A stretch of DNA of 64,000 nucleotides from a virus (lineage: Duplodnaviria; Caudoviricetes), in IMG/VR virus record IMGVR_UViG_3300028283_000231. The stretch is one strand, 5' to 3'. A model generated the notes under the pieces. The model was not told the origin of the DNA. It did no database searches and saw only the letters and a program-made list of their open reading frames with translations. The position numbers were made by a program, and so were the translations under genes. Every line of letters begins with the position of its first letter. Within the stretch, counting starts at the first letter, position 1. Of this stretch, positions 1-64,000 are shown piece after piece.

Positions 1-950
1 ACTAGTGGAACTAGTGGAACAACAGGAACTAGTGGAACTAGTGGAACATCAGGTGTTCATGGTTCATCAGGAACTAGTGGAACAACAGGAACTAGTGGAA
101 CTAGTGGATCTAGTGGAACAACAGGAACTAGTGGAACAACAGGAACTAGTGGAACAACAGGAACTAGTGGAACTAGTGGAACATCAGGTGTTCATGGTTC
201 ATCAGGAACAACAGGAACTAGTGGAACATCTGGAAAAGATGGATACACTTGTGAAAAATATAGGATAAGTGCGTTAGGATTAACTTCATCTTTATTTTCG
301 TATATAAGTTGTTCTAATGTTTATACGGAAATAGAAATTTTATCTGGCACAACAATAATTGTGTGTGCTTTAAAAGATAGTATAACATGGATAGGTGGAA
401 ATGATTATTTTCTCATTGAAGATCTTGGAGTTTGTTCAGGTAGTTCTGGGACATCAGGAACTTCAGGAACTAGTGGAACAACAGGAACTAGTGGAACTAG
501 TGGATATTCTGGTTCATCTGGAACCAGTGGGACGTCTGGAACTAGTGGAACAACAGGGACATCTGGAACTAGTGGAACAACAGGAACATCAGGAACTAGT
601 GGTACATCAGGAACTAGTGGAACTAGTGGATATTCTGGTTCATCTGGAACCAGTGGGACGTCTGGAACTAGTGGAACAACAGGAACATCAGGGACTAGTG
701 GAACAACAGGAACTAGTGGAACTAGTGGAACAACAGGAACATCAGGGACTAGTGGAACAACAGGAACTAGTGGATCTAGTGGAACAACAGGAACTAGTGG
801 AACATCAGGTGTTCATGGTTCATCAGGAACAACAGGAACTAGTGGAACATCAGGTGTTCATGGTTCATCAGGAACAACAGGGACATCTGGAACATCAGGT
901 GTTCATGGTTCATCAGGAACAACAGGGACTAGTGGAACATCTGGAAAAGA
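1..950 (+). repeat. Coding tandem repeats of 9-nt units (ggaactagt/ggaacaaca/ggaacatca) encoding Gly-X-Y
   Basis: Directly visible; Gly at every third residue. Confidence 0.95.
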
Positions 951-2656
951 TGGATTATTACCTGTAATAGGAAATGATAATGAATTATTATGGGTAGATA
1001 CATCCACACTCTATGGGTATAATACCACATCTGACTTAAATTGGACACCATCAAATCAAAGATTAGTAATACAAGATTCTACGTATAAAACAAATCACAA
1101 AACATTATTCTCAACCGATCATATGGCTCTTTCTCAATTAGAAGGTGGTGCATATTTTGGTAGAATAGGACTAACCGAAAATCAATTCGATTTAAGTTTT
1201 TGTGGATTAGACTGGACACAATCAAATTCACTTGCATTAAGTTGGAGATCAATAGCAATGAGTTCAGATGGTAAAATACAAAGCGCTGTTGATAATAATG
1301 GTGATTATATATATTATTCATACGATTATGGCGTAAACTGGACACAATCAAATTCAATATCAACATATTGGACTTCAATAGCAATGAGTTCAGACGGTAA
1401 AATACAAAGCGCTTGTTCTAATGGTGATTATATATATTATTCATACGATTATGGAGTGAACTGGACACAATCAAATTCAATATCAACATATTGGACTTCA
1501 ATAGCAATGAGTTCAGACGGTAAAATACAAAGCGCTTGTGTTGATGGTGGATCCTATTATTCATACGATTATGGTGTAAACTGGACCCTGTCTAACTTAT
1601 TTGGTGCTGTATGGGCATCAATCGCAATGAGTTCTGATGGAAAAATACAAACGGTTGTCCCTTTGTCTGGTAAAAGTATTAAAATATGTTATTCACTTGA
1701 TTATGGTATTAATTGGACACAATCAAATTCAATAGTATCAGCTTGGAAATCAGTAGCAATGAGTTCAGACGGTAAAATATCAGAGTGCTTGTGATGGTGA
1801 TATTTGGTATTCATATGATTATGGTGTAAACTGGACACAATCAAATTTAACAACAGGAAATTGGAGATCAATAGCAATGAGTTCAGACGGTAAAATACAA
1901 AGCGCTTGTTCTAATGGTGATTATATTTATTATTCATATGATTATGGTGTAAACTGGGCGCGAACAAATTCAATATCAACATATTGGACTTCAATAGCGA
2001 TGAGTTCAGACGGTAAAATACAAAGCTCTTGTTCTAATGGTGATTATATTTATTATTCATATGCTACAACAAATGGAAGAGGAGATACATATTTAGGTGG
2101 CAGATTAGATGTAGGTGTTGTTGAAGCCGGTGGAACATCTAATTATTTAATTTTGGATGGAACAAGAATAAAACAAACTACCGTTTATCCAGGAACATCA
2201 GGAACTAGTGGTATTACTGGTGTTGCAGGAACATCAGGAACTAGTGGATCTGGTGTTGCAGGAACATCAGGAACTAGTGGATCTGGTGTTGCAGGAACAT
2301 CAGGAACTAGTGGATCTGGTTCTAGTGATAGATCGTTTACTTGGGTCGTGGCAAATCCATCTTCTGGAAAATATGGATCTAACATACTTGGACCCAGATT
2401 ATCATCGGCTGCAACCCCGTCGTCAGTATGGTCATATACACAATTTAATACAAGCGTTGCGTTTGATATATATTATGGAAACATAGGATCTACAACTTCT
2501 ATATTGAGTAGTCCGCCTATAATATCTCTAACTGGTGGCACTAGCACAACATCATTTTCAACATCTACTGTGACCGCTGGTAGTTGGTTAATTTTGAATG
2601 TGTCAGCAGTAGATGGAACACCAGGACAAGTAGTAGTAACTTTATCTATGGTGTAA
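1..2656 (+). CDS. Collagen-like (G-T-S)n repeat and Asp-box/BNR repeat protein, probable tail fibre/virion surface protein; 5' partial, apparent +1 frameshift at 1774-1777
   Basis: Frame 1 is open from base 1 (TSGTSGTTG...) through ORF 361-1794. Removing one A from ggtaaaatatcag restores the repeat GKYQSACDGDIWYSYDYGVNW and joins ORF 1877-2656. Confidence 0.7.
1210..2060 (+). repeat. About six to seven coding repeats of about 42 aa (WTQSNS..W.SIAMSSDGKIQSA...YYSYDYGVN), beta-propeller-like
   Basis: Near-identical repeats with an S-x-D-x-G-x-x-W Asp-box pattern. Confidence 0.85.
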
Positions 2657-2733
2657 GTTAAATTATGAGTTGTCAGCACATACAAAAATTCTAATGTTTA
2701 TTAAAAAAAAAGAAAAAAGATATTTCTGATAAT

Positions 2734-3813
2734 TTAATTAGTTTTTAAAAATGTGAAATCGGTTCCTGGTTTCATGGTTTCAATCACTTTTCTTAGTAAC
2801 AAAATAGTATTTGATACGTCGTCTACGTGTGCCATTTCTACCTTACTATGCATGTATTTAAGTGGAACTGATACTAGTCCAGATACTATACCGTTAGTCA
2901 TATAACTTTCTGTGTCTGTGTTTGTTTTTGAAAGAGCCTTTATTTGATAAGGAATTTTATTTTCCTGTGCTATCTCTTCAATTAAAAGAACTAACTTTTG
3001 ATGTGTCGTAGGACTTATTGTGATCACTGGTCCTCTACCACACGCTATATCACCCAATTTCTTTTTATTCATCATAGGTGTATTAGTATCGTGAGTAGCG
3101 TCTATCGTTATAACAACATGTGGTTTATATTTATTAACAATCATTTGGGATCCCTTGAGTCCAACTTCTTCTTGTACAGTATTTATGAAAAGAATTTCAC
3201 TCTCGTGTTTAACTTGTTCGTCATAAATATTTTTACATATTTGAGATATAATATATCCACCAATTTTATTATCAAATGATTTACCAGTATAATATTTACC
3301 AAGTTTTTGAAAATTAGCTGGATAAGTTACCGGACAACCAACTCTTACACCAAGTGTTTCGAGTTCTTTTCTTGATTCTATTCCACAATCTATAAATATA
3401 TTATCTATTGTTGGAGAAGTTTCCTTTCCTTCTCTTACTCTAGTATTTACTGAGGGCCAACCAAATACACCGTCAACTATACCTTTAGATGTGTGTATTT
3501 TAACTCTACTACCTGGTGCTATTTGGTGGTCAGAATTACCGTTCTTTATGACGCTTATAATCCCTTTATCTGTAATATAAGATATTCTATAAGATACTTC
3601 ATCAACGTGGGCACTAACTGCTATTTTAAAAGTTTCCCAATATTTATCTTCGTTATCAGAAATAAGGGTAGCTACAACATTTCCGTAGTTATCTATATCA
3701 AATTTATCAGTGCTATTGTGAACGTAGTCAATCCATTTTTGTTGTGTGTCGTTTTCAAATCCGCTCGGGGAGTAACTATTTATAAGTTCTTCTAAAAATT
3801 TTTCGTCTTTCAT
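2734..3813 (-). CDS. M42 family metallo-aminopeptidase
   Basis: SAHVDE, DNKIGG, QEEVGLKG, IDATH and C-terminal MHS motifs. Confidence 0.85.
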   Translation of the reverse strand: MKDEKFLEELINSYSPSGFENDTQQKWIDYVHNSTDKFDIDNYGNVVATLISDNEDKYWETFKIAVSAHVDEVSYRISYITDKGIISVIKNGNSDHQIAPGSRVKIHTSKGIVDGVFGWPSVNTRVREGKETSPTIDNIFIDCGIESRKELETLGVRVGCPVTYPANFQKLGKYYTGKSFDNKIGGYIISQICKNIYDEQVKHESEILFINTVQEEVGLKGSQMIVNKYKPHVVITIDATHDTNTPMMNKKKLGDIACGRGPVITISPTTHQKLVLLIEEIAQENKIPYQIKALSKTNTDTESYMTNGIVSGLVSVPLKYMHSKVEMAHVDDVSNTILLLRKVIETMKPGTDFTFLKTN

Positions 3814-4121
3814 TTGTTTTCAGATTTAATGATACTCACATTAACGATAAAAAAATCACCAGCGTCCTCGAAATTATTAGCTTCGTAAAATCTTTTTTCT
3901 TTTGTGAAGAATACCATATCGTGATGACTCGGGTTTACATCTTTTGGAAAATCATTTTTATGTAGGAAAACATCAATATTATCTCCTAACGTTGATCCAT
4001 CTGGCGAATAAGCTTTCATCACGGTTTTATCAACTATGTCGTGAATATCATAATCACCATTTCTGTCAGATTTCTTAGTAAAATAGTAATCTACCATAAA
4101 TCTATTTTTCTTCTGTTCCAT
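3810..4121 (-). CDS. Hypothetical protein
   Basis: ORF tiles with its neighbours by overlap. Confidence 0.6.
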   Translation of the reverse strand: MEQKKNRFMVDYYFTKKSDRNGDYDIHDIVDKTVMKAYSPDGSTLGDNIDVFLHKNDFPKDVNPSHHDMVFFTKEKRFYEANNFEDAGDFFIVNVSIIKSENK

Positions 4122-4362
4122 TTTTCTCGTATTTTAATTTAATATTATTAATAATTATTTGTACTTTACTTATGACTTCAACGTAGTCAGGTAATAAAAA
4201 ATCAAGATCTGCACCGTTGTTATTTTCGATGAAAAAAGTGAATAAGTCGAGTAGCGCTTTATAATGTACGTACTCGACTAATTCTCTAATGTTTTCTTTA
4301 TCTGGTGGAATTTTATCAATGAATTGATAAATATCTTCGCTAAGTTCAAAAATTTTTGTCAC
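4102..4362 (-). CDS. Hypothetical protein
   Basis: ORF tiles with its neighbours by overlap. Confidence 0.6.
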   Translation of the reverse strand: MTKIFELSEDIYQFIDKIPPDKENIRELVEYVHYKALLDLFTFFIENNNGADLDFLLPDYVEVISKVQIIINNIKLKYEKNGTEEK

Positions 4363-4709
4363 TCTCCAAAATATTTTGTAATTAATTTTTTAAGTTCATT
4401 TTTAGGGTACGCTCCTGTATGTGCAACTGGTTCACCTTTAACTGGAACGAATAGTATCGTAGGAATGCTTCTAACGTTGAAAAATTTAGATAATTCGTAT
4501 TCTTCGTCTGTATCTACCTTATATAAGGAAAAATTATTTTCCCTTTCAAGTTCTTCTAGAACTGGAGTAACGCTCTGACATGGTTTACACCAATTAGCCG
4601 AAAACATTACTATACTTGGTTTTGTTCCTTTATATTTCCAATCTTTTTTTATATCAATATTTATACTTGATATAGTTTCTTCAAATTCCTTTGTTGTTAA
4701 ATATTTCAT
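4359..4709 (-). CDS. trxA: Thioredoxin family protein
   Basis: FSANWCKPC active site and VRSIPT cis-Pro motif. Confidence 0.9.
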   Translation of the reverse strand: MKYLTTKEFEETISSINIDIKKDWKYKGTKPSIVMFSANWCKPCQSVTPVLEELERENNFSLYKVDTDEEYELSKFFNVRSIPTILFVPVKGEPVAHTGAYPKNELKKLITKYFGE

Positions 4710-4725
4710 ATTTATTTATTATTTT

Positions 4726-4875
4726 TTAATTTTCTATTACAAGGTCACTACCATACTTCTTCAATGCCAATTTCATAGCCTTTCCAGAACCATAGTAATA
4801 TTTATTATTTTTAGTATCTATACCGACATACTTCTTATTATTAATTAAATTGGTAATTAGATATACAATTGGCAT
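4726..4875 (-). pseudogene. Truncated GIY-YIG homing endonuclease remnant (49 aa)
   Basis: Manual translation MPIVYLITNLINNKKYVGIDTKNNKYYYGSGKAMKLALKKYG..., similar to the N-terminus of ORF 53036-53941. Confidence 0.75.
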
Positions 4876-4936
4876 AATTCGTTGTTTTTTATTATTGTAT
4901 TAATTTTATTAAAAATAGTTTTAAAAACACAATAAT

Positions 4937-5215
4937 TTAATCGTCTTCCTTATAAATATCATATTTTGGTTTCTTTAAAGAGCATTCCTCACAAATATGA
5001 TCTCCATCAAAATCATAAGAACCTATGTTTCCACAAGACTCACAAGATACGTCATTATTATACCAAACCTCTACATATATCGCTTTAGTATATTCGGGAT
5101 CGATCCACTTTTCTGTGCATTCCTGACAAAAGAAATCACCCATAAAATCATAGGCTCCTTTCTTACCACATTCATCACATATAGCTTCTCTATCAAATGG
5201 TACATCTCTACTCAT
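4937..5215 (-). CDS. Hypothetical protein with four CxxC pairs (duplicated Zn-finger)
   Basis: CDEC, CQEC, CESC, CEEC. Confidence 0.65.
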   Translation of the reverse strand: MSRDVPFDREAICDECGKKGAYDFMGDFFCQECTEKWIDPEYTKAIYVEVWYNNDVSCESCGNIGSYDFDGDHICEECSLKKPKYDIYKEDD

Positions 5216-5492
5216 TTATTATATCTCCTGTTTTACAAATTGTAATTTTATTTTCTATAACACCAATGTTTTGTTTCTTTATGACTTGTATATCATAAGC
5301 GATCAAAACATTTTCCTCAACCGGTTTTTCATCCCATATTTCCTCACCATAGGGATCAGAATCAATTATAATCTATTCTCCTTTGAGTACCATTCTTTTT
5401 TCAAATCTGGGGACAACTCTAAAATCATCAATTTCATATCCAAGATATGATTCCAAATCGTCTTTATCCAACTTTCGATCTTTTTCTGTCAT
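5208..5492 (-). pseudogene. 94-codon ORF with an internal TAG at codon 40; contains the DPYGEEIW motif
   Basis: Manual translation; start and end overlap the neighbouring genes; TAG at 5373-5375. Confidence 0.55.
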
Positions 5493-6247
5493 TTTTTCTT
5501 TTTAAATAAACTCATTATTTTTTCTCTTAATGTGAATAAAGTTACCATTAATCCGAAAAATCCTGTTATATAAATCCAATTTAATTTGATCCAATTCCAA
5601 AATTTAGTCATAGGACTTATATAAACATAAATTTTATCCTCATAAATTTTTAAAGATTTATTATGATCACCCACTATCATATCTACACTCATAACCAATT
5701 CACTTTTACCTCCTTTAATTGGAGTTACTCTCCATTGCCATAAAGTGTAATCACTGCCCTGAGTTTCAACTAATTGTACTGAATCAGTAATGGCGACAAT
5801 AATAAAATTCTTTCTTGTTGGATCAATAAGTCTAGCTTTCATAACTGGTGTTATTCTAACAGTTTGAGTAGTTACATTTCCAGGATTATGTTGAAATGTT
5901 CCCACTTGACTAACAACTTGTCCTGTTGGCATTTTATAAGATACCGCTAATTCAACTGTATCACATACACCGTAACTCATAGTATCTTTAATGAGATGGG
6001 TAATATTTCCAATTTTAGATGATTGCATTTCAGCTATCATGGAGTCAGGTATTACCATTATCAACATTTGTGGATGAACTATAGCCGGGGACATAGTAAC
6101 AGCTTTTTCAGCTTGTACAGCAGCGACAGAATCAACTGTTCTAATTGAATCTGCTATTGCTTTTTCGGCTCTTTCTGAACAACTTGGTCCGCAAGATGCG
6201 ATGAAAATCACAATAAATAAAAATAATAATCCTAATAATTTTCTCAT
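5489..6247 (-). CDS. Lipoprotein with C-terminal transmembrane helix
   Basis: N-terminal lipobox-like IASC and hydrophobic C-terminus. Confidence 0.65.
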   Translation of the reverse strand: MRKLLGLLFLFIVIFIASCGPSCSERAEKAIADSIRTVDSVAAVQAEKAVTMSPAIVHPQMLIMVIPDSMIAEMQSSKIGNITHLIKDTMSYGVCDTVELAVSYKMPTGQVVSQVGTFQHNPGNVTTQTVRITPVMKARLIDPTRKNFIIVAITDSVQLVETQGSDYTLWQWRVTPIKGGKSELVMSVDMIVGDHNKSLKIYEDKIYVYISPMTKFWNWIKLNWIYITGFFGLMVTLFTLREKIMSLFKKKK

Positions 6248-6468
6248 TTTTGTCTTGTGTTATTTTTCATTTCATAATCTTCGATAACTCCACTAGCCCC
6301 ACTATGTCCAGAAACCCTGTGGCTTCCTCTGGATGATTCATCTCCCCCACTTGTACCAGGTGGTGGATCACCGCTTATACCTGTAATTTGTTCTTCTTCT
6401 TCCATTATTTCAGTTTTTGTTATATGAATGAGGTTACATAGTTCCAGCATTTTTCTTTTTTGGACCAA
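6244..6468 (-). CDS. Hypothetical protein
   Basis: ORF track; start uncertain. Confidence 0.4.
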   Translation of the reverse strand: MVQKRKMLELCNLIHITKTEIMEEEEQITGISGDPPPGTSGGDESSRGSHRVSGHSGASGVIEDYEMKNNTRQK

Positions 6469-6513
6469 CTATGTTTCCTATTGCAAAACCTATAAACCAA
6501 GATAATTTACTTC

Positions 6514-7062
6514 TCATATAAACCCCTTTTCACTAAAAACCTCAGCCTCAAATGTATATATTTCAGCACTTTGCCAATCACCCCAACTACCACCCATTTT
6601 ATCTTGAACACAATGTCCTAAAAATTCAATTAAACTCCAATCGTTTTCAACAGCAACTTGTGGCAAAAAAACACCACTTCTATTTTGTTTAGTCATAAGA
6701 ATTCCGTGTTTACCTATTTCTATTTCATCTATATCTCTAATTTTTCTAAAAGGCGTTAAAACAGATATTTCTATATCAATATTTTTCATTTCATCTAACT
6801 GAATTTGAGCAAATCTATCGTCTTCAAAAGCTGATAATAAAGCTACATTTTTAATCACTTTATATAAAGGGTAATCAACATTAAATTTACCTATACATCC
6901 TCTCAATTTACCTTCTTTATGTAAAGTCACAAATGCACCACAATGTGCTTGTAAAACTTTACTATTGCTAACAGGTGTATAATTAATGTTGTTAAGTGAT
7001 TGAGTAATAGTTTCTCTTGCTATATTTAATAATTCTTTTCTATCTTTATCTCTTAATCGCAT
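6514..7062 (-). CDS. AMMECR1-domain protein (AmmeMemoRadiSam system protein A-like)
   Basis: GAFVTLHKEGKLRGCIG, DDRF, IEISVLTP and GVFLPQVA motifs. Confidence 0.88.
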   Translation of the reverse strand: MRLRDKDRKELLNIARETITQSLNNINYTPVSNSKVLQAHCGAFVTLHKEGKLRGCIGKFNVDYPLYKVIKNVALLSAFEDDRFAQIQLDEMKNIDIEISVLTPFRKIRDIDEIEIGKHGILMTKQNRSGVFLPQVAVENDWSLIEFLGHCVQDKMGGSWGDWQSAEIYTFEAEVFSEKGFI

Positions 7063-7186
7063 ATAATTTTCCTCTGTTTTATATATTAAAATTTACTTTC
7101 CAAAGACTGAAAATATTTTATAAATTGACTTCTATTTATTAATATATAGTGTTACATCATTGATGTTTAAATAAATTTTTAACTAT

Positions 7187-7835
7187 ATGAGTGAATATTA
7201 TGTATATTGTTTACTAGATCCAAGAAAGGTGAATTTTCTTATGAAAAAAATTGGGACTACAACCGATAAAATTAAAGATCTATGAAAATTTAGAAGAATA
7301 AGATGCTCTAAATAAAGAAATGGATTTGATTAAAATTATTGGAAGAAAAGATTTAAAAACAGGGGAACTATTAAATCTGACTAATGGTGGAGAAAATAAT
7401 TGGTGTAAATTTAAACATTTTCAATTAACCCAGTCCATTTTTAGCTTCCACCTAACCTGAATAATTAAAGATTGGGGAATAGAAGAACAAAATAAAATAA
7501 GAGTGTTTCGTGGTGTAAGAATGATGGAAAATAACCCTATGAAAAATCCAGACATTGCTAAAAAATGTGGAGATTCTAAAAGGGGATTATTACATACTGA
7601 TGAATATAAATTAAAAATGAGTGTTTCTTTGAAAAATTCTACAAAACATAAAATATCAACTAGTGGCACTGAAAATAAAGAAATTCATAGAATAATTCAA
7701 GAAAAAAATATGAAACCAGTTCTACTGTTTGATATAAATATGAATTTTATAAAAGAATATCCTAGTATAATGGAAGCATCAAGACAAATTAATATTAGAA
7801 AAGGGAACATTAGTAATGTATTAAATGGTAGGTAA
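7187..7835 (+). pseudogene. Degenerate GIY-YIG/NUMOD homing endonuclease
   Basis: Starts YYVYCLLDPR; another frame reads IYENLEE*DALNKEMDLIKIIGRKDLKTGELLNLTNGGE; C-terminal NUMOD1-like YPSIMEASRQ (ORF 7503-7835). Confidence 0.75.
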
Positions 7836-7851
7836 AAAACAATGGAGGGTT

Positions 7852-8160
7852 ATGAATTTTTTAATTTTTTTATTATCTACAATAGGTTGCACTCTAATAA
7901 TAACAATTTCTTTTATTTTTAAAAATATTAGAGATAAAGCCAAAACTATTAATCCACTTTTCGGTAAATTATTGTCATGTAGTCAATGTACTGGTTTTTA
8001 TGTCGCCTTAGTTATACAATCTATCATTTTAATACACGAAAGAATAAGTATTTCATTTACTTGGTTCGATTTATATTATATTCTATATGGGTTCATAGGA
8101 AGTTTTGTTTGCTACCTTGTTTATTTATTAATAAAACCATTGATAGACAAGCACGACTGA
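7852..8160 (+). CDS. Small membrane protein with CxxC, DUF1360-like
   Basis: LLSCSQCTGFYV between hydrophobic helices. Confidence 0.55.
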   Translation: MNFLIFLLSTIGCTLIITISFIFKNIRDKAKTINPLFGKLLSCSQCTGFYVALVIQSIILIHERISISFTWFDLYYILYGFIGSFVCYLVYLLIKPLIDKHD

Positions 8161-8164
8161 GAAA

Positions 8165-8637
8165 TCATGCAAAATCATGATATAATAACTATACTTACTT
8201 TTATTACTTAACTTTTCTGAATCTTGATCCCTTATATATCTGTTCAGTTTTAACACATTTTGTAATTACATGTCTTTCTATATCAGTTTGTCTTGATGCT
8301 TCTCTGATACTAGAATAAGTTCCTATTATTTTCGTATCGCAATCTACTGTTCGATTAAGTATTTAAGTTTCTGATTATTTATCCATTCTTCTGAACAAAC
8401 AATATTTTTATGATTATCTGAATTTACTTAAAATCTTATTTACCTTCTTTTTATTGGTATCCCTTTTTAAATACCATTCTTTAATATGGTGCAATATTCT
8501 ATTTTTTGATCCTTTACCTACATAAAAAGGTTCAAAATTAAATGTAAATTACCATATATAAATTCATCTTCGTGTCTAGAATCTAAATAACAGTACACGT
8601 AATACACATTTTTACGTGTACCATCCTTAACATCCAT
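8165..8637 (-). pseudogene. Degenerate GIY-YIG/NUMOD1 homing endonuclease
   Basis: VYYVYCYLDSR...then, after a frameshift, EPFYVGKGSKNR; distal fragment IIGTYSSIREASRQT. Confidence 0.7.
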
Positions 8638-8696
8638 TTGCGCAATGAGCTACTGCCCTCAACATATATCTTTTCATGTTCTTATATATTAAAATT

Positions 8697-9359
8697 TCAA
8701 TCTAATTTTATGTTTTTAGTATTATCTTTAAATCTTTCTTCTATGAAGGTATAATCTACATTTTGTTTTTCTATATCTGAAAAAGAAGCTAATTGAGTTG
8801 CCACTATTGGATTAACTACTAAACATAAATTTTTCTTTTGAAAATAATTAGCCATAAATACGTCTAGTATGTCTTGAAATTCAATTTTTTCTAATCCTTC
8901 ATATTTTCTTATAAAAAAATCGTAAGTTTTATTTCTATAACAAAAAGCGTGGCAAGCAAAAGCATTTTTCAAAATAAGGATATTTGGTTTAGATTTAGTA
9001 ATAAGTTTAAGAGGTTCATGAGTATTGGCGCCGAGATAAAACAACCACCAATCCAGATTACCAATTTGAGATAAAGATTTTCCTAAAATATTAATAGTAT
9101 CATTAATGAAATGCACATCATCTTCAAAGACAAGAACGTTATTTAACCCTTTTTCTTTAGCTATTTTAATAATAGCCAAATTAGATTTGATTATACCTAA
9201 ACGGCCGTCTTTTTCTTTTATAGCTGAAAATCTTTGTACTCTGTCAAGTACACCAACACTTTCAAATTCTTTTTGAGCGTGTTCCCAACGATCAGTTCTA
9301 TGATCGAGATTAATACAATAAATTTCCTCAAAGAAATTCCACACCTTATTATATTCCAC
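8697..9359 (-). CDS. Glycosyltransferase family 25-like
   Basis: YCINLDHRTDRW, RFSAI and VLVFEDD motifs. Confidence 0.82.
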   Translation of the reverse strand: MEYNKVWNFFEEIYCINLDHRTDRWEHAQKEFESVGVLDRVQRFSAIKEKDGRLGIIKSNLAIIKIAKEKGLNNVLVFEDDVHFINDTINILGKSLSQIGNLDWWLFYLGANTHEPLKLITKSKPNILILKNAFACHAFCYRNKTYDFFIRKYEGLEKIEFQDILDVFMANYFQKKNLCLVVNPIVATQLASFSDIEKQNVDYTFIEERFKDNTKNIKLD

Positions 9360-9420
9360 GATATGTTTTTTAATAAATTATAATAAAAATATGAAATGAA
9401 GTTTAAAATTTATAATAATA

Positions 9421-10128
9421 TCAAGATATTAAATTTAAAAGAAGATTATCAGTATACGTATATTCAATTCTAACTGATCCACCACCACCATTACCACCAT
9501 TGACATTATTTGATATTCTATACCCACCACCACCTCCACCACCATAAGCTTTTCCATTTTCACCAGACCCTTCTGTTCCTGTTCTACCAGATCCACCAGA
9601 ACCATTTATATTATATACACCACCAGGACCGGGTGTTGCGCCAGTTCCGGCGTCATTACCTTTGTTGGCATCACCAGCTCCTCCACCTCCGCCGCCTCCA
9701 CCATTACTATTATTTTTACCGCCTTTACCACCACTATATAAGAAATCACCAGTACCAGCAGCACTATCTCCACCTGTTTGTCCAGTGGCACTATTTAATG
9801 AACAACCATTTCCACCATCAGCCGAACAAAGAACGACATAAGACATTCCAACTGGTGTTGTTACAACACTATCACCACCGTCTATTGACCCTAATCCGTT
9901 TCCATTACCACCGGACCCAACGATTATATCTAATTTTACTGCGGGATATGTATCGCGATAAAAAACACTACATGCTCCTCCGCCACCGCCTCCGCCTCCA
10001 CCAGCTGTTGTTCTTCTTCCACCAGCACCACCGCCAGCCCAACATGTAATTGTTAATCTGCTAACACTTAAAGGTAAATCGTGTATTGTTGTTCCTGTCG
10101 TTGTCCACGTAAATGAAAAAGTGCCCAT
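9421..10128 (-). CDS. Glycine-rich domain protein, probable virion/tail-associated
   Basis: WAGGGAGG...GGGGGG and GGGSVRIEY pattern. Confidence 0.65.
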   Translation of the reverse strand: MGTFSFTWTTTGTTIHDLPLSVSRLTITCWAGGGAGGRRTTAGGGGGGGGGACSVFYRDTYPAVKLDIIVGSGGNGNGLGSIDGGDSVVTTPVGMSYVVLCSADGGNGCSLNSATGQTGGDSAAGTGDFLYSGGKGGKNNSNGGGGGGGGAGDANKGNDAGTGATPGPGGVYNINGSGGSGRTGTEGSGENGKAYGGGGGGGYRISNNVNGGNGGGGSVRIEYTYTDNLLLNLIS

Positions 10129-10209
10129 TAATTATCGTTTTTTATTATATATATTTTTTTTATGTGACAAATATTTTTTATATTTGTAGAAATATAAAAA
10201 CTCAAAAAT

Positions 10210-11505
10210 ATGAAAAAAACAATTTTTATTTTAACACTAACATTGTTAAGTGTTATAAATGTTAAATCCCAGAATTATTATATTTCTTTCACTGGGTCTG
10301 GTGATACTACCAATATTAATTCTGTTCAAGTTGATAATTTAACAAAAGGCACAAGTATAATGATAACTGGTTCAGATACTTTGCATTTAGTTCCTTTTGT
10401 TGGTATTGAAACACTAAATTTTAATAAATCTTTAGAAATTTACCCAAATCCAATGGTAGATGTGTCAAATATCTTATTCAGATCTTCGGAAAATTCTAAT
10501 TCAATTTTAAAAATTGTTGATTTATCTGGTAAATTAATTTATCAAACCATTTTGAATGTTTCAACTGGTATAAACAAATTTCAAATTATCGGGGTTAAAA
10601 AAGGTATTTTCATTCTTCAAATATCTAATAAAACTAATTCCTATATAACCAAATTAGTAAGTCAAAGCAATTTAGAAAATAATATTACAATTTCAGGTGT
10701 ATCTTTTTTTGATAGTCAATATTTCAAAAAAAGTACATCAATTGTTGATATGGAATATAGTATCGGTGATCAATTAAAATATAAAGGTTTGTCTGGTATA
10801 TATAGTTCAATTGTAATGGATATTCCAAATCACAGTAAAACTACATCTATCCCTTTTTCTAGATGTCAAGATGCTAATGGTCATAATTATACTACCGTTA
10901 AAATTACTATTGGTAATAAATCTACAATTAGCGAACAAACATGGATGGCTGAAAACCTCAATGTTGGTGAAGCTATTCAAGCTAATACAGGACAATCAAA
11001 TAATTTGGTTATTGAAAAATATTGTTTTCACGATTCAACTATAAATTGTACAAATTATGGGGGATTATACACATGGGATGAAATGATGGGATATGATACT
11101 ATTCCCGGTATTCAAGGCGTTTGTCCTGACGGGTGGAGAATTCCAACTGACAACGAATGGAGAACAATGGTTGAATATTACGGTGGTGATAGTGTAGGTC
11201 AAGGAGTTTGGGCAACCGCTGGAGGATCAATGAAAGAAACCGGTTATACCCACTGGCAGGAACCAAATACGGGAGCAACAAACATTACTGGATTTTCAGC
11301 TAGAGGACACGGCGCATTTTATCCCGGATATGGGTTTGTTAGTTTATTAACAGACGCGCCATATCATAATTCAAATCGTTTTTGGGACAATGTGAATCAA
11401 TTATGGGGAACAAATGTATGGACATTTGAATATGTGACAGATTGTGCTTTTCATGGTGGTACACAAGTGGTGAATGCTTTTGCTGTTAGATGTGTTCATG
11501 ATTAA
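10210..11505 (+). CDS. Secreted protein with internal T9SS type A sorting domain and C-terminal FISUMP (Fibrobacter paralogous) domain
   Basis: Signal peptide; IYPNP...IVDLSGKL...KGIFILQI; WMAENLN, YGGLYTW, CPDGWRIPTDNEW, VRCV. Confidence 0.82.
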   Translation: MKKTIFILTLTLLSVINVKSQNYYISFTGSGDTTNINSVQVDNLTKGTSIMITGSDTLHLVPFVGIETLNFNKSLEIYPNPMVDVSNILFRSSENSNSILKIVDLSGKLIYQTILNVSTGINKFQIIGVKKGIFILQISNKTNSYITKLVSQSNLENNITISGVSFFDSQYFKKSTSIVDMEYSIGDQLKYKGLSGIYSSIVMDIPNHSKTTSIPFSRCQDANGHNYTTVKITIGNKSTISEQTWMAENLNVGEAIQANTGQSNNLVIEKYCFHDSTINCTNYGGLYTWDEMMGYDTIPGIQGVCPDGWRIPTDNEWRTMVEYYGGDSVGQGVWATAGGSMKETGYTHWQEPNTGATNITGFSARGHGAFYPGYGFVSLLTDAPYHNSNRFWDNVNQLWGTNVWTFEYVTDCAFHGGTQVVNAFAVRCVHD

Positions 11506-11591
11506 TATAAAAAATTTTTTTAATTTTAATTATCCATCTATTTATTTTAAACTAATTCATCTACATTAACTATAAAACAAAAAAAAAAACA

Positions 11592-12404
11592 ATGATTAGC
11601 TGGATTGGTGGTAAAAGTAGAATTAGTAATTGGATTATTCCATTTATACCGAAGAATATAGAAACTTATGTTGAACCGTTTAGTGGAGCGTTTTGGGTCT
11701 TATTTAAGATGGATTTAAATAATTATCCAAATTTAAAAGATATAGTATATAATGATTTCAATGGTTATTTAGTGAATTTATTTATGTGTTGTAAAAATCA
11801 TAGAGAATTTTATGATTATTTACAAAATTATAAATCCCAGGACAAAGAATTATTTTATCAATATCAAAAGGATTTATTAGAAAATGATAAATATGAAATG
11901 CCAGATTTCAATAAAGCATTAAAATTTTCGTATCTTACTAGTCAAGTTTTTTCTGGAATATCTCCTCTTAAAGGTAAATTCATAGACCTTAAAGATAAGT
12001 ATAAATCTAAATTTGATACATTTAAAGATAAACTCATTAACACAGACTATACTGAAAATTTAGATAAAATAACGAATTTTGAAAATCTGGATTTTCAAAA
12101 TGTTATAGAAAAATACGACAACGAAAAAGCTTTTTTTTATATTGATGCTCCATATTACAATTTAGGTGAAAAATATTATAGTAATCAGTCTTTTTCTTTA
12201 TCCGATCATGAGAGGTTAGCAAACACTCTGAAAAAAATAAAAGGTAGATTTGCCATGTCATATTATGATTTTTCAGATCTATCAACGTGGTTTCCAAAAG
12301 ATCAATACAAATGGGAACAGAAAGACTTCCACAAGACAGCAGGAGCTCTAAAGGGAGGTAAACAAACAAAAGGAACAGAACTACTGATTATGAACTATTA
12401 TTGA
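11592..12404 (+). CDS. DNA adenine methyltransferase (Dam/D12 class)
   Basis: SWIGGKS, YVEPFSG, YNDFN and IDAPYY motifs. Confidence 0.88.
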   Translation: MISWIGGKSRISNWIIPFIPKNIETYVEPFSGAFWVLFKMDLNNYPNLKDIVYNDFNGYLVNLFMCCKNHREFYDYLQNYKSQDKELFYQYQKDLLENDKYEMPDFNKALKFSYLTSQVFSGISPLKGKFIDLKDKYKSKFDTFKDKLINTDYTENLDKITNFENLDFQNVIEKYDNEKAFFYIDAPYYNLGEKYYSNQSFSLSDHERLANTLKKIKGRFAMSYYDFSDLSTWFPKDQYKWEQKDFHKTAGALKGGKQTKGTELLIMNYY

Positions 12405-12500
12405 TTTTTATTCATTCTAAATATAATTAATTAATAATCAGTTAATAAAAGAGAGAGTAGTTATCTATATCTGATAACTAAGTGATTTACAAATTTATAA

Positions 12501-12531
12501 AATTCCAGATAATTTTTTATCTGGAATTTTT
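12501..12531 (+). terminator. Intrinsic terminator-like hairpin
   Basis: AATTCCAGAT/ATCTGGAATT inverted repeat followed by a T run. Confidence 0.6.
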
Positions 12532-12574
12532 ATGCTTATCTTTGTATATTGTGAAAAAATAAAAAGGATGTTGT

Positions 12575-12817
12575 ATGATAAAGCTAAGTAATATTACGAA
12601 GATGATGTTGTATGGAAAAATTAAAGACATTGGTGTTGTTAAGGGCATTGGGTTCATTCCGAATGATGAATATTATATTGATGAACATACTTATTTATTT
12701 GGGTTTAAGTTAAAGTCTACAAGGTATTGGGATGAAGAGGATTATAAATTAAAGAGGAATCCGAAGAAAGACAGATCTATTGTTGAGGGATTTAAAAAAG
12801 AAAAAGGGGTCAAGTGA
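12575..12817 (+). CDS. Hypothetical protein
   Basis: ORF downstream of TATCTTTG (12537-12544). Confidence 0.55.
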   Translation: MIKLSNITKMMLYGKIKDIGVVKGIGFIPNDEYYIDEHTYLFGFKLKSTRYWDEEDYKLKRNPKKDRSIVEGFKKEKGVK

Positions 12818-12826
12818 CTCCTTTTT

Positions 12827-13303
12827 TTATTTATCAAGATATACGTATTTAACAATTTTTATTCCTCCTTCTCTCAGGGGGCATTCATCTGGAACTCTAC
12901 CGTGACTATTATCTTGTGTGATGATCATGTTGGCATAACCTTTACCATCCCAATATGGGTGATCGCATTCCATCTCTTTACCTCCACCAAAAAAAGGACA
13001 ACCGTGAAAACATTCTTTAACTGATTTACCGTATTCTTTTGTCTTTATATTAAGATTGGTTATATTTTCTAAGACTAATGAATTAGTAAAAGATACAACA
13101 GATTCATTTGTCTTTTTCTTTTTCTTCTTTTTAATTTTTTCAGGTAATCCTTTATGCTTAGTTCTTGCGAAATGTTCAGCGTCGTCTGGATCTATATTTT
13201 TAGCAGCTTTCTTAACTGATGGAGAAGCGCCTTTCAATTCACCTTTTTGATAAGCGTGTATCATACCCATGAATCTCTGTTGTTTGCGACTTTTTGATGG
13301 CAT
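12827..13303 (-). CDS. Hypothetical phage protein, DUF3008-like N-terminus
   Basis: MPSKSRKQQRFMGMIHAYQKGE start. Confidence 0.55.
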   Translation of the reverse strand: MPSKSRKQQRFMGMIHAYQKGELKGASPSVKKAAKNIDPDDAEHFARTKHKGLPEKIKKKKKKKTNESVVSFTNSLVLENITNLNIKTKEYGKSVKECFHGCPFFGGGKEMECDHPYWDGKGYANMIITQDNSHGRVPDECPLREGGIKIVKYVYLDK

Positions 13304-13312
13304 AAATTAGAA

Positions 13313-13594
13313 TTATTTTTTCCATTTATCGATATGATAAATAATATAATCATCCCATTCATTCTTTGTGATGTTATTATATCCATAAATTGAATGGAAA
13401 TCTTTATGGATTTCATATAAAATAACTATAACGTTGTTTTTTTCATCATTTTTCCACAGTTCATTCAAAAGATAGGAACCGTTGCACTCTCTACATCAAA
13501 ATCTCTTTCTGATTATATCCCTTGTGTTGTTCAATTTTAATTTCTCTCCGCAACATTCGCGGAATTTTTCAATATTTCTGAATTCTTTTGACAT
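13313..13594 (-). pseudogene. 93-codon HNH-like ORF with one in-frame TGA at codon 33
   Basis: Manual translation ...RKRF*CRECNGS...EIHKDFHSIYGYNN...; TGA at 13496-13498. Confidence 0.5.
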
Positions 13595-13608
13595 GTAACT
13601 ATATATTA

Positions 13609-14466
13609 TTACTCTGATCTCAATTTGTTTATAAAACTAAACAATTTTCTCACATATTCTCTTTTCCTATAATCACTTGTCATTAAATAGGCTATATAAC
13701 AGAAATATAATATTTTATCTTCTACTATATTTGAGTTTAAATTTTCTCCACCAACGTATCTGAATTCCATATATTTTTCAGACTCACCTTTAAGTATCAT
13801 TCCGTGTCTCATAGTTGTTTTACTATAATATTTCGTTATACTTTTACTTATAATACTTTCTATTTCATCTATATTTGTAGTATCTAGAATATTTTCTGGT
13901 TTTTTCTTGAAATCTTTGATTAATTTTTCCTTTATAGAGCCACACCAATTAACAAGTCTATCTTCAATTCCTTTATAAACGAAACCGCCTTTAGATTGGT
14001 CTGAAATCATAGTGATGCCCTTGGTTAGATTCCATTTTTTGCCTTTTGAACCAATGTTAACGTGAATAGATGTTCTATCGTTAAATTTCCATCTATCTTG
14101 TGTATTATATGAATCAAAAAAATCTTGAATATAATTGAGTGCTTCATCAAGATTAGTGAAAGGTTTATTAATTATTTCAACGCCGTATAAAAGAGTTTCG
14201 TCTTCGTGAAAAATTATTATATCTTTATATTTATTGTAGAAATCTGGAAAACAAATCTTATAATCGTTCAGAATCTTTCTATTTTTAATAGAAGGGTACA
14301 TTATATGTGATTCGTTCTTTGAAATGAATTTTAGATCTTTAATTTTACCTTTAAATTCTAGTTCTATTTCGAATCCAATAGTAAAGTACTCTTGGAGATC
14401 ACTCAGAATTAGTTTAATATCCTCAGATTTAAACTCAGTTATATAATTTATATAATTAGTTATCAT
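13609..14466 (-). CDS. Putative amidoligase (phage COOH-NH2 ligase-like)
   Basis: IGFEIE, GVEII, TSIHVNIG and YMEFRYVGG motifs. Confidence 0.7.
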   Translation of the reverse strand: MITNYINYITEFKSEDIKLILSDLQEYFTIGFEIELEFKGKIKDLKFISKNESHIMYPSIKNRKILNDYKICFPDFYNKYKDIIIFHEDETLLYGVEIINKPFTNLDEALNYIQDFFDSYNTQDRWKFNDRTSIHVNIGSKGKKWNLTKGITMISDQSKGGFVYKGIEDRLVNWCGSIKEKLIKDFKKKPENILDTTNIDEIESIISKSITKYYSKTTMRHGMILKGESEKYMEFRYVGGENLNSNIVEDKILYFCYIAYLMTSDYRKREYVRKLFSFINKLRSE

Positions 14467-17400
14467 TCTTCAGCGACTTCAATTTGGTTTTTATCCAACC
14501 AATAAGTTTGTCTATTTACATAAATTTCATATTTTCCATATTTATAGATTGGAAGTTTTTGTACTCTGCCTTCTTTACCATTTATTTCATCGTTAACTGA
14601 ATCTTTAACAATAACAGTATCACCAACTTCTAGATCATCAATAGTTTTCTTAACTGGTTCTAGTTCGGCGTTTGGGTCTTTTGGTTTATAGGCTTTTCTG
14701 GCCACATTTCTTCTATTATAAACAAGTACGGGTTTCCTTGGTGGTTCTACCTCTTTCTTTTTCTTCTTTTTATCGGGTGATATATACCCAGATGAATAAG
14801 TTGAATCTGGTGCTACATAAGTAGATTTCTTTGTCGGTAAAGGTTCGTTTGTGGCAAATACAAATTCCGGATCAACGTATAATTTTAAAAATGAAACTAA
14901 ATCGTCATCGAACTTAACGATTAATTCCTTTTTACCATCTTTCACTCTATCACCTTGAAATTCTCCGACTCTACCTGTTTTAGCCCATTCGTATTTGCTA
15001 TCTGGGTTAATATATTTAACGGCTTGACCAAATTTAAATTCACCTGTATCTGAAGCCTCTTCGAGTAAAATAAGATTATCTGTAAATGTAGTTAGATAAA
15101 TAGTATGACCTTTATTATTTTTAAGAACGATATTGTAACTTCTTGGTGGTGTTTCTTTTTGCCCTGCTACTTGTGGTGCTTCGTTTATACTACTAATTTC
15201 ACCTATCAATCCGTCACTAGTACTGTCTGGATTAGTATATCTAATTTTATCCCCTTTTCTAAATATTCTAACAGGCGGTAAAAATTCTAAATTTTCATCT
15301 TTGGTTTTAATCTTAACCATTTTACCTTCTTTTGATTTAATTTCAATCTCAAAAGGTTTTTCATCGTTTAAATTGAGTGTTGTTACTACACCTTTACATC
15401 CAAAGTGTTTACTATCTGGTTTAGTATAAACTACATCGTCATTAAGACCAACTTCTGTGCCAATAGGTTTAATAAATCTAGTCATTTCATCTGGAATACA
15501 ACCAGATACAGTAACTATTGTACCGTTACTATTAAAAGTGATAGTGTGAGTATTTCCTTTTTTACCTTTTTCTATTTTTGTAACTATACCAACTTTACCG
15601 CTTAAGTCAGCGTCGTCGTCGTTTATGTATATAACTTTATCACCTTCTTTATAGTTATTATCGTTTATTTGAAGGTTTCTAGATGGTATAAAATATACAG
15701 ATTTTTCATTTGAGACGCCTGGTTGTTTAGGAAATTTAACATCATAAGTTGTTTCTTTCTCCATCGAATAATTAGTAGCCAGATTTAGAAAAGTCACTTC
15801 ACCTTTACATAGATGAAGATCTTTATTTTTTTCGTCGTCTTTTCTGGATACATAAATAATTTTATCACCTTTTTTAAATTTATCAGCTTTACCAGTTTTC
15901 TTTGGCTCTGGTTTCTCCCACGCCGTACTGATTGGTGGTCTGGAGGATGGCCCGTCTCTTTCCAATTTATTTGGATTAACGTTCATTAATGGTTGTTTAG
16001 CTCCAAATTTATTTATCACTTCAATATCTACAACTTGTGAAAAACCTTTAGATGAAATTCTATCGGCGTAAGTGACCCTACCTCTACATTCATCAAATTC
16101 TCCACCTGGATCTAATAATATGATTTTATCACCAAAACCAAATTTTTCAACTTTCTTTTCTTTTTCTATTGGAACAAGTTGATCGTAATGTACACCGAAA
16201 TCATTTTCACCGTCAGCATTCGCGAAATCTTTAACAAGCCAGTGTTGAGGACTAGTTAATTTTAAAAGTGTAACTTTTCTACCCATGAAGTAAGCGTCTT
16301 GTCCAGCTTTAAACTTATTATCAACGTGTCTGATTATCTTTTTATCTTCGTCCTTTTTAGTTTCGTCTTTAAGAATTTTTTGTAAATCTTCCCCTTTTAT
16401 CTTTCCAACGTTAACAAACATTCTATTTTTATTACTAGCACTTACAATATCTATAATACCGGGATTTTCTTCAAACATGAACTGAACCTTGTATTGTATT
16501 TCACCGTCTGTTTCTTCGGGAATAGATACAGACTCTATTTTTCCTTTATATCCTTTGTATTTACTGTTAGGATTAGTATAAATCACTTTATCGTCAACCT
16601 CAAATTTTTCTATATATTTTCTTAAATATCTAGATTTACCTTGAACGCCTCCGTCTTTTTCTAATTCTTTATTATCAGCGACACTAAAAAATATGTTATA
16701 TACTTTTTCTGTTTCTGTAGCTGTTGGCTCATCTACTGTTCTAATAACACCCACCATGTTATTAAATTTACTGCCTTGTTTAACGTAAAGAATTTTATCC
16801 CCTTCTTTCCAATCATCTAATTCTAAATGTAATTGAGTATCTTCTTCTTTCTCTTTTTTAGTTTCTGTTGGTTTTATTGAAGTTATTGAATTACCACCGT
16901 ACCTCACTTTTTTACATAAAGGAGTTAAACCAGTTAAATTTTCTAATTTGTTATCACTACAATCGTAAGTTCCACCAATTTTAATAGGACTACCTTCTAA
17001 CGATGTTAATTTATTATTTGATACCAAAAAATCACCGTAAACTTCCTCTGGTGATCCTTCTAAAGATTCTAGTCCATTCATCATGGCTATAAATCCACCA
17101 CATTTCATTGGACTACCTTTTAAATTCTTCAATTTATTACCACTACAATTGAAAGTGCCAGTTACTATTGTTGTTTGTGATCCTTCTAATGTGGTTAATT
17201 TGTTATTGGCTACACTAAAATAACCTTTAACTATTTTAGGTAAATTTTTCATACTTTTTAAACCAGCGTAATGCCAAATGAAATTACCATTGGCCACATT
17301 AAATACAACAGGACATACATCTATGTTTCTAACAAGGATGGCTACATCAGAATTAACATCAACAGTATAATCTTTGTTTATAGCACAAACTTTAACATTG

Positions 17401-17495
17401 ATACCAATCTTTTTAAGATTATCTTCTACTTCTTTTTTCTTTGGATCTTTAAACGGATTTGGAATATCAAATAATTCATTTAATTTTTTCATCAA
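14463..17495 (-). CDS. Large protein with N-terminal SLEGSP leucine-rich repeats and many KOW/SH3-like repeats
   Basis: LTSLEGSP repeats; about ten F..GD.V.Y....S...G..G.I modules. Confidence 0.7.
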   Translation of the reverse strand: MMKKLNELFDIPNPFKDPKKKEVEDNLKKIGINVKVCAINKDYTVDVNSDVAILVRNIDVCPVVFNVANGNFIWHYAGLKSMKNLPKIVKGYFSVANNKLTTLEGSQTTIVTGTFNCSGNKLKNLKGSPMKCGGFIAMMNGLESLEGSPEEVYGDFLVSNNKLTSLEGSPIKIGGTYDCSDNKLENLTGLTPLCKKVRYGGNSITSIKPTETKKEKEEDTQLHLELDDWKEGDKILYVKQGSKFNNMVGVIRTVDEPTATETEKVYNIFFSVADNKELEKDGGVQGKSRYLRKYIEKFEVDDKVIYTNPNSKYKGYKGKIESVSIPEETDGEIQYKVQFMFEENPGIIDIVSASNKNRMFVNVGKIKGEDLQKILKDETKKDEDKKIIRHVDNKFKAGQDAYFMGRKVTLLKLTSPQHWLVKDFANADGENDFGVHYDQLVPIEKEKKVEKFGFGDKIILLDPGGEFDECRGRVTYADRISSKGFSQVVDIEVINKFGAKQPLMNVNPNKLERDGPSSRPPISTAWEKPEPKKTGKADKFKKGDKIIYVSRKDDEKNKDLHLCKGEVTFLNLATNYSMEKETTYDVKFPKQPGVSNEKSVYFIPSRNLQINDNNYKEGDKVIYINDDDADLSGKVGIVTKIEKGKKGNTHTITFNSNGTIVTVSGCIPDEMTRFIKPIGTEVGLNDDVVYTKPDSKHFGCKGVVTTLNLNDEKPFEIEIKSKEGKMVKIKTKDENLEFLPPVRIFRKGDKIRYTNPDSTSDGLIGEISSINEAPQVAGQKETPPRSYNIVLKNNKGHTIYLTTFTDNLILLEEASDTGEFKFGQAVKYINPDSKYEWAKTGRVGEFQGDRVKDGKKELIVKFDDDLVSFLKLYVDPEFVFATNEPLPTKKSTYVAPDSTYSSGYISPDKKKKKKEVEPPRKPVLVYNRRNVARKAYKPKDPNAELEPVKKTIDDLEVGDTVIVKDSVNDEINGKEGRVQKLPIYKYGKYEIYVNRQTYWLDKNQIEVAEE

Positions 17496-17570
17496 AGGTT
17501 TGGTCTTTTTGTTTTTTATATATATTAAAAAATAAAAACAAAAACTATTTTAAAATATAAAATCGTTGAT

Positions 17571-18239
17571 ATGGTTATAAAGAATTTTTCAGAAAGAACA
17601 TCAGACAGAATTAAAGACATTTTACTATCATTTAAAAAGTGGATATGGAGGAAAAAGATAATTCCACTTAGAAAAGTGAAACTTGATATACTCGGCATAT
17701 CCTATACTAAAAGTGGCGACCAAACTCTATACGTTGTTGTATTAGGAGAAGAAGGTGGAGGTAGAAAAATTCCAGTAGTAATCAACTATTTTGAAGCACA
17801 AGCCATAGCCATAGAAGTTGAAAAAATACTTCCCATAGTTCCTCTTATCTACGACGTATTCAAAGAAGTTATGAACGATCATAAAGTGAAATTTGACGAA
17901 ATTCTTATAGAAGATTTTAAAAACGATATATTACTCACCTACTTAAAGAGCAAGAAAGAAAAAGTAGAACTTCGTACAGCAGACGCCCTCTCCCTATCAG
18001 TTAGATTAGGGTACCCAATTTACATTTACGACGACGTTCTCACTAAAGTAGATACCATAGTTCAAAAATACTACGATATAAAAGACGGTAAACAAGTTAT
18101 CGCTGATAAAAATAAACTCAACGGATTCAACCTGAATGAGTTAAACGATCTTCTTCAAGACGCTATAGATGAAGAGGAATACGAGAAGGCGTCTGAGATC
18201 AGGGACGAAATTATTAAGAAGAAGAAGGAACAACAGTAG
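17571..18239 (+). CDS. Bifunctional nuclease (DUF151) with C-terminal UVR motif
   Basis: IPVVINYFEAQAIAI, ELRTADALSLSVR and LQDAIDEEEYEKASEIRDEI. Confidence 0.82.
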   Translation: MVIKNFSERTSDRIKDILLSFKKWIWRKKIIPLRKVKLDILGISYTKSGDQTLYVVVLGEEGGGRKIPVVINYFEAQAIAIEVEKILPIVPLIYDVFKEVMNDHKVKFDEILIEDFKNDILLTYLKSKKEKVELRTADALSLSVRLGYPIYIYDDVLTKVDTIVQKYYDIKDGKQVIADKNKLNGFNLNELNDLLQDAIDEEEYEKASEIRDEIIKKKKEQQ

Positions 18240-18282
18240 TTTCGGTGATTTTCCCAAAAACGGCATTTAAATTTTAATATAT

Positions 18283-19824
18283 ATGACTAAAAATAATCAA
18301 GAAGTGAAAAGAAATTGGTTTTTCATTATATTACTCACAATTAGTTCATTATCCTTAGCTGGTACTGCAGCATACTTTTCTATATTTGGTCTAGCCAAGC
18401 TCTTCTATGGAGCTGGTATAGGTATTGTGATCCTTGCATCTGTGCTTGAGTTCTCCAAATTAGTAGCTGTGTCTTATGTATATAGATATTGGACTGTTAT
18501 TGCTAAGGCTTTCAGGGCTTATTATGTTTTTGGTGTTGTATTCATAATGTTATTAACTTCAATTGGTATATATGGATTTTTAACTAGTGCTTACCAGAAA
18601 TCCGCTAATAAAATAGAAATAAGAGATTCACAGATAAAAATTGCTGAGAATAAAAGAACATTATTTGTAAACCAATTAGATAGAATAAATAAAACAATAG
18701 AAAGCGATAATAATCGTATTAACAATCTAAGTGGTATTCGTAGTCAACAAGAAAGAAGATTAGACACTTTATATAACAGAAGACAAACTAGTAACGCTAG
18801 AAGAACAGAAACATCTATCGCTGGTGCAGACGAACAAATTAAGTTTCTTAATACTGATATTACAGAAAAGATGAAACAGGCTAGTTCTGTTAACGATTCT
18901 ATAGCTTATTACGATCAAAGAATCGTTGAATATAAAGCATCAGATGTTTCAAGTGAAGTCGGACCTTTAAAATATTTATCAGATTTAACTGGAATGGCTA
19001 TGAACAAAGTTGTAAATATACTTGTTCTTTTAATCATCTTTGTGTTCGACCCAATGGCAATTTCATTACTTATTGGTGTGAACCAATTAACTATGATGGA
19101 TAAAGGTGATTCCCCTTTGAAAGACGAAAGAATTAAATTACCAAAACTACCTTTCTTTAGAAAGAAAAAAGAAGAGCCTGAAGAAGAAATGGTTCCAGAA
19201 GAGAAACCTGAAGAAATCGTAAAACCTGGGCCAGAACCAGTAAGACGAACTCCTTCTTTTATAAGATTAGAAAAAGAGGAGGATAATGAGATTGAAGAGA
19301 TTGAAGAAACTGAGGAAGAGCAGGACACAAAAAAAAACGAATATTCTCTCGAAGATTGTCAGGATGGTTACTCAGAAAAAAAGATAGAACTTGATAAATC
19401 TAATATAATTGAAGGATTAAAAGTTTATCATAACTCTTTTGGTAAAGGAGTAATAACTAAATTCAATTTAGAAAAAAGTAGAGTAGTAATTAGATTCGAC
19501 GAGTTTGGTATCAAAGAACTTGATCCAGATTACGCTAATTTAAGCGAATTGAGATGTGTTAAGGACGATAAAATTGAAGCTGTAAAATATTTAGACTTCT
19601 TTGAAGACGATCCCGATATACAAGATATAATAATCAAAAGACCCGTTGTTGAAATAGAACCAGTTGGAGAACCCATTGAAGAACAAATTGTTGAAGAACA
19701 TCTTCCAGTGGAACAAACAATTGAAGAACCTGTTAATATAATAGAAGAAATCATCGAAGAACCTGTGGTTGAAAAAAAAACGAAATTTTTTCAGAAGATT
19801 TGGAGGGGGAAAAGGATGATATAG
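18283..19824 (+). CDS. Membrane/coiled-coil phage protein with acidic C-terminus
   Basis: N-terminal transmembrane helices, coiled coil and FVFDPMAI motif. Confidence 0.65.
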   Translation: MTKNNQEVKRNWFFIILLTISSLSLAGTAAYFSIFGLAKLFYGAGIGIVILASVLEFSKLVAVSYVYRYWTVIAKAFRAYYVFGVVFIMLLTSIGIYGFLTSAYQKSANKIEIRDSQIKIAENKRTLFVNQLDRINKTIESDNNRINNLSGIRSQQERRLDTLYNRRQTSNARRTETSIAGADEQIKFLNTDITEKMKQASSVNDSIAYYDQRIVEYKASDVSSEVGPLKYLSDLTGMAMNKVVNILVLLIIFVFDPMAISLLIGVNQLTMMDKGDSPLKDERIKLPKLPFFRKKKEEPEEEMVPEEKPEEIVKPGPEPVRRTPSFIRLEKEEDNEIEEIEETEEEQDTKKNEYSLEDCQDGYSEKKIELDKSNIIEGLKVYHNSFGKGVITKFNLEKSRVVIRFDEFGIKELDPDYANLSELRCVKDDKIEAVKYLDFFEDDPDIQDIIIKRPVVEIEPVGEPIEEQIVEEHLPVEQTIEEPVNIIEEIIEEPVVEKKTKFFQKIWRGKRMI

Positions 19825-19918
19825 TAACTACAAAATGGATAAATCAAGAAACTCCTTGGATATTAAGAGAAAAATCAGAAATAAAATCAGTAGCCACAAC
19901 TAGAACAAATAAATATAA

Positions 19919-20173
19919 ATGATTTTTAAACCATTAGATTATATTAAACAAGAAGGCTTCAAGTCTTACATGAACCTATTTGAATTTGATAAAAAATACA
20001 AATTTTTCGGATCTGTCGTCATAAATGAAAAAGGGTGGCAGTACGATTACTTTGATACTGAAATTAAATCAATAGGGTTTAATTTTATTGATTACCAGAC
20101 TAATATAGAAACAAAAGAAGGCAGAGAAATAATTTTAAGTTTATCTGAAAACTTAGAGATTTACACTCTTTGA
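19919..20173 (+). CDS. Hypothetical protein
   Basis: ORF track. Confidence 0.5.
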   Translation: MIFKPLDYIKQEGFKSYMNLFEFDKKYKFFGSVVINEKGWQYDYFDTEIKSIGFNFIDYQTNIETKEGREIILSLSENLEIYTL

Positions 20174-20976
20174 TCTATAAGTTCTTTATAACTTTCGTTG
20201 AGTTCAAATCCAATATATTTTCTATCCATTGATTTACAAACTTCTGCAACTGTGCCACTACCCATAAATGGATCAAGTACAACGTCACCTTCATTTGTTA
20301 ACCATTTAATGAAAAACTCTGGAAGGTCTGGATGAAATGGAGCAGGATGTTTACCAGCAGTTCCACCTTTAAGTACACCAGCGTTATTGAATCTCATTAC
20401 TGTTGATGGTTTTTTACCGAGAGGATTTTGAATAACCATTTTCTTATCGCCAATACTTGTTATGCCGTGATCGTCAACTTTCTTATTAAAAGCGACGGGA
20501 GATTTATATCTTTTAATAGTGCTTTCAGCGTAAGGTTCTCTGACCATATCAATGTTAGATTTTATCTTACTATTTTTAGTGAAATGAAAAACGTATTCCA
20601 TCCAGTCATTTAATCTATCACCACTAACAGGCATTGCGTTTTTCTTGTGCCAAATATATCTATCGTAAAGTTTTAAATCAGTTTCTTCACAGATTCTAAC
20701 TACTAATTCAAATACATATAGATCACGAAATCCGTTAACAACTTTATCGTTGATGTTTAGTATAAATGAACCTGTATCTTTTAATGATCTACCAATTTCT
20801 ACAGCTAATGGAATAAACCAATCGTTATAATGTCTAGGAGATAAGGTATTTATTTTCTTACCGTAATTTTTGATGTCTGCGTAAGGTGGGGAAGTAACAG
20901 TAAGGTCGACAAAGTTATCTGGTAGAAGTTTAGATAAATCCATTGCGTCACCGTAATAAATTTTATTGGTATCCAT
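20161..20976 (-). CDS. DNA N4-cytosine/N6-adenine methyltransferase (beta class)
   Basis: TSPPY, HPAPF and VLDPFMGSGT motifs. Confidence 0.9.
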   Translation of the reverse strand: MDTNKIYYGDAMDLSKLLPDNFVDLTVTSPPYADIKNYGKKINTLSPRHYNDWFIPLAVEIGRSLKDTGSFILNINDKVVNGFRDLYVFELVVRICEETDLKLYDRYIWHKKNAMPVSGDRLNDWMEYVFHFTKNSKIKSNIDMVREPYAESTIKRYKSPVAFNKKVDDHGITSIGDKKMVIQNPLGKKPSTVMRFNNAGVLKGGTAGKHPAPFHPDLPEFFIKWLTNEGDVVLDPFMGSGTVAEVCKSMDRKYIGFELNESYKELIDQRV

Positions 20977-21042
20977 TTTTTTATTTAGATTTTTATATTT
21001 ATATTTGCATTAAGGAATATAGTTTAATTTAAAACCTAAAAG

Positions 21043-29558: not shown

Positions 29559-29666
29559 AAACGGGTGGCGGAATGGTAAACGCACCTTTGAATGGAGGAG
29601 GAGGTGATGACAAACTGGTTCGACCAGGAAAATCTCTGAATGTGGGTTCAACTCCCATCCCGTTTA
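29559..29666 (+). ncRNA. Class II tRNA-like RNA with non-canonical anticodon loop and about 40-nt variable region
   Basis: AAACGGG/CCCGTTT; GCGGAATGGTAAACGC D-arm; GTGGG-TTCAACT-CCCAT. Confidence 0.6.
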
Positions 29667-29667
29667 C

Positions 29668-29774
29668 AAATGAGTGGCGGAAACAAAAGACGCACCAGGC
29701 AAGCAAGACTGGCGTGGATATAGAAATGACTTGATAATCTCCACGTGCGGGTGTAAACCCCGTCTCATTCACCA
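29668..29774 (+). ncRNA. Class II tRNA-like RNA with 10-nt anticodon loop, long variable arm and encoded CCA
   Basis: AATGAG/CTCATT; CCAG-GCAAGCAAGA-CTGG; CGTGGA/TCCACG; ends ACCA. Confidence 0.55.
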
Positions 29775-29804
29775 ATTAGTTCTTTGAACGTAAAAATACC
29801 CACC

Positions 29805-29869
29805 GGTAATAAGTTGTAAGATTAAACATTGTCAAACAACAAGGTCTTCCAATCCTTACACTTATTACC
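29805..29869 (+). ncRNA. Long bulged hairpin
   Basis: GGTAATAAG/CTTATTACC plus TGTAAG/CTTACA. Confidence 0.5.
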
Positions 29870-29873
29870 AAAC

Positions 29874-29945
29874 GCTGGTGTAGTATAATGGTCATTACAG
29901 GGCTCTTGTAAAGCTCGAATGGTGGTTCGATTCCACTCACTAGCT
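29874..29945 (+). tRNA. tRNA-Thr(TGT)
   Basis: GGGCT-CT TGT AA-AGCTC. Confidence 0.92.
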
Positions 29946-30015
29946 CTAAAAAATAATTCATCAAAACTCATTTTTGGCTCTAAATAATTTTATATATAAT
30001 AATAAAAATGAAATT

Positions 30016-30741
30016 ATGTGGACACAAGAAAAAATGAATGAAGCTATAAAATTAGCAAAAGAAGGCAAAACTTATGATGAAATAGGTAAAATTCTAAATA
30101 AAACAGGTCATTCTATAAAATGTAAATTTTTAAAAAATAAAATTAAAATAACTGATTTTAAAGAAATTAAAAAATATAAAGTTGTTGATTGTTTAAATTG
30201 TGGTAAAGAAATTTTTGGCGGTGATAGAAAGTTTTGTAATACTAGTTGTGCTGCTATATTTAATAATAAAAAAAGAGACAAAAAGATATTTGAAAAAATA
30301 AGTATATCATTAAAAACACAAAATATTAAAAAAATTTGTTATTGTGTATATTGTGGAGAAAGTTTAAAAGGAAAAAATACCACTTATTGTAATAATACAT
30401 GTTGTGGTAAACATAGAAGAGAAATAAGTATAGGAAAATGGAAGAATGACGAAATTGAAGTGACAACATCAGGTAAAATTAAACCTTTTCTTAGAGATTA
30501 TCTATTTAAAAAATATAATAATAAATGCTCTAAATGTGGTTGGGGTGAAGTGAACGAATTTACCAATAAAATACCACTAGAAGTGGAACACATAGATGGT
30601 AATAGTGAAAACAATAAAGAAGAAAATTTAACACTTTTATGTCCTTGTTGTCATTCATTAACAAAGACATATAAAGGAGCAAATAGAGGAAATGGTAGGC
30701 ACAATAGAATGATTAGATATAGAAATGACAAATCATTTTAA
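30016..30741 (+). CDS. HNH homing endonuclease
   Basis: CSKCGW...LEVEHIDGNSENNKEENLTLLCPCCHS; likely start at ATG 30016. Confidence 0.85.
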   Translation: MWTQEKMNEAIKLAKEGKTYDEIGKILNKTGHSIKCKFLKNKIKITDFKEIKKYKVVDCLNCGKEIFGGDRKFCNTSCAAIFNNKKRDKKIFEKISISLKTQNIKKICYCVYCGESLKGKNTTYCNNTCCGKHRREISIGKWKNDEIEVTTSGKIKPFLRDYLFKKYNNKCSKCGWGEVNEFTNKIPLEVEHIDGNSENNKEENLTLLCPCCHSLTKTYKGANRGNGRHNRMIRYRNDKSF

Positions 30742-30749
30742 AATTATAT

Positions 30750-30821
30750 TCCGATATAATTCAAGGGTAGAATGCCAACTTGGTAAGTTGGATGTTTCGT
30801 GTTCAAGTCACGATATCGGAT
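30750..30821 (+). tRNA. tRNA-Thr(GGT)
   Basis: CCAAC-TT GGT AA-GTTGG. Confidence 0.88.
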
Positions 30822-30886
30822 CACGCGGAGACTGTTAGAATTTCATAGGGCCCCAGAGATAAGAGGAAAACATAGAAATTCATAAT

Positions 30887-30958
30887 GCGATTGTATCTCA
30901 GGGGTAGAGTGGTTGGTTTACATCCAATTTGTCGGTGGTTCGAATCCATCCAGTCGCA
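30887..30958 (+). tRNA. tRNA-Val(TAC)
   Basis: GTTGG-TT TAC AT-CCAAT. Confidence 0.88.
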
Positions 30959-30960
30959 CA

Positions 30961-31071
30961 CCTATTCATAGTTTATCGTGGTTAAAACACAACGACGAAT
31001 ACATCGCCCTTTCTGAATTAAATCAGACGAATGTATTAAGAGTAAGTGAGTTCAAGCCTCACTGAATGGGT
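30961..31071 (+). ncRNA. tRNA-shaped RNA with extended, branched anticodon arm
   Basis: CCTATTC/GAATGGG; GTTT/AAAC D-arm; AATACAT/ATGTATT and TCTGA/TCAGA insert; GTGAG-TTCAAGC-CTCAC. Confidence 0.6.
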
Positions 31072-31077
31072 AAATAT

Positions 31078-31152
31078 GTTTCTGTAGCTCAGTTGGTTGA
31101 GAGCATTACCTTGACAGGGTAGGGGTCGATGGTTCGAATCCATTCAGGAACA
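31078..31152 (+). tRNA. tRNA-Val(GAC)
   Basis: TTACC-TT GAC AG-GGTAG. Confidence 0.92.
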
Positions 31153-31201
31153 CACGCGGTTTTAGCCTTTTAAACGCGACAGGTGGAAAAAGGCATTTAA
31201 C

Positions 31202-31273
31202 GGGGCATTAGTTCAGTGGCGAGAACAGAAGACCTGCAATCTTCAGACAAGGGTTCGACTCCCTTATGCTCCA
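31202..31273 (+). tRNA. tRNA-Ala(TGC), with C33 instead of U33
   Basis: GAAGA-CC TGC AA-TCTTC; G3-U70. Confidence 0.82.
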
Positions 31274-31314
31274 CGAGGATTGAAATATGGGTTCGACCCC
31301 CATCCGCTCCTTCG

Positions 31315-31420
31315 GGGGAGGTAGTTTAATGGTAAAACACATTCCGTATGGGAAGGTAATTTAATGGAGAAGGCCCCGGTGGATGCTGGGGTGGTATGAG
31401 TTCGAACCTCATTCTTTCCA
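31315..31420 (+). ncRNA. Ala-like tRNA-shaped RNA with tandem-duplicated 5' end and irregular anticodon arm
   Basis: GGGGAGGTAGTTTAATGG (31315) and GGGAAGGTAATTTAATGG (31350) both pair with TCTTTCC; CCCCGG-TGGATG-CTGGGG. Confidence 0.5.
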
Positions 31421-31427
31421 CATATAC

Positions 31428-31500
31428 GGGGATGTAGCTCAGTTGGAAGAGCGTTTGCCTGGCAGGCAAAAGGTAGCCGGTTCGAACCCGGCCATCTCCA
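31428..31500 (+). tRNA. tRNA-Ala(GGC)
   Basis: TTTGC-CT GGC AG-GCAAA. Confidence 0.93.
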
Positions 31501-31515
31501 CTAAAATTAATAGAC

Positions 31516-31731
31516 ATGGAAACAAAATGGATTTCAATAGAAGAGGCTTTACCAGAACCACAAATGGGAAAAACTTGGAAAACTTGCGAGCACGTTTTGG
31601 CTTATAGTCCCTCTACAATAGGTATTATAGTAGCAATATATTTTGGTGATAATTTGGATGGACCAACAAAAGGGTGGACAAATATGGGAGTTACTCATTG
31701 GATGCCATTACCAGATAAACCAGTAAAATGA
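31516..31731 (+). CDS. DUF551-like protein
   Basis: WISIEEALP...VTHWMPLPDKP. Confidence 0.8.
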   Translation: METKWISIEEALPEPQMGKTWKTCEHVLAYSPSTIGIIVAIYFGDNLDGPTKGWTNMGVTHWMPLPDKPVK

Positions 31732-31758
31732 AAAAATGAATTTTAAAAAATAGACGTC

Positions 31759-31947
31759 ATGGAAAATTACGGAATAGGTCAGATAATTACAGATTTAGAT
31801 GGCAGTACGTGTACCATCGTTGATATGACGTCAAATTCGATTTGTGTTCATATTAAAAAGAAAAAAGAAGGCGGTATAGATTGTAATAATTGGTTTACTT
31901 TTACTGACTTCGAAAAAAGATTTAAGGCTGCAAACTTAAAATGGTAA
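31759..31947 (+). CDS. Hypothetical protein
   Basis: ORF track. Confidence 0.55.
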   Translation: MENYGIGQIITDLDGSTCTIVDMTSNSICVHIKKKKEGGIDCNNWFTFTDFEKRFKAANLKW

Positions 31948-31951
31948 AAAT

Positions 31952-32042
31952 AGATTACACACAGCAAAAAACCAAATGGTAAAAAAAACAACTGAAAATT
32001 GTTTTGAGACGATTCGATGCGTCACAATAAAAATGTAATCTG
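31952..32042 (+). ncRNA. Stem-ACAGCAA RNA copy 1 (Phe GAA anticodon-like loop plus T-loop-like hairpin)
   Basis: AGATTAC-AC-ACAGCAA...AAACAA-CTGAAAA-TTGTTT...GACG-ATTCGATG-CGTC...GTAATCT-G. Confidence 0.7.
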
Positions 32043-32049
32043 AAAACAA

Positions 32050-32106
32050 AGAATACTTACAGCAAATAAAAAACTTTCTTCCAAAAAGTGAATAAAAAGT
32101 ATTCTG
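32050..32106 (+). ncRNA. Stem-ACAGCAA RNA copy 2 (Gly TCC anticodon-like loop)
   Basis: AGAATAC-TT-ACAGCAA...ACTTT-CTTCCAA-AAAGT...GTATTCT-G. Confidence 0.7.
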
Positions 32107-32112
32107 TAATAC

Positions 32113-32184
32113 GCAGGAGTAGTACAATGGTTAGTACGTCGGCTTGCCAAGCCGAGGATGTGAGTTCGATTCTCATCTCTTGCT
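32113..32184 (+). tRNA. tRNA-Gly(GCC)
   Basis: TCGGC-TT GCC AA-GCCGA. Confidence 0.93.
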
Positions 32185-32202
32185 CTATATATTAAAATAA
32201 AT

Positions 32203-32274
32203 GCGAAAGTAGTATAAAGGCTATTACTCCAGCCTTCCAAGCTGGACATGAGGGTTCGATTCCCTTCTTTCGCT
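32203..32274 (+). tRNA. tRNA-Gly(TCC)
   Basis: CCAGC-CT TCC AA-GCTGG. Confidence 0.93.
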
Positions 32275-32279
32275 CAATT

Positions 32280-32351
32280 GCGAATATAGTTCAGTGATAG
32301 AATATTTGCTTCCCAAGCAAAGGGTAGTGGGTTTGAGTCCCACTATTCGCT
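32280..32351 (+). tRNA. tRNA-Gly(CCC)
   Basis: TTTGC-TT CCC AA-GCAAA. Confidence 0.9.
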
Positions 32352-32353
32352 CA

Positions 32354-32434
32354 GAGATTAACTTACCTTTATTGATGCACACCATTGCGTGATTGGTAGG
32401 AGATGTGGAGTAATTCTCCATCTACGTTAATCTC
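32354..32434 (+). ncRNA. Three-way-junction structured RNA
   Basis: GAGATTAAC/GTTAATCTC closing stem; TACC/GGTA and AGATGTGGAG/CTCCATCT arms. Confidence 0.55.
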
Positions 32435-32443
32435 AAAATTATT

Positions 32444-32542
32444 GCGGAGGTAGTTTAGTGGGAAAATTGCCATGATCAGCCATACTGTTTAAGTGCAGAT
32501 GAATTTGGTGGGTAGTCAAAGGTTCGAATCCTTTTCTTCGCT
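32444..32542 (+). ncRNA. Gly-acceptor tRNA-like RNA with about 30-nt structured insert in the anticodon loop
   Basis: GCGGAGG/TCTTCGC with U73; AAAGG-TTCGAAT-CCTTT; insert CATACTG...CAGATG. Confidence 0.65.
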
Positions 32543-32544
32543 CA

Positions 32545-32650
32545 GGGTGGTTGGTATAATAGGTGAAACCATCAATGTTCTCGCCCTTCCCAGTAGCTTC
32601 GGTGATTAATAGAACTTCGGTTCGCTGACCAAGGATAAAAGAGAACGCCC
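32545..32650 (+). ncRNA. Multi-branch RNA with two cUUCGg tetraloops
   Basis: GGGT/GCCC, GTTCTC/GAGAAC, CCTT/AAGG, CAG/CTG and GAAC-TTCG-GTTC. Confidence 0.6.
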
Positions 32651-32656
32651 AACAAT

Positions 32657-32739
32657 GCGGCTATCGTATAATGGCAACGAGAGTTAGATTATGTCGGTCT
32701 TCCAAACCGAGGATGTGAGTTCGATTCTCACTAGCCGCT
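32657..32739 (+). tRNA. tRNA-Gly(TCC) with enlarged D-loop
   Basis: TCGGT-CT TCC AA-ACCGA; D region AATGGCAACGAGAGTTAGATT. Confidence 0.75.
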
Positions 32740-32743
32740 CAAT

Positions 32744-32811
32744 GAATGCTCACAGCAACCAAAAGCTTTAATAAGCAACAAACTTGTAATTTGTAGAAAA
32801 AAAGCATTCTG
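32744..32811 (+). ncRNA. Stem-ACAGCAA RNA copy 3 (Thr TGT anticodon-like loop)
   Basis: GAATGC-TC-ACAGCAA...ACAAA-CTTGTAA-TTTGT...GCATTCT-G. Confidence 0.7.
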
Positions 32812-32816
32812 TATAT

Positions 32817-32896
32817 GGCCCTGTAATGGCAGAGTCTTCTAAACTCTAAGCGCATAATGGAAACTGAAAATAAGGGTTCGAGTCCCTTCTGGGTCA
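32817..32896 (+). tRNA. Atypical tRNA-Arg(TCT) lacking a D-stem, with 24-nt variable region
   Basis: GGCCCTG-TAATGGC-AGAGT-CT TCT AA-ACTCT...AAGGG-TTCGAGT-CCCTT-CTGGGTC-A. Confidence 0.6.
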
Positions 32897-32942
32897 CAAA
32901 ATAAATAATTAAAATTGATTTTTTTATATTAAAACTTTGTCG

Positions 32943-32950
32943 TATATTTG
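32943..32950 (+). promoter_or_regulatory. Bacteroidota-type -7 promoter box TAnnTTTG (representative copy)
   Basis: Also at 10179, 12537, 21000, 45785, 47880, 51468 and 51775, each in an intergenic gap before a + strand gene; matches the known Bacteroides sigma-A -7 consensus. Confidence 0.7.
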
Positions 32951-32982
32951 CAATAAGAAACTAAAATTTAAAGAAAGGAAAT

Positions 32983-33101
32983 GACGTTAAATCAAGTTGG
33001 ATAATGGAAACCCAGCCTGCCTCACTAGCAAGGAAATGAAAGTCCGAATCTTTCTCCGCCCTACTCAAAAAGGGGCGTGTGGGTAAAAGCCAAATGATGT
33101 C
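32983..33101 (+). ncRNA. Candidate circularly permuted tRNA-Val(CAC) or closed-acceptor tRNA mimic
   Basis: D-loop, anticodon loop CTCACTA, T-arm GAAAG-TCCGAAT-CTTTC and TCCGCCC, followed downstream by the complementary GGGCGTG. Confidence 0.45.
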
Positions 33102-33144
33102 GAAATAGTGTAACGAGATTTGAATATATAATTGATTATCAAAT

Positions 33145-33216
33145 GGTTCCGTAGATCAACGGATAGATCGGGTGACTTCTAATCTCCAGATACAGGTTCG
33201 ATTCCTGTCGGGACTA
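33145..33216 (+). tRNA. tRNA-Arg(TCT)
   Basis: GGTGA-CT TCT AA-TCTCC. Confidence 0.88.
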
Positions 33217-33228
33217 CAAATGGAAAAC

Positions 33229-33299
33229 AGCGGATGTGGTGTAATGGTAACATACTTGCTTTGGGAGCAAGGGTAGCGGTTCAAGTCCGACATCTGCTA
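33229..33299 (+). tRNA. tRNA-Pro(TGG)
   Basis: CTTGC-TT TGG GA-GCAAG. Confidence 0.82.
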
Positions 33300-33366
33300 C
33301 AAGGATTTAAGTTCAAAACAGAAAAAACTGACTTTTATATATTTATATATAAAGTAAAAGATTTGT

Positions 33367-34227
33367 ATGAATTATATTGGTTCTGAATATCATATAGAAA
33401 ATGCTAAAAAAGCTTCTGTATTAGGGAATAAGAAAATACAAGAAATTAAGAATGAAAGAATTATAAATTATAATAATTTTCCTAATTTTTGTTTGAATTG
33501 CAATAATCCATTATCTTATAATAAAAGAAGTAATAAATTTTGCTCAAGTTCTTGTTCGGCTACTTATAATAATAGAAATAGAATAGTCACAGAAGATCAT
33601 AAATTAAAAACAAGTTTGAGTCTAAAGGGAGTTAGTAAAGGTGGTAAAAGAGAACTCAAAGATTATAAAAGAAATTGTGGGGAATGTGGTAATGTTTTTA
33701 TAGTTCCTAGAATTGAAAATGGAAAATTATCACAACAAAAATATTGTTGTGATAAGTGTTCTAAAACAGGAATGAAGAAAAATTTAAGTTTGAATGTTAA
33801 AGAAAAAGTTAGAAACGGAACACATAAAGGTTGGACAAGTAGGAATATAATATCATACCCTGAGAAGTTTTTCATTGAAGTATTGAAAAATAACAAATTG
33901 GAATACAAACAAAACTTTGTAATAAGTAAAAGAGATTTAGGATTAAACGATATAAGTAATTATTTTTTAGACTTTTATTTTGAAGATGGGAAAATAGATT
34001 TAGAAATTGATGGTAAACAACATTCATACAAGGATAGAAAAGAAAAAGATATAACAAGGGATAAGTTGTTGGAAAGTGTTGGTATAAAAGTTTATAGGAT
34101 AAAATGGAAGAATCCAATAAATGAATCAAATAAAGAATATTTAGATAAAGAAATACATAAATTTTTAAAATTTTATGAAATTAATAAACTTATATTTAGG
34201 TTTAAAGGATCAAATGCCTTTGAGTAG
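33367..34227 (+). CDS. Homing-type endonuclease with Zn-ribbons and C-terminal DUF559/Vsr-like nuclease domain
   Basis: YFLDFYFEDGKIDLEIDGKQH...RDKLL...GIKVYRIKW. Confidence 0.75.
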   Translation: MNYIGSEYHIENAKKASVLGNKKIQEIKNERIINYNNFPNFCLNCNNPLSYNKRSNKFCSSSCSATYNNRNRIVTEDHKLKTSLSLKGVSKGGKRELKDYKRNCGECGNVFIVPRIENGKLSQQKYCCDKCSKTGMKKNLSLNVKEKVRNGTHKGWTSRNIISYPEKFFIEVLKNNKLEYKQNFVISKRDLGLNDISNYFLDFYFEDGKIDLEIDGKQHSYKDRKEKDITRDKLLESVGIKVYRIKWKNPINESNKEYLDKEIHKFLKFYEINKLIFRFKGSNAFE

Positions 34228-34444
34228 ATTTATACGTAATCTACGTAAAGGTCACGTCTTGGGTTTATTTCATAAAAGAAGTCATTTTACTTTCGAAGGA
34301 AAAGAAAAGGTATCATATGGTTCCAAAGAGTCAGCAACCAAGGCTGCTCAAAAGATGAGAGAAAAGAAAGGAACTTATTATTCTAATTATAAATGTATTT
34401 TTTGTGACGGTTATCATTTAGGTAGAAATAGAGAAAACAAATAA
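34214..34444 (+). CDS. Hypothetical phage protein with C-terminal CxxC..H motif
   Basis: YKCIFCDGYHLG; likely start MPLSR. Confidence 0.6.
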   Translation: MPLSRFIRNLRKGHVLGLFHKRSHFTFEGKEKVSYGSKESATKAAQKMREKKGTYYSNYKCIFCDGYHLGRNRENK

Positions 34445-34446
34445 AC

Positions 34447-34947
34447 ATGGAAACAGTTAAAAATGTAACAGATCCTTACGGGGAGGAGAATTGGAGTGAC
34501 GTAAAAGAATCACCAAAGAAGAAGAAAATTGAATGGGTGCCCACTGCGGGTTTATGTTTTATGTTCTTACTCCTTGCTTTTATGGTAACTACTTGCGCTT
34601 TTCATGATAAAATGAAATATGATAATATTAAGAGAATTGAAGTAAAAATGGTTGTTACTAATGAAATTTTCAGAGATGAAAGAGAAGGTAAACAAGACGT
34701 GACTAACTTCTATCTTCGTGTAGAAAGTCCTTTTATGAAGACTCCTGAACCTGATTATTTACTGAGGTCTAAAGATTATCCAGCAGCAAGAATACATGAT
34801 ACTCTTGTTTGTTTAGTTAAATATTCAAATACTTTTAGAAAAGAATGGTATTCAAATATATCAAGATTAACTGAAAATAATATAGACGAAAGAGAGAAAA
34901 TTCTATTCAATATAGTAGGACTATCAAAGATTATAAAATCTAAATAA
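34447..34947 (+). CDS. Membrane-anchored hypothetical protein with N-terminal DPYGEENW motif
   Basis: ORF track. Confidence 0.6.
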   Translation: METVKNVTDPYGEENWSDVKESPKKKKIEWVPTAGLCFMFLLLAFMVTTCAFHDKMKYDNIKRIEVKMVVTNEIFRDEREGKQDVTNFYLRVESPFMKTPEPDYLLRSKDYPAARIHDTLVCLVKYSNTFRKEWYSNISRLTENNIDEREKILFNIVGLSKIIKSK

Positions 34948-34958
34948 CATTAAAAGAT

Positions 34959-35864
34959 ATGATTGGAAGAATAAACTATGGTGGTGTAACATGGGAGCAT
35001 CTTGTTAAACCAACTAGCGCTGAATTTATAGAAATAAAAGACGCTTATAATTTTCACCCTCTCACTATGGAAGACTGTAAAACTAATAGTCTTCATCCAA
35101 AGGTTGATACATATGATGGTTACTATTTTTTAAACTTGCATTTTCCATATTTAGATAAATCTGGAACAGTAGTAGATATTAAAGAGGTAAAAATATTTTG
35201 GGGAAACAATTTTCTTGTAACTATTGGAAAAACACATTGGTTGTTTACACAAGAATTTGAAAAGGAAAAAGCTTTAGCGTCAGATAAAAGAATGGTAGTA
35301 ACAAGTTCTGATATGCTTCTCTACACTCTACTTGATAAAGTTATGAAGGCTACTCAGCAATTAGTTGATAAAGTTGACGAAGAGGTTGATAAATGTGGTA
35401 AATCTATTTTCGGTAAAAGAGCAGAAAAAATAATTGAACATATTAGTATTACTAGGAAGAATGTTATCGTGATGAATACTATGTTCAAACCACAGTTAGC
35501 TATTTTCAGTAAACTCACCAATGGAGCAATTAAAGGTTTTGCTGAAGATATGGAAAACTACTGGGGTAACATTCACGATTATTACCAGAATATATGGGAC
35601 ACAGTTGAAGACGCTGGTGAACTTATAAAGGGTTATAGTACAACATTCGACTCTTTACAGGTAAATAAAACAAACGAAGTGATGAAAATATTAGCTTTAG
35701 TTTCTTCTATTTTATTACCAATATCGTTCTTAGCTAATCTTTACGGTATGAATATTAAAATACCTTTTCAGAACCACGATCAATTTTATATGTATCTTGG
35801 TGGTTTAATGTTAGTTATGATAGTTGGAATGTTTTCGTATTTCAAATTTAAGAAATGGATGTAA
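34959..35864 (+). CDS. corA: CorA-family Mg2+ transporter
   Basis: HPLTMED, PKVD and C-terminal LYGMN followed by two TM helices. Confidence 0.9.
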   Translation: MIGRINYGGVTWEHLVKPTSAEFIEIKDAYNFHPLTMEDCKTNSLHPKVDTYDGYYFLNLHFPYLDKSGTVVDIKEVKIFWGNNFLVTIGKTHWLFTQEFEKEKALASDKRMVVTSSDMLLYTLLDKVMKATQQLVDKVDEEVDKCGKSIFGKRAEKIIEHISITRKNVIVMNTMFKPQLAIFSKLTNGAIKGFAEDMENYWGNIHDYYQNIWDTVEDAGELIKGYSTTFDSLQVNKTNEVMKILALVSSILLPISFLANLYGMNIKIPFQNHDQFYMYLGGLMLVMIVGMFSYFKFKKWM

Positions 35865-35878
35865 TTATATATAGTAGA

Positions 35879-36206
35879 ATGAGAATAATTTTTATATTTT
35901 TAATAGGTATATTTTTCTTATTTGTTGGGTGTAAAAAGAAGGAACCAACAATTATACCTTTTACTTATACAAGTTTAAAAGCATCTGATTCAACTATCAG
36001 AGTGAATGAAATGACTAACATTGTTGCTGAGGCAACAGGTGATGAATTGGTTTATAAATGGAGCTACTTATGGAACATTTGTAGGTAGTGGGAATACAGT
36101 TCAGTGGACGGTTTGCCACGCTGATAATTTTATAATCACATGTGAAGTAGTAGATAAGAATAATCATTCAGATACAAAAAGTGTAACTATTAAGGTAATT
36201 AATTAA
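35879..36206 (+). pseudogene. Bacteroidota-type lipoprotein (PKD-like) split by a frameshift near 36061
   Basis: LFVGCKKK lipobox; YKWS continues as ATYGTFVGSGNTVQW...TCEVVD in another frame. Confidence 0.55.
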
Positions 36207-36274
36207 AATATATACAAATATGAATAAGAAAGGAGAGGTTTTTCGGTAAGTGTTAAAAATTAATCGAAAAACCC

Positions 36275-36580
36275 ATGAGTTACAAATGTAAAGTAGAAAT
36301 GGATATTACTGATAACAGGTATGTCTATAACAGATCAAGAAAAGTTTACCTCGAACAAAAAGGTAAAATTCATTGCTCTCGCTGTGGTTATCACAGAGGA
36401 GAAAATGATGAAAGAAAATCATACGGCACCACAGGATTTTGGAGAAAGACTGGAAAGCGTCTTCGTCACCCAAACTGGAAATTGGTTTCTAAAAACAGAA
36501 AACAATGGATGAAAAAACCAATTATAAGAGTGGTTAAAAAAAGCCAATGGTTCGAGGATTATCTTAATATTGATTTTTAA
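36275..36580 (+). CDS. Hypothetical basic protein
   Basis: ORF track; CSRCGYH. Confidence 0.55.
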   Translation: MSYKCKVEMDITDNRYVYNRSRKVYLEQKGKIHCSRCGYHRGENDERKSYGTTGFWRKTGKRLRHPNWKLVSKNRKQWMKKPIIRVVKKSQWFEDYLNIDF

Positions 36581-36587
36581 GAATTAA

Positions 36588-36672
36588 GCCTGGTTCCGAT
36601 AGCGATCGATTCGACCTGTTTCGTAAACAGGAGTATGATATACCATCGTTGGTTTGAATCCAACACCAGGCT
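36588..36672 (+). tRNA. tRNA-Thr(CGT) with long variable arm
   Basis: GCCTGGT/ACCAGGC; CCTGT-TT CGT AA-ACAGG; extra GTAT-GAT-ATAC arm. Confidence 0.75.
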
Positions 36673-36704
36673 CGAGAGTACATTAAAAAATAATAATAGA
36701 ATTA

Positions 36705-36923
36705 ATGAAATATTGTAAAGTTTGCGGTGAAGAGATTCCAGAAGGAAGAGTTAAGGCGTTACCAAACGCTGAGACCTGTGTGGAACATTCAGGAGCAAAA
36801 AAGAAGAAAGGATTTGTTGTAATTAGTAGTAAAACTACATACAGCGAATTAGATATAGTGGATGATAACACTTATAAAATGTTAAAGAAATTAGATAGAG
36901 ACGGTTGGCACGCTTGTAATTAA
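36705..36923 (+). CDS. TraR/DksA C4-type zinc-finger protein
   Basis: CKVCGEEIPEGRVKALPNAETCVEH. Confidence 0.82.
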   Translation: MKYCKVCGEEIPEGRVKALPNAETCVEHSGAKKKKGFVVISSKTTYSELDIVDDNTYKMLKKLDRDGWHACN

Positions 36924-36944
36924 TAAAAAATAAAAACAAATAAA

Positions 36945-37628
36945 ATGAAAAAGATTCAAATCGAAATCATGGCTTCCGAGGGAGGTAATGATTCAAAACT
37001 ATTAGTGGTAGATCTTATGGATATTTATATCAGATCAGCAAAAAACCAAAACTTCAATTGAAGAGTAGTTGAAGTCAAAGATGGTTTTGCTTCGATATGA
37101 ATAGAAGGTGATAGCGTAAACAAATTTTACGCAAACGAAAGTGGAGCACATTGCTTTTCGAGGATACCACCAACAGAAAGAAATGGTAGAACTCAAACAA
37201 GTATAGTTAAAGTGGCGATAATGAACCCAGAAAAAGAAGCGGGATACGTTTTGAATAGAAATGATGTAACAAAAAATTATATCAGATCTTCAAAAAAAGC
37301 GGGTGGCCAAAATTTAAACAAAGTTTCTTCTTGTGTTCAATTAATACATATTCCAACTGGTATTCAGGTTAAAGTTCAGGACACAAGAGATCAAACCAAA
37401 AATGAAATTATCGCGTGGGAAAGATTGACTCAAAAATTAAAAGTCATCGAAGACAAGAACGATCGTGAAAAAATTGATAACAAACGCAAGGATCAAATTG
37501 GAGAACATGGTAGAGGAAATAAAAGAAGAACATACAGATTGAAAGAAGATATCGTGCAAGATCATATCACTGGCAAATCATGTAGATGGAAGGATATATT
37601 GAAAGGTAAAATAGAGTTACTTTTCTAA
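36945..37628 (+). CDS. prfA: RF1-type peptide chain release factor (lacking domain 1) with two in-frame TGA codons
   Basis: IEIMASEGG, NESGAH, RIPPTERNGRTQTS (PxT) and GGQNLNK all lie in one frame; TGA at 37059-37061 and 37098-37100. Confidence 0.85.
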
Positions 37629-37784
37629 TTTTTCTTTGAATTTTTCACTTATTTTTATATATTTTTCGTTGTTTAAAGTCAGATTTTTTAATCTTAGTAT
37701 TTTTTATTTGAAGAAAAAATTCTTAACTTTGAATATAATCTTCAATTAGGTCATACAAGTTTTTATATATAAAGTAAAAACTTT

Positions 37785-38423
37785 ATGAATTTCACAATAT
37801 ATGGATTGAAGGAGAAGGGCAATGATGAAATCAAATATATTGGTTTAACAACATCTAAATTAAGCATTAGATTCAGTAAACATTTAAGTGATAAAAAGGT
37901 TGATCATAAAACCAATTGGATAAAAAAAATTGGCAAGGATAATGTTGAAATTGTTGTTATAGAAGATGAAATATCAGATATAGATACATTACATGAAAAA
38001 GAGATATTTTATATTAATAAATATAAAAAGGAAGGCCATAATTTAACTAATATAACTAATGGTGGAGAAGGCTGGTATAATATGGTTTTCTCAGATGAAC
38101 ACAAAAAAAATATTAGTTTAAATCATGCTGATGTAAGTGGAGAAAATAATCCCATGTTTGGTAAAGAACACACTATTAATGTGAAAAATAAAATAAGGGA
38201 TTTTAGATTGAATTATAAAATTTCAGATGAAACAAAAGAAAAAATGAAGTGTAGTAAATTAGGTGAAAAAAATACTAATGTTAAATTAACATCCGATGAT
38301 GTATTGAAAATAAGACAATACGTTAATGAATACACACAAAAGGAATTAGCATCTATGTTTAATGTTAAACCTGGGGCAATTAGTAAGATAATAAATCACA
38401 CTACTTGGAAACATTTAAAATGA
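37785..38423 (+). CDS. GIY-YIG homing endonuclease with NUMOD3 repeats
   Basis: IYGL...KYIGLT, LTNITNGGEG and GENNPMFGKEHT. Confidence 0.85.
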   Translation: MNFTIYGLKEKGNDEIKYIGLTTSKLSIRFSKHLSDKKVDHKTNWIKKIGKDNVEIVVIEDEISDIDTLHEKEIFYINKYKKEGHNLTNITNGGEGWYNMVFSDEHKKNISLNHADVSGENNPMFGKEHTINVKNKIRDFRLNYKISDETKEKMKCSKLGEKNTNVKLTSDDVLKIRQYVNEYTQKELASMFNVKPGAISKIINHTTWKHLK

Positions 38424-38962
38424 ATTATATGAGTTATTTTGATAATTTCGTTTTGGCGCCTTATATTTTAAAAGCGACAGCTCTTATAGGGGTTCATCGT
38501 AAATGTGGCGGAAATCAATTTCGTCATCAATTCGCAACACTTGGAATCTTATTAGACTATAAATATTTCAATGATTCGGTTCTTTTAAAAGCCGCGTTGT
38601 TGCATGATATTATAGAGGACGTTGTCGATTCAGAAATGGATGCTATTCGTTCTTTAGATGGTGACGGACAAGCAGTTATAAACTTAGTACAAGAAGTATC
38701 TAAAAGTAAGGAGGAGACTAAGGCTGATTATCTTAAAAGAATTTTGGAAACTGGTTCGGATAGGGCTAAGATTTTGAAATGTGCAGATAGAATCAGTAAT
38801 CTTACTGATATGCACTTAGATACACATACATCAGGTAAGATAGCACAATATCTTGATCAGACTGAGCGGTATATTATTCCAATGGCTCTTTCTATTTCTA
38901 ATCTTGATTTTGTAAGGGAATTAGCAGATTTAATTATTCAGAGAAGATTATTAATTGCGTGA
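38420..38962 (+). CDS. HD-domain hydrolase (SpoT/Mesh1-like)
   Basis: AALLHDIIED and LKCADRISNL. Confidence 0.8.
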   Translation: MNYMSYFDNFVLAPYILKATALIGVHRKCGGNQFRHQFATLGILLDYKYFNDSVLLKAALLHDIIEDVVDSEMDAIRSLDGDGQAVINLVQEVSKSKEETKADYLKRILETGSDRAKILKCADRISNLTDMHLDTHTSGKIAQYLDQTERYIIPMALSISNLDFVRELADLIIQRRLLIA

Positions 38963-39230
38963 AATGGACAACACGGTTGAAGTAGCAAAAGATTTCATTA
39001 AGGATATTGATGAAATTATAGAAGAAGGTTGGTCGGAAGACAGGGATTATCTAGCCGAACAATTTGTTAAATATGCTAGTTTAATTGATAATAAAATGAT
39101 AACTAAAGATTGTCAGGCGTTAGATTTTAAAAATTGTGAATACTGGCAAAATACATTATACGGTTGTTCTAGCTGTTATCATTGGCATAAATTCGAAACG
39201 AATTCAAAATTTAATTATAATATAACTTGA
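38955..39230 (+). CDS. Hypothetical protein
   Basis: ORF track. Confidence 0.5.
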   Translation: MREMDNTVEVAKDFIKDIDEIIEEGWSEDRDYLAEQFVKYASLIDNKMITKDCQALDFKNCEYWQNTLYGCSSCYHWHKFETNSKFNYNIT

Positions 39231-39562
39231 ACACAACTCTTTATAGACCAGTAAATAAAGCAGAATTGGATCTTATCATAGCAAGCGATTGGACCCAATT
39301 TCCACCACGTTTACCCGAGCAACCAATATTCTATCCAGTTCTTAGTTTAAGTTACGCTAAGAAAATAAACGAATGGAACGTAAACGCTTACGGTGAAGGG
39401 TTTATAGTGGAATTTCAAATTGATAATATGTATTTAGTTATACATAATATTGATGTTCATAATGTTGGAGATAAAGACGATAATGAATTTTGGATAAGAG
39501 CAGATCAATTAGATTCTTTCAATAAAAATATAGTAGGAAAAATAAAATTATGTATTACATAG
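39227..39562 (+). CDS. ADP-ribosylation/crystallin J1-like small protein
   Basis: LYRPV...EL...FPPRLPEQPIFYPVL...YA. Confidence 0.7.
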   Translation: MNTTLYRPVNKAELDLIIASDWTQFPPRLPEQPIFYPVLSLSYAKKINEWNVNAYGEGFIVEFQIDNMYLVIHNIDVHNVGDKDDNEFWIRADQLDSFNKNIVGKIKLCIT

Positions 39563-40344
39563 TACAAGAAAGATTATACAGAGAAGACGAGTGGGACGAT
39601 CTTATTCACGCACTGGAAAGATTCAATCTTAATTACGAGATTGTTAAACTTATTCCATTCGTTGACGATTTTGAATTTGAGACAAAAGAAAAAAATGTCT
39701 TTTGTTTTGGTGCGCTTAAGATGGCAAGACTTGCTCCAAAGTACGGTTGGTATCCTGGAATTCTTATGACGCCTAATCACGATTTTAATGTTTATAAAGA
39801 ATATTACAAAGAAAACTTATTGAATTATGACTCAAAAATATACAGAATATCCGAAGATTTTGAATGGAACGGTGATTTCTTTGTTAGGCCTGTATTGGAC
39901 ACTAAGATTTTTAATGGAAGACCTTATGCCATGCAAGACTGGAAAAAAGAAAGCAATCGTCTCTTGTGTAACTCCAAAAGTGATAAGGATAATGGAATAA
40001 CCAACATAGTTAGCGAAGACACTCTTATACAAGTTAGTAGTCTTAAAAATATTCAAAAAGAATTTAGATTCTATATCGTTGATGGTAAGATAGCTACAGC
40101 GAGCCTTTATAAAGAAGGATATTTTGTGAGGTATAGTGATATAGTTGATCAAGGGGCTATAGATTATTGTAACGAGATGATAAAAGTGTTTCAGTTGGCT
40201 GACGCTTTTGTAATGGATATTTGTTTGACTGACGATGAGTGGAAGATAATTGAGTGTGGTTGCCTTTCGTGCGCTGGTCTCTACAAAGCTAACATACCTA
40301 AACTTCTAATGGCATTAGAAGATAAATTTAACATTGAGATATAA
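39550..40344 (+). CDS. ATP-grasp domain protein (DUF4343/R2K-like)
   Basis: FVRP...K.F.G, EFRFYIVDGKI, AFVMDI and IIECGC. Confidence 0.75.
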   Translation: MYYIVQERLYREDEWDDLIHALERFNLNYEIVKLIPFVDDFEFETKEKNVFCFGALKMARLAPKYGWYPGILMTPNHDFNVYKEYYKENLLNYDSKIYRISEDFEWNGDFFVRPVLDTKIFNGRPYAMQDWKKESNRLLCNSKSDKDNGITNIVSEDTLIQVSSLKNIQKEFRFYIVDGKIATASLYKEGYFVRYSDIVDQGAIDYCNEMIKVFQLADAFVMDICLTDDEWKIIECGCLSCAGLYKANIPKLLMALEDKFNIEI

Positions 40345-41144
40345 TCTTCTTCTAATCTTTTATTTTTAGAAGAATTAGTGGATCTTGTTGTTATACATAA
40401 GTTATCGATGGATGATATAATTGATGGTAATATACCGTTATCAAATCCATGTTTTATGGATATTTTATGATCTATTGTTGGATATTTTTTATCATTACTA
40501 TTTAAGATTAAATCGTTTTTAATATATTCACCAGTGTAATGATCGAATCCGTCCCATTTATCAAAAACCTGATTAGCAATTAGTAAGGTATATTTATTAA
40601 CTAATAATTCATATTTATGATAATCGCTTCTTTCTTCACGAGAAGACCATCTCTTACTTACAACATTAGATATATACATTTTTTCTTTAACTTCTTCACT
40701 CATAGTTGGATACGGGACATTTAATTTTTCCATACACGTATTCACTTTTTTCAGCTTTATATCTGGTCTTTGAGATGGATGTTCAAATCCATATTTTTTC
40801 AAATTTGTAATTTTAAATTTATTTTTACCTATTTCTGATTGTATTGAAACCTCGGTTCCATAATTTTTTAAGCAAGTTTGTTTACTCTTATCGTTTGAAC
40901 ATTTTTGGGAACAGGAATAATAACCATAGTTATTTACACTTTTCATATATTCTCTATATTGTAATATTTTAATTTTTTCACAAACATCACATTTAACTGT
41001 TATTTTAACAGGACTGCCTGATATTAAATCATTTATATTAACAATAAAAATATCATACATTTTTGTAAAAATATAACCTTTATCAACATAATATTTTTTA
41101 TTGTTACTGTTCCAAGTCATTTTAACTTCTTTATCTAAAATCAT
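40281..41144 (-). CDS. Homing-endonuclease-like protein (Zn ribbon, KYG repeats, HNH-like C-terminus)
   Basis: CDVC, CSQKC and YPTIDHKISIK...NLCITT...NSSK. Confidence 0.65.
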   Translation of the reverse strand: MILDKEVKMTWNSNNKKYYVDKGYIFTKMYDIFIVNINDLISGSPVKITVKCDVCEKIKILQYREYMKSVNNYGYYSCSQKCSNDKSKQTCLKNYGTEVSIQSEIGKNKFKITNLKKYGFEHPSQRPDIKLKKVNTCMEKLNVPYPTMSEEVKEKMYISNVVSKRWSSREERSDYHKYELLVNKYTLLIANQVFDKWDGFDHYTGEYIKNDLILNSNDKKYPTIDHKISIKHGFDNGILPSIISSIDNLCITTRSTNSSKNKRLEEDYISMLNLSSNAIRSLGMLAL

Positions 41145-41417
41145 AATATATAAAATTCTTTTTCATTTATAACATCATTCTTAATAAGATCTGTATATAT
41201 TAAATGTTCAATATATTTAGATTTATTTTGAAAATTATCTTCCAAGTATGTCTTTATCTTATCATCTAATGTTATTGATATTTTAACTCTTGATTTTACT
41301 TTTTTCATATTAATAGGGTTTTAATAGTATATATTAATAAAATAAAGTCATATTTTTCTATTTTGGTTTTTTTATTCAAAATAAATTAGTAAATTTGTAA
41401 TTCAAAAAAAAATAGTT

Positions 41418-41582
41418 ATGGGAAGACCTAAAGTTAAAGACAAGAAAGTATCTATATCTGTTACTATTAACGAAAAACTTAATCAGGAACTAGACAAGTT
41501 TCTGGTTGAGAATAATTTAAGTAAATCGGAGTATATAGAATATCTAATCAAGAAAAACAATCCTAATTTAGATCAGAAATAA
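41418..41582 (+). CDS. Small ribbon-helix-helix DNA-binding protein (54 aa)
   Basis: Manual translation MGRPKVKDKKVSISVTINEKLNQELDKF...SKSEYIEYLI. Confidence 0.65.
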   Translation: MGRPKVKDKKVSISVTINEKLNQELDKFLVENNLSKSEYIEYLIKKNNPNLDQK

Positions 41583-42284
41583 ATGGATTTTACAAAGTTT
41601 ACAGTTAAAGCAAAAACCGCAATCCAAAAGGCTAGAGAGATTGCCCAAGTCAAAGGACATAAATCTATTGAAACTTCACATATTCTTAAAGGGATTATGT
41701 TAGTTGACGATAATGTTGCTCCTTACATTCTTAAAAAGATGAATGTTGACGTTGACCTTCTTATGAAGATCGTTGATAATATTATAAAATATTATCCAAG
41801 AGATCTCATTAGTAGAGAACACTTGTCACCTTACTCAAATCAGGCATTAGATAGAGCTATCACTTATTCTCTTGAATATGGTGATGAGTTTGTTTCTGTT
41901 GAACATATTCTTATGGGTATTCTTGGTGGAACAGACGTTTTAGCTAAAGAGTTTGTAAAAGAAGGTATTACAATAGAAGGGATTAAATCTGGTTTAGAAG
42001 ATATTAGAAAAGGTGTTAAAATCACTTCTCCAGAAGCTGATATAGCAATCAACGCCACAAATAAATATACTAGAAATCTTAATGAATTGGTAAAAGCAGG
42101 CAAACTTGACCCAGTTATCGGAAGAGACGACGAAATTAAAAGAATTCTTCAAATTCTTTCAAGGAGAACAAAAAATAATCCACTTATCATAGGTGAATCG
42201 GGATGTGTAGACGGTGATACTATTATTACTATTAGAAAAATTTCAAATGATACTACACATGAAAATATAGAAATAGACTATTAA
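41583..42284 (+). CDS. clpB: ClpB N-terminal fragment fused to a 26-aa split-intein N-part
   Basis: Clp N-domain, LDPVIGRDDEI, NNPLIIGESG then CVDGDT (intein block A) starting at 42204. Confidence 0.9.
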   Translation: MDFTKFTVKAKTAIQKAREIAQVKGHKSIETSHILKGIMLVDDNVAPYILKKMNVDVDLLMKIVDNIIKYYPRDLISREHLSPYSNQALDRAITYSLEYGDEFVSVEHILMGILGGTDVLAKEFVKEGITIEGIKSGLEDIRKGVKITSPEADIAINATNKYTRNLNELVKAGKLDPVIGRDDEIKRILQILSRRTKNNPLIIGESGCVDGDTIITIRKISNDTTHENIEIDY

Positions 42285-42341
42285 ATTTTTATATATAACT
42301 TTATCAGGGACAGGAAAAAACCTAACCCTGATGAACTAAAT

Positions 42342-43511
42342 ATGGAAATAAATATAAAAGGTAAACAAAAATTAATATTATCTGATTTTATTGAATTTTA
42401 CGATTATGTTATTAATAATATAATTTTTGAATTGAAATTTGATAAAGATAAAAAATTAGAGCGTTTTTATGAAAATAATAATTATATAAATGGAATAAAA
42501 TTATTTAGATTGAAAATAAGATCTATGTATTATAATTTAACAACATTAAAAATTGATTATTGGTTAAGTAGAGGATGGTCATATGATGAATCTGTAAACA
42601 GAATAAAAGAAATACAATCTATTAGAAGTAATATTTCTAAAGAAAAAATGTTAACATTAAAAGAAATAGATTATAAAAAATGGTGTGAAACGCGTAACAC
42701 AAGGAAAGAATTTTATATGAAGAAGGGGTTAACAGAAGAAGAATCTGTAGATCTTTTAAAAGATAGACAAAAAACATTTTCAATAGAATCCTGTATAATT
42801 AAATATGGCGATAATGGATATGATGTGTGGAAGAATAGGCAAATTAAATGGTATAGTAAAATAAAGAATATAGATTGTGATAGAGATTCAAATTCATCTG
42901 ATTTCTATAAAAATAAATATGGTGATAATTGGATTTTTAAAGCAATTGATGATTGTTCTTTTTTAAATAAAGATTTAATTAAAAATATTATTCAAAAAAC
43001 GAATAATGATTTTGTGTTTTTCATTAAAGAATTAGATGAAAGAATAGAAATAGTAGCTTTAAACGACATTTATTTCATATTTAATTCAAAACTATTGCAA
43101 AATTATTTTGGTAAAAATAAAGAAGAATTAACTGAAATAATATTAGGCACATTAAATATAAACATAAAAGGATTTGGAAATATAAGATATTTCAACAGAC
43201 ATATATGTAGAAGTAATGGAGAATATTATATAGCTAAAAAATTAAAAGAACTTAACATAGATTATGTTTATGAGAAAAAATATCCAAATTCAAAATATGT
43301 CTGTGATTTTTATATACCAATTTTAAATCTTTACGTTGAATATATGGGTATGCTAAAAAGTAATTATATACAAGAAAATCGTCTTGACATATATTTAAAA
43401 TATAAAACTAGATATGATGATAAAGAGAAATTTTGTAAAGATAATAATATAAAATATTTATTTAATAATAATATGGTGGAAATAATAAAAAAAATAACAA
43501 ATGGAAATTAA
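42342..43511 (+). CDS. Free-standing endonuclease (PD-D/ExK/Vsr-like C-terminus) between the intein halves
   Basis: KYG repeats; SNGE..IAKKL...YVCDFYIPILNLYVEYMG. Confidence 0.7.
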   Translation: MEINIKGKQKLILSDFIEFYDYVINNIIFELKFDKDKKLERFYENNNYINGIKLFRLKIRSMYYNLTTLKIDYWLSRGWSYDESVNRIKEIQSIRSNISKEKMLTLKEIDYKKWCETRNTRKEFYMKKGLTEEESVDLLKDRQKTFSIESCIIKYGDNGYDVWKNRQIKWYSKIKNIDCDRDSNSSDFYKNKYGDNWIFKAIDDCSFLNKDLIKNIIQKTNNDFVFFIKELDERIEIVALNDIYFIFNSKLLQNYFGKNKEELTEIILGTLNINIKGFGNIRYFNRHICRSNGEYYIAKKLKELNIDYVYEKKYPNSKYVCDFYIPILNLYVEYMGMLKSNYIQENRLDIYLKYKTRYDDKEKFCKDNNIKYLFNNNMVEIIKKITNGN

Positions 43512-45525
43512 AATTGAAGATTTTTATAATTTAATTAAAAATGATGGTGGCACTTTTGAAGTACTAACGCCAGATGGATTTAAATTAATTGGATATGTTT
43601 ATAAAAAAAATAATAAACAAATATATTCAATAAAATTAGAAAATGGTTTAATCTTGAAAGGTTCAAATGATCATCTAGTTAAAATATATACGTATAATAT
43701 TGAAGAAAACAATATTAACCCTAATATAGAAATATTAGATAACGATACATGGATTAGATTTTCTAATATTAAATATAATGATATAATATGCACTAAAATT
43801 GGAGAATTCAGTGTAGTTAAAATTGACAAGTTAAATAAAAATATAACATATGATTTAGAAGTATTGGATGATAGACACCAATATTATTCTAATGATATAA
43901 TTTCTCACAATACTGGTAAAACTGCTGTAGCACTTGGTATAGCACACAAGATTGTTAGTGGTGACGTTCCAGATAGTCTGAAAACTAAACAAATCTATTC
44001 ACTTGACCTCACAAATATTGTATCTGGGGCTAAATATAAAGGTGAATTCGAAGAAAGACTTAAAGGCGTCTTTAACGAAATTATCGCATCCAACGGTGAG
44101 ATCATTCTTTTCATTGATGAGATTCATAACCTCATTGGAACTAACGGGGGTGAAGGTTCAATGGATGGTGCTGATATTCTTAAACCCATATTATCAAGGG
44201 GTGAGATGTTAGTTATTGGTGCTACTACTACAAAGGAGTATCATAAATATTTTGAACAAGATAAATCATTTGAGCGTAGATTTCAAACTGTTACCATTGA
44301 AGAACCAACAGTTGAAGAAGCTATTGCCATCTTAATAGGATTGAAAGGAAAATATGAAACTTTCCACAATGTAACTATTAAAGATGAAGCTGTTGTGGCT
44401 GCAGTAGAACTTTCTAAAAGATATATTTCTAATAGATTTTTACCAGATAAAGCCATTGATATTCTCGATGAGGCCTCTTCTAAATTAAAGTTGGACGCTG
44501 AAGTAAAAGAAAAAGTGGTTGACGCCGATCAAATTGCTATAGTTGTATCGGAAGTAAGTCAAATTCCTGTTAATAAATTAAAAGGCAGTGAAAAGGAAAG
44601 ACTTGTAAATCTTGAAAAAGAATTACATAAAAGGGTTATTGGACAAAATGAAGCCATCAAAGCTGTTTCAGATGCTATACGTAGAAGTAGAACAGGTCTT
44701 CAAGATCCAAAGAAACCCATCGGTTCATTCATATTCCTTGGTACCACAGGGGTTGGAAAAACAGAGCTTGCTAAGGCTCTTGCTGAATTTCTTTTCAATG
44801 ACGAAAATTCTATGGTTAGGATTGATATGTCTGAATACATGGATAAAAGCTCAGCTAGTAAACTTATTGGTTCTGCACCAGGTTACGTTGGTTATGATGA
44901 GGGTGGACAACTCACTGAAGCAGTTAAGAGGAAACCTTATAGTGTAGTTCTCCTTGATGAAATCGAGAAGTCCCACCCAGACGTCTTTAATACACTTTTA
45001 CAGGTATTGGACGACGGTAGATTAACAGACAATAAAGGTTATCTTGTTGATTTCAAGAATACTATTATAGTAATGACTTCAAATCTCGGTTCTAGCATCA
45101 TTCAGTCTAATATGCAAGGAATGACTGATGAGACAAGGGATGAAGTTATTAAGAAAACAAAAGATGAAGTTATCGCGATGTTAAGGAGAACAATTAGACC
45201 AGAACTTCTTAATCGTATTGATGAGACTATTGTATTCCAACCTCTTACAAAATCTGAAATTCTTGATATTGTTAAGATGCAGTTTAATGGTATAAAGAAG
45301 ATGTTAAAGAAGAATGGTGTGGATATGACGGCATCTGATGAAGCTTTAAAACAGATTGCTGAGTGGGGATATGATCCTCAGTTTGGTGCAAGACCTGTTA
45401 AGAGGGTAATTCAGGAAAAAGTTATCAATGTACTTTCTGGTTTAATGTTGGAAGATAAGGTATCGAAAGATAATGCAATATTTATTGATGTAAAGGACGG
45501 TCAGTTATTATTTATAAATAAATAG
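43501..45525 (+). CDS. clpB: 137-aa split-intein C-part fused to the ClpB C-terminal fragment
   Basis: KGSNDHLV, TYDLEV, ISHN then TGKT (rest of Walker A); LFIDEIH; second NBD GTTGVGKTE and LLDEIEK. Confidence 0.9.
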   Translation: MEIKIEDFYNLIKNDGGTFEVLTPDGFKLIGYVYKKNNKQIYSIKLENGLILKGSNDHLVKIYTYNIEENNINPNIEILDNDTWIRFSNIKYNDIICTKIGEFSVVKIDKLNKNITYDLEVLDDRHQYYSNDIISHNTGKTAVALGIAHKIVSGDVPDSLKTKQIYSLDLTNIVSGAKYKGEFEERLKGVFNEIIASNGEIILFIDEIHNLIGTNGGEGSMDGADILKPILSRGEMLVIGATTTKEYHKYFEQDKSFERRFQTVTIEEPTVEEAIAILIGLKGKYETFHNVTIKDEAVVAAVELSKRYISNRFLPDKAIDILDEASSKLKLDAEVKEKVVDADQIAIVVSEVSQIPVNKLKGSEKERLVNLEKELHKRVIGQNEAIKAVSDAIRRSRTGLQDPKKPIGSFIFLGTTGVGKTELAKALAEFLFNDENSMVRIDMSEYMDKSSASKLIGSAPGYVGYDEGGQLTEAVKRKPYSVVLLDEIEKSHPDVFNTLLQVLDDGRLTDNKGYLVDFKNTIIVMTSNLGSSIIQSNMQGMTDETRDEVIKKTKDEVIAMLRRTIRPELLNRIDETIVFQPLTKSEILDIVKMQFNGIKKMLKKNGVDMTASDEALKQIAEWGYDPQFGARPVKRVIQEKVINVLSGLMLEDKVSKDNAIFIDVKDGQLLFINK

Positions 45526-45527
45526 AA

Positions 45528-45749
45528 ATGAATTTACTTTGTTTAATATTTGGTCATAAGAAGATTGTAAGAAATTGGTACCCAACTGATCCGATAACAT
45601 CGTTGGGATGTACAAGATGTAGGAAAACTCTTGATCAGAGACCGAATCCTGGTTATATAGCAGATTGGTATTATTCGGGATTAAGGCAAACTTTTAAAAG
45701 GGTATTTTCAGCAAATGATCCATATGGTGAAGAAATATGGGACGAATAA
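45528..45749 (+). CDS. Hypothetical protein ending in DPYGEEIWDE
   Basis: LLCLIFGHK start. Confidence 0.6.
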   Translation: MNLLCLIFGHKKIVRNWYPTDPITSLGCTRCRKTLDQRPNPGYIADWYYSGLRQTFKRVFSANDPYGEEIWDE

Positions 45750-45810
45750 GATATTTTAAATTTTTTTATAATTAAATTTTTTACTATATTTGTAAAAAAT
45801 ATAGAAAAAT

Positions 45811-55999: not shown

Positions 56000-56843
56000 T
56001 GTGATTGATTCTGAATTAAAGGCTTATCTAATTGGACTTTTTTATGCTGATGCTTATCTATCAGATCGTGTTTTACAATTATATTTGTCTATAAAAGACA
56101 AAGAGTATGTTGAAAAATTAGCAAATATATTAGGAGTTAAAACACATAATAAAAAATTATCTATTGGATTTAATATATGCAACAAAAAAATTGTAGATTC
56201 CTTGTATAAAATGGGATTTATTAAAAGGAAATCATACCAAAGAGATGATATAGTCTTTAAAAATATACCAGATGAATTAAAAAGACACTTTATTAGGGGG
56301 TATTTTGATGGTGATGGAACAATATACATATCTAAATATAAAAAGAAAAATGTTGATTGGAAGGAAAGTATTAAATATGGAATTGGTTTTATATCAATAA
56401 ATAAAGAATTATTGAATAGTATTAAAAATTACTTCTCTGTATCATTAAGTTTATCAGATAAAAAACTGAGAAGTGAAAACTCTGGAAGATTTATAAGTGA
56501 TATTAACGATGAAGATCCATATGGTGAAGAACAATGGGAAAACAACGAAATTAAATATATTAGACTGATTTATAGTGGAAACATTATTTGTAAAAAAATA
56601 TTAGATTTTTTATATGAGGGATCTACTATCTATATGGATAGAAAACATGATAAATATAAAGAGATAAGTATATTTAAACCGAAAAATTATCATTTTCATA
56701 AAAGAAGTAATAAATGGAGATATGTGTATGATGATAATGGATTAAAGAAGTATAAATTGTTTAAAACAGAAGATGAAGTTAAAAACTTTATAAAAAATAA
56801 AATTAAAAATTATGAAAGCTTTACTAGCAAAATGGTTGGATAG
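55983..56843 (+). CDS. LAGLIDADG-type homing endonuclease splitting the DUF2828 gene
   Basis: YLIGLFYADAYL and FIRGYFDGDG; overlaps both flanking fragments. Confidence 0.85.
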   Translation: MKINFDVIDSELKAYLIGLFYADAYLSDRVLQLYLSIKDKEYVEKLANILGVKTHNKKLSIGFNICNKKIVDSLYKMGFIKRKSYQRDDIVFKNIPDELKRHFIRGYFDGDGTIYISKYKKKNVDWKESIKYGIGFISINKELLNSIKNYFSVSLSLSDKKLRSENSGRFISDINDEDPYGEEQWENNEIKYIRLIYSGNIICKKILDFLYEGSTIYMDRKHDKYKEISIFKPKNYHFHKRSNKWRYVYDDNGLKKYKLFKTEDEVKNFIKNKIKNYESFTSKMVG

Positions 56844-57846
56844 AAAAGGTCCAAAGGCAAATAAAATTAGAAAATATCTTGGTTTAACACCAAAGGATTA
56901 CAGAAAGATGATAGTATCGCTATCACAGACTGTTGAGCAGTTAATGTGCGCAAAGCAATTTGAAGGCATTAACTACGAACACGTTCCTTCTGTAGCTATG
57001 AACAAGTACAGAAAAGCTTTCTACAAGAAAGATTCTGGTAGGTTCGCAGAATACATCGCAAATGTAAAGAGTGGTGTTGCCAAGATGTGCGCAAGCGCTA
57101 TCTACCCATACCAACTTTACGACGCTTTCCTAAGAGCTAGGACAGAATTCGATAATTTGGCTATTGAGGCTCAATGGTATTCGTTGCCAAACTACATGGA
57201 AGGATCAACCGAGAGGTTGCTTCCAATGGTTGATACATCGGGTTCTATGGAATTCTATGGTGGATTACCAGCAAGAGCAGGTTGGTCACTTGGTCTTTAT
57301 ATTTCTGAAAGAAACGAGAGCATTTTCAAGGACGCTTTCATGACTTTCCATACTCATCCAAAGATGATGTACTTACAGGGTAGCATCGCCGAAAGGGTTC
57401 GTGCTATCAGAGGAGTAGAATGGAAAGGTACTACAAACCTTGAAGCAGCGTTTGAATTATTGCTTAACAAAGCAATTGAGAACAAGATTTCTGAAGCAGA
57501 AATGCCAACAGTTATCTTGATCTTATCAGATATGCAGTTTGACCCATCGAAAGCTTGCTACAACGCAAACGCTTACGAAATGATGAAAGCTCATTACGCT
57601 GCAGCTGGATATAAGATTCCAAGAATCATCTTCTGGAACCTTAGAGCAGCAGAGGATAAAGTAACAGCATCAGCATTTGACGAAAATGTTGGTCTTGTAT
57701 CTGGTTTCAGCCCAAGTGGTTTGAAGGCTATTCTTCAAGGAGAAGAAATTCAAGATGAAGTAAAGGTCGAACCAAAGAAAGAAACTCCTTACGAATTGAT
57801 GATGAAAGTCATTGACGGTGAGAGATACGCAGCAGTTACTATATAA
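56812..57846 (+). CDS. DUF2828/TROVE protein, C-terminal fragment with vWA domain
   Basis: LLAKWLDRK, VPSVAM, MVDTSGSM, ILSDMQFD and IFWNL. Confidence 0.85.
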   Translation: MKALLAKWLDRKGPKANKIRKYLGLTPKDYRKMIVSLSQTVEQLMCAKQFEGINYEHVPSVAMNKYRKAFYKKDSGRFAEYIANVKSGVAKMCASAIYPYQLYDAFLRARTEFDNLAIEAQWYSLPNYMEGSTERLLPMVDTSGSMEFYGGLPARAGWSLGLYISERNESIFKDAFMTFHTHPKMMYLQGSIAERVRAIRGVEWKGTTNLEAAFELLLNKAIENKISEAEMPTVILILSDMQFDPSKACYNANAYEMMKAHYAAAGYKIPRIIFWNLRAAEDKVTASAFDENVGLVSGFSPSGLKAILQGEEIQDEVKVEPKKETPYELMMKVIDGERYAAVTI

Positions 57847-57851
57847 TGATC

Positions 57852-57915
57852 AAACACGTGTAACCTGAAAAGGTGAAAGGTCTCGCGAGCCTAGGTAAAG
57901 GAATATCCCACGTTT
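57852..57915 (+). ncRNA. Small GNRA-capped structured RNA directly downstream of DUF2828
   Basis: AAACACGTG/CACGTTT closing stem; ACCT-GAAA-AGGT; GCGA loop. Confidence 0.45.
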
Positions 57916-57926
57916 CCCTGATCAAT

Positions 57927-57954
57927 AAAAAACCCAGTTTATCTGGGTTTTTTT
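57927..57954. terminator. Bidirectional intrinsic terminator
   Basis: AAAAAACCCAG-TTTAT-CTGGGTTTTTTT. Confidence 0.8.
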
Positions 57955-58700
57955 ATGCCTATTATAATAAAATCTAATCCTATATCAGCAATGAAAATAA
58001 CTGTTAAATTAAACATTTCATATATTTTTTCTAAAATATTTAAATCAAAACAATGCTGGTGAAGGCATCTATTTTCAAAATTCTTTAGACTTCTTTCTCT
58101 GAAATTGGGGACAGGATGTAATTGCATATCGTGTAAAGTTAATATTTCATCCAAATGTGAAAGGTCGTCTTCTTTTATGTCGTTTTTAAAATCTTCGACG
58201 AGATGTTCAAATTTTACAATTTCTCTTTTATGATCAAAATTGGATTCTTTATTGGGGGCAATTACTACAAGCGCACCACCTTCATTTAATATAGATAACC
58301 ATTGTTCTATTGCTTTAAGTGGATTTGCTATATGTTCTATATTATTACAAGATAATACAAAATCATATTTTTCTTTTATAGATGATAGATCAGTAGCGTC
58401 AAGTATGTACTGATTACCTAATCTTTTACCTTCTACGACAAAACCTTTATCTACTTCTATTTTACCTGTCCATACAGTTGATGAAGAGAAATTTATGCCA
58501 TCTAATCTAGCTACCGATTTTCCGTCGGGTATATGCCAAAATTGGTCTCCGTATATGTGCATTTTTGGATTACTAAAATATCTCATGCTAGGTCCACCTA
58601 TTTCGATACCAACTTTACCGTAAAAATATTCATTTAATATACTAGTCATCTTATCTTGATATTCTTTTGATAAAATGAGAGTGGCGTTTTCGTTTACCAT
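57939..58700 (-). CDS. Class I SAM-dependent methyltransferase (type 11-like)
   Basis: GIEIGG, YDFVLSCNNIEHIANP and GGALVVIAP; likely start MVNEN. Confidence 0.78.
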   Translation of the reverse strand: MVNENATLILSKEYQDKMTSILNEYFYGKVGIEIGGPSMRYFSNPKMHIYGDQFWHIPDGKSVARLDGINFSSSTVWTGKIEVDKGFVVEGKRLGNQYILDATDLSSIKEKYDFVLSCNNIEHIANPLKAIEQWLSILNEGGALVVIAPNKESNFDHKREIVKFEHLVEDFKNDIKEDDLSHLDEILTLHDMQLHPVPNFRERSLKNFENRCLHQHCFDLNILEKIYEMFNLTVIFIADIGLDFIIIGIKKPR

Positions 58701-58722
58701 AAAAATTTTTGTTTTATATATT

Positions 58723-58751
58723 AAAAAACCCAGTCCTTTCGGGCTGGGTTT
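58723..58751 (-). terminator. Intrinsic terminator
   Basis: AAAAAACCCAG-TCCTTTCGGG-CTGGGTTT. Confidence 0.7.
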
Positions 58752-58794
58752 ATCATTCACTCTGTTACGTTCAAAGAAGAGGCTTTACAGAGCA

Positions 58795-59622
58795 TCATAA
58801 GTTTTCAAGAATATTCTTCAATCTTGATGGATCAATAGGTCTTACATCTGGATTTTCCTCACCAATAAGAGAATAATTTAAATTGAGAATATCAATAATA
58901 ATAAATTTAGGAGATTCAACTCCTTTTTCTCTCTCAGGCACGTAAACTATGAAATTATATTCGTTAAGTTTATCTGCTATTTTCTTTTCGTAGGGAATTT
59001 GAAATTTATATTTATTTTCTTTCGAATATTTTCTTTCTGGACCAGGATCTGCCATAGGTTGTTCAACTGGTTGCTCAACTGGTTGTTCTACTGGTTCTTC
59101 AGCTGCTTCTTTTAAAAAAGACTTATAATTTTTTAATACACTCTTTTCCATGATTTCTCTTTTGTTTTTTGGCTCTTCTTCATCGAAGATTAATTCGTCC
59201 TCATCCTCATCGTAATCAACTTTGTCTGTTCCTAATTCATCCTCTTCGTAGTCTTCATCGTCATCAACTTCATCATAGTCATCTTCACTATTCATAAAAG
59301 ATTCAATATCCTTTTTAGCTTTTTCTCTATTATTTATACCCTTTAATTCATCGTAAAGATTTATAGCGTCCTCTTCATCTGCTATACCAGAAGCTACTAA
59401 TTTATCGTAATATTCATCGTCCTGAGCAAGATGATCCATTGCCACTTCCGTAGCTATATCTGGGTTATCAGTATGTTCACGTTCGATTTTTGTTCCAATT
59501 TCTATATCATCTGGATTGAAATCATCTGGTGTTTTATCATCAGCTCTCCCACCTTTTAAATGATCTTTCCACTTTCTGTTTCCGAAATCTGTAAAATCTA
59601 ATATAACTTTGCCCTTTTTCAT
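58795..59622 (-). CDS. Acidic phage protein (DUF5661-like GTKIEREHT...MDHL motif)
   Basis: Motif plus a D/E-rich tract. Confidence 0.6.
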   Translation of the reverse strand: MKKGKVILDFTDFGNRKWKDHLKGGRADDKTPDDFNPDDIEIGTKIEREHTDNPDIATEVAMDHLAQDDEYYDKLVASGIADEEDAINLYDELKGINNREKAKKDIESFMNSEDDYDEVDDDEDYEEDELGTDKVDYDEDEDELIFDEEEPKNKREIMEKSVLKNYKSFLKEAAEEPVEQPVEQPVEQPMADPGPERKYSKENKYKFQIPYEKKIADKLNEYNFIVYVPEREKGVESPKFIIIDILNLNYSLIGEENPDVRPIDPSRLKNILENL

Positions 59623-59665
59623 AATATTATATATTAAATTGTTTTATTAATGTTTTTTCTTTTTG

Positions 59666-60352
59666 TTAACGAACTTCATATAATTCATTCTTCTTTTCAT
59701 TATATCTAAAAAACTTACATTTTAATTTATCAATAATTTCATTTTGCCTGATAATATCCCTATTTTTCAAATTTCCGTTACTATCATAATGTTTTGGTTC
59801 ATCGTATTCAATTGCTATGTTGTTATTTTTATCATACGCGTCAATAAAATATCCTAGATCAGATATATATAATTCCCCACCGTTTAAAGCATGTTGCAAA
59901 TTCCAATGGTTTGTTTTTGATAATTCATCAAAATATTTACAAGCGTTTATATTATGCATTGGGCAAACTCCACCATTTTTGTTTTGAATATAGTTTATTT
60001 TAGACAATCTCATTTTCTTTTTTGTTTCATTCGACGCCTTTTTACCTATCATTTTTAATCTCATTTTTTCTATAGATCCTGGAGTGTGCGCATTTTTTGT
60101 AAAATTTTCGATGTTTGATCTCAATCTTTCTTTATATTCGTCACTGTGAGTTTCACCAAACATTCCGTTATTCATTCCTGAATTTTTTTCTGATATTTTT
60201 TGTTTAGTTAATTCAGATGTTTCATGCCCCTTTAAAGATGAACTAATTTTTTCTTTAGTATCATCAGATAATTTTCTACCAATCATCCATTTTCCAATTC
60301 CTTTATTTTTACAGGATTCACTTATTTTCCTTTTGGTTTCTTCTGAATGCAT
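59666..60352 (-). CDS. NUMOD3 repeat endonuclease (PD-D/ExK C-terminus)
   Basis: HSEETKRKIS repeats; YFIDAYD...IAIEYDEPKH. Confidence 0.78.
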   Translation of the reverse strand: MHSEETKRKISESCKNKGIGKWMIGRKLSDDTKEKISSSLKGHETSELTKQKISEKNSGMNNGMFGETHSDEYKERLRSNIENFTKNAHTPGSIEKMRLKMIGKKASNETKKKMRLSKINYIQNKNGGVCPMHNINACKYFDELSKTNHWNLQHALNGGELYISDLGYFIDAYDKNNNIAIEYDEPKHYDSNGNLKNRDIIRQNEIIDKLKCKFFRYNEKKNELYEVR

Positions 60353-60383
60353 GCCTCTATATATTAATTATTTTTATCCGTTT

Positions 60384-60614
60384 TTATTCTTTCGATGGTA
60401 AGTCCAATAAATATAATATTTTAGTGTAATCCTTATCCCTATAAACATACGATTGTAACCTCTCACTCCAACTCACAAGTTGTTGAATTTTAGAATGATC
60501 CTTTCTTTTTATTTCAAAATATAGTCCGCTAGGTAGTCCAACGAGTTCCATAATTTCATCGGGATCGTATTCGTCTTCGAGATAACCTATATGTTCATTA
60601 AAACTTTTTATCAT
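60384..60614 (-). CDS. Hypothetical protein with MIKSFNE N-terminus
   Basis: ORF track. Confidence 0.55.
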   Translation of the reverse strand: MIKSFNEHIGYLEDEYDPDEIMELVGLPSGLYFEIKRKDHSKIQQLVSWSERLQSYVYRDKDYTKILYLLDLPSKE

Positions 60615-61465
60615 TTCTTTAATTTAAAATATCTTGTACTATAATAAGTATTATCACCTTTAACCCAAACAGCGTCGCCACTTGGTTTAGTTATATCAAA
60701 TATAGTATATTCTTTTCCTATTTCCAGTCTTCTGCCACCACCGCCTTCTTTATTTGTACAAATAATAATATCACCGTCTTCCCAAAGAGAAGGATCATTT
60801 AAATCTATATCTGGTTTATCCCATACTTCTTCACCGTAGGGATCTAAGTCTTCTACGTTTTCTTTAATCATTCCAGTATTTATAAATATATGTTTTGGCC
60901 ACCATATAGGTATTATACCTTCATATTTTATAATTTTATCATCTGATTCAAATTCGTCTAATGCTTTGCTTTTACCGTAATATTTAAAAAAATCAGCTTT
61001 AATTAAATTCGCTTTTCCTCTAACTTCAATAAAATATCCATCTTCATCTGGACTTATATTAATAATTTCATACTCTTCTCCCTCACTAAGTTCAATTCCT
61101 TCTGTTGTACATGTTGTAGTACATCTGATAATACTTCCAATTTTTTCAATGTCTTCATCACTCCACCATTCTTCACCGTAAGGATCTAAATCTTCTACGT
61201 TCTCTTTAATATATGTATCCTTTTTAAATCTTTTCATCATCCACCAACCACCTAAACCTTTTAGATTTATATGATTATGATGTACAGAGATAACCTCGTA
61301 ATCAACTCCTAATTTGATTTTATTTGGAAAATCCAATCCACTATCGTCTATACAAATAACTATATCTCCCTCATGAATCCTATCTTCATTATCGTTCCAA
61401 ACCTCTTCACCGTAAGGAACAAGATCATTATTCTCTTTAATATATGTATGAAATTTCTTTATCAT
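60611..61465 (-). CDS. Protein of three IKEN..DPYGEE.W plus KOW-like repeat modules
   Basis: Three internal repeats. Confidence 0.7.
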   Translation of the reverse strand: MIKKFHTYIKENNDLVPYGEEVWNDNEDRIHEGDIVICIDDSGLDFPNKIKLGVDYEVISVHHNHINLKGLGGWWMMKRFKKDTYIKENVEDLDPYGEEWWSDEDIEKIGSIIRCTTTCTTEGIELSEGEEYEIINISPDEDGYFIEVRGKANLIKADFFKYYGKSKALDEFESDDKIIKYEGIIPIWWPKHIFINTGMIKENVEDLDPYGEEVWDKPDIDLNDPSLWEDGDIIICTNKEGGGGRRLEIGKEYTIFDITKPSGDAVWVKGDNTYYSTRYFKLKK

Positions 61466-62256
61466 TAGTAACCTCCTTGTTGTCCCACTGCTATAATAGC
61501 TGGATTTGAGGAAGTCCCTACTCTATCGGCGCCAGCGTTAACATAGGCTTCTATATCTTGTAAAGTTCTTACGCCACCACTGGCTTTAATTTTGATATGG
61601 TCGGGTAATATACTTCTCATAAATCTAACTTTATCAATTTCAGCGCCTTTTGTGGCGTAACCTGTTGAAGTTTTAACAAAATCAACACCAGCTTTTGTAC
61701 AAAGTTCACAAGCCTTTTTTACTTGGTCCAAAGTTAATTCACCAGATTCAATAATAACCTTTAATACAACACTATCCGATCCGTGGCAAACATCAGCAAC
61801 TTTTCTAATATCATCAAATAACTTTTGTTCCATATCTTTCTTCTTTTCGTCATCTGATTCCTTTGACCATTTCTGTAAAAGTTTCCAATTCATAACCATA
61901 TCAATCTCGTCAGCACCATTGGATATAGCTTTTTGTGTCTCTACAACTTTCTCTTGTGTTTTATCTTCGCCCTTATGGAAAGAAATAACAGTACACACTT
62001 TAACATTCGTTCCTTCTAAGAAATTAACAGCATAAGATACGAAATCAGGTCTTATACAAACGCTATAAAATCCGTTCTCTTTTGCCTGTTGGCAGATCTC
62101 TTCAATTTTATCTATATTAGCGTCTTCACGAAGATAAGTATAATCAATGATACTATTAAATCTACGTGGATCAGGGCCACCCTTTACTTTAGGTTTGGCT
62201 ATAACTTGGGGGTTATCTAATGCCTCTCTTACGAATTTATCAAATTTTTTTACCAT
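61465..62256 (-). CDS. deoC: Deoxyribose-phosphate aldolase with N-terminal extension
   Basis: IDYTYL, GADEIDMV, LKVIIE, FVKTSTGY and IKASGGVR. Confidence 0.93.
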   Translation of the reverse strand: MVKKFDKFVREALDNPQVIAKPKVKGGPDPRRFNSIIDYTYLREDANIDKIEEICQQAKENGFYSVCIRPDFVSYAVNFLEGTNVKVCTVISFHKGEDKTQEKVVETQKAISNGADEIDMVMNWKLLQKWSKESDDEKKKDMEQKLFDDIRKVADVCHGSDSVVLKVIIESGELTLDQVKKACELCTKAGVDFVKTSTGYATKGAEIDKVRFMRSILPDHIKIKASGGVRTLQDIEAYVNAGADRVGTSSNPAIIAVGQQGGY

Positions 62257-62354
62257 AATGTGCTGTATATTTTTCTGTATATATTAATTTTTTGTTCCCA
62301 ATTTTAAACAACGACCTAGTTCAATGTTATATATAAATAAAATCAAAAGAACTT

Positions 62355-63173
62355 ATGGTATCAATAAAAATAGACGATATATTGTTTGCCCACGGTGATT
62401 ATAGTACTGCTATTCAACAATCTAAATATATCAAATGGAACAGAAATTTTATAGTTGGAAACGAAGACATGGCTATTTACACAGATGGTTCTCTACCAAG
62501 AGTTAATAATAGAATTAAAACAAAAATTGCTTGGTTACTTGAATCCCCAGCAGTTAGTGCTTATCAACACGAATGGATAAAAAACAACTACAAAGCATTT
62601 GATATAATATTCACCAATAACAGAGATTTATTAGAAATGAATAGTAAATTTAAGTTTCTGCCCACTGGTGGTTGTTGGATAAGGAACGAAGAGCAATATA
62701 TTTATCCTAAGACTAAATTAATATCTATCATTGCATCTAATAAGAATTGGACAGACGGACACGCTTTACGTAATAACATTGTTAATGAAATTAGAAACGG
62801 TCAAATAAAATGTGATCTTTACGGTAGAGGGTTTAATGAATTACCAGAGAAATTAGATGGTTTAAAGGACTATATGTTTTCTATTGTGGTTGAGAATACA
62901 AAGAAGGATTACTATTTTACTGAAAAACTTATAGATTGTTTTATGACTGGAACAATACCTATTTATTGGGGATGCCCATCCATAGGTAATTATTTTGACG
63001 AAAGGGGAATGTTGGTGTTTAATACCGTACAGGAATTGAAGAATATAGTGAATGGCATAAGTCCAGAGTTGTATAATTTGAAATTAGAATATGCTAGAAA
63101 GAATTTTGAAGTAGCCAAGGATTATATGATTGCTGAGGATTACATGTACGAAAAATATTTGAAACAATTATGA
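62355..63173 (+). CDS. Glycosyltransferase family 10-like (fucosyltransferase-type)
   Basis: YMFSIVVENTKKDYYFTEKLIDCFMTGTIPIYWG. Confidence 0.85.
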   Translation: MVSIKIDDILFAHGDYSTAIQQSKYIKWNRNFIVGNEDMAIYTDGSLPRVNNRIKTKIAWLLESPAVSAYQHEWIKNNYKAFDIIFTNNRDLLEMNSKFKFLPTGGCWIRNEEQYIYPKTKLISIIASNKNWTDGHALRNNIVNEIRNGQIKCDLYGRGFNELPEKLDGLKDYMFSIVVENTKKDYYFTEKLIDCFMTGTIPIYWGCPSIGNYFDERGMLVFNTVQELKNIVNGISPELYNLKLEYARKNFEVAKDYMIAEDYMYEKYLKQL

Positions 63174-63721
63174 AATACCTAGTAGTATCTTATGGTGGAG
63201 TCGGTACTTATATGATGATGGATGTAATAGGTAAAAATAACTTTTTAAAAATACCAGAAACAAGTGGAATATGGCAAAAAGAATATCATCACATTAAATG
63301 TCCACCAAAAACTTTCGGTGAACCCGTTAAAGTTATATATATCTACGGTGATCCGTACAACGCTCTAATATCTCATTTTAGAAGAAGATGCATTTTAAAA
63401 GAGTGGGCACGTAATCATTGTAAAAACATGCACGGTGAATGGTGGAAATTAAATACTGATTGGGAATTGCTGGATTATTTAAAAAATGGTGAGGACTTGT
63501 TTAAATTCGAGGAACATTTTGATAATTGGGTAAATATAAAAGATAAAGATTATGACGTTATGGTGTTAAAATATGAGTTTGTAAAAAAATACGAAAATGT
63601 GGTATTATCATATTTAGATTCAGAAAATCCTATTAATTATAAAGAACGTTTATCAAATTGGAACGATCTAGATAGTGATAGTTTCGAATTGTTAAAAAAT
63701 TATGTATGGAAAATTTTATGA
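63170..63721 (+). CDS. Sulfotransferase-like protein
   Basis: SYGGVGT, IYGDPYNALISHF and LKYE. Confidence 0.55.
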   Translation: MKYLVVSYGGVGTYMMMDVIGKNNFLKIPETSGIWQKEYHHIKCPPKTFGEPVKVIYIYGDPYNALISHFRRRCILKEWARNHCKNMHGEWWKLNTDWELLDYLKNGEDLFKFEEHFDNWVNIKDKDYDVMVLKYEFVKKYENVVLSYLDSENPINYKERLSNWNDLDSDSFELLKNYVWKIL

Positions 63722-63774
63722 TAAATATTTATCATATCCGCCCATTATAATTTATTAAAAAATAAATAAATATT

Positions 63775-64000
63775 ATGAGAAGAATAAAAGATTTATTAAA
63801 AGAATACAGGATGGGGGATATATTAGATGATTGCGGTGGAGTTAATTTATTACACGGATTAAATCAATTAATACATGAAAATTTAAATAAAGATTCTGTT
63901 ATTTGTGAAATAGGATCATACGAGGGAAAATCATCAGAGCTTTTTGCTTTATTATGTAAGGAAGTTTATTGTGTTGACGTTTTTTATGATCAGAGGGCTA
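63775..64000 (+). CDS. Class I SAM methyltransferase (family 24-like), 3' partial
   Basis: Manual translation ...VICEIGSYEGKSSELFA...YCVD. Confidence 0.7.
   Translation, partial: MRRIKDLLKEYRMGDILDDCGGVNLLHGLNQLIHENLNKDSVICEIGSYEGKSSELFALLCKEVYCVDVFYDQRA

Follow-up and report, generated by a model that had tools for sequence, protein, structure and literature searches.

The window, that is, the whole stretch of 64,000 nucleotides analysed here, has a G+C content of 31% and carries at least 15 tRNA genes. A gene for a class-I release factor of the RF1 type is located at 36945-37628 on the plus strand. The frame starts with ATG at 36945, ends with TAA at 37626-37628 and comprises 227 codons that stay in phase throughout, with TGA at codons 39 and 52 (gates 1 and 2 below). 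Re-derivation of this RF1-like frame, of its PPT and GGQ motifs and of both TGA codons confirmed the initial annotation. To judge from the predicted proteins, the neighbouring genes look like a cluster for translation and stress physiology. The features of the locus are as follows.

34959-35864: CorA Mg2+ transporter
36705-36923: DksA/TraR zinc-finger protein, upstream of the release factor gene
36945-37628, plus strand: RF1-type class-I release factor gene, 227 residues, domains 2, 3 and 4 only (Pfam, NCBIfam, AlphaFold)
36945-37097, plus strand: pre-gate coding segment, codons 1-51, with pN far below pS
37059-37061, plus strand: gate 1, in-frame TGA at codon 39, context AAT TGA AGA (next base A), aligned with a conserved Trp/Phe of bacterial RF1
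37098-37100, plus strand: gate 2, in-frame TGA at codon 52, context ATA TGA ATA (next base A), in a beta-strand of domain 2
37167-37175, plus strand: PPT, the RF1-type PxT "anticodon" motif, codons 75-77, aligned with PVT of T. thermophilus and S. mutans RF1
37302-37310, plus strand: GGQ peptidyl-tRNA hydrolysis motif, codons 120-122, invariant in the family alignment
38405-38962: HD_4 (RelA/SpoT-type hydrolase) domain protein
39550-40344: R2K ATP-grasp protein

The 227-residue product matched the Pfam domains RF-1 (84.1 bits) and PCRF (60.7 bits, C-terminal half). Among the NCBIfam models it scored highest with prfA (165.7 bits over model positions 104-333 of 347; cut-off, 400), followed by prfB (118), PrfH (68) and ArfB (33), all of these scores being below the equivalog cut-offs. 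Only 21 bases separate the end of the upstream DksA/TraR gene from the ATG of the release factor gene, so that domain 1 (about 105 residues in RF1) is truly missing. An AlphaFold model obtained with 36 homologs as input had a pLDDT of 87.7 and matched domains 2-4 of ribosome-bound RF1 with a TM score of 0.91 (about 2 Å), as against 0.67 for PrfH. With this confident RF1-like fold and with PPT and GGQ intact, the modelled product looks functional. Under the tripeptide rule ascribed to Ito et al. 2000, P-x-T reportedly limits the second base of the stop codon to A; the PPT motif therefore predicts a factor that reads UAA and UAG, without UGA. At the positions aligned with the third-base readers of RF1, the product has Ser72 for Gln181 and Gln84 for His193. 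Throughout the clade of the window gene the Gln181 equivalent is S, V, L, I or M and the His193 equivalent is Q; distant relatives retain Gln. Since both equivalents are replaced, the third-base pocket of this clade differs from that of canonical RF1. A missing Gln181 equivalent may point to a factor for UAA only, the alternative being one of broad specificity.

Gate 1 is aligned with the Trp of the segment "NQGWKFEV" in Streptococcus mutans RF1 and with a Phe in T. thermophilus RF1, which places it, as first proposed, in the W-R/K-V-E region of bacterial RF1. Residue 52 lies in the beta-strand following that of residue 39 and is L, C, T, I or F in ungated relatives. The idea that both TGA codons occupy Trp positions thus holds for codon 39, a conserved Trp, and fails for codon 52, a hydrophobic strand position. 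The remaining Trp codons of the gene (158 and 215) are TGG, as had been described. Both TGA codons were identical, with zero differences, in contigs from two DNA and two metatranscriptome runs of other samples, indicating that they are real and not assembly errors. A contig from the metatranscriptome library of another sample spans 36735-37669 without any difference; it may reflect DNA carry-over. The stretch is present in lake-water metagenomes. Its nearest record, LR756501, is a 735-kb phage of Al-Shayeb et al., who give Bacteroidetes as the predicted hosts of their largest phages (PMC7162821). The homolog in LR756501 likewise has TGA at codons 39 and 52. Codon 39 is also TGA in relatives L001, L018, L065 and L138, and distant relatives have either TGA or a CTT-stop frameshift site at the equivalent of gate 1. 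A small hairpin (CTTCAA ... TTGAAG, 37051-37075) has gate 1 in its loop and is possible with other letters in L018 (TTCAAC ... GTTGAA) and L065 (TCGAT ... ATCGA). On comparison of four distinct sequences, this hairpin may simply follow from the residues encoded there.

About 240 relatives of the release factor were obtained by a protein database search. A single-protein query of IMG/VR returned no close relatives, and an alignment-based scan was needed to find them. A scan of genome contigs yielded a few MAG contigs, which are probably mis-binned phage DNA, plus one ordinary RF2. The gate was classified at 92 loci, comprising the DNA of 91 relatives and the window. A gate was present in the same N-terminal stretch at 85 of them: 53 loci have in-frame TGA (one codon in 43, two in 10), two have in-frame TAG, and 30 carry a prfB-type +1 frameshift cassette (GGAGG-N3-CTT-stop); the other seven have no gate. 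A CTT-TGA, CTT-TAG or CTT-TAA junction was seen in all 27 frameshift-type genes inspected in detail, most of which also have GGAGG three bases 5′ of the CTT site. Among the 59 in-frame genes, 58 TGA and no TGG were counted at the gate columns, as against 114 TGG and no TGA in the rest of the same genes; the gate 2 column alone contains 27 TGA, one TAG and no TGG. Conservation of TGA among homologs, which the initial annotation had put forward as a check, is thus borne out, and TGA is retained at identical columns down to 44% identity. In a tree of the post-gate part of the protein, the gate type changed at least 10 times among read-through, frameshift and ungated forms. Read-through and frameshift forms occur as sisters, for example in L018 and L140 (support 100/90), and sister genes can differ in having TGA or TAG (L116 and L136; L134 versus L109/L135). 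The same PPT/Q decoding motifs are found in relatives gated by TGA, TAG or TAA.

The context of the gates was also biased. Immediately 3′ of the gate TGA, A is found in 27 cases, C in 19, G in four and T in none. Where a Leu codon follows, it is CTN in 19 of 19 cases, compared with TTR frequencies elsewhere of 46% (62% in AT-rich members); this preference has a P of about 1e-5 when relatedness is ignored. A U at position +4 is reported to lower read-through in bacteria (PMC5289835). Since +4 is never T and Leu is encoded as CTN, the gate context appears to have been selected for leakiness. A conserved RNA structure 3′ of gate 2 was not detected by RNAalifold among 21 relatives, which gave no pairs, and single-sequence z-scores were mixed; a 7-bp hairpin at 37114-37132 of the window is therefore no feature of the family. 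With no such conserved structure downstream, the efficiency of read-through may be low, and that through two gates very low unless UGA termination is impaired. At the level of sequence, the gates are demonstrably real, conserved, set in a leaky context and evolutionarily interchangeable with the prfB-type +1 frameshift cassette.

Public gene calls bear the mark of the gates. On long contigs (up to 736 kb) the gene is divided into a peptide of approximately 50 residues with a weak PCRF match and an "RF-1" protein of 134-171 residues. Full-length calls are confined to short contigs, where the caller apparently chose code 4. Truncation on long contigs combined with full length on short ones is the signature of internal stops.

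The genetic code was examined in the window and in LR756501. Stop-to-stop frames of at least 150 codons in the window end with TAA in 28 cases, TGA in 18 and TAG in seven, and TGA is absent inside most long ORFs. That TGA is a normal stop elsewhere in the window, as had been stated, is evident from the long ORFs that it ends at 5489, 8160, 14463 and 26326. The fraction of LR756501 covered by ORFs of at least 150 codons was 0.785 under code 11, 0.807 under code 4 and 0.797 under code 15, and no region of the whole genome was found to gain under an alternative code. Its 601 long frames end with TAA (450), TGA (117) or TAG (34), and it has a single RF-1-domain gene and 59-62 tRNAs. A search for a suppressor tRNA with anticodon TCA, as proposed in the initial annotation, gave none: ARAGORN, with introns allowed, detected no tRNA(UCA) in the tRNA array of the window or in LR756501, and a scan of the whole window for UCA anticodon hairpins yielded no convincing candidate, the scope of this negative being bounded by three intron-bearing tRNA-like genes of the window without a readable anticodon. 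Considering that code 11 explains both the window and LR756501, that TGA ends many genes and that tRNA(UCA) was not found, we conclude that the code is unchanged in the window and in this sister genome. A codon-usage scan for further stop-gated genes had too much noise to be usable, since antisense and off-frame stretches of this AT-rich DNA also score as coding. Comparison of code-4 ORFs with LR756501 by tblastn left two unclear, uncovered segments, 52440-52706 and 27683-28009. The latter (327 bases, just 5′ of the tRNA array) is not covered by long code-11 ORFs, and its translation is 100% identical to LR756501, compared with about 87-97% for the flanking genes; it may be a conserved non-coding element.

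The tRNA genes themselves showed several peculiarities. Rfam gave 20 tRNA matches in the window (28042-33300 and 36588-36673), six of which were absent from the default ARAGORN run; two of these six were recovered as intron-bearing once introns were allowed. Insertions of approximately 35-50 bases are present in the anticodon arm of the tRNAs at 29559-29666, 31315-31420 and 32444-32542. The tRNA at 32657-32739 (anticodon UCC) has a 14-base insertion in the D-loop, and that at 32817-32896 (anticodon UCU) has a long extra arm and no D-arm. LR756501, a standard-code genome, encodes two well-formed tRNAs with a CUA anticodon, i.e., amber suppressors, and these share the genome with an RF1-type factor expected to compete with them. 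There may also be a tRNA(UUA) with a 16-base intron, adjoining a tRNA-Trp gene. The regions that hold these CUA and UUA tRNAs are 690585-690738 and 204243-204333 (loci L054 and L030). One of the two tRNA-Trp(CCA) genes of LR756501 (204163-204235, L030) has a U11-A24 pair in the D-stem, the pair that reportedly arises in E. coli tRNA-Trp through the Hirsh UGA-suppressor mutation. This tRNA is a possible helper of UGA read-through.

In relation to LR756501, the release factor gene is a chimera (window 36945-37628 versus L001:3757-4437). Synonymous differences amount to 6.6% in codons 1-51 and 32% in codons 53-95; in codons 96-227 synonymous sites are saturated and non-synonymous differences reach 29%. 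The flanking DksA-like and HD proteins are 96% and 89% identical, respectively. A GIY-YIG/NUMOD3 homing endonuclease gene (37785-38423), which has a counterpart nowhere in LR756501, lies directly 3′ of the release factor gene. This arrangement suggests that the 3′ part of the release factor gene was replaced in a process linked to the endonuclease.

As a whole, these observations led us to propose, with a probability of roughly 0.7, that the window carries a functional phage gene for a short factor of the RF1 type, which would be made at full length only by read-through of two programmed in-frame UGA codons. Termination at the first or the second UGA would yield a fragment of 38 or 51 residues. 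The residue inserted at UGA would most likely be Trp, delivered by ordinary tRNA-Trp(CCA) through near-cognate pairing. The output of full-length factor would be the product of the two read-through efficiencies and would rise as UGA termination slows, so that the gate would couple synthesis of the phage factor to the UGA termination capacity of the infected cell.

The proposal of a gated working gene has to be weighed against the view that the gene is a pseudogene, or that only a GGQ-domain product is made from an internal start at 37212 or 37221. Gene callers do give products of 134-136 residues on long contigs, beginning at a conserved Met; bacterial RF1 has the same conserved Met, which marks it as a structural residue and gives no evidence for a start. 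For codons 1-51, dN/dS was 0.05-0.18 in many pairs of relatives, matching the values downstream of the gate. With pN far below pS upstream of the gate, the pre-gate segment must be translated in frame, which excludes a pseudogene and a product from 37212 only. TGA stands at the same columns down to 44% identity, never replaced by TGG, and other stops or frameshifts were not seen in the gene. The initial annotation had named relaxed selection and a start only downstream, at about 37212, as the outcomes that would overturn it; the stretch upstream of 37212 is under purifying selection, and we regard this explanation as scarcely credible. It is also very improbable that the code changes locally or in late genes, with a suppressor tRNA of the phage reading TGA as Trp, as Borges et al. 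describe for recoded phages. TGA-recoded phages with an RF1 gene exist, yet in these the RF1 gene is itself in the standard code (bioRxiv 10.1101/2021.08.26.457843). The three tRNA-like genes with unread anticodons leave some room for a code change, and the code evidence covers the window and its sister genome. Against it, TGA terminates many genes of both, LR756501 has neither a region that gains under code 4 nor a tRNA(UCA), and a suppressor tRNA would leave unexplained why relatives have a frameshift site in place of the TGA. Two further ways past the gates were considered and rejected. Selenocysteine is at odds with the Trp or hydrophobic residues of homologs and with the frameshift sites that replace the gate in relatives. 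At gate 2, hopping three bases, from one ATA across TGA to the next, provides no general mechanism, as the flanking codons vary among relatives.

If the gates are programmed, there remains the matter of what they respond to. Because PPT predicts a reader of UAA and UAG but not of UGA, host RF2 is the sensed factor that we favour, albeit tentatively and at slightly less than even odds. The initial annotation held that phage RF1 is made only when UGA termination is weak: a real RF1-type gene that needs read-through and has conserved gates is supported, and a specificity for RF2 depletion would be no more than a possibility, as TGA, TAG and TAA gates occur with the same decoding motifs. Such mixed gates fit poorly with an RF2-specific sensor; a simpler account would have the gene's own product recognise the gate codon, or the gate respond to termination capacity in general. 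The phage factor as its own sensed factor ranks second to host RF2, as a less likely possibility. A factor of broadened or omnipotent specificity would then read the gate codon, giving prfB-like negative feedback on a potentially toxic protein. A reader of any stop would account for gates of all three kinds with the same PPT/Q motifs and for the TGA/TAG switches between sisters; the decoding pocket of the window clade is non-canonical, having lost both the Gln181 and the His193 equivalents, and unregulated overexpression of RF2 is toxic (PMC12421855). Self-reading is opposed by the nearly exclusive use of UGA at in-frame gates (58, as against two TAG and no TAA), which leakiness alone predicts. 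It is opposed also by the tripeptide rule, under which a P-x-T product should leave UGA unread. More doubtful is a takeover of termination by the phage, in which a fall in host RF2 function, spontaneous or induced, would open the UGA gates and a factor of altered stop specificity would reprogram working stop codons late in infection, the phage's own code being unchanged; the factor would act together with amber, and possibly ochre, suppressor tRNAs of the phage, of the kind noted in the sister genome. We consider it improbable that the gates are a fixed attenuator that senses nothing and holds expression very low and constant. No conserved stimulatory RNA structure was found with RNAalifold in 21 relatives, the number of gates varies from 0 to 2, and seven of the 92 loci are ungated, all of which would suit an attenuator. 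However, a weak start site would serve as well, yet the stop-codon device persists through at least 10 switches of gate type, and its frameshift version in relatives is a known cassette for sensing release factors.

By comparison of sequences, the window gene is a member of a large family of RF1-type genes in phages, in which the prfB principle takes three interchangeable forms, namely UGA read-through, UGA frameshift and UAG frameshift. If this is true, the known programmed recoding of bacteria and phages widens, and the family offers natural, compact read-through and frameshift cassettes for studying the sensing of RF1 and RF2 levels. It would also mean that huge phages control how translation terminates in the infected cell, and perhaps alter its specificity, and that gene callers, which systematically truncate these genes to 134-171 residues, need correction.

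Gating of the RF2 gene by a stop codon is textbook knowledge. The window gene shares with prfB an early in-frame stop in a class-I release factor gene, whose full-length synthesis competes with termination, and 30 of the 92 loci share with it the CTT-stop +1 frameshift site as well. The ribosome slips by +1 in prfB (SD-like element, CUU UGA C), whereas the frame is kept in the window gene and read-through is required; no CUU-UGA-C shift site with an SD-like element is present there, the gates reading AAT TGA AGA and ATA TGA ATA. The gate of prfB is in domain 1, while the two gates of the window gene are in domain 2. The product of prfB is RF2, whereas that of the window gene is of the RF1 type (PPT) and, by the tripeptide rule, should not read its own UGA gate. 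A 2025 survey in mBio showed programmed frameshifting for prfB and not for prfA, with no TAG in the prfB motif (PMC12421855). Phage-borne release factor genes are found among the translation genes of huge phages. RF1 and RF2 are listed among these by Al-Shayeb et al. 2020, and the searched passages of that paper make no mention of an internal stop or frameshift in them (PMC7162821). The Jade phages of Borges et al. have a standard-code RF1 gene, which there serves a genome-wide switch of TGA to Trp (bioRxiv 10.1101/2021.08.26.457843). PrfH (RF-H) and ArfB resemble the window factor in lacking domain 1 and in size (about 140-230 residues). The window factor scored 67.7 bits with PrfH (TIGR03072; cut-off, 166.65) and 33.1 bits with ArfB (cut-off, 100), its fold differs from that of PrfH (TM 0.67), and unlike both it keeps the codon-reading PxT. 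PrfH has RtcB as its partner; no Pfam match to a ligase family was obtained among the ten flanking ORFs scanned. A literature search found no publication describing this gated phage RF1-type family. Mimivirus and Megavirus likewise encode a release factor that passes two internal stops by recoding, which Jeudy et al. 2012 interpret as autoregulation; that factor is of the eRF1 type, belongs to a eukaryotic virus and requires one frameshift and one read-through (PMC3521657). The window gene encodes a bacterial RF1-type factor in a phage and would require two read-throughs, and the two factors are not homologous. The closest known systems are thus the frameshifting of prfB and the combined frameshift and read-through of Mimivirus eRF1.

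Follow-up and report, generated by a model that had tools for sequence, protein, structure and literature searches.

Introduction

Fractured genes, in which a host gene is divided between two open reading frames (ORFs) that carry intein parts and enclose a free-standing endonuclease gene, were described, mainly from phages, by Dassa, London, Stoddard, Schueler-Furman, and Pietrokovski in 2009 (PMC2677866). That paper reports overlapping reading frames and hairpins upstream of the endonuclease genes, lists DnaE, NrdA, NrdJ, IMPDH, DNA ligase, and terminase among the hosts, and places a Vsr-like family in half of the fractured loci; the words Clp, chaperone, and ATPase do not occur in its text, nor do "atypical" and "split site" (PMC2677866). 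Natural atypically split inteins with a chemically accessible N-terminal part (IntN) are few, namely AceL-TerL, GOS-TerL, VidaL, and PolB16, and their IntN spans approximately 15 to 37 amino acids (aa), with the break either after β2 (site S1; VidaL and PolB16) or after α1 (site S2; AceL-TerL and GOS-TerL) (PMC13014065). The IntN measures 25 aa in AceL-TerL and 37 aa in GOS-TerL (Thiel 2014; Bachmann & Mootz 2015, as cited in PMC13014065). Inteins target P-loops as a pattern (PMC4760082), to which the case described here adds. Among the leading intein hosts given in the accessible part of Novikova et al., Clp ATPases are absent.

Here, we analyze a stretch of 64,000 nucleotides (nt) from the virus IMGVR_UViG_3300028283_000231 (the window), a huge lake phage whose Hsp100 gene is interrupted in the Walker A loop of the first nucleotide-binding domain (NBD1). 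With a probability of about 0.85, we consider the gene to be fractured by a mobile cassette that consists of a split intein and a free-standing homing-endonuclease gene. The features shared with the Dassa loci are a host gene present as two ORFs with intein parts, an endonuclease gene between them, an ORF overlap, and an upstream hairpin. The Dassa inteins reportedly break at the canonical site, which leaves a long IntN and a short C-terminal part (IntC), whereas the window has an IntN of 26 aa, an IntC of 137 aa, and a Clp-type host; the gp41 helicase is said to be another fractured-gene host. The kind of element is known, but its occurrence in a protein of this type appears to be unreported: a literature search, beyond which subscription journals and intein databases may hold an earlier description, returned nothing relevant on a ClpB, ClpC, or Hsp100 intein.

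Organization of the locus

The earlier note, made by a model from the sequence, had delimited three ORFs, a break after GESG, a 26-aa IntN, a 137-aa IntC, and Thr+1; these limits and motifs all hold. The features are as follows.

41583..42203, plus strand: N-extein, Clp_N domain and start of NBD1 up to Walker A GESG; 207 codons
41583-42284, plus strand: ORF1, N-extein followed by the 26-aa IntN and a TAA stop
42204..42284, plus strand: IntN and stop; 26 codons (42204-42281) with Cys1, CVDGDT...IEIDY; TAA at 42282-42284
42300..42335, plus strand: hairpin within the 57 nt that separate the IntN stop from the nuclease ORF; RNAfold −16.7 kcal/mol
42342..43511, plus strand: ORF2, free-standing endonuclease gene, 389 aa; nuclease fold of the C-terminal domain
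43501-45525, plus strand: ORF3, 137-aa IntC, Thr+1, and the remaining ATPase
43501..43911, plus strand: IntC of 137 codons, with block B, F, and G motifs and terminal His-Asn; ATG opens an 11-nt overlap with the end of ORF2
43912..45525, plus strand: C-extein, Thr+1 (ACT, 43912-43914), GKT, remaining NBD1, short linker, NBD2, and D2-small; 537 codons and stop

The layout is that of a fractured gene in that ORF1 has its own TAA and ORF3 its own ATG. The Cys1 codon (42204-42206) directly follows GESG, and IntC carries GSNDHLV (block B), TYDLEV (block F), and SHN (block G), after which TGKT follows. The GC content of the cassette is 0.21 to 0.24, compared with 0.36 in the C-extein.

The window was assembled from metagenomic data, and a ClpB gene might have been joined artificially to unrelated intein and nuclease DNA, a flaw that the earlier note had named as a threat to its reading. 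We regard such an artifact as extremely improbable, since contigs of an independent lake metagenome (sample X2; 42046-43013, 43187-43773, and 43752-44161) bridge every junction with no mismatch and the same architecture occurs in at least eight other assemblies. Joints that skip the insert were absent from the contigs of the independent sample and the RNA libraries. Two joints with sides of 21 to 22 nt were taken as sequence of other organisms. Metatranscriptome libraries contain identical pieces of all three ORFs, which may reflect DNA carry-over and do not show level or strand.

Host ATPase and empty-site allele

The N-extein matches Pfam Clp_N (E value of 3e-18) and positions 1-208 of the ClpB model TIGR03346, while the C-extein matches AAA, AAA_lid_9, AAA_2, and ClpB_D2-small. 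The two fragments score 162 and 799 bits against TIGR03346, below its equivalog cutoff of 1232. The C-fragment matches this model in two stretches, the best of which resumes at profile position 525; this suggests that the ClpB middle domain is skipped in the host protein, in agreement with a spliced length of 744 aa against the 853 positions of the model. The window protein keeps Clp_N and is without the UVR/middle domain present in many relatives. The earlier designation as ClpB thus needs refinement: judging by these profile matches, the protein is best called a ClpB/ClpC-like Hsp100 without the middle domain, of 744 aa after splicing. The Walker A motif of NBD2 (GTTGVGKT) is intact, and the gene carries an intein only in NBD1.

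An uncultured phage of 735 kb (LR756501.1) possesses an uninterrupted 744-aa version of this gene with the Walker A motif GESGVGKT. The flanks are 89.6% identical in nucleotides and the N-exteins 93% identical in amino acids, and the blastn alignment runs to 42203 and resumes in the region of the +1 codon (43914). Because the gene of the relative is uninterrupted, 42204-43911 constitutes a clean insertion of 1708 bp. The junction reads GGA/GTT in the relative and GGA/[1708 bp]/ACT in the window, and hence the +1 residue is Val (GTT) in the former and Thr (ACT) in the latter, a difference of two base changes. Relative to the uninterrupted gene, dN/dS amounts to 0.016 for the N-extein and 0.046 for the C-extein at a dS of about 0.6, similar to a neighboring gene (0.038), and both extein reading frames are intact. 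The exteins are thus under strong purifying selection, although dN/dS spans both lineages since their split and does not date the invasion.

Intein identity and split site

ORF3 residues 3-60 match positions 16-81 of NCBIfam intein_Nterm (E value of 3.9e-4), and residues 116-138 match intein_Cterm with 17.9 bits against a cutoff of 15.6. When compared with the PDB by phmmer, IntC retrieved the VidaL intein (E value of 4.4e-6), gp41-1 (8e-5), and, weakly, the engineered consensus CatC (0.22). The features of a class 1 intein are present, namely, Cys1, SNDH, TYDLEV...H, SHN, and the Thr+1 nucleophile. To judge from these matches, the intein motifs of ORF1 and ORF3 are not there by chance. Cys1 is found in all nine IntN sequences and in P0060, a contiguous homologue.

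The AlphaFold2 model of this homologue (P0060:233-422; pLDDT of 84.5) adopts a HINT fold, and its top 50 Foldseek matches are all inteins or HINT-type autoprocessing domains (BIL, hedgehog), with VidaL 6vgv as the best (E value of 2.5e-10; TM of 0.86). The predicted HINT fold of the window pair is deduced from its homology to P0060 at 45% identity. The lengths of 26 and 137 aa fit the atypically split range (IntN of approximately 15 to 37 aa with a long IntC). The alignment pairs residue 4 of IntC with residue 27 of VidaL, the α1 motif IKIEDFYNLI lies in IntC, and in the model a helix at model residues 58-67 follows downstream of the break. Judged from this homologue's model, the split site would lie before α1 and be S1-like but not identical, as the IntN has one strand more than the 16 aa of VidaL.

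VidaL (PDB 6VGV), the best IntC sequence match, shares with the window intein a split that appears to lie before α1 and a predicted dependence on cysteine. It differs in that the window IntN, of 26 instead of 16 aa, has a second strand (a β-hairpin) before the break, the identity is approximately 21%, and the host protein is another one. The AceL-TerL and GOS-TerL inteins, which sit in a packaging ATPase, resemble it in a short IntN of similar length and in their origin from phage metagenomes, but they are split after α1 (S2). The likeness to AceL-TerL put forward earlier accordingly extends to the short IntN and not to the split site, and VidaL is the nearest characterized intein.

ORF2 nuclease

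The helical N-terminal region of ORF2 contains repeated [FY]W..[RK]G...EE modules, and its C-terminal domain (approximately residues 275-389) is a PD-(D/E)xK/Vsr-fold nuclease domain in the AlphaFold2 model of ORF2 (pLDDT of 91). Residues 281-389 best match I-Bth0305I (3r3p_B; Z of 8.9, rmsd of 3.0, 88/98 residues aligned), followed by Vsr (1cw0; Z of 7.8). This clear structural match came only from an exhaustive VIA-align search, as Foldseek with the whole ORF2 model gave nothing below an E value of 0.5. There was no sequence match in Pfam, NCBIfam, or the PDB; the sole match of a profile of 27 homologues was a weak one to T7 endonuclease I (E value of 0.59). ORF2 also matches the endonuclease family PHROG 559 (E value of 7e-6) and, by blastp, the Vsr-like homing endonuclease encoded between the same intein halves in a related locus, L004 (3e-6). 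Many of its 42 homologues share contigs with IntC proteins.

Residues S291, E294, D322, E333, and K361 are invariant among the homologues, and an acidic triad is conserved. However, the EDxHD signature (ExDGxxH...D) is incomplete in ORF2, where M335 replaces the Asp and K339 the His upon alignment with the L004 enzyme: E-C-D-G-I-Q-H of the latter corresponds to E-Y-M-G-x-L-K in the ORF2 family, with Met or Leu for Asp and with Lys for His in 23 of 27 sequences. We therefore class ORF2 as a fold relative of I-Bth0305I (PDB 3R3P) and the EDxHD enzymes, with which it shares the Vsr-type fold and homology to the L004 enzyme, rather than as an EDxHD member; K361 is an additional invariant Lys. Its active site looks more like a classical D...E...K arrangement. 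The Vsr-like endonuclease of the earlier note hence stood as to the fold, whereas two signature residues are missing, which makes the activity and target of this putative nuclease uncertain.

Related loci

A homologous IntC forms the beginning of 60 metagenomic proteins (E values of 1e-19 to 1e-50; 35 to 70% identity), all of which keep its catalytic residues, with the block B Ser and His, the block F Asp and His, and SHN invariant in the 30 that were aligned. The +1 junction is SHN/T in 59 of the 60 and SHN/C in one. Nine N-fragments, those of the window, P0105, L004, L006, L008, L009, L010, L011, and L012, end in CV..[DE]T.I...K.S....H.. followed by a stop; the IntN is conserved at 24 to 26 aa across these nine (24 aa in L008), and three other loci have a 26-aa IntN with the same stop position. 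The split layout is common in metagenomes and was found in at least eight other assemblies, and it persists in marine and freshwater lineages. For the intein itself, the nearest relatives with DNA sequence show 56 to 66% amino acid identity, a distance at which dS would be saturated. P0060 carries a contiguous mini-intein at the same Walker A site. A search with the N-fragment tail gave an IntN in 2 of the 120 matches listed, most of which were ClpB proteins ended by a contig edge. Scans of IMG/VR returned no confirmed relative with IntC and two relatives, both distant, with ORF2.

The content between the intein halves varies. L006, L009, and L010 have an ORF2-type gene, L004 has a minus-strand DUF723/Vsr-like gene and L008 two such genes, L012 has nonnuclease ORFs, and in L011 the halves lie 4.4 kb apart with other nonnuclease genes between them. 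Because the intervening genes differ, the split is old and does not depend on read-through. This bears on a contiguous maxi-intein with a nested nuclease, produced by read-through of the ORF1 TAA into ORF2 and by frameshifting where ORF2 and ORF3 overlap by 11 nt. In favor of such recoding, ORF1 and ORF2 do share a frame, in which a single TAA is followed by 19 sense codons across the spacer, an arrangement that we estimate to have a chance probability of approximately 6% in such AT-rich DNA; we read it as a coincidence. The homologous ORFs of L006 lie in different frames, the strands and numbers of genes in L004 and L008 and the nonnuclease genes of L011 and L012 are at odds with recoding, the spacer forms a conserved hairpin instead of coding sequence, and the ATG of ORF2 is its own and is kept in homologues. 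Recoding, barely credible on this evidence, was rejected. A hairpin of the CAGG..GG(G)AAA.ACC type also precedes the ORF2-type genes of L006 and L010, and it is possibly a control element that arrived with the nuclease gene. The IntC ATG also overlaps the nuclease ORF in L006, L009, and L010 (overlap of 11 to 17 nt), and ORF2 and ORF3 may be translationally coupled. In the gene table of the P0103 contig, an IntN that is nearly identical seems to be followed by a gene on the minus strand.

The same loci speak to whether the ATPase gene is dead, that is, recently invaded, with halves that stay unjoined and an ATPase lost by the phage. The relative with 90% identity gets by on an uninterrupted gene, splicing in the window is a prediction, and Thr+1 is the less reactive kind of nucleophile. 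Nevertheless, we hold a dead gene to be very unlikely given the low dN/dS values of both exteins and their intact frames, the catalytic residues kept in 60 homologues despite their divergence, and a two-piece layout that lasts in marine and freshwater lineages even with distant halves.

Proposed mechanism

The empty allele, the invariant catalytic residues, the nuclease fold of ORF2, and the purifying selection on the exteins lead us to favor a fractured gene in which a free-standing endonuclease lies between the halves of an atypically split intein, as the earlier note had proposed; the fractured ClpB/ClpC gene is real and probably functional. Three proteins would be made: ClpN(1-207) with the 26-aa IntN, the ORF2 nuclease, and the 137-aa IntC with ClpC (537 aa). 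The IntN would provide the first β-hairpin of the HINT fold and dock on IntC, a thioester would form at Cys1 and be transferred to the hydroxyl of Thr+1, and cyclization of the terminal Asn would release the intein. Trans-splicing of the ORF1 and ORF3 products would thereby yield an ATPase of 744 aa whose Walker A motif reads GESGTGKT, with the junction peptide NNPLIIGESGTGK. At the +1 position, Thr is less nucleophilic than Cys or Ser, which counts against splicing. ORF2 would be the mobility enzyme, presumably cutting cassette-free alleles such as GESGVGKT of the 735-kb relative, and recombinational repair would copy the cassette in.

Alternatively, the two pieces could form an active ATPase without splicing, with the intein halves as a noncovalent clamp. 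Split intein halves bind each other tightly and covalent ligation is deduced here, but a folded HINT domain of 163 residues would sit in the Walker A loop and part GESG from GKT. Furthermore, Cys1, the block B His, the terminal His-Asn, and the +1 nucleophile are invariant, which a dimerization module would not need, and the two-base change from Val to Thr falls exactly at +1. We consider a clamp very unlikely. A further reading, which we also judge unlikely, is that the split intein has been co-opted as a switch: the unfoldase would be active only with both halves and a reduced Cys1 thiol, the conserved 11- to 17-nt overlap would link translation of the C-fragment to that of the nuclease ORF, and during infection the ATPase would be assembled at a set time or under certain conditions. 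The split is kept in L012, where the nuclease gene is lost, and in L011 with its distant halves, which is compatible with a switch and no demonstration of it.

Significance

The fractured gene in the window takes this kind of gene beyond enzymes of replication, repair, and packaging and into a chaperone/unfoldase. Atypically split inteins are valued for protein semisynthesis and labeling, and the window adds an example with Cys1, Thr+1, and a 26-aa IntN. Relatives carry a second atypical intein at the NBD2 P-loop; the three-piece ClpC gene of L008, with two atypically split inteins, shares the NBD1 Walker A intein family with the window and differs from it in the second intein. The dozens of diverged natural variants (IntN of 24 to 26 aa; Thr or Cys at +1) and the NBD2 P-loop intein offer a panel for orthogonality and extein dependence. 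Two huge phages of approximately 90% identity that differ by the cassette represent a natural occupied/empty pair for the study of homing. If the cassette is not recognized, automated annotation would list a truncated ClpB, a hypothetical protein, and a ClpC with an odd N terminus.

An intein insertion in a clp gene under selection

The interrupted gene, encoding a ClpB/ClpC-like Hsp100 protein, comprises three reading frames in the window:

ORF1, 41583-42284, same strand as ORF2 and ORF3: 233 aa; N-extein with a Clp_N domain (ClpB model positions 1-208), then IntN
ORF2, 42342-43511, same strand as ORF1 and ORF3: 389 aa; between the intein halves
ORF3, 43501-45525, same strand as ORF1 and ORF2: 674 aa; 137-residue IntC, then Clp body

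ORF1 reads ...NNPLIIGESG, followed by 26 residues (CVDGDT...IEIDY) and a TAA stop at 42282-42284. The first 137 residues of ORF3 match the NCBIfam models intein_Nterm (positions 16-81) and intein_Cterm, contain the motifs GSNDHLV, TYDLEV and SHN, and retrieved the VidaL intein (E value of 4.4e-6) and gp41-1 inteins (8e-5) in a phmmer search of PDB sequences; they are followed by TGKTAVALG... and by AAA, AAA_lid_9, AAA_2 and ClpB_D2-small domains. At the sequence level, the intein resemblance of the two parts is not a matter of chance. ORF and profile analysis confirmed what the earlier note had described, namely the ORF coordinates, the 26-aa IntN, the 137-aa IntC with its blocks, Thr at +1 (the first C-extein residue) and the 389-aa intervening ORF. 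The predicted spliced product has approximately 744 aa, and the predicted tryptic peptide spanning its junction is NNPLIIGESGTGK.

An intein-free relative is found in LR756501.1, a 735-kb uncultured phage, whose clp gene is one unbroken 744-aa ORF. The 41583-45525 stretch is 89.6% identical to LR756501.1 over only 57% of its length: by blastn, window 41575-42203 corresponds to positions 5992-6621 of the relative's locus and window 43914-47056 to positions 6624-9812. The empty site lies in the GGTGAATCTGGAGTTGGTAAAACT region and reads GESG-V-GKT in protein and GGA|GTT in DNA, versus GESG|intein|T-GKT and GGA|[1708 bp]|ACT in the window. The unbroken gene and these alignments identify window 42204-43911, on sequence grounds, as a discrete insertion. 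Apart from the insert, the host gene was altered only at +1, where Val became Thr; this position requires a nucleophile. GC content is lower in the insert (0.21-0.24) than in the C-extein (0.36). The window and LR756501.1 represent a natural occupied/empty allele pair.

Both clp reading frames are unbroken and every ATPase motif is present. For the two exteins, Nei-Gojobori dN/dS against LR756501.1 was 0.016 (N-extein) and 0.046 (C-extein) at a dS of approximately 0.6; the neighboring cation-efflux gene gave 0.038. The earlier note had named mis-assembly as a possible refutation, which found no support: contigs from a second, independent lake sample cover 42046-43013, 43187-43773 and 43752-44161 with zero mismatches and therefore cross all junctions of the cassette. 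No contig joining 42203 to 43912 was present in the sample contigs compared. In two metatranscriptome libraries, stretches of ORF1, of ORF2 and of the IntC/extein junction occurred in identical form; these are a weak hint of expression, because they are contigs only and DNA carry-over is possible. The split-intein clp element of the window is real and, as far as its sequence tells, probably functional.

A recurrent intein family at the NBD1 Walker A site

A search with ORF3 residues 1-140 yielded 60 proteins that begin with a homologous IntC and continue into a ClpC/ClpB body (E values of 1e-19 to 1e-50; intein identity of 44% to 70%). All 60 have [S/H]HN, a nucleophile and then GK, the nucleophile being Thr in 59 and Cys in one. 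Thirty aligned members showed no variation at the Ser and His of block B, the Asp and His of block F, or SHN; mean pairwise identity is 52% for IntC versus 65% for the adjoining extein. A scan of the fetched metagenomic loci also recovered N-fragments ending in GE[PS]G, a conserved IntN and a stop.

IntN lengths among members of the family
26 aa: window, P0105, L004, L006
24-25 aa: L008, L009, L010, L011, L012

The genes lying between the halves vary. An ORF2 homologue occupies this position in L006, L009 and L010; a minus-strand DUF723/Vsr-like gene does so in L004, and two DUF723/Vsr-like genes in L008. In L012 (5572-9127), a marine Tara contig, it is taken by two small unrelated ORFs that encode no nuclease. 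In L011 (1374-8379), the IntN fragment lies approximately 4.4 kb 5′ of the IntC fragment, and the gap holds about nine ORFs, including an IS605 OrfB fragment, with no nuclease gene among them. Finally, the mini-intein of the 1012-aa protein P0060 is contiguous: it sits at the NBD1 site and, at the point where the others break, has a linker of some 20 residues modeled with low confidence.

These comparisons bear on how the split arose. In the window, ORF1 and ORF2 share a frame, with one TAA followed by 19 sense codons between them (42282-42341). The recurrent family, the varied intervening genes and the contiguous P0060 rule out both a nonsense mutation of recent date and a maxi-intein read by recoding. 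The ORF2 homologue of L006 (56% identical) has the same 11-nt overlap with the downstream frame as ORF2 has with ORF3, and its frame is unlike that of its N-fragment. The common frame in the window is best read, from these sequences, as coincidence. The spacer also contains a hairpin 5′ of ORF2 (42300-42335, −16.7 kcal/mol), whose core, CAGG..GG(G)AAA.ACC, recurs 5′ of ORF2-type genes in L006 and L010.

When IntC alone was used for an exhaustive phmmer search, 129 hits resulted; the closest inteins among them sit mostly at protein N termini, as IntC domains of other P-loop proteins (SHN|[CTS]GK[ST]) and of apparent terminases; N-terminal position and +1 motifs were assessed by a pattern screen of the best 77 of the 129. 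On the strength of these relatives, the window intein is assigned by sequence to a wide clade of phage inteins that are atypically split and target P-loops. P0224-P0299 include dozens of proteins in which a related IntC begins at about residue 8, followed by SHN|[CTS]GK[ST] or SHN|TTT and the bodies of other AAA/P-loop ATPases or apparent terminases. An atypical split before helix alpha1 seems widespread among phage P-loop proteins.

Some relatives are also interrupted at the NBD2 Walker A site. The ClpC gene of L008 (1773-10340) is in three pieces:

Piece 1: 117-aa N-fragment with a 24-aa IntN, then the two DUF723/Vsr-like nuclease genes
Piece 2: 531 aa, IntC...NBD1...GNSGTGK ending in a second IntN (about 37 aa); a nuclease gene of 506 aa comes next
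Piece 3: 411 aa, beginning with a second IntC (SHN|TELAK)

A second IntN of this type ends 15 of the 60 IntC proteins, and P0058 (1088 aa), which starts with an NBD1 IntC, has at its NBD2 Walker A site an intein that is contiguous and contains LAGLIDADG. The window clp gene has the NBD1 element only.

A probable break before helix alpha1

The contiguous homologue P0060 (residues 233-422), folded with the family alignment, stood in for the window pair (pLDDT of 84.5, pTM of 0.81). Its best Foldseek match was VidaL (6vgv; E value of 2.5e-10, TM of 0.86), all others among the top 50 being inteins (gp41-1, NrdJ-1, RecA, DnaB, etc.) and HINT-type autoprocessing domains of the BIL/hedgehog kind. The model shows a strand (15-21), a short strand (30-31), the low-confidence linker, a strand (53-57) and helix alpha1 (58-67). 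In the family alignment, the window IntC begins at the strand immediately before alpha1, MEIKIEDFYNLI, and its residue 4 aligns to VidaL residue 27 by phmmer; the break is accordingly placed, on this model, before alpha1 rather than after it. Such a position would resemble the S1 splits of VidaL and PolB16 more than the S2 splits, after alpha1, of AceL-TerL and GOS-TerL (PMC13014065). The likeness to AceL-TerL drawn in the earlier note holds for the short IntN and would fail for the split position, VidaL being nearest by both phmmer and Foldseek. VidaL is the nearest characterized relative; its IntN has 16 aa, compared with 26 aa in the window, and only the latter supplies the full beta-hairpin.

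In architecture the locus matches the fractured genes that Dassa et al. described in 2009; its intein is of the atypically split kind, and the proposed reading as a fractured gene is supported. The element is a new member of this known type, of use chiefly for the natural split inteins with short IntN that it offers and for the occupied/empty allele pair. No paper on an intein in ClpB, ClpC or Hsp100 was found in the literature searched.

The intervening putative nuclease

ORF2 matched no Pfam or NCBIfam model and has 42 homologues, mostly of 390-400 aa, many of which share contigs with IntC proteins. In an exhaustive structural search with residues 281-389 of its AF2 model (pLDDT of 91), the best match was the I-Bth0305I catalytic domain (3r3p_B; Z of 8.9, rmsd of 3.0, 88 residues), followed by a mitoribosomal chain (9g6k_Li, Z of 8.1), VRR_NUC, Vsr (1cw0, Z of 7.8), TnsA and a DUF559 protein. 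The endonuclease family PHROG 559 matches residues 288-373 (E value of 7e-6), and by blastp the Vsr-like domain in the enzyme of L004 aligns with residues 285-381 (3e-6), its acidic residues coinciding with E294, D322 and E333. ORF2 has Met at the Asp of the L004 E-x-D-G motif and Lys at its His, and membership in the EDxHD family was not accepted for this reason. S291, E294, D322, E333 and K361 are invariant in 27 of 27 homologues, and K339 is conserved in 23. PMC2677866 describes Vsr-like homing endonucleases as accompanying fractured genes. The Vsr-like endonucleases to which the earlier note pointed resemble ORF2 in fold (3r3p_B, 1cw0) but not in signature residues: the model makes ORF2 a fold relative of these enzymes with a variant, well-conserved active site.

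The N-terminal helical part carries repeated [FY]W..[RK]G...EE modules, which also occur in the nuclease of 506 aa that L008 encodes at its second intein site (E value of 6e-11); the shared pattern (window 42342-43150; L008 7612-8720) is [FY]W..[RK]G[WYF]..[ED]E...Q.TFS...C..K[YF]G. No Pfam model matched these modules in either nuclease type, and they are presumably DNA-binding repeats of a homing-endonuclease lineage.

Surroundings of the clp gene

The window has a GC content of approximately 30% and a 15-gene tRNA array. The following features lie 5′ of the clp gene:

37785-38423: free-standing GIY-YIG + NUMOD3 homing endonuclease gene
41141-41308, minus: small Arc/CopG-like ribbon-helix-helix ORF, paralogue of the next
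41418-41582, plus: small Arc/CopG-like ribbon-helix-helix ORF, paralogue of the previous

A second insertion directly 5′ of the clp gene (feature span 40281-41582) appears when window 40332-41574 is compared with positions 5941-5991 of the LR756501.1 locus; it encodes a minus-strand 287-aa ORF with Pfam DUF7487 and an HNH-like C terminus, matching PHROG homing endonuclease and endonuclease VII families, and it also contains the two small ribbon-helix-helix ORFs listed above. The stretch at about 37625-38436, containing the GIY-YIG gene, has no counterpart in the syntenic LR756501.1 region, and the clp neighborhood therefore holds three or more mobile nuclease genes. Neither ClpS nor ClpP turned up among the scanned window ORFs (37785-40344, 45811-49643); two related phage contigs have a ClpS adaptor gene (L004, 1168-1467; L013, 1359-1664) just 5′ of their Clp N-fragment.
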